NCBI GenBank assembly: GCA_025201805.1
Contig: MU619431.1
Span: 1-34,667 of the forward strand
Reading direction: 5' to 3'
Source: Parasitella parasitica NRRL 2501
Taxonomy: Eukaryota > Fungi > Mucoromycota
Length of the DNA: 34,667 bases
Shown here piece after piece: positions 1 to 34,667 of the stretch. The position numbers and the translations under genes were made by a program. The stretch's first letter is position 1. Each line of letters opens with the position of its first letter. The notes below the pieces were generated by a model, which saw nothing but the letters and a program-made list of their open reading frames with translations, searched no databases and was not told the DNA's origin.

Positions 1-23
1 AAAAAAAAAAAAAAAAAAAGTAC

Positions 24-1756
24 CTTGAGTCATAAGCATAATAGCCAATTTGATCGCCTTTTTGGGTATATTGTGAGTTTTTGGCGCTTTTGACTGGATT
101 TTGGTTGACGTTCTTGACGCTGGACATTGTTGCTAGCCCAAAATCAGCCAAGTAGCCTTTTTTCGTTTTGACATTGTACAAAAAGTTGCCAGGTTTGACA
201 TCTCGATGCATCAGGCCTTTTGTATGAGCGCTTTTCAACCCTATCAACAACTGCGAGATGTAGCTTCTCACGTCATCAGCATTCATGTCTCGATAGAAAT
301 CCTATGCAAGCAACAGTTAGCTCGTCACCCAGCTCTTTTAATGAGAAAAAGCATACATCAAAGTGGTCAAAGTGAATGTAAGGCAAGACAACAAAGGTCA
401 GAGCTTCGTGGCGGAACGCAGTGATTAATGGAGTGACACCGGGAGAAGATCTACATTTGAAGCACATCAGTATTTTGGTGCGATGGTCTCTTGGACCCAC
501 ACCTACCTCAACGCAGCTAAACACCGGATTTCATTAGCGACACGGGCAGGTCTGCTGATATCAAAAATCAATTTGATAGCGACAAAGTTTACATCGGCAT
601 CGTCCCCAACCGCACTAGCCAATCTGTGCTCTCGATCTGATTGCTTGTATTCGTCGACTAACAGATCTTTAGCTTTGTACACTCTGCTAAAGGTGCCTGA
701 ACCAGCTCTTTCGACAAGCTTATAGTAGCGAGCCAACCGAGGAAAGTTTTCTAGTATAGTTTTGATCTCTGCGTCGCCCTTCCTTTTCATGTATTCTTTC
801 ATCTTCTCCTCGATCTTTCGCCGGTCTTCTGTTTTCTCTTTTACTGCATTCCGTCCTTGATCATCTACCTGACCCTGTTCATTCAACTCGATAGCTACGT
901 GTGTATCATCTTCCTGTTCTACGGCTACTGGGTCTTGTTGAGTATCTGGCTCTGCATCTTTTGGAATTTTGTCTTGCGCTTTTTGCTGGATTACTTCAGC
1001 CTCTGCTTTAGGGTTGTCGTCAACGGAGGTCTCAGTTGTCTTTGCTTTAGCAGCCCTGCCTCTTTTTTTGGGCGGTGGCAATGGAGCACTAAATTCCTGC
1101 TTGATCCCGTTTTCTTTGCATAATCTAGCTTGACGTCGGGTCAGCCTTCTAAATGATGGCTCCACGGGGACCTCACAAACGGTGTTATGGGAAGTTGGCT
1201 GATGCTCCAAGGGAAATTCAACAAATGCTACGGTTTTCTCTTGTGTTGGCTTCATCAAGATGTCATCGATATGCTGTGTGGGCGACATGTATTCGAATTT
1301 TCCTGGTGGTGGTGACAGCAGCTGAGAATCCTCAAACAAGTCCAGATCGTCTTCGCCTAGAGGGGTTTTTGCTTCGATTGGGGAGCTGATTGTTATGATT
1401 CTTGATCGCTTTGGGGTGTCGAGATGTGGCAATTCTGCATCAGTCTCAAGCGTGAAATTTGATGAACGAATACGTTTTGGTGGTCTGGGAGACTGCAATT
1501 CTGTAAACAGATTGCTTTTGTATAGACCACGGACATTGCATCTGAAATCATCACTTGTAGGCTGATATCGGCTCAAGAACCAAGATTCAGAGAATGTGTC
1601 ATAGGCTTCTAATAGTGTTAGTTCATTCTTTATACTGGGTATGAAGAAAGGGGATGACGGCCGATCGTATCTTTTGGGTGTCGTGCTCTGCGGCGTCCTT
1701 TTGGTTGTGTTGGATCGTTTCGCTGGAAGCACAATTGGTATACCTCGATTATCCAT
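24..1756 (-). CDS. CDC7: Cdc7 (DDK catalytic subunit) Ser/Thr kinase, 5' part; continues past the left window edge
   Basis: Exons 1756-507, 450-357 and 301-24 have GT-AG boundaries and join in frame. Motifs: GSGTFSRVYKAKD, VAIKLIFDISRPARVANE, ITAFRHE..FVVLPYIHFDHF, LMHRDVKPGNFLY, GYLADFGLA, and GYYAYDSR (Cdc7-type kinase insert). Start at 1756 (MDNRG) is inferred. Confidence 0.85.
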
Positions 1757-2265
1757 TGATTTCTTATAAACGTTGGAGAAAAAGAGCATCGAGAGAAAAA
1801 CAAAAAAAATTTTATACATTTGCTGAACGAACGGCGGAGTCGCCTTCATCGTGGAATCCAGGATTTGATGGCCATGATGGCAGTTCCCATTTGGAATATG
1901 GAAAGCACTGTATATTCAAGTGACCCAATCGATTGTTTTTAAGAATGGTGATGACATCCTGTGCCAAATGTAGCCTCTATTTGCATAAATTCGGCATCAA
2001 CATGTGCTGGACGCACGTTTACAAAATGAAAGAAAAAGGGGTTTAGCATTTTTCGCTTCCGACTAGGTTCCTCTTTTTGAGCGAGCCCCCTCCCCAAGTT
2101 GTCCTAAAAAAGAATGTACTGTATACTCATCTTAAGCTTGACATGCCTGCCAATGGCACCGTAATTGGTTGGCTATGTTCCCACACTCTTATAAATAAGC
2201 TATTTCAATATCAGCATTTTTACTTTGTGTTAGAGAAGCACACCCTTTTTCACTTGTTTCCCCTC

Positions 2266-3716
2266 ATGTCGAATGACGATACACTGAATGTGCTATCTTT
2301 TAACTGCTGGTAAATAGCATTTTTTGCTTTGCTATACCCAATAGCTTACATTTCAGCGTGCAATAGGGGGCTTGCTGTAGTCGCCAAGCATCGCGACTTC
2401 CGATTGAAAGCTATTGCCAAAGCATTGCAGAAAGAAAAGTACGACATTATCACATTACAAGAGGTTTGGGTGTCGAACGATTTTGAGCTTATTCGAGAAG
2501 CTGTAAGGCAGACATTACCCTATACCAAATACTTTTACAGTGGCGCTTTGGGCAGTGGTTTGGCCATCTTGTCCAGATTTCCTATAGTTTCGAGCACATA
2601 TCATCGTTATGCTTTGAATGGGAAGCCTCTCAAATTTTTGCATGGCGATTACTATGTCGGCAAAGGGGTAGGTTCCGCACTTGTGGATCATCCAGTCATT
2701 GGGCTTTTGGAGGTATTTAATACTCATTTGCATGCTGGTTATGGACCTAAAGATCAATACAAAGCGCACCGCGCGACAGAGTGCTGGCAATTGGCAAATA
2801 TTCTGCGGAACTCTGCTGCAATGGGAAGACAGATTATAATGGTATTTACACAAGGCTATGTGAGGGGTGGATGTGATGTATGCTGACCTCTGTGTATCAA
2901 CAGTCGGGTGACTTTAATAGCGTACCAGATTCCTTTAATTATCAATTGATACGAGATCATGGATTCATGTCAGATTCGTGGCTTCAAATTCACGGAGGTC
3001 CTGATGCAAATCAATTCAATATGGACAAGATTACGGCAGATAGCTACACACAATACTTTGGATTCACGTGCAATTCGCCTTACAACACCTTCTCTCGATA
3101 TTTCGATCATGGAAACAATACCAATGCTAGAAAACTGCTAGGCAAAAGACTGGATTACATCTTTTATCGTTATTCGCTTCAGTTAAAATGTGTCGAGTCA
3201 AAAGTTGTATTAACAGAGCTGGTGCCTGGCTCGAGCATGAGCTATTCGGATCATTTTGGAGTAGCTTCTGTCTTTTCAACAAGGTCGCAAAACCAGCTGG
3301 AAAAAGAAATGGCACCTATGCCATCCCTGCTGTGCCATCCTAATTACACAGGCTTGCAGCCGACGGTTATTCAAGATATCTTGGATGAATTAAACCGAGA
3401 TCAAAGCAGAGCAGCAAGACATTCCCGAAGATTGCTGTATACGTTTGCGTTGTGTGTATTCTTGCAGGTGATATTCTATGTTTTAATTATCGTGCTGCCA
3501 GCAACGTTGAGTTACAGTTATGGAAAATTGCCAGTTATTATAGTTACGGTGTTTGATGGGATTTTGATGAATATTGTATCACTGCTGATACCTGTTTGTT
3601 TGATCGTCGGATTTGTATTTGGGCACACTGAACAGCGAGCCTTACTACAATTTATAAATGAAATAGAGACGTTCAAACAGAACCTAGACGAAAAGCGTTT
3701 TATTTCAATAGTTTAG
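2266..3716 (+). CDS. ISC1: Inositol phosphosphingolipid phospholipase C / neutral sphingomyelinase (EEP fold)
   Basis: Exons 2266-2309, 2367-2841 and 2904-3716. Motifs: LSFNCWGL, YDIITLQEVW, GSGLAILSRFPI, GDYYVGKG, NTHLHA, GDFNS, KRLDYIF, SDHFG. Two C-terminal transmembrane segments. Confidence 0.93.
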
Positions 3717-5614
3717 AACTCATAGTATGTAGTATTGCATATCAATTCCCATTGTTTTACAGATTTGCATTGAATAGAAATACAGCCAAAGAATAGATCT
3801 TGTTCCCATTCTCTACTCGTTCTTGTGTAAAGATAATTTCGCGATTGTTTCACTTTGGAGTTCTTGCTGATAGCTTTCTCGAGATATTTCTGGTTGTTGA
3901 TCCATCCATATTGGTAGTAATGTTCAGCTATTGCTGATTTTCGCTCGTTCAATCTTTGGATTTTTGGTTTTTCATAGTAGCAATTGCCGCCGTTGTAGGC
4001 ATGATACCATCTTTTGGCGCTTGCTGTCTCAAGGGAGAAGATTCTTGCGTTTGGGATCCAGGTATGGCATTGAAGCGGTACCGAATCAAGGCGGATTCCA
4101 TTCATTGAAACTAGATCAAAGTCATTGTGAGGCATATTGATGTTTATCTGATTTTTACTATCGTCCCTTTGGTCGCATTCGTAAAAGGAAAGTTGTTTTA
4201 AGTTACGGCATCTCTTGCCCAAATGATCAAATACATGGGCGGAAAACGAGACAGTGCTGAGATGTAGCGATTTCAGAGGATGTGCATGATGGTTTTGACC
4301 TTGGTGTAACATGAGGTGAGCAGATCGGATGGTGAGGTCAAGCAGCTGCCGGCATCCACTGAGCACTATGTTTACATCACAGTCAAAATAAGGGTGGCCA
4401 CAGCACAGCACCAGCTCTGTTAGCCTGGTAAAATGAGACAGTGGGTCCAAAATATTGGAGATGTGGAGGTCTGTTCCAATGACTTCTGTGCCTAATCCCG
4501 AGATAACTTGTTGACCTCTTGTTACTAAAAGATCGAAAAATTGATCTCTTGACACTAGGTTATACGTTGATTGTTTGAGTTTGATCTCTTTGAGGTGGTT
4601 ATGTGTTGCTAATGTATCGAAAAAGGCTCCGGTCATGTACCTTCTACCAGTGACACTATCTATTTGCAATTTCCGGAGGCCAGGGCAACTACTGATAAGC
4701 ACAGAAAAGAGGGTATGAATTTCCTTGGCAGAGGGTATTGCGGGTTGTAGTGGGGAATAAACGGCCTTTTTGTAGGTATGGAAAGCTGTCGTTGCCGAGT
4801 CTAATGCCTCTATATCAAATTCCTGCATTTGAGGGTATTTTCTTGCAATGTAATAAATCCATTGAGGTGGGATTGTAGCTATTAATTTCAGGCGTTTAAT
4901 GCGTACTGGCGCAATTTTTTGCAATGCGTTTAGTGTGTCTGCTTGAGATGTATATTCCATCGTGAATTTGAATGATCCACTCAACTCTAAATCAATTAGC
5001 GATGGCGACGCTGAATGAATAGACTCCATATCTTGAAGAGAAACTTGGATCACATGCGATTTCCTTTGTTTGCTGTTTATGTATAATTGCTGTAGATTAG
5101 GTATATTGGCTAAAAGTCTGATCAGTGATGATTGCTGCTGATCAAACAAGGTGCTGACTAATTCACCATGCAGCGAAAGTTGCTTCAATCTATAGCTGCC
5201 TATCGTTGACAATGTAGACATTGTATAAATGTTGAATGTCGGCAGTTGTCGAATGCAATTCCATTTGCCGATGCTTGGCAAATTGCTGTATTTCCAAAGC
5301 TTCTGGTCAAAGTCCAAAATTTCCATATACGGACAGTATGTGGCCAATTGATCCAATTCAAATGAAGTGATACCAACTATATTCTTACTTGCTGATTTGC
5401 ATTTGGTAAAATAGACCTGGCGGACCAAATGTCCCTTTTTTTCGATGATTTGAAGGAACAGTTTAAACTGATGTCGATTTTTGATGTAGATCACCTTATA
5501 CATTGCTCGGTGTACTGATTTGAACCAGTTTCTGGAGAGTGAAAGGCATTTGTATTGCTGGTGATTCGGTAGATACTCTGCTACCAGCTCGATGAGTTCA
5601 GCAGGAAAGTCCAT
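3713..5614 (-). CDS. F-box / leucine-rich-repeat protein (type expanded in Mucorales), intronless
   Basis: N-terminal F-box-like MDFPAELIELVAEYL...CLSLSRNW followed by RNI-like LRR units (CPYMEILDF, PNLQQLYI, CPGLRKLQI, CRNLKQLSF). The upstream part of the 682 aa ORF is low-complexity UTR-like sequence, so the start is placed at 5614. Confidence 0.8.
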   Translation of the reverse strand: MDFPAELIELVAEYLPNHQQYKCLSLSRNWFKSVHRAMYKVIYIKNRHQFKLFLQIIEKKGHLVRQVYFTKCKSASKNIVGITSFELDQLATYCPYMEILDFDQKLWKYSNLPSIGKWNCIRQLPTFNIYTMSTLSTIGSYRLKQLSLHGELVSTLFDQQQSSLIRLLANIPNLQQLYINSKQRKSHVIQVSLQDMESIHSASPSLIDLELSGSFKFTMEYTSQADTLNALQKIAPVRIKRLKLIATIPPQWIYYIARKYPQMQEFDIEALDSATTAFHTYKKAVYSPLQPAIPSAKEIHTLFSVLISSCPGLRKLQIDSVTGRRYMTGAFFDTLATHNHLKEIKLKQSTYNLVSRDQFFDLLVTRGQQVISGLGTEVIGTDLHISNILDPLSHFTRLTELVLCCGHPYFDCDVNIVLSGCRQLLDLTIRSAHLMLHQGQNHHAHPLKSLHLSTVSFSAHVFDHLGKRCRNLKQLSFYECDQRDDSKNQININMPHNDFDLVSMNGIRLDSVPLQCHTWIPNARIFSLETASAKRWYHAYNGGNCYYEKPKIQRLNERKSAIAEHYYQYGWINNQKYLEKAISKNSKVKQSRNYLYTRTSREWEQDLFFGCISIQCKSVKQWELICNTTYYEF

Positions 5615-6712
5615 TTCTTTGTATTTTTTGTTTAGTAAGAAAATGCGAGAGGAGAGAGAGAAAGGGGGCGGGGGAAAGACAAATAAAAAAGAAAAGAAAA
5701 TAGCATAAGATAGAAAGGCATGTGGAAGAAGTCTATGTTTGTGATACCGACAATTTGCCATTACACAGAAAACAGCTACAACAGGATTTCATTATTAGAA
5801 AGCCAACCAAGTGGATTTAGATACAATGAAAGAATATGGGGTAAAATCCAATTTATCGTAGACAACCATGTCTACTTATTTTTTTTATCGTGGTATAACG
5901 CGAATATCTTGCTCAATTACAGCAATATATGCCCATAGATTCAAAATTTTTGCATCAGCATGTACATAACTCTAATCTTTTGTGTTATATTAATCAGAAA
6001 TCAAACATCCACAGTAATACTTTCTTGATTTTAATAGTATCAAGTGTCTAGTTTGTTCCCTACAAAGCAGAAACTCCTTCTGGAAGACTTCAATAGCGGT
6101 CATTCCGGAGGAAGAGAAATAAGGTGAGGTATCAGGTTGAGCAGGTCGGGCTGCTTGTCTTATGAAGGTAACTGATGTCTTTTGCCACCCGCTTAGTGAG
6201 ACTAACAAAGGGCATTTCATAGTACTTATCAAGGCAATGACGGTTAGCTGAGTAAACTCCATTAACCGAGCAGGTTGTTGAGATGGACAATGCCGCAATT
6301 TGCAAAACATCCAATGCTCTTCAAATAATCCGTAATCACAGCCATGCTACTCGTACTTGCCTGGATACGGAACGAAACTGAACGTAAATATGCAGCAATG
6401 ACAATTGCTGAAGACTCTTACCAAGTGTTCAGCTTAACATTATGCACTACAAGAAATCACATTACTTGCTTCTGCTTCGGAAACATCTTGACTGCTACAG
6501 TAAGGAATGGAAGAAATTGCTGAATCAGGAAATATGCATGCAGTTGTAAAATCTGGAATAATTGATATTCACTGCATTTTCAAGGCACATAGAGCTAGAC
6601 CCTTTTCATAAATATATTAGCCATTTTGCAGCGCATCTGTAACGCTAACGAGTTTTACCCGCTTTTCCCATCAACATTGTCCCTCTTCTTTTTTTTTTTT
6701 TTTTTTTTTTTT

Positions 6713-6737
6713 NNNNNNNNNNNNNNNNNNNNNNNNN
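6713..6737. other. Assembly gap (N run) after a poly-T tract
   Basis: Run of n preceded by a long T homopolymer. Confidence 0.98.
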
Positions 6738-6921
6738 CAACAAATAAAGCAGTTTCTCCGAGTCGGGTTAAGCGAATGTCGTGTATAAAAGAGCTTGAAC
6801 TTTCCCCTTCTTTCTACTCTTCTTCTGCCTTGCATACCGTTCACAGCAGAGAAGGTTCCTCGGGTACTTTGATCTGTGAAAATAGAGGGCTACGCAATAA
6901 TTTCCGTCTTGTTGAAAAAGA

Positions 6922-8926
6922 ATGATTCATTTACGTCTGATTTGTGGTATCCTCATCACCCAAATTTCATTTTATTCATCTGTAATTGCTGTTCAAAACC
7001 GTACTTTATACTCGTGTGATTCTCCAATTTACTGCGATGGTCCAATTCTTAAAACTGTGCAGCTGGCGAGAATATTTGCGGACTCAAAGACGTTTGTAGA
7101 CATGGTACGTCATTTATACTAAATCATAGATCTTCACGACTAACACTGCATGCTTGCCCATAGCCCACTGCCAAACCTGAGGCCCAAATTATTGCCTCTT
7201 TCAATCAACTAGGTGGTACAAACGCAACAAAGGACCAAGTGATGCAATTTTTGAATGAAAATTTCTTGCCTGCTGGAACAGACGTGAAGCTTTTAACTAA
7301 CATCACAATACCTGAATTATCTTGGATAGATACTATCTCTGATCCCGAATATCGTGGTTGGCTCAGCACCCTCAACAAAGCCTGGGGTAATTTGACTTTT
7401 GAATTCGATGATTCTGCTTTATGCCAAGATTGCACTTCATCTACTTTACCAGTATCTCGTCCTTTTGTTGTACCGGGTGGGCGCTTTCGTGAATTTTACT
7501 ATTGGGACTCTTTCTTTGTCATTAAAGGATTGCTCTTGGGCGACCAGATCGATCTAGCAAGAGACATGATTGAAAATTTTTTTGATTTTGTCAAAAGATA
7601 TGGTTTTGTTCGTAAGTAGCATACTGAAGTATCACCGTATAGACACTAATGTGGATGGATGTAGCAAACGGCGCTCGCATTTACTATCTTAACCGCTCAC
7701 AGCCTCCATTTTTAACCCACATGGTACAAGCATACTATGACAAAACAGGCGATGATGACTTCATGACAAAAGCTTTACCTATATTGGACCAAGAATATGC
7801 CCATTGGATGGCAAACGCCTCTATTCGAGTTCAAGATCCTAAACATGATAAGACTTACACTTTGAATCATTACGTTACTCTCAATGCATCTCCTCGCCCC
7901 GAATCCTATGTAGAAGATTATAATACTGTTAATAATGGAACTGATTTTACTGACGCCGAGAAATTGCAAATGTACGCCGATATCGCCGCGGGTGCCGAGT
8001 CTGGTTGGGATTACTCCTCTCGATGGACCAAGAACAAAGCGCCTGCAGCTAATCAAACGGAAAGTTATGAAATGTTGCGTACCATTAACACCGCCAGCAT
8101 TGTTCCTGTCGAGCTCAACTCACTTTTATGGCATACTGAAACCAAGCTATCTCAATGGCATGTGCTCTTTGGCAACAAGACAAAGGATCATAAAAGCAAG
8201 TCCAAGTACTACACAAAGCAGGCAAAGACCCGATTATCTGCCATGGAACATCTCATGTGGAACCAGCAAGACCACGCGTTCTACGACTTTAACTTGACAA
8301 GTAATGCACAGAGCATTCAATTCACACCTGCCAGTCTGTTTCCCATGTGGGTCGGTGCATTACCCGAGAAAATCCTCAAAAATAGAACCCAGGTTGCCAA
8401 ATTATACGATGAAACAGAAAATGCACTTCGAAAATATCCTGGTATTCTGACCACATCCTATTATAACACAACAATGCAATGGGACTGGCCCAACGGCTGG
8501 CCCCCTCTCTCTTTTGTAGCCATGGAAGGCATGTTGCGTATAGATGACCTTCTCAATAGGGAGGAACGCTTCAAAAATGGCACAGTCAAATACAAGGGGC
8601 CAAAACTTAACACCACACGAGGAACTCCCATCTCCACATTGGCTCGTGTCTTGGCAGAACGCTATGCTGCTTCTGCTTACTGCGGTTGGATTAACACAGG
8701 TGGATCGATTCCCGGTATACTTGAGAAATTAAACACCTCGGTAACAGATGATGGCCACATGTTTGAAAAATTCGATGTTAACACAATCGGTTTGTCTGGT
8801 GGTCAAGGCGAATATGTAACTCAAACTGGTTTTGGGTGGACTAATGGGATTGCTTTTTGGATTTTCAATCAATGGCCCAACTTTACAACTCCTGACTGTA
8901 CCCAAGTCATCAAATTAGACTTGTAG
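6922..8926 (+). CDS. Secreted alpha,alpha-trehalase, glycoside hydrolase family 37
   Basis: Exons 6922-7104, 7164-7611 and 7665-8926. Hydrophobic signal peptide. Motifs: DSKTFVDMP, PGGRFREFYYWDS, PNGARIYYLNRSQPP, PRPESY, AESGWDYSSRW, QWDWPNGWPP, MFEKFD, GEY..QTGFGWTNG. Many N-glycosylation sequons. Confidence 0.95.
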
Positions 8927-9971
8927 TCTATGATAGACATATATACATACTAATATATAAGAATTATTTATTCACTAAATGTAAAACACTTTGTAGAAGT
9001 GATACCTGATTTTGACGGTTTCTTTACTTTTAAATAGTTAGAGTAACGTCAACTAAAATTCTCTATCACAAGAGTAAAAACTCGAAGCTAGCATTTTTAG
9101 CTGAGTTTTTTGAACTTCATTAGCAATAAATCATGATGTTTCACGGCCAAAAAGAAGAAAACAATTTTCATGGTGTAAATCCTGTTATTTATATCAATTC
9201 TTTGTATTTCATCCGGATTTTAAATGTTCCATAATAGTGAAATAGTTTTATTGTAAGATAAAACTTCAATCTTCTCGGAATCGTAGTGAATCAATTGCTT
9301 TATTTATATTATAAAAAGACATTTGTTATTGAAATGGAGTCTACCAAATTTATGCGCTAACACAGTTTTGCTTATCTCATAACATTCCATCAGTATCAGA
9401 TATTTACTCATAACTTCTGTGATCTGCCATAATCATATGTAGGAGATCATGGCAATGTACTTCAATTGAAGATTGAAGAAGATTGTCTAATGGTGTGATA
9501 TGATATACGCTTGTGTCAACTGGAGAATAAAGTCTCTTTTTCAAATCAAGAAGGTTATTCTTGAAGTATCACAGATCTGAGCACCAGGATAAAGGTTAAG
9601 GCACTGCCAGATCAAAGACGTGTAGCCCTTGTTGTATAGCCTTACACCGTACCCTGTCAAGTAGATTGTCATTGTGAATTAGTCTTGTCATCAATTAGTA
9701 ATCTAAATAAGTCACCGTAAATTTATGTAGTAGTTGTAAAAGAAGGTTTAAATAGCAGATGCAAATTCGATCTTAAATAAACTATCTTTAAATTTTTTGC
9801 ATCCCGTTAATCTTTGGTTCTAATTATCTTTTTTTGATCCACCAATATCAAAATCAGCATTCATGTCTTTATTTAATCCAAGGAGCTATCAGATGATCAT
9901 ATCACAAATTAACATATCAGAATTGCATATAATCGATAATAGGCTTCGATAAACAGCAAAATAAACACTGT

Positions 9972-10110
9972 CTTATGCGCCATAAGAACAGGCATGATCA
10001 TCGCTATCTGAGCATAACTTGCTTACCACTGAGCGATGTCTCTATTAAAAAATTTCCGCAAAAACATTTTGGTTTTTTCGCTGTCGGAGTTTAAATTGGA
10101 AAATCACGTG
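9972..10110 (-). repeat. Copy 1 of a ~140 nt non-coding structured repeat; reverse complement of 34528-34667
   Basis: 9972-10044 is identical to the reverse complement of the last ~73 nt of the window. 10045-10110 is similar but more diverged and ends at CACGTG. Confidence 0.93.
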
Positions 10111-12096
10111 CTTTGGCTTGTCACAAGTTTTGCGCGAAATTTTTGGAATTAGGTGTGCAATTTGTATTAACCGTTATTAAGAGTATAATATCAGAGCATT
10201 ATTTAAATAATGTTAAATATATTTTCGTATAATTTTTTTCTAAGGTAATTGTGGTATCCATATAAATGCTGTGTATCCTAAATCTAACACAATTATATGC
10301 ACAACAGATCATAATAATACTCAATGTTGTTAATTCTTTTAAAAATACGAAATAAGCTACAAGTTGTAATTGAACCTCTTGCAATATTCTAGGTTTTTTG
10401 AAGATAAACATCAAGACTAGATAGCATGATGTTGGTGAGGCATCTTGTCCAGATTGTCTCTTCTTTATTGTAAAATAGAGAATTAAGTCTGTTCCTGGAA
10501 TATGTTGTGCCAGGAAGGCATGAGATTAAGCAATTATTAGATTGGTAATTCTTTGTATACAATGACAAGGATTAAGCTATTAATGTACAATAGAACTGTA
10601 ATGAACTTGGTATGTAATACCAAGCTCAATGTTTAACCATGATGACAAATAGTGTTACAATAGATATAATCAAGTATAAAAAGATGGCATTTTCTTTTCA
10701 ATAAAGTCATTAGTATTTGTGTCTGATTTTATTTTTATAAAGTTATACATTTTTTTGAGCAGATCATTTTTATATATCCTCTGCGCATAACAGAATACTT
10801 TTATTTAATGATATCTAATAAGGAGTGTCAGACATCAGATGTAATTTGGACAAATATTGATTAAGATACATTTTTGTATAAATAGAGATCATTTCTAAAT
10901 GTCAATAATGTTGATGATTCAAATCAAATCTAAGCGGTAATGTATTATACTCTATATAATACATCATAAAGTGAGCATGAGTAGAACTGCGTAGTAGAAT
11001 GGGATGACTTTATTTGGACATGGCAAAGAGACATGAGTGGTGCCATTGAATGGTGGACCTGTATCCCAGTACAGAGTGGTGATATCCTATGATATTTGGT
11101 TCCTGAAATCAGTGTTAAATCCTGATGAATGTTCTTCCACCAGAAGCTACTGTGAAGAACACTCTATCTTTACGTATCTATGCTCTTGTCTTACTGATAA
11201 TTCGGAAAGTCGTATTCACCAATCTCCTAGAGATTAGTTCAAGGCGTACACAATTATCCCTTATCCTAGATCATGATCCTATTGCTGCGGCACTGTCAAA
11301 TAACTATAAATACCTTCATAACATGTACTAGTTTAAATCCTTATCCATTCTTGGAATAGCAAAATAAATAGATTCAGTTCTAATTGTATTTTTTCTGCCT
11401 ATATTTTGTTATTATGAACATATAAAAGTCTTCAGTTTTTTATCTGGTTTTACCTAGAGATAGTCTTCATCACTTTTTATGTAACATTGACAAAGAATTT
11501 TGCTATTCCCTTCACACTAGCACAACAGAAACTATAGAACCGCGATCGAACCTGAAAGACATGGCGGTGACCCAGCTCTATGGAATGATAAAAGTATCCT
11601 ATTCATGAAAATATCGTTATCGATAAAGTTAGCAACAAAAGAAATGAGACAGTACTAAAGACAGTTATTCTTGTATTGATAGCCATAAAAAAATGAAACA
11701 ATCAATATGTTATGGATAGATATATGTATTTAAAAACATTACAGCAATTCGCCTCAATGCCCCCTTTTTACGTTTTGGCGGGAGACGCGCAAAAAAAAAA
11801 GAGAACATTTTTCATCAATGCTACGCATGGTACATATACAAATCTGATGCTCTCTTTGCTATTCAATCTTGAAGATACACGTGATCGATGGTTTTGCTGT
11901 TTTGAAACTGCTTCCATGTATAACATACATTGCACTCTGCTTTCCCCCTTTTTTCTTTTGTTAAAAAAGCATTAATAAAAAAAAAGTAGGAGGTTCTTCT
12001 TGCTTGACGAGAAACTGCTACATACATTTCTTTTTCTTTTACATATATACATATATACATACATATATATATTAAGCTATCTTTAGATAATATCAA

Positions 12097-13224
12097 ATGG
12101 AAAGGCTCAAGCGATTATTTTATAATTCAAATAATCAGAGACAACGTAGACATAAGTCAGATCAAGCGGTTGTGCCACAAACAAAAAAAAAGAGATTCTC
12201 CGTAGTTCTTCTGAAATCTGCCATCGACCCGAATCATGAGCAACAGAAAAAGAGGCCCACAACAAAGAGCATTTCAAAATCAACTTCATTTTTACAACTC
12301 CAGTCATTTGCCAACAATAATGGAGCTATTAAACGAAGCCGCTCCATGTTTGGTCAGCTTGCATCATTGAATAAGCCTGTCGTGGAGAATGAAGAGGGTG
12401 GTGCCACAAATACAATTAATAGTAGTGTGTTTAACGACAGCATATTTCAAGATTACTACAATAACGCACTAGAAAGTGATATTCTACATACAGCAGCAGT
12501 TTCTATATCCTCTGCATACAATACAGTCAATAATAACAAGATTTTGTTATCGTGTATCGGCGGTGGCAACCATCAGAATAGCCATTTGCAGCTTGGAATA
12601 CAATTTTATGAAAAAGGAGACATTGAAGATGCAACTCATCATTGGCGATTAGCGACGGAAGAGGGTGAGACTGTAGCTGTATTTTTTTATGGTTTAGCGT
12701 TAAGGCATGGATGGGTACGGATTATAAGCAAAGCATTTCCTAAAAGCCATATTATATTAATAACTTACATTTACTTAGGGGTGTAGAAAGAGTCCTGCAA
12801 TTGCATTGAGATATCTTCAAAAGACAACTAATGAATTCAATCCATCCCAACTACAATCGGCCCTTTCTCGGCTAATGAGTCCTGCTAAAACAGAGTCATT
12901 AGCCTGCTCTATATATGAACTAGGAGAGTTCTTTTGGCATGGTTGGGAGGTAAGCTTTTGAGGAGGGTATCGGGCTAAAATATTAATATATTTTTTCAGG
13001 TACCAAAAAGTGTCACCATGGCAACCTGGTATTTTCAGTTAGCTGCAAACATGGGAAACCCTAATGCCATGAATGATTTAGGATTTTGCTATAAATATGG
13101 GCACGGCGTAGCAAAAGATAACCATCAGGCGGCTAAACTATACCGTAAAGCTGCAAAACATGGTTTTATTGTTGAAAATAATGCATGGATTTGGAACTCA
13201 CAGTATGACCATGACGAAGAATGA
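12097..13224 (+). CDS. SEL1/TPR-repeat protein, Nif1/Dsf2-like
   Basis: Three exons (about 12097-12714, 12779-12949, 13000-13224). Motifs: HLQLGIQFYEKG, FFYGLALRHGWGC, IYELGEFFWHGW.V.K, YFQLAANMGNPNAMNDLGFCYKYGHGVAKD, NAWIW. Low-complexity N-terminus. Confidence 0.8.
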
Positions 13225-13346
13225 ATAAGCCATGGATTAGCTTTCTTTTTTTTTTTCAGGAGAACATAAAGCAAATATAAATACGAATATCGAGCTATTA
13301 TCGTACCTTTATCTTTTTTTTTCTTCTTTTTTCCCCCTTTAAAAAA

Positions 13347-13772
13347 ATGTTGCAAAAAACTGTATTATTTTCTTTGACGACAATTGTATCTATTGCAGCT
13401 GCATCTTCGTTTTCACCAAGAGGACATACTTATCCAACCATTTCTGACCGTTTATCCCGAAAAGGCATTGATGGCGACCAAATAGGCTGTAAATGTATAA
13501 TGTCTTCCCCAACGAAACAGAACACAGACTCCACAAACTGCATGTGCATCAACCGTGCTGATGGCTCAGTGAATGAGAGTGATATCTGCTCACCATACAT
13601 AGGTAAAAAACAAATATACTCAACATCTCTTGCATAAACCAACACAGACACTATTTACAGCTTTTGTAGTGATGTTACAAACAATGGTAGCTTGTACCAG
13701 AAATGCTTGGGGCACTATTGTCCTGCCACAGGCGCTACAAAAACCCCTCCTAAATATATTCCCTGGTTCTGA
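13347..13772 (+). CDS. Small secreted cysteine-rich protein A (8 Cys, ~126 aa)
   Basis: Signal peptide MLQKTVLFSLTTIVSIAAA. Exon 1 13347-13602, intron 13603-13647, exon 2 reads DTIYSFCSDVTNNGSLYQKCLGHYCPATGATKTPPKYIPWF*. The exon 2 frame is supported by alignment to paralog B. Confidence 0.8.
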
Positions 13773-14229
13773 GGACATCAATTGTAATTGTATTAGTAAT
13801 AAAAGTTTTCGCCAACATTATAAAAATTTTCTGTTCTTTAAAAGTGATTTGAATGAATTTTATGACTTAAATTAGAGCTACCATTAGAACTTGGCTTAGT
13901 GCTATATGACAGTGTCCCTATTATCAACTTCCAACTAAACGTAGTACCTAAGCCTCTCGCTAATATTATATGCCACTTGACATCTGGTATGTAAGACTAA
14001 TTCAATTGCCTGTTGTGTTTCATTGCCGGACCTTATTTATCGCAGGGACCTGTAACAAATATTCAGGCATGTAAATTATACGACAGCATGACCCAGAAAA
14101 CAATGAATGATTCTAATTTGCACTTTTTCAGGAGAATTCAGCAATCAATCAATATATTTAATTGTATAAATACGACCATTGAAACAAATATAGTTTCTAT
14201 ATACTTTTTCTTTTTCTTCTTGCCTTGAA

Positions 14230-14658
14230 ATGTTGCCAAAAACTTTCTTTTTATTGACAGCAATTGTATCTATAGCAACTGCACTTTCTTCAACGAGTAT
14301 TCCGGAAAGCCTAGAAAAAAAGGGCATCGATTACCACAAAATAGGCTGCAAATGCCTGATGCCTTTCCTAGACGAACAAAATCGGGATTCCAGCAAGTGC
14401 AAGTGTGTTGAACGAAAAAATGGAAAAAGCATTGATTACTATAAATGTGAAGTATACGTAGGTATGTATCACAAATTTGTTTTATAATCATGAATGCAAT
14501 GTATACTCAAAACATTGTATATCCATCTATGTATAGGCATCGTGTTCGACTTTTGCAAAGATGCTACGGATAAAGCGGATCTGTATGGGCGATGTGTAGC
14601 ACATTACTGCAACACAGAGAGCTCAACAAAGCCTCCTGCAAACATCTTCACGTTCTAA
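14230..14658 (+). CDS. Small secreted cysteine-rich protein B (8 Cys, ~117 aa), tandem paralog of A
   Basis: Signal peptide MLPKTFFLLTAIVSIATA. Intron 14462-14536 (GTATGT...TAG) is at the same position and phase as in A. Exon 2 reads GIVFDFCKDATDKADLYGRCVAHYCNTESSTKPPANIFTF*. Confidence 0.85.
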
Positions 14659-14785
14659 AGATATTATAAACCTCACATGCAATGAAATATGTACCTAGAT
14701 ACTACAGTCCTTTGCAACCAAAATTATGTCCATGTTTTCCATGATTATTAGAACAAAGTATTTTATTTCCAAGTAAATAAAAAAT

Positions 14786-16217
14786 CTAAACCTTTGCTTG
14801 ATAAATTCTCAATTTCTTGTCTTCACCACCACTCAGAATCTTGTTACCGTCCCAAAAGACGCTGAAAATCTTGCTCTTTGACTTTTCCTCTTCAGCGTCA
14901 ACTGTGTATAGAGGTTCTCTACTACGAATATCCCAAACACGGACTGTAGAGTCATACGAACCCGTGCATAGTGCGTATTCAGACGTTGCCGACCAGGAAA
15001 CAGACGAAACCCATGCCGTGTGTCCACGAAGACTCATCTTTACATTTGTACCATCTACATACGACATGATTAAGTGTCAATTTATAAAATTGTAACAATT
15101 TCATCATCATGCAATACCTTCTGATCTAGGGTCCCATAGCCTTACAGTATTATCGGAATGACCAGTTGCAAGCAGTTTGGAGTATTTGGAATAGTCAACA
15201 TCAAGAACAACCTTTTCGCAGTTCTTTGTCGTCAAATTTACTTGCTGCTCTACATCCCACGAACGGATGGAATGGTCCCAGCCACCTGTATATACAATAT
15301 TTGCATCTGATCCATCAAAATCAACAGCGTTGACGCCTCCCACATGGCCCTCCAAAGATACGGCTTTTGTCTTGATCTTTCTATCTGATTTTTCACTGTT
15401 TTTCTTTCTCTTTTTGTTGCTTGAAGCTTCTTCAATAAACTCATCTTCGGTAGGTTCGTCAGTAGACCACACCTTGACTAAACCATCGGCTGAAGCACTA
15501 GCCACCTGTTTGCCGATATGATTCACAGCGACTGATTCAACAGGTCCCTTGTGTCCTTTGCATTCGTACATGATGCGATGTGAATCCTCTCCTTCAGTAT
15601 ACTCCCAACCTAATACAGTGTGGTCAAGGGAGCCAGAGAAAATTGAATTGTTATGTCCAAATGCAACGCTCTTGACAGCATCACTATGGCCAATAAGGGT
15701 ACTGATGCATTCTCCTGTGGTATTCCATAATCTAACCATATTGTCGTAAGAGCCTGTGGCAAACAACCCATTCAAACCCTTTACTGAACTGATCCAATCA
15801 TCATGCTGGTAGGCAGTGAGAGGAATAGGAGGTAGCATTGATTCAACATATTCGATGGTGACAAGATTTTCCTATTTGACAGGTTAGACAAATTAATAGT
15901 ATTACGACAATGGTATATACATTACAGTGGAGAGTTGAGCAGCGTTTAAATATTCAACAATGCTAGTTCTTAATAACTGGCCATCAATCAAGAAATCAAA
16001 GGGAATATGTTTATCTGGTAACTGTGAGCCTACATTGTTGCCTCGAAAGAAGGATAAAAAAAAAGGATTACTTACCATTGTTCAGTAAATTATTGACGAT
16101 TTCCGAGAGACCATCCTTTCTAATGTTGGAAGGTAATAAAATAGCAGCATCGTTGACTGCATACTCTGGTTTTTGCGTAGTAAATCGTACTTGAACTTGC
16201 TCTTGTTCCATAGACAT
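14786..16217 (-). CDS. YTM1: Ribosome biogenesis WD40 protein Ytm1/WDR12
   Basis: Four exons. N-terminal NLE/UBL domain (QVQVRFTT...LSEIVNNLL, IPFDFLIDGQLLRTS, ENLVTIEYVE), then HDDWISSV and WD40 repeats (GWDHSIRSWD, GHTAWVSSV, SGGED). Confidence 0.93.
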
Positions 16218-16389
16218 TGTTTGTATACGAAAGGAATGAAAGAAAGATTATGATAAAACCTTTTTAAAGCCTTCAAATCCAAGAAAACTTCTGTGGCTTA
16301 TAGAAAGTCTACTGAACATTGCTTCTATTGATTAATTGGCATTTGGGAGCTTGTCACCTCCCTTTCTTCTCTCTTTTTACACACACAAA

Positions 16390-17125
16390 ATGTTTAAACT
16401 AGGCTTTAATCCATCGATTATCGAAGATATTGAGCGATCTATACAAAAGGCACTGGAGAATAATCCTCTTGATGAACTGGATCAAGTCAAGAAAACACGA
16501 TTGGAATCTGAAATGAAGATGCAAAAGATTATCCAAGCAAAGGAAGACGAAATTAAAGGTATGAGCGAACGGTGGATAGGGCATGCAAGAGACTAACCAC
16601 GCAATAGAGCTCCAAAATGAATCAGATACCCTTCGGCTTAAAGAATCGAAAGTTAACCAAAGTTACAAGGCGTTAAATGAGGAGCATGTTTTAAGCGAGG
16701 CAGAGCTCCAAAAACTAACAGCGTTGCAGTCTATAGAATTAGAAGCAATCGAGGAATTGAACAAGGAAATACAGTTGCAGGAATCACAGCTTGTTGAATT
16801 AGAATCTTCAGAGACATCATTAGAAGCAGTGTCTCCAGATGAGTATGTTGCTGTGTCTGTTGTATGACAATTGTATCTTAAATGCATTCCCGTAGACTTC
16901 GATTAGGACTTTACCGTGGTTTAGGCATATCATCGCAGATTATCAACGACAAAATAGAAACTGTAGTACTTAGTAAGCAATCAAGCAAAGGTGTAGATTT
17001 ATATGCTGAACTAATGTGTTCTTTTCTCAAAAGCAACTGCTGATAAACAGGATATTCGCTCAATGGCATTAAGCTACGATGTCGATTATCTTTCAAATCA
17101 ATGCTGGGAATTTTTATCAAAGTGA
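16390..17125 (+). CDS. SPC24: Kinetochore Ndc80-complex subunit Spc24
   Basis: Four exons that splice in frame. Long coiled coil followed by the Spc24-type RWD-like C-terminus ELRLGLYRGLGI...KIETVVL..TADKQDIRS...DYLSNQCWEFL*. Confidence 0.7.
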
Positions 17126-17577
17126 GCACAGTTGAAAAGCACACGATATCGCATACATGATATATACGCATATATACTATATACCTTTCTTCACCTTTTA
17201 TATATCTAATCGTACATGTATACTATTATTAAACTGCTTGTTATCAGTTGCTAAAACAAATGAAATGTAACCGTTGTGAAATCACAAAATAGTGGCTTTT
17301 GATGCTCTAGAAATAAGCTTGCAGAGCAAAAACATTTGGTATTTGCCTTGAAAATGTACCTTGATTATAGATTGAAGGTTAGACGAGAAGATCGACATCA
17401 AAGAGTTCAGTCCGGTGCATAATGTGCTTTAAGGTAATTTTAAATGCGTGACGTTCGGATGGTTTATTGGTGCTTTCACAAGTAAAATATATAAGCAAAG
17501 TAAATGTAAAACCCACAAATGACGCTTTTTTTTCCTTGCTCTTTTTAATCTTTCCCCCTCTCTTAGATTTAGCCAAC

Positions 17578-20033
<2,456 letters not shown>

Positions 20034-20231
20034 TAAATATATGAGCACCATATTCGAATCACTCAAAGACGCTGTGTCATAACATTAATTTATTGGCTCT
20101 TCACGTTTGCTTACTAACCTGATACACACATTTCAGCGGAGAAAACAAGCTATAATTCATATCAATGTTATAAGGGTATAAATTATCTGGCTTTCTTTCC
20201 TTTTCACAATAGTCAAATACCTGCATTAATA

Positions 20232-22655
20232 ATGGCCGAGCAATTCAAGGTATACGAAAAGTTCAAAAACTACCCTTGGGAATCCGACAAGGTTTTCCAG
20301 CAAGGTCTCGAGAGTATTGTGAGCCAGCTTCCTGCAACTTTACCTGCAATAAAACAAGACAAGTTAGAGACAGATTTACTACAGGATGCTCGACTCTTGC
20401 AAGCCAAACATTTCTATTTTACCAGGTACATATATATGCTTATATATATATGTCTAATCAAGTACTTTTGACATTGGGAAACTCACAATTCATTAGGTTC
20501 CAGCAAAACTTTGATTTGAATGAGTATCTGGAATACGAGGCAGAGAAAATTGATAGAAAATTGAATGAGCAACAACAGGAAGAATTATTCAATCAAATCC
20601 AGGCTTATGACTATGATGGCGATGTTGACTATACCAACGGTTTACCTAACATTATTCATGGTTGGCTCGACCAGCAATCACAAACTGGGTTATGGAACAA
20701 GGAGAGATTGGAAATGGAGTTTTTGAAAGCAAAAGCATTTTACTACAATGCGTAAGTCTGGATTCATAAAATGCCGTATAAAAAACAAAGCAACAAACTG
20801 ATAATTAGTGCGCATATAGTCGTATTAAAAGCTTTGACATAGTCGCATTTTTCAATTGGAAATCCAAGAAGGATGAAGCAAATGCGCCTGTGTGTCCGTT
20901 TGCCAATCTATGGCAAAACCAATACAAAAGTAAATAATCTTGGATATATTGTATGGGTCTATATGCTGACATCTCGAATATAGCTGGGCCTGTAGACCAA
21001 GTAAATGGCTCTTCTTTTGTTGTATTTGATAAACCAAAGAGTAAAGGAGCTGGGACATTGACATTGTCATCACCCAAAAGCAAAAATGTCTACTCGGTTG
21101 GCCGACTAGCGGAATATGCTTCTGCCCTTCAAGATGGCCAAAGCGATGAGCAGGTAACATCTTTTTTCATTACGGCAACGGTAGCGGACAGAAGTAGTCC
21201 TTTCGACAAGGCTGAGCGTATCGAGACAAGAGATACAAAAGTGATTAGTTCTGGCTTGGCTTATGACAAAACCTCGAGCTTGGCGTCTGGCTCTAATGAT
21301 TTACGACAGGTTTCGCTACAAAAATTGGCCAGCAGCTATTACGACCTTGTGCGCTACATAATAGCACAGCGCAAAGATCCTAAACTGGCTGTAACCTTTT
21401 CAAATGGCCAAATACCTCTGAATGCCGTATATTTAACACTGGGTCTGGGCTTTATGCGTGTGATAACTGAACACACACTGCTTGATTTCACATTGACGCT
21501 ATCAGACGCACCTATACCTCCTCTGTTACTGCTTTCCATGGCTCGTGCGCGTACGTCCACCGTGGCAAAACCCTTACCTAAAGGCCTTGAACTGTACCTT
21601 GCTTTAACTGCTCCAGAGTATGCCAAACTAAGAGGCCCTGAAATTCTGCGTCTAGGCTTAGCAGATGTTTTTGTTCCAGAAGCTAAATTGAGCGATGCAT
21701 TTGAAACCGCTAAGAAAATGGCCGTTTGCCCTGCTCCCGATACGAACGCAGCCGTTCAGTTGGCTTTGGCCATCCATCATACTTATGCTGGTCCAAACCG
21801 TTTGCAAGTCTGGGAGGATCAAATTGAGCAAGTGTTTGGGGTAAGTGTCTGGCTTTGAAAGGCTAGTATATGGCTTATGTGCATATGTACTCAACGATTG
21901 TTTAATCATGTACATCTAAGGCTGCTGAATCATTCAGTAATCTCAAGGATCGTTTAGAGGCAGTAGATAGTATCTGGAGTAGAACCATCTTGAACCACTG
22001 GAATACTCTTCCTACTTCACTGCTCAATGTTGTATTCAAAGCGGTTGACATGTGTAAGGATAAACCACCATTTGATGTTTTAGCACTTGAACAAAAGCTC
22101 AATGCAAAATGGCGTCAAACTGAGGATTATAACGAATGGTCAAGGTCGAAAAATGAATGGATCTCTGACGAAAGTCAAATCGATGCCATTGTTGATTCTT
22201 ACTTCCAGGATCTCAAGCTTCCGGCTATTTCTGACGAGGCTGCTGCTGTTTATGAAGCGCCTCAAGAAACCGAACAAGAGTTGGCTCCGGCTATGTGTCC
22301 TGTAACGGGACAGATATCCTCGGCTACTACCGCATGTCCTGCATTTGCTGCTGCTGCTGCTGTGTGCCCCGTAACTGGGCAGACATCGTCTAGTACTGCT
22401 ACGTGTCCTGTTTCCACAACTGATACTAATACAAATGTCTCTGCTGCTGCTGCATGTCCAGTTACAGGTAAACGTGCTGATAACTCTGCAAATGATGAAA
22501 GTAAATGCCCTTTTAGCGACTCTCATACTGCTGAGAAACCTGAAAAGATGTTATCTGCTGGCGGATGCCCGTTTTCAAAAGACCAGCAAATAGAATTGAT
22601 GAGCAAAGTTTCTTGTCCTGATACTGGAACTAGGAGACACTCTCTCGTTAATTAA
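20232..22655 (+). CDS. Uncharacterised multidomain protein: two small helical repeats + degenerate HIBCH/crotonase (ECH_2-like) fold + Cys-Pro repeat tail
   Basis: Exons 20232-20425, 20497-20751, 20820-20929, 20984-21840 and 21921-22655. All introns are GT-AG and every junction preserves the frame. Domain reading is by motif comparison (see findings). Confidence 0.8.
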
Positions 22656-22874
22656 CACTAATATCAATAAAATTAATAGTTATGCTTACGCAAGTTTGTA
22701 TATCCAGATATGCGTATTGAACAAAACTGTTGCTAATCCCAGGTTATTTTCAACGGTTAATGAGCGTAGACACAAAATATATTTGATAGAATAATGTTAA
22801 TGTTAAACATGCTTTTGTATAATTTTAATGAAATAATGTATTTAAAATGCAAATGATGATTAGAGTCAGCTAAT

Positions 22875-24477
22875 TTAAGGAGCAATCAAGACACGGACAG
22901 TGTTGGTATTACCAAGACCACCCTTCCAGCCTTGGACAATGACAACAGGTTCGTTGGACTTAACAAGGCCAGCCTCTTTACCTTGTTGGATACCCCACTT
23001 GATGCGAGACTCGACATCTTCGTCCCACTTGGTGGCAACATCACCCTTGTAAACAAATGGGAAGACACCACGGTGGAGATGAGATTGACGAGCAGTTTGT
23101 TCATCACGAGTGACAAGAATAATAGGTTGAGATGGTCTGTATTTGGATGCAAGACGAGCAGAGTGGCCAGATTTAGAGAGGACAATGATGGCAGATGCGT
23201 TATTCTCTTGAGCACATGCTACACTGCTCATAGCAATGGTTTCTGTAGTATCAGTGGGCCATGAGGTCAAGCTACGGATTTGGTTGAAGAGGGGGTTATA
23301 GCAGATGACAGATTCAGCAAGTTCACAAGTGGAGGCCATGGTAGAAACAGCCTCAAGAGGATAATCACCCTTGGCGGTTTCACCAGAAAGCATGACGAGA
23401 TCAGCACCATCGAGAACAGCATTGGCAACATCAGAGACTTCAGCACGAGTAGGACGAGGGTTAAAGGTCATGGATTCGAGCATTTGAGTAGCGCAGGCAA
23501 CAGGCTTGCCGACCAAGTTACACTTGGCAATCATCATCTTTTGGGCAATGAAGACACGTTCGCAAGGAATTTCAATACCCATATCGCCACGAGCAATCAT
23601 AACACCGTCAGTCTCGGCAAGGATTTCGTCAAAGTTCTGGATACCCTGATGGTTCTCGATCTTACAGATGATTTTGACATTCTTTCCTTTGTCGCCGAGA
23701 ACGCGACGGATATCCTTGACGTCCTGGGCACGACGAATGAAAGAGGCAAAGATCATGTCGACACCATTCTCAACACCAAAGCGAAGATCGTTCTTGTCTT
23801 TTTCGGAAAGAGCGGGAAGATCGACGGCAGTCTTGGGAAGGTTAACGCCCTTCTTGGAGCAGATCTTTCCGTTGTTTTGAGCCTCAACACGGACGAAATC
23901 ATCACCCTTGGAGAGAACCTTGAAAGAGAGGACACCGTCATCAACATAAATGTTCTTGCCAACTTCAATAACCTTGGGCAAGTTCTTGTAATCAACATAC
24001 ATGTTGTCACCATCACAAGCATTAGCGTACTTGTCGTTGGTGGTGATGTTCATTTGATGGCCCTTCTTGATGGGGACTTCAGTGTCGTTGAGCATCAAAC
24101 CAGTACGGATCTCAGGACCCTTGGTATCCAAAGCAATGGCAATGACTTTATCAGGGCGTGCTAATAGGTAGAGGTTTGATGGTTAGTTGTCTGTGAAAAT
24201 CACGCTTCACTTGTACATTACCAGCAGCAGCAGCGCGAGCGTTATCGAGGACAGATTTGTGGTACTCATAATCACCATGAGAAAAGTTCATACGGACAAT
24301 ATTCATACCAGCATCAATCAATGCAGTGAGCTTCTCAACAGGCTTGGTCTTGGGACCAATGGTACAGATGATGGAAGTCTTGCGGGTGGCCTTGGGTTGG
24401 ACATCAACATCCATGCTGGAGATCCATTGCATGGGGAATTGAACTTGAGATTGAGCTTGCTTGTTATCGGTAAACAT
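22875..24477 (-). CDS. PYK1: Pyruvate kinase
   Basis: One intron, 24161-24221. Motifs: [86 protein letters not shown]. Strong codon bias typical of a highly expressed gene. Confidence 0.99.
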
Positions 24478-26015
24478 TTTGTTGATTTAGATGATAGTCA
24501 AGAGAAAAAAGACGAGCAAAAGGATTCTGCTGCAACGATAAAATATAGCCAAAAAATTCCGCGTGTAAGACATCTTATCTCTACCACAGGGGTTTTACAT
24601 CAAACTACTGTAATAATAACAAAAGTTTCAATTCAATCTCCAACTAATCATACGATGGTGAACAAACGAGTCGCTCATAATGAAGATTTTCTTAATCTGC
24701 AATATCAGTGCAATGCTATTGATTGTGTAACTGCAACAATTGGGAAAAAGCCAAATAAAAATGGGTAAAATTACAATGTCTTCAATTGTTGTTATTGTTG
24801 TTGGTAATCATCTTGCAACGAGCCAAATCCCGAAACCACTTGATTTATTATGATCCAACATATAAGGTTTTACTTTTATTTCAAATGTTGTGTCAAATGT
24901 TGTTATTGTGCGGACTCACGGAGTTCAGCAACAAGCTAAACCCACTTACTTATCCGATCAAAACGGTGCTCTTATCCGATCAAAAACATAAGAAAACGTG
25001 GTTCATGAAAATCTAACTTCTAAATAAAGTATTCTGAATTGAAAAGTACCTTGTCATGTATATATGAAGCTTTACTAATACAAAGCATTCCAATGAAAAT
25101 AAAACAAATGCCATTTAAAATGATAAAACCTAAAAGATTTAGTAAGATTACATAAAGCATCCAAACAGCAGATCTAGCGATTGATACGATATATCATATT
25201 TACATTGCGACACAATTGAATCATCGGCAGTTCAATGAGATGGCTCTGATAATATTGTTTTGCACTATTCTGCTTGGATTTCAGACGAAGTTGGTTCTTT
25301 GTATAGCTTATCTTTTTCGGATGAAATTAGACAACAGAATATTAAAGCTGTGAAATGAACAAAAGCTTATGTTTAGACTTACTTGTAATGCATTAGTAAC
25401 AATGAAATTTCTGCTGAAGACTTCTTCTATGACCAACCTAAACAGAAAGCGAGATTGCCGTTATATTTTTTAGCTGCATACCTCGTTGCCAAATTTCGCA
25501 TGAGGGGGGTATAAGGAAAAATCGACGATTTACACAATGCCATTTTCAAGTTTTTTACTATGTTATGTACTTATGAAAAATGTAGGCAAAAGTACCCTCT
25601 TTAATGTAATTATTCGGTTTGGTTTGTTTTCATTACAGGTTTTGGGTTTATCTTACAAAAACGAGTTTAGTTTTTTGCTGTTTATGAGAATTCCTTTCGG
25701 TTGTGTTATCGGAAAAAAAATATAGTATTATAAACCAACAAATAACAAATGTGAGACATTTGATAAGTTGAGTACAATTTATATGTGGGTCGGAAAACCT
25801 GAGGCAGGCAATTAATTGAACTTATTCAAGAAGAAACTTCAATAAGTCGACTTATTTGAAGGTTGGGAAACCTGTAATAAATTTATTAGTTTATATAGCA
25901 GATGATATATGATGCCTCATATATTTTTGCATTATATACTATATTTTTGCTATCTAACTATAACTTTATACATCACAAAGAAAACCTAATATATTGTGTA
26001 AAAGAATTTTATTAT

Positions 26016-27780
26016 TTAGAGTAATGTAAAAATTAAATCACTATTTTTGGAAAGGTAATTTAATGATTTTTTGTTTCTAACTCGTAGCATTTCTGCTCTT
26101 CTAACAGCATCCAAGACAGTTATCCCTTCAACAGCAGCATAGTCTTCGCAAGCCTTGATAATTTTACGTCTTCCCATGTATAAACTTTTGTGGCTAGAGC
26201 ACCAACCTGGACGATTTGCATTCATATAAACTACTGAATGTTTACCACCTAAACCTTCAGTCCATTCCCTGTACAAATCAGTCAATGTATAAACATTTGT
26301 ACTCAACCTGTAAGATGCAGAAGATGAAGGTCTAGGCGTTTCTTGTGTGGTTGACTGAACTTCAGTAGTAGTATTTGTAGTAGTATCGGTGCTAAACGTT
26401 CGTATAGATGCGCTAGGTAGAATGCTACTACTAGAACCTTGTTGTGGCCATTCAATATTTATTTGCAATGGTGCTCTCCCAGTTGAAATGTTAGAGATGT
26501 CACTTGTTAATTTTTTTACTATATCTGAAAGCTTCTCGTATGACATTCTACTATTCTCTTCAATGTTTGCTAGCTTGCGTTCAATTAAAGGTACAACTCG
26601 TTGTAACATTATATTCTCTTGATTTTCCTCAGCTTGAGAAGAAATTTCTAACTGCCTACATAAAAAAAAATATTAGAATCAAAACTGTTGTACAATTCAA
26701 TATTAAAGCAGCACCTTTTGAATTGAATGTATTCTGGGTCGTAGAAAAGCTCATGCTTCCATACTGGATGATCTGGTGTGATTTTTTGCATAAATACCGA
26801 ATCTTGAAAATGTGATTCGTAATTCCAATAGCAGATTAAGGAATCCTTCAGCAGAAACTGTTTGCTCTGCACGTCCTTCATGTATTTTACTTAACCACAT
26901 ACTTGCTTCTGGAAAAACCTTTGACTGTAAATCCTCAGAAGGTGTTGTTGCATTACGAGGAAGATGAAAAGTCCCCCTTTGGGGAAACCCAGCTAAGCTT
27001 CTCATAATACCACGAGGTAGTCCTGTAAGATACGCACCATTCATTGAAGAATTGTTCCATCGACCCATGCGCCTAAAGTCAGATTCTTCGACACCTTGTA
27101 AATCCGCCATTCTGGCAGCAGCACCACGATTTACATGTGTCTTTTTGGATGAAGTAATCCTGCATGCCTTAAAAGCCTTATCAATAGCGCTCAGATGGCT
27201 ATGATAAGCCCATTCTACTGTTGGATCCTGAGTGTGTTTCAGAGCCTTGACATTAAACCAGTTTTTTGATTGTTCAAAATTTGGAAACGTTCGATATGGA
27301 ATTGTGCAAATAGATACACTCCAAGCATCATAAATGGGCAGATCTCTACTCTTGCGTTACGTAAACATGCTCCAATCTCCAGTCTACCAAATTTATTTGT
27401 TTTTCCTTGACGCATAACAAGTATCATCGCAGGGCAACGACCTGAGCCTTCACCTTCGATACTGACTACTTGTAAGTCAGGTAGCTCTGCTTTTCTAGCA
27501 GATTCACCACGTAAAAGACAAAAATGGGACAACAAGAATGAGAGCGAATTGCGTAGATCTTTGATTGTTTTTTGATTAAAATATTAAGCAGTGATGCTAG
27601 CTATTTGATCTGTTGTTGTATAGCCATCCATAATAGTACCTACACCTCTATCTTCACAATTTATTTTTTTAGTTTCTTCTTCTTCTCTTTTGACGTCCCC
27701 ACAAATGAACAAGTGCAGCACCGTACTAATCCAATAAAGAAAACTTTATCAAGCGAGCCGGAGATTCTTCACCTTCATTA
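26016..27780 (-). mobile_element. Decayed CryptonF-type DNA transposon (tyrosine recombinase / Ndc10-II-like + GCR1_C), pseudogenised
   Basis: Reconstructed: AALVHLW...EDRGVGTIMDGY...LLRGESAR...RQGKTNKFG...CPF...KKTHVNRGAAAR...MGRW...GAYLTGLP...LAGF, then a GCR1_C-like YRLSTNVYTLTDLYREWTEGLGG...GRRKII. Frameshifts near 27285 and 26820, in-frame stops and a deletion in the 5' part, and one intron near 26657-26714. Termini not resolved. Confidence 0.88.
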
Positions 27781-27924
27781 ACTCTTATTTATTATGCATT
27801 TCTCCGGTTCGAACCGTAGTATTCTTGCCGGATATTTTCCTTCTCCATGTGGAGGAGGGATGGCCGTAGAAAGTCGTGCAAGTCAAGAGTTGTTCACTAC
27901 TCCCCCTCTTTCATCATACATACA

Positions 27925-28552
27925 ATGGTTGCATCCAAGTCAGGAATTGCTGTTGGTCTCAACAAGGGCCACATCACTGCTCGTCGTGAACTTAAGGCTA
28001 AGCCTTCTAACAAGATTGGTGTATGTATATACTCGATGAATAGATGGATGATGTATCGAAATATGGACATGGATGTGGAAATGCAAGATGAAGGAAATAC
28101 ACTGAATTTGACGTTTTCTTTGAAACCAGAATATAAACTCGTTTATATACAGATTCGAATTATACACGCAATTTTCACAATGTATTTCCCTTCTAACTGT
28201 CATCTACACTTCTGTTTCGTATATCGAAGACATTTACAATATTGTAAAAAATGCATACTAATAATGTACACTCGCTTATTAGGCCGCTTCCAAGCGTACC
28301 GTCTTTGTCAAGAGCGTCATTCGTGAAGTTGCTGGTTATGCTCCTTATGAGCGTCGTCTTATGGAATTGATCAAGAACTCCAGAGATAAGCGTGCTAAAA
28401 AGCTCTGTAAGAGCAAGGTAAGCCACTACAATACGATATTATGGATAATTGTATTGACAGAAATTGTGAATTCATAGCTCGGTTCTTTCCTTCGTGCCAA
28501 GAAGAAGGTCGAGGAACTCCAAGGTGTCATTGCTGCTTCTCGTCGTCATTAA
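27925..28552 (+). CDS. RPL36: 60S ribosomal protein L36 (eL36)
   Basis: [16 protein letters not shown]...|[45 protein letters not shown]|[14 protein letters not shown]. Introns 28021-28282 and about 28418-28477. Confidence 0.98.
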
Positions 28553-28852
28553 ATTCTGTAGTTCGCTTTGGAAGAAATTACTATTCTGAATAAAAAAACA
28601 CCCATTGTGTCTATATATGCATATATTTATGTTATAGTGTACAGTTGGTAGAAGCTAGTTATTTTTTTTCTCAAAGAACATTACTTCCCTCATGTCTGTC
28701 CACTTACTCGTCTCTTCTCAATTGTACGTTGCATCACAAATAGGGTAACTGTGACCGTGCGACACTAAGTCCATCTTCCACCAATTTACAAATATAGCCT
28801 TTATCCTTCTTTTCTTTTTCACTCCTTTCGTATTGATATACACATCATAAAC

Positions 28853-30383
28853 ATGAGTGCTATAACTCAGGCTGAACGACAAAAATATGCCGAGATTTTT
28901 CAAGCAAGAGGCCAAGTGAATGGCTACATGTCTGGTAGTGTTTGTTTATGCCATGTGTTATGAAATACTAATATCTGGATAGGTGCTACTGCTCGCGACG
29001 TCCTCTTAAACTCCAATTTACCACCTAATCGTTTGGAGCGTATCTGGTAATGGCAGATGAGCATAAGCTTGATTACAAGTGTCTAACTTTTTTGTTCGAA
29101 GGGATCTTTCGGATATTGATAAGGATGGCAGCCTCGATTTGGAAGAATTCTGTATCGCAATGCATCTCACTTTCAACTGTATTAATGGCAATGAAGCGCC
29201 TATCTCCCTTCCTCCTTCTTTGATACCCGCCAATAAAGTCCACCTTCTACCGCAACAACAGTATGCTCAACCCACTGGTTATCAACAAGCTCAACCCACT
29301 GGCTACCAACAAGCTCAACCTACAGGTTACCAAGGATATCAGCAAGCTCAACCCACAGGTTACCAGCAAGCTAACCCTATGGGATATCAACAAACTCAGC
29401 TTACTGGCTATCCCACCGACTATCAACAGCCTCAACAAACTGGCTATTATGCGCAATCACAAGAACCTGAATTCAGCTGGGATATGACTCCTGAGGACTT
29501 GACCTCATATCAAAATATCTATTCTAAATATGCCAATGATACGGGGAAAGTTAAATGTATGGCAATGTCAGAGACACAAAGATATTTGGTATACTGAACC
29601 AGTCTTATAGTCAGTAGGATGAATGATTTTTACGATACATTAGGTCTTTCTCGTACAGATTTGACGAATGCATGGTAAATATACACTTTGTTATATAGCA
29701 CACACTGAATTCATCTCATGTTCAGGACGTTGATCGATGTAAATCATACGAATGCGCTTACCCAAGATCAGTGTTTGATGTTTTATCATATTCTGAATCA
29801 ACGTACTCGCGGTATTCGTATTCCTAAAGATCTCCCGCCAGATCTTCATGCTGCTTTTGCTGGTGAATATGCAGCTGATTTCGGGGAACGCCCAGGATCA
29901 GGCACGGGCGCTCGTAAAGGAACAAATCAATCTATGTCAAATAGCGCCAAATTGGCGGATAGCTATGTAACCCGTCTCGGTACTGCCAGTACTACATTGA
30001 GCAGCAAGAGCACTAAAACTGGAAGTAAATACGACGAGGAGGATATGCTCAAGAGAGAATTAGCAGAGTTAAAGGAACGGGTCCAGGAAGCAGAGCGCAA
30101 AGCCAATAAGGCTAAAGAAAGCGAAAACTACGAGTCATTCGCTTCTCGTCCTCTTCGCGATCAATTCCAAGCTCTTTACGACTACAAATTGCGCCAATTG
30201 ACTGATCAAAGCGACATTGAGGATAAGGTTCGCAAACAGGAAAGAGACATCGATGCAGCTCGTGATGCTGTTCGTCGATTAAACCGTATTGTGGATGATG
30301 TTCGCTCAAAAAAACGTGAATTGGAGTCGTTGCTAGAAGAAAGGAGATTAGAAGTGCAAAAGGCTTTACGCGCATCTGAATAA
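28853..30383 (+). CDS. END3: Endocytosis EH-domain protein, End3-like
   Basis: Five exons. EH1 (ERQKYAEIF...[27 protein letters not shown]), LPPSLIPANKVHL, second EH (AWTLIDVN...FYHILNQR..G.RIPKDLP), KLADSYVTRLG, and EEDMLKRELAEL coiled coil with ALYDYK. Confidence 0.8.
29262..29450 (+). repeat. Coding tandem repeat (YQQAQPTG)n, ~24 nt unit, within END3
   Basis: About 7 units of (A/T)Q(P/L)TGY. Confidence 0.9.
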
Positions 30384-30587
30384 ACTATGTTTATATGCTC
30401 AATTAGTAATCACCCACAGGTGTATATAGTGCAATGGCTTTATAGGGAGCCTAAATCAAAAATGTATAACTCATTTTGATGACTTTCCATATTCTGCATG
30501 TTTATAAACTTCGAACACTTCAATAACCAAGAATTTTGCCTGATTATTGCTTCTTTTACTTTATTTTGTAAATACTATATACCTAGA

Positions 30588-32524
30588 TTATTCACTATTT
30601 TCTGTATTGGCACTTGTACCTTGATTTTGGCTGCCATTCGTATATTCTTCGACATCATCCTCATCTCCACTTTCAAATGTCAAATCGATATAATCCATTT
30701 TCTGCTTCTTTTTGGGAGGTGTATCAGTTTCCGGAACTTCAGAGAGTGCGATCCTTTCATGAGGTGATGTGGTTCTAGTCATAGGTGAGGCAGTTGTTGC
30801 TTCAGTTGTACTCGCTGTGTTGGGTATAGTATCATTAGATATCGCTCCTTCCTGTAACTTTGCTGCTGGCCTTGATTTTTTCTTTTCAACCGTTCTGACC
30901 TCTTGATCTTCATCATCATCGTCTAATAAGATTGTGGCAATCACTTTTTCTTCAGTTTTGACTTTTATCTCTTCCTCTTCTTCAGACTCTTCGTTTGCCA
31001 GATCTGGATTTTCATCTATAATTGTTATGTGACCATTAGGTTCGACACGAACGCTGTCAATATGCTTGGGAGTATTTTGTAGCATTTCCATAAAATATTC
31101 GTCAACAAACAATTCCTCCCAGTCTTCAATCCGCCGGAAGCAAACAGGGCACGACCAAGTTGGAGTTTGCTCATTCATTGTCAAGAATACGTTGGCGTCA
31201 AAGCATTGTAAATGCTTACAACCCCTTGATCTGGTAGGTATCCTAATGCGAGTAAACGCAAGCTTTGAGGTAAAGGATCAAAGTGAATAAGAAAGTGAGA
31301 GGAACATAATCAAAACTGTACTTACTGGATCTTTAATTGACAAAGTTTCGGATTCCATTATGATTTCGTCCTCTTCTTGCGTTTGTTGCACTGTAGAGTT
31401 AACATTAGTTAGTATGGTGCATATCTACAACATGTATACCGGATACTTGCGTTTCTCCAAGACTTCTTCCTTGGTCATCAATCTCTTTTCTTTCATGATC
31501 TGGATTAATTGTGCAACTGGTGTTCTCTCTACAAGGTAGACGCTAGCAATGAAAGGAATGTCGCTGTTAATATAGACTAATTCAACATTATTGAGGGCTT
31601 GTTTTCGTGTCATGATAGTGAGGTCAGGAGGATTCACAGTGCCTGGCTTTCCTTTTAAACAGCGTAAGATCTAATGGCGTATGTTAAGACACCAAAACAA
31701 TAAAATAGCGGATAGCGATCTTACACTTCCTTGAATCACGGTATCGTTCACTTTTAATTCGCACACGCTCGGGAGTTCCACAAGCAAGTTGGAAGTGCTG
31801 CCGTTATATTGAGAGCAATAAAATCTGATCTGGTATGGAGGTCGGTCATCAATAGCGTTTGTGGTGGCCAAGAGCTGTCGATTTGCTTCGTTTAAGGTGA
31901 ATTGAAATAGTCTCGATTGGCGGTAGTTGTTTGCAGCAGCTGATATATCTTGGTCAGATACGGGAATATATGATAAAACAGCCAAATCACATACCAGGAC
32001 ATACTTCGATACTTGCTAATCTTACCATAGGTTTGAAAAAAGGGCTATGCTTAAAGCTGAGCTGTTCGATAGCTAGTGCAGGCCTATCACGCCCAGCTCG
32101 AGGTTTAAAGCAGTTGACAGTTATTTCATCATCCTTGTATTTCCACGCCAATCTGCAAGAAAGGATTAGGTCACTTGGCTATTAAGAAGTCAAAGGTGGT
32201 ATATGCTTACTTCCTTGGGGCTGTGTCATTGACAATACGAACTACAGTAGCGATGCTGGATCTTTTATTGTTGGTTATTAAGCCTACGATGAAAGTAGTA
32301 AAACGCAAGATGATTTCCTCTTTCCTCCCCGAAACAACCATGCGAGAATGGCTACTTAGAGTGTTGTTTACTGCCTTCATACAATCCGTAATCTCTTTTA
32401 CTGTAGCATTTCGTAGGTCATTCTGAAGTACCTTTTTGTGCAAATAAGATAAATACATGTCTATTCGCGCCCATTATGTCTCTATTCCTTAGGTTGGATT
32501 TATTACCTCAAAGTTGTTACTCAT
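30588..32524 (-). CDS. SIZ1: Siz/PIAS SUMO E3 ligase
   Basis: Multi-exon gene. FKHSPFFKP, PINIT-like KGKPGTVNPPDLT, SP-RING (SIKDPLAFTRIRIPTRSRGCKHLQCFDA...TWSCPVC), and acidic SIM (YIDLTFESGDEDD). The start micro-exon MSNNFE at 32524 is inferred. Confidence 0.9.
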
Positions 32525-32719
32525 GTTGAAAGCTGTGCTGATGGCAAATGCTGATCTGTATTCCTCTTTTTTTTATTTTTTTTTTTATTTTGGCTGTCAA
32601 ATGTAAAAGAAGAGAAAGAAAGAGTGATAGAGAGAAAACACACTACTGCGTAAAAAAATCTTTTCGCTTCACACTCTGCTTAGTGCTTTCATTTTTTCAT
32701 TACCAATCTATTGATCTTG

Positions 32720-33700
32720 TTGGAATATACCTTGTTCTTGACGTGACTCCTGAGGCTGGTGACCGTCCGGACCGACATTTACCTGCGAATTTCAAAGGAT
32801 GATGGACATCTACCAACCTAATGTACCTGGCAAGTACATCGCTGTAAATGATCTTTATTGCCGAGTGACCGTAGAAGATACCCTACCCAAATATAAAGTA
32901 GTTAAACAGAAAAATTTTACAGTTATATTCTCTAAAGACTTTGGCTTATTTGACCAAGAAAAAGCCCACGAACTTGTCATAACCTCATGGGATCAAACCA
33001 GATCAGAATCAACATAAACGGCTACTATATTCATTCAAATAATGTAATCTTGTTTTTGACCTTCTGTTTAGGCAACTCTTCAAAGCACCAATCATTGCTA
33101 TTATTATTCAAAGGAATAACAGCGATTCCCACATAGCTCAGGCATCTAGCGTTAATCCTAAATTCCTATGCTAAGCAGATGACGCTCTGGTCTTCGTCCG
33201 TTTAGGAATGATCTTCGTCTAATAACATACTACATGGTCCTGGTTTGAAGAAAGTTTGTTGCCAAATACAATCACACCAAAGTCAAAGCCCTTTCTTTGT
33301 AAGGTAAGGTTTTCTGGAGTTTTGGCCTAAATATCTTAAAGTTGTAAATACCCACCACCTTCACTACATGAAGGACGGCATGCCATTAATATATAAAGGC
33401 TGTTCATTAACTCAAAGAAAACCCAACGAGTAAATCATTTCAACTCTGTTATATCCAAATTGACGGTTTTTATTGAATTCCATACCATGCGGTCATTGTC
33501 TGGCCTTGGCTGTGCAACCGATGTTAATACGTCGATCTTATCCGAATTCTGGTATCAAGAATGCTGATAGTTCCTTCATATTCTCAAAAGATCAAGGATA
33601 TGTAAAAGCACAAACGTCATCAAGAAGGTCCATATGAACTGGCAATGATAATCTTTGATTTTGATGGCGTTTGGGGTAAAGATTTAGTTGAATTCGGAAA
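32720..33700 (+). mobile_element. Degenerate L1-like non-LTR retrotransposon relic (RT domain and downstream region; possible ORF1 fragment upstream)
   Basis: KFLC*ADDALVFV at 33160-33200 (YADD with Tyr codon changed to TAA), KVKALSL, PLIYKGCSL (like YLGYPL), and HTMRSLSGLGCATDVNTSILSEFWY (like HSxRxLSxxGRATVxNxLILSKLWH). Multiple stops and frameshifts. 32720-33020 is only weakly ORF1-like. Confidence 0.7.
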
Positions 33701-34527
33701 CTTAGATAATGATTTCAATTATTTTCTGCGCTAGTCCTTATGTTTTTCAATTCTTCCTTCTACTACATGTATTTCTAAAATGCTATTTGACTTTACTTAT
33801 TGAAGCTTTGAAGTTGCTTTTAAAATATGTAAGTCGCAGTTATTCTCTTCTTACAAGGCCTTTTTGGCAGTATCGTTTCTTTATTTCATGAATAATAAAG
33901 CGTTAAAGTGGAGAAAAGGTTGAATAAATAATAGCTATTTCCTACTATAAAATATCACAAAATCATGATCTTTCATCTTTTTATAGAAAAATGAGGTGTT
34001 CAATCTAGACAAAAAATAGTGTGAAGCACGAAAAGAAGAAAAGGGGAATTTAGTGAGACAGATTTAGTTGTTCAGATCAGCCAAGGATGAATTTCCCGTC
34101 GAGTTACGCCACAAAGCCATTAATAAACAAACGCAATGACAACTTTTTGAACTGTAAGTTCTGAATCTTCGTTATAGTTTCTAGGTTTGATCCTGAGGAT
34201 TCTATGGTTTCCTTAACAAAGGTACGAGCAAATGTCTAACTTATGAAACTCAAACCTGTTTTGACATAGCTGCAATGCAATGATACCTTTTACTGTGGTA
34301 TCAGAAATATATATTTCATGATTTTATATTTTATTCCTCACCAACTCAGTTTATCACTGATTTGATATAACCTTTTAAGAATATTATTGATTAACAATGG
34401 CTATTACCACATTATTGTAGCTTCAACTCAAGTAAAATTATAATAATACTTATAAATTACTACTTGTTGAAGCATGTTTAATATTTGACACTAAAAACTT
34501 TTCATAATCCCAGCGGAACAAAAAAAA

Positions 34528-34667
34528 CACGTGATTTAAGAATTTAAAACTCCGCAAACGAAAAAACCAAAATGTTTTTGCGAAAAATTTTTGATAGAGA
34601 CATCGCTCAGTGGTAAGCAAGTTATGCTCAGATAGCGATGATCATGCCTGTTCTTATGGCGCATAAG
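34528..34667 (+). repeat. Copy 2 of the structured non-coding repeat (truncated by the window end)
   Basis: Reverse complement matches 9972-10110. Confidence 0.93.

Follow-up and report, generated by a model that had tools for sequence, protein, structure and literature searches.

A five-exon gene of a Mucorales fungus predicted to join tandem HTH_76 domains, a HIBCH-like fold without its catalytic residues and a Cys-Pro-rich tail

We describe a five-exon gene of a Mucorales fungus, located on the forward strand at positions 20232-22655 of the window (the whole stretch of DNA analysed, 34,667 nucleotides). As its reading frames and orthologues indicate, the gene is real and encodes a single spliced protein. 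The architecture of this protein is two HTH_76 domains, a flexible CP[FY]A[HN]LW linker, a HIBCH/ECH_2 fold and a disordered tail of the CPVTG type. This is an undescribed combination of individually known parts: a crotonase-fold pseudoenzyme, the HTH_76 domain and motifs that resemble heme regulatory motifs (HRMs). The gene encodes a 716-residue member of a Mucoromycota/Zoopagomycota protein family. Our best explanation, to which we give a little less than an even chance, is that this protein would act as a cytosolic, non-catalytic scaffold with heme- or redox-responsive Cys-Pro sites.

In such a pseudoenzyme scaffold the crotonase fold would be the oligomerising or ligand-binding core, and the two HTH_76 modules would dock a partner shared with region X of PEX39. 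Reversible ligand binding would fall to exposed Cys-Pro thiolates at three conserved sites and in a tail array that can expand. By analogy with the CP-V and CP-F heme regulatory motifs, the most likely ligand would be ferric heme, and its binding would make the interactions of the protein respond to the heme or redox state. The family is of moderate interest, chiefly because it offers a second handle on an unexplained domain of PEX39. It is a second, independent context for the HTH_76 of this recently described peroxin, and a partner found here could explain the domain in PEX39 as well. The coordinates of the gene features are collected in Table 1.

Table 1. Position of the exons, motifs and stop codon of the gene in the window
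Feature	Position	Strand	Content
Exon 1	20232..20425	+	From the start codon onward; most of HTH_76 repeat 1; ends in phase 2, followed by a GTACAT donor
Exon 2	20497..20751	+	Final helix of repeat 1, then an acidic linker and the greater part of HTH_76 repeat 2
Exon 3	20820..20929	+	Last helix of repeat 2 and linker bearing the family-invariant Cys-Pro motif
C-P-F-A-N-L-W	20893..20913	+	Linker, low pLDDT; consensus CP[FY]A[HN]LWQNKG; C, P and W invariant
Exon 4	20984..21840	+	HIBCH/ECH_2-like crotonase fold, N-terminal and core part
N-G-Q-I-P-L-N-A	21403..21426	+	In place of the HIBCH G-x-x-M-G-G-G oxyanion loop (G-I-T-M-G-G-G)
L-D-F-T-L-T-L-S-D-A-P-I-P-P	21481..21522	+	In place of HIBCH F-A-M-P-E-T-A-I-G-L-F-P-D
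C-P-A-P-D-T	21727..21744	+	Loop between two core helices; family consensus CPxPHT (CPxP[HD]T)
Exon 5, first part	21921..22211	+	C-terminal helical domain of the HIBCH fold
Eight-motif Cys-Pro array	22296..22631	+	CPVTGQ, CPAF, CPVTGQ, CPVS, CPVTGK, CPFS, CPFS, CPDTG; tail predicted disordered
Stop codon TAA	22653..22655	+	

In an exhaustive HMMER search, exon 4 matched no more than 38 cluster representatives, of which 24 had E < 1e-30; the majority have 590-780 residues, with the match beginning near residue 195. Members of the family occur in the Mucorales (Helicostylum, Mycotypha, Radiomyces, Halteromyces, Phycomyces and Sporodiniella), in other Mucoromycota (Umbelopsis, Bifiguratus, Calcarisporiella and, from the Mortierellomycotina, Lunasporangiospora) and in the Zoopagomycota (Ramicandelaber, Coemansia, Mycoemilia, Spiromyces, Thamnocephalis and Basidiobolus). 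All of them are annotated as 'hypothetical' or 'uncharacterized', and the names that UniRef assigned automatically are '3-hydroxyisobutyryl-CoA hydrolase' or 'PEX14-like helix-turn-helix domain-containing protein'. Literature searches on HTH_76, PF25871, 'PEX14-like helix-turn-helix' or a HIBCH pseudoenzyme found nothing relevant. The statement of an earlier note on this DNA, that no protein of such an architecture has been described, thus holds in the literature searched, with the qualification that orthologues are already deposited as hypothetical proteins. Note that the exons were translated and searched one by one, and that whole-protein analyses were run on natural orthologues, not on joined exons.

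The middle part of the protein is a genuine and complete HIBCH/ECH_2 crotonase fold. Full-length orthologues score 40-71 bits against ECH_2 (PF16113), for which the cut-off is 27.2. Exon 4 alone reaches 24.4 bits (E 2.5e-5), just below this cut-off, because an intron splits the domain and the remainder lies in exon 5; in the orthologues, the ECH_2 match extends across the exon 4/5 junction. The family profile matched human HIBCH (3BPT) at E 1.6e-16, covering chain residues 18-353 and colinear over about 340 residues. In the AF2 model of P0002, the orthologue from Helicostylum pulchrum, pLDDT is above 90 through the crotonase core, and a Foldseek search with this model returned 4HDT, 3BPT and plant mS47 at TM 0.7-0.77 (0.71-0.77 for 4HDT and 3BPT). 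The HIBCH/ECH_2 layout previously proposed for this region is therefore borne out by the orthologue scores, the profile match to 3BPT and the Foldseek result.

The likeness to HIBCH (PF16113; 3BPT, 4HDT) involves the entire fold, including its C-terminal helical domain. However, the studied protein adds the N-terminal HTH_76 pair and the Cys-Pro tail, and has lost the catalytic Glu and Asp together with the glycine loops. A HIBCH fold in a structural, non-metabolic role is also seen in the mitoribosomal protein mS47 (5MRC, 6YW5, 9EVS; TM 0.58-0.77). In this case the family profile matches the mS47 chains at E 1e-6 to 1e-8, weaker than the 1.6e-16 obtained with HIBCH; moreover, the studied protein has an acidic N-terminus without presequence, and the accessory domains differ.

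The catalytic pair of HIBCH consists of a Glu, the nucleophile, and an Asp eight residues on, and the oxyanion hole is supplied by glycine-rich segments, as established from the crotonase superfamily. In the profile alignment the nucleophile is aligned to Leu and the catalytic Asp to Pro, and the C-A-G-G-D of HIBCH is aligned to I-E-T-R-D. An acidic residue at the position of the catalytic Glu or Asp was found in no family member. Indeed, every member, also in the Mortierellomycotina and Zoopagomycota, has other residues in place of this pair and of the glycine loops, and since the same losses are seen in all of them, the inactivation is ancestral to the family. With the Glu, its partner Asp and the oxyanion loops replaced, the protein, as judged from its sequence, cannot hydrolyse 3-hydroxyisobutyryl-CoA via the known mechanism. 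Canonical ECH_2 genes are present elsewhere in the same genome. The loss of catalytic residues had been claimed before, and both the HIBCH alignment and the family-wide table agree with it. Among the motif equivalences proposed at that time, those of NGQIPLNA and of the counterpart of AMPExxIGxFPD stand, whereas CAGGD faces IETRD and not SSGLA, which lies a few residues downstream. The family is a clear example, in all its members, of a HIBCH fold retained without catalytic residues across the evolution of more than one fungal phylum.

Crotonase-fold enzymes often gain new chemistry with different residues, and this established mechanistic plasticity counts against reading the protein as a pseudoenzyme. 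It could instead be a neofunctionalised enzyme that has kept the acyl-CoA pocket for another reaction, the Cys residues of tail and linker possibly being acyl acceptors or redox partners. The new sequences of the active-site loops are well conserved in the Mucorales (IET.DTK..SSGLAY and SHAPIPPLLLL), and two acidic residues, the Asp in the AGGD segment and the Glu in RV.TE, have been kept, as would be compatible with a new activity. However, the replaced loops contain no invariant acidic or basic residue; the His of SHAP is Asp in the studied gene, Tyr in orthologue P0013 and Asn in Umbelopsis; the loops of the Mortierellomycotina are quite different; and the glycine-rich segments forming the oxyanion hole of HIBCH have been replaced. 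We consider a new enzymatic activity unlikely, and prefer the non-catalytic scaffold.

The studied gene carries 10 CP motifs, eight in the tail and two upstream. Each of the eight Cys residues of the tail is followed by Pro (8/8), in keeping with the eight tail motifs counted in the earlier note. Across 21 tails of the family, Cys is followed by Pro in 79 of 91 cases (Pro frequency about 7%), with the consensus A-V-C-P-V-T-G-Q, and of the 76 tail motifs counted, 71 have V, F, I or M at +2. Three CP sites are conserved family-wide: one in the linker, one in the core loop, and at least one CPVTG or CPF in the tail. The tail motif is present in 1-8 copies across the family, having expanded to 3-8 in the Mucorales. 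By these counts the Cys-Pro array is non-random and conserved, and it is among the densest conserved arrays of this kind seen in a fungal protein. Both the linker and the tail are predicted to be disordered in the AF2 model of P0002 (pLDDT < 50).

Two other possibilities for the array were rejected. CPVTGQ is not a common module of this genome, as it was found only in the studied gene, and the array did not originate in a recent tandem duplication of the DNA, since TRF found just a short TGC run.

CP followed by V or F matches the HRMs of heme oxygenase-2, Hap1 and heme lyase, and in classical HRMs little is conserved past CP. The conservation of T-G-Q beyond CP in the studied family suggests a more specific recognition of the motif, and that of V-T-G-Q is a hint that the motif is recognised by a protein or enzyme, as opposed to simple heme ligation. 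As in the HRM proteins (Hap1, heme oxygenase-2, heme lyase, BACH1/2, ALAS), multiple Cys-Pro-hydrophobic motifs are found in flexible or disordered segments, and CPYAH, the ancestral form of the linker motif, conforms to CP-x-x-H. The resemblance to these proteins is one of motif, without homology, and the further conservation of V-T-G-Q distinguishes the studied family from them. In addition, the His of the linker motif, present in early-branching members (CPYAH), is Asn in the studied gene, which counts against heme. Among transient heme ligands, CP motifs located in flexible loops are the most frequent, and a V or F after the CP, in a flexible segment, is what marks a heme regulatory motif (PMC10377097). 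The role as heme or redox sensor is put forward here as a hypothesis, drawn solely from the resemblance to HRMs. Proposed for zygomycetes, which include the agents of mucormycosis, such heme or thiol sensing would be directly testable by simple spectroscopy.

Instead of heme, a metal or an Fe-S cluster could be the ligand of the Cys-Pro sites, or these sites could serve as a thiol redox relay or buffer. The many exposed single Cys of a disordered acidic tail would suit such a role. However, these Cys are 10-15 residues apart and form no CxxC or CxC pairs, which is atypical for tight metal sites, and the match of CP followed by V or F to the HRMs of heme oxygenase-2, Hap1 and heme lyase argues for heme. 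A metal- or thiol-based role is, in our opinion, rather unlikely, and ferric heme is kept as the preferred ligand of the scaffold.

Our results show that the N-terminal repeat is the 'X' domain of PEX39 (HTH_76, PF25871), duplicated in tandem. Both repeats match the repeat profile (E 2.6e-15 and 6.5e-18), and cross-repeat BLAST gives matches down to about 2e-4; the two copies reported previously are thus confirmed. The alignment of repeat against repeat was built from 17 orthologues, leaving out the gene's own exons, and its consensus reads F..F..Yd...D..FQ.GL..I, then a variable loop, then LKAKaFYys......DL..YL.W. The assignment to PF25871 was made via the precomputed annotation of the database matches of this profile, all of which carry it (14/14), among them fragments of close orthologues that correspond to exons 1 and 2. 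The AF2 model of an orthologue N-domain is confident (pLDDT 91.6) and all-helical, and its best ESM Atlas cluster is from the Mucoromycota and combines KPWE_dom and HTH_76 (74 residues, rmsd 1.9, TM 0.61 by hit).

The PEX39 gene of the same genome lies on another contig (C60). At this locus, the repeat profile finds colinear matches (E 1.8e-7, 1.2e-4 and 0.015) in ORF pieces that directly precede the KPWE_dom exons, and an intron is found right after F-Y-Y-x-x, in phase 2, the place and phase being those of introns 1 and 2 of the studied gene. We identify the repeat as the PEX39 domain because of the profile matches, the Atlas fold match and the common intron position and phase. The kinship to the helical domain of DUF5572/Pex39 proteins, which the earlier note had pointed out, is accordingly shown by the PF25871 annotation, the Atlas fold, the matches on C60 and the intron phase.

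The protein itself is not a PEX39. The defining domain of PEX39 is KPWE_dom (DUF5572), for which there were zero matches in any exon or orthologue, and the N-terminal Y-P-W-E of the studied protein is a part of HTH_76 that varies among orthologues (YPWD, YDWK, YNWL); for both reasons we do not assign the protein to PEX39. PEX39 (Yjr012c/C6ORF226) resembles the studied protein in its region 'X': sequence profile, predicted structure and the place and phase of the intron all identify it as HTH_76. In contrast, PEX39 is a separate gene and has a KPWE_dom/DUF5572 that ends in a conserved (R/K)PWE, both absent here, while the studied protein has two successive HTH_76 copies joined to a crotonase fold.

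Beyond the studied gene and PEX39, profile searches detected no further HTH_76 gene in the same genome. For the N-terminal domain, Foldseek against the PDB gave no match at E <= 1, VIA-align wide gave a best Z of only 5.2, which is noise level for a helical protein, and the N-domain profile found nothing below E 0.1 among the PDB sequences. An Atlas feature search with the N-domain returned no usable match, and in a word-index-limited search of proteins of 95-301 residues the whole N-domain profile retrieved nothing but orthologue fragments. A relationship between HTH_76 and Pex14_N (PF04695) was rejected: hhalign of the repeat profile with the Pex14_N of the same genome gave a probability of 0.3%, and there was no Pfam match.

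Neither a PTS1-like C-terminus, nor a PTS2 pattern, nor a basic N-terminus was found in the exons of the gene or in 19 orthologues, in agreement with the earlier note, which had seen no KPWE motif or PTS1. The N-terminus is acidic across the family, with a net charge of -1 to -6 in the first 30 residues. A cytosolic location is taken as the default inference.

A different explanation would make the protein an accessory factor in PTS2/PEX7-linked peroxisomal import, with the HTH_76 pair sitting on the PEX39 machinery and the HIBCH-like body acting as adaptor or cargo mimic. HTH_76 was matched only in the studied family and in PEX39-type proteins in every search run, the genome has just the two HTH_76 genes detected above, and in some lineages peroxisomes contain HIBCH and other crotonases. 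However, the KPWE domain, PTS1 and PTS2 are all absent from the protein, a true PEX39 is encoded elsewhere in the genome, HTH_76 has no detectable similarity to the Pex14_N domain, and no function has been assigned to HTH_76 (region X) in PEX39 itself (PMC12339391). We regard a part in import as improbable, and retain the cytosolic scaffold as the preferred explanation. More doubtful still is a role as a regulator gated by heme or redox state, in which the protein would compete or cooperate with PEX39 over the HTH_76 partner. If this were true, PTS2 import or another PEX39-linked step would be coupled to the heme/acyl-CoA status in early-diverging fungi, and the role of 'region X' of PEX39 would be revealed.

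Finally, the exon structure connects these parts. The four introns are 71, 68, 54 and 80 nt long, all have GT..AG borders (4/4) with the donors GTACAT, GTAAGT, GTAAAT and GTAAGT in this order, and the frames are consistent. Exon 2, like exon 1, ends in phase 2 (before its GTAAGT donor), and at the identical position within the repeat. With exon 5 in full (21921-22655), the summed exon length is 2151 nt, which corresponds to 716 codons plus the stop. The exons 1-5 align to residues 3-53, 55-133, 136-171, 173-441 and 442-635 of P0002; the one residue of the split codon is missing at each of junctions 1-3, which are in phase 1 or 2, and none is missing at junction 4, which is in phase 0. This junction pattern was repeated on three other orthologues. 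In a six-frame search of the genome, the N-terminal profile (first 170-200 residues of the orthologues) matched exons 1, 2 and 3 colinearly, and nothing else.

In a relative (contig L016; 75% identity in exon 4), intron 2 is kept and exons 3, 4 and 5 form one ORF of 506 codons. Since this ORF is uninterrupted, a single protein contains repeat, linker, crotonase part and tail. That the gene model is an artefact, made from two genes (one for a HIBCH-like protein, one for a small protein with HTH_76) or from a pseudogene, is barely credible, because the final helix of repeat 2 and the linker lie together in exon 3, this exon runs on into the crotonase part and the tail within a single ORF in the relative, the full architecture is common to more than 20 orthologues of two phyla, and all five exons are free of in-frame stops (0/5). 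As proposed in the earlier note, four ORFs and one unlisted exon make a single frame; the GT..AG introns, the seamless mapping on the orthologue and the 716 codons confirm it, against about 715 residues estimated then. The peptide strings quoted there were all found in the exon translations.

The genome of the window (G000) also carries a PEX39 orthologue, whose HTH_76 coding region is split over several short exons, with the KPWE_dom, ending in K-P-W-E, encoded downstream. The HTH_76 intron of this PEX39 gene matches introns 1 and 2 of the five-exon gene in both position and phase. Intron 2 is also retained in the orthologue from a related Mucorales species (L016). Note that this orthologue lacks introns 3 and 4, leaving a single ORF that spans exons 3-5. 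The presence or absence of these two introns differs between close species. In addition, the Pex14_N domain is encoded at three separate loci in the genome of the window, each scoring above the Pfam cut-off, which suggests that this genome contains several PEX14-type genes.

Loci and features identified in the window, in its genome (G000; C, contig; L004, a locus on C60) and in a relative (L016, a genomic contig)
Feature	Location	Strand	Remarks
PEX39 orthologue	L004:930-1627 = G000:C60 about 93593-94290	+	HTH_76 domain, then KPWE_dom
Orthologue of the five-exon gene	L016:1-1599		Logan contig, related Mucorales species
SNF1/AMPK-type kinase, C-terminal exons	window 19081-20033	+	AdenylateSensor and KA1 matches
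Pyruvate kinase gene	window 22875-24131	-	PK barrel and PK_C domains
Pex14_N domain locus	G000:C14:157515-157649		above Pfam cut-off
Pex14_N domain locus	G000:C141:5111-5245		above Pfam cut-off
Pex14_N domain locus	G000:C36:142395-142529		above Pfam cut-off
Short conserved motif (V/I)-Y-(E/K/D)-A-P-x-E	window 22230-22290		in exon 5, immediately preceding the first CPVTGQ

In most Mucorales orthologues, the short motif of exon 5 lies within an acidic stretch, N-terminal to the Cys-Pro array, and may be a linear docking motif. Within the genome of the window, the CPVTGQ form of the Cys-Pro motif was found in the five-exon gene only.

Finally, the SNF1/AMPK-type kinase exons end about 200 nt upstream of the five-exon gene, and the pyruvate kinase gene is convergent with it, with about 220 nt between their stop codons.
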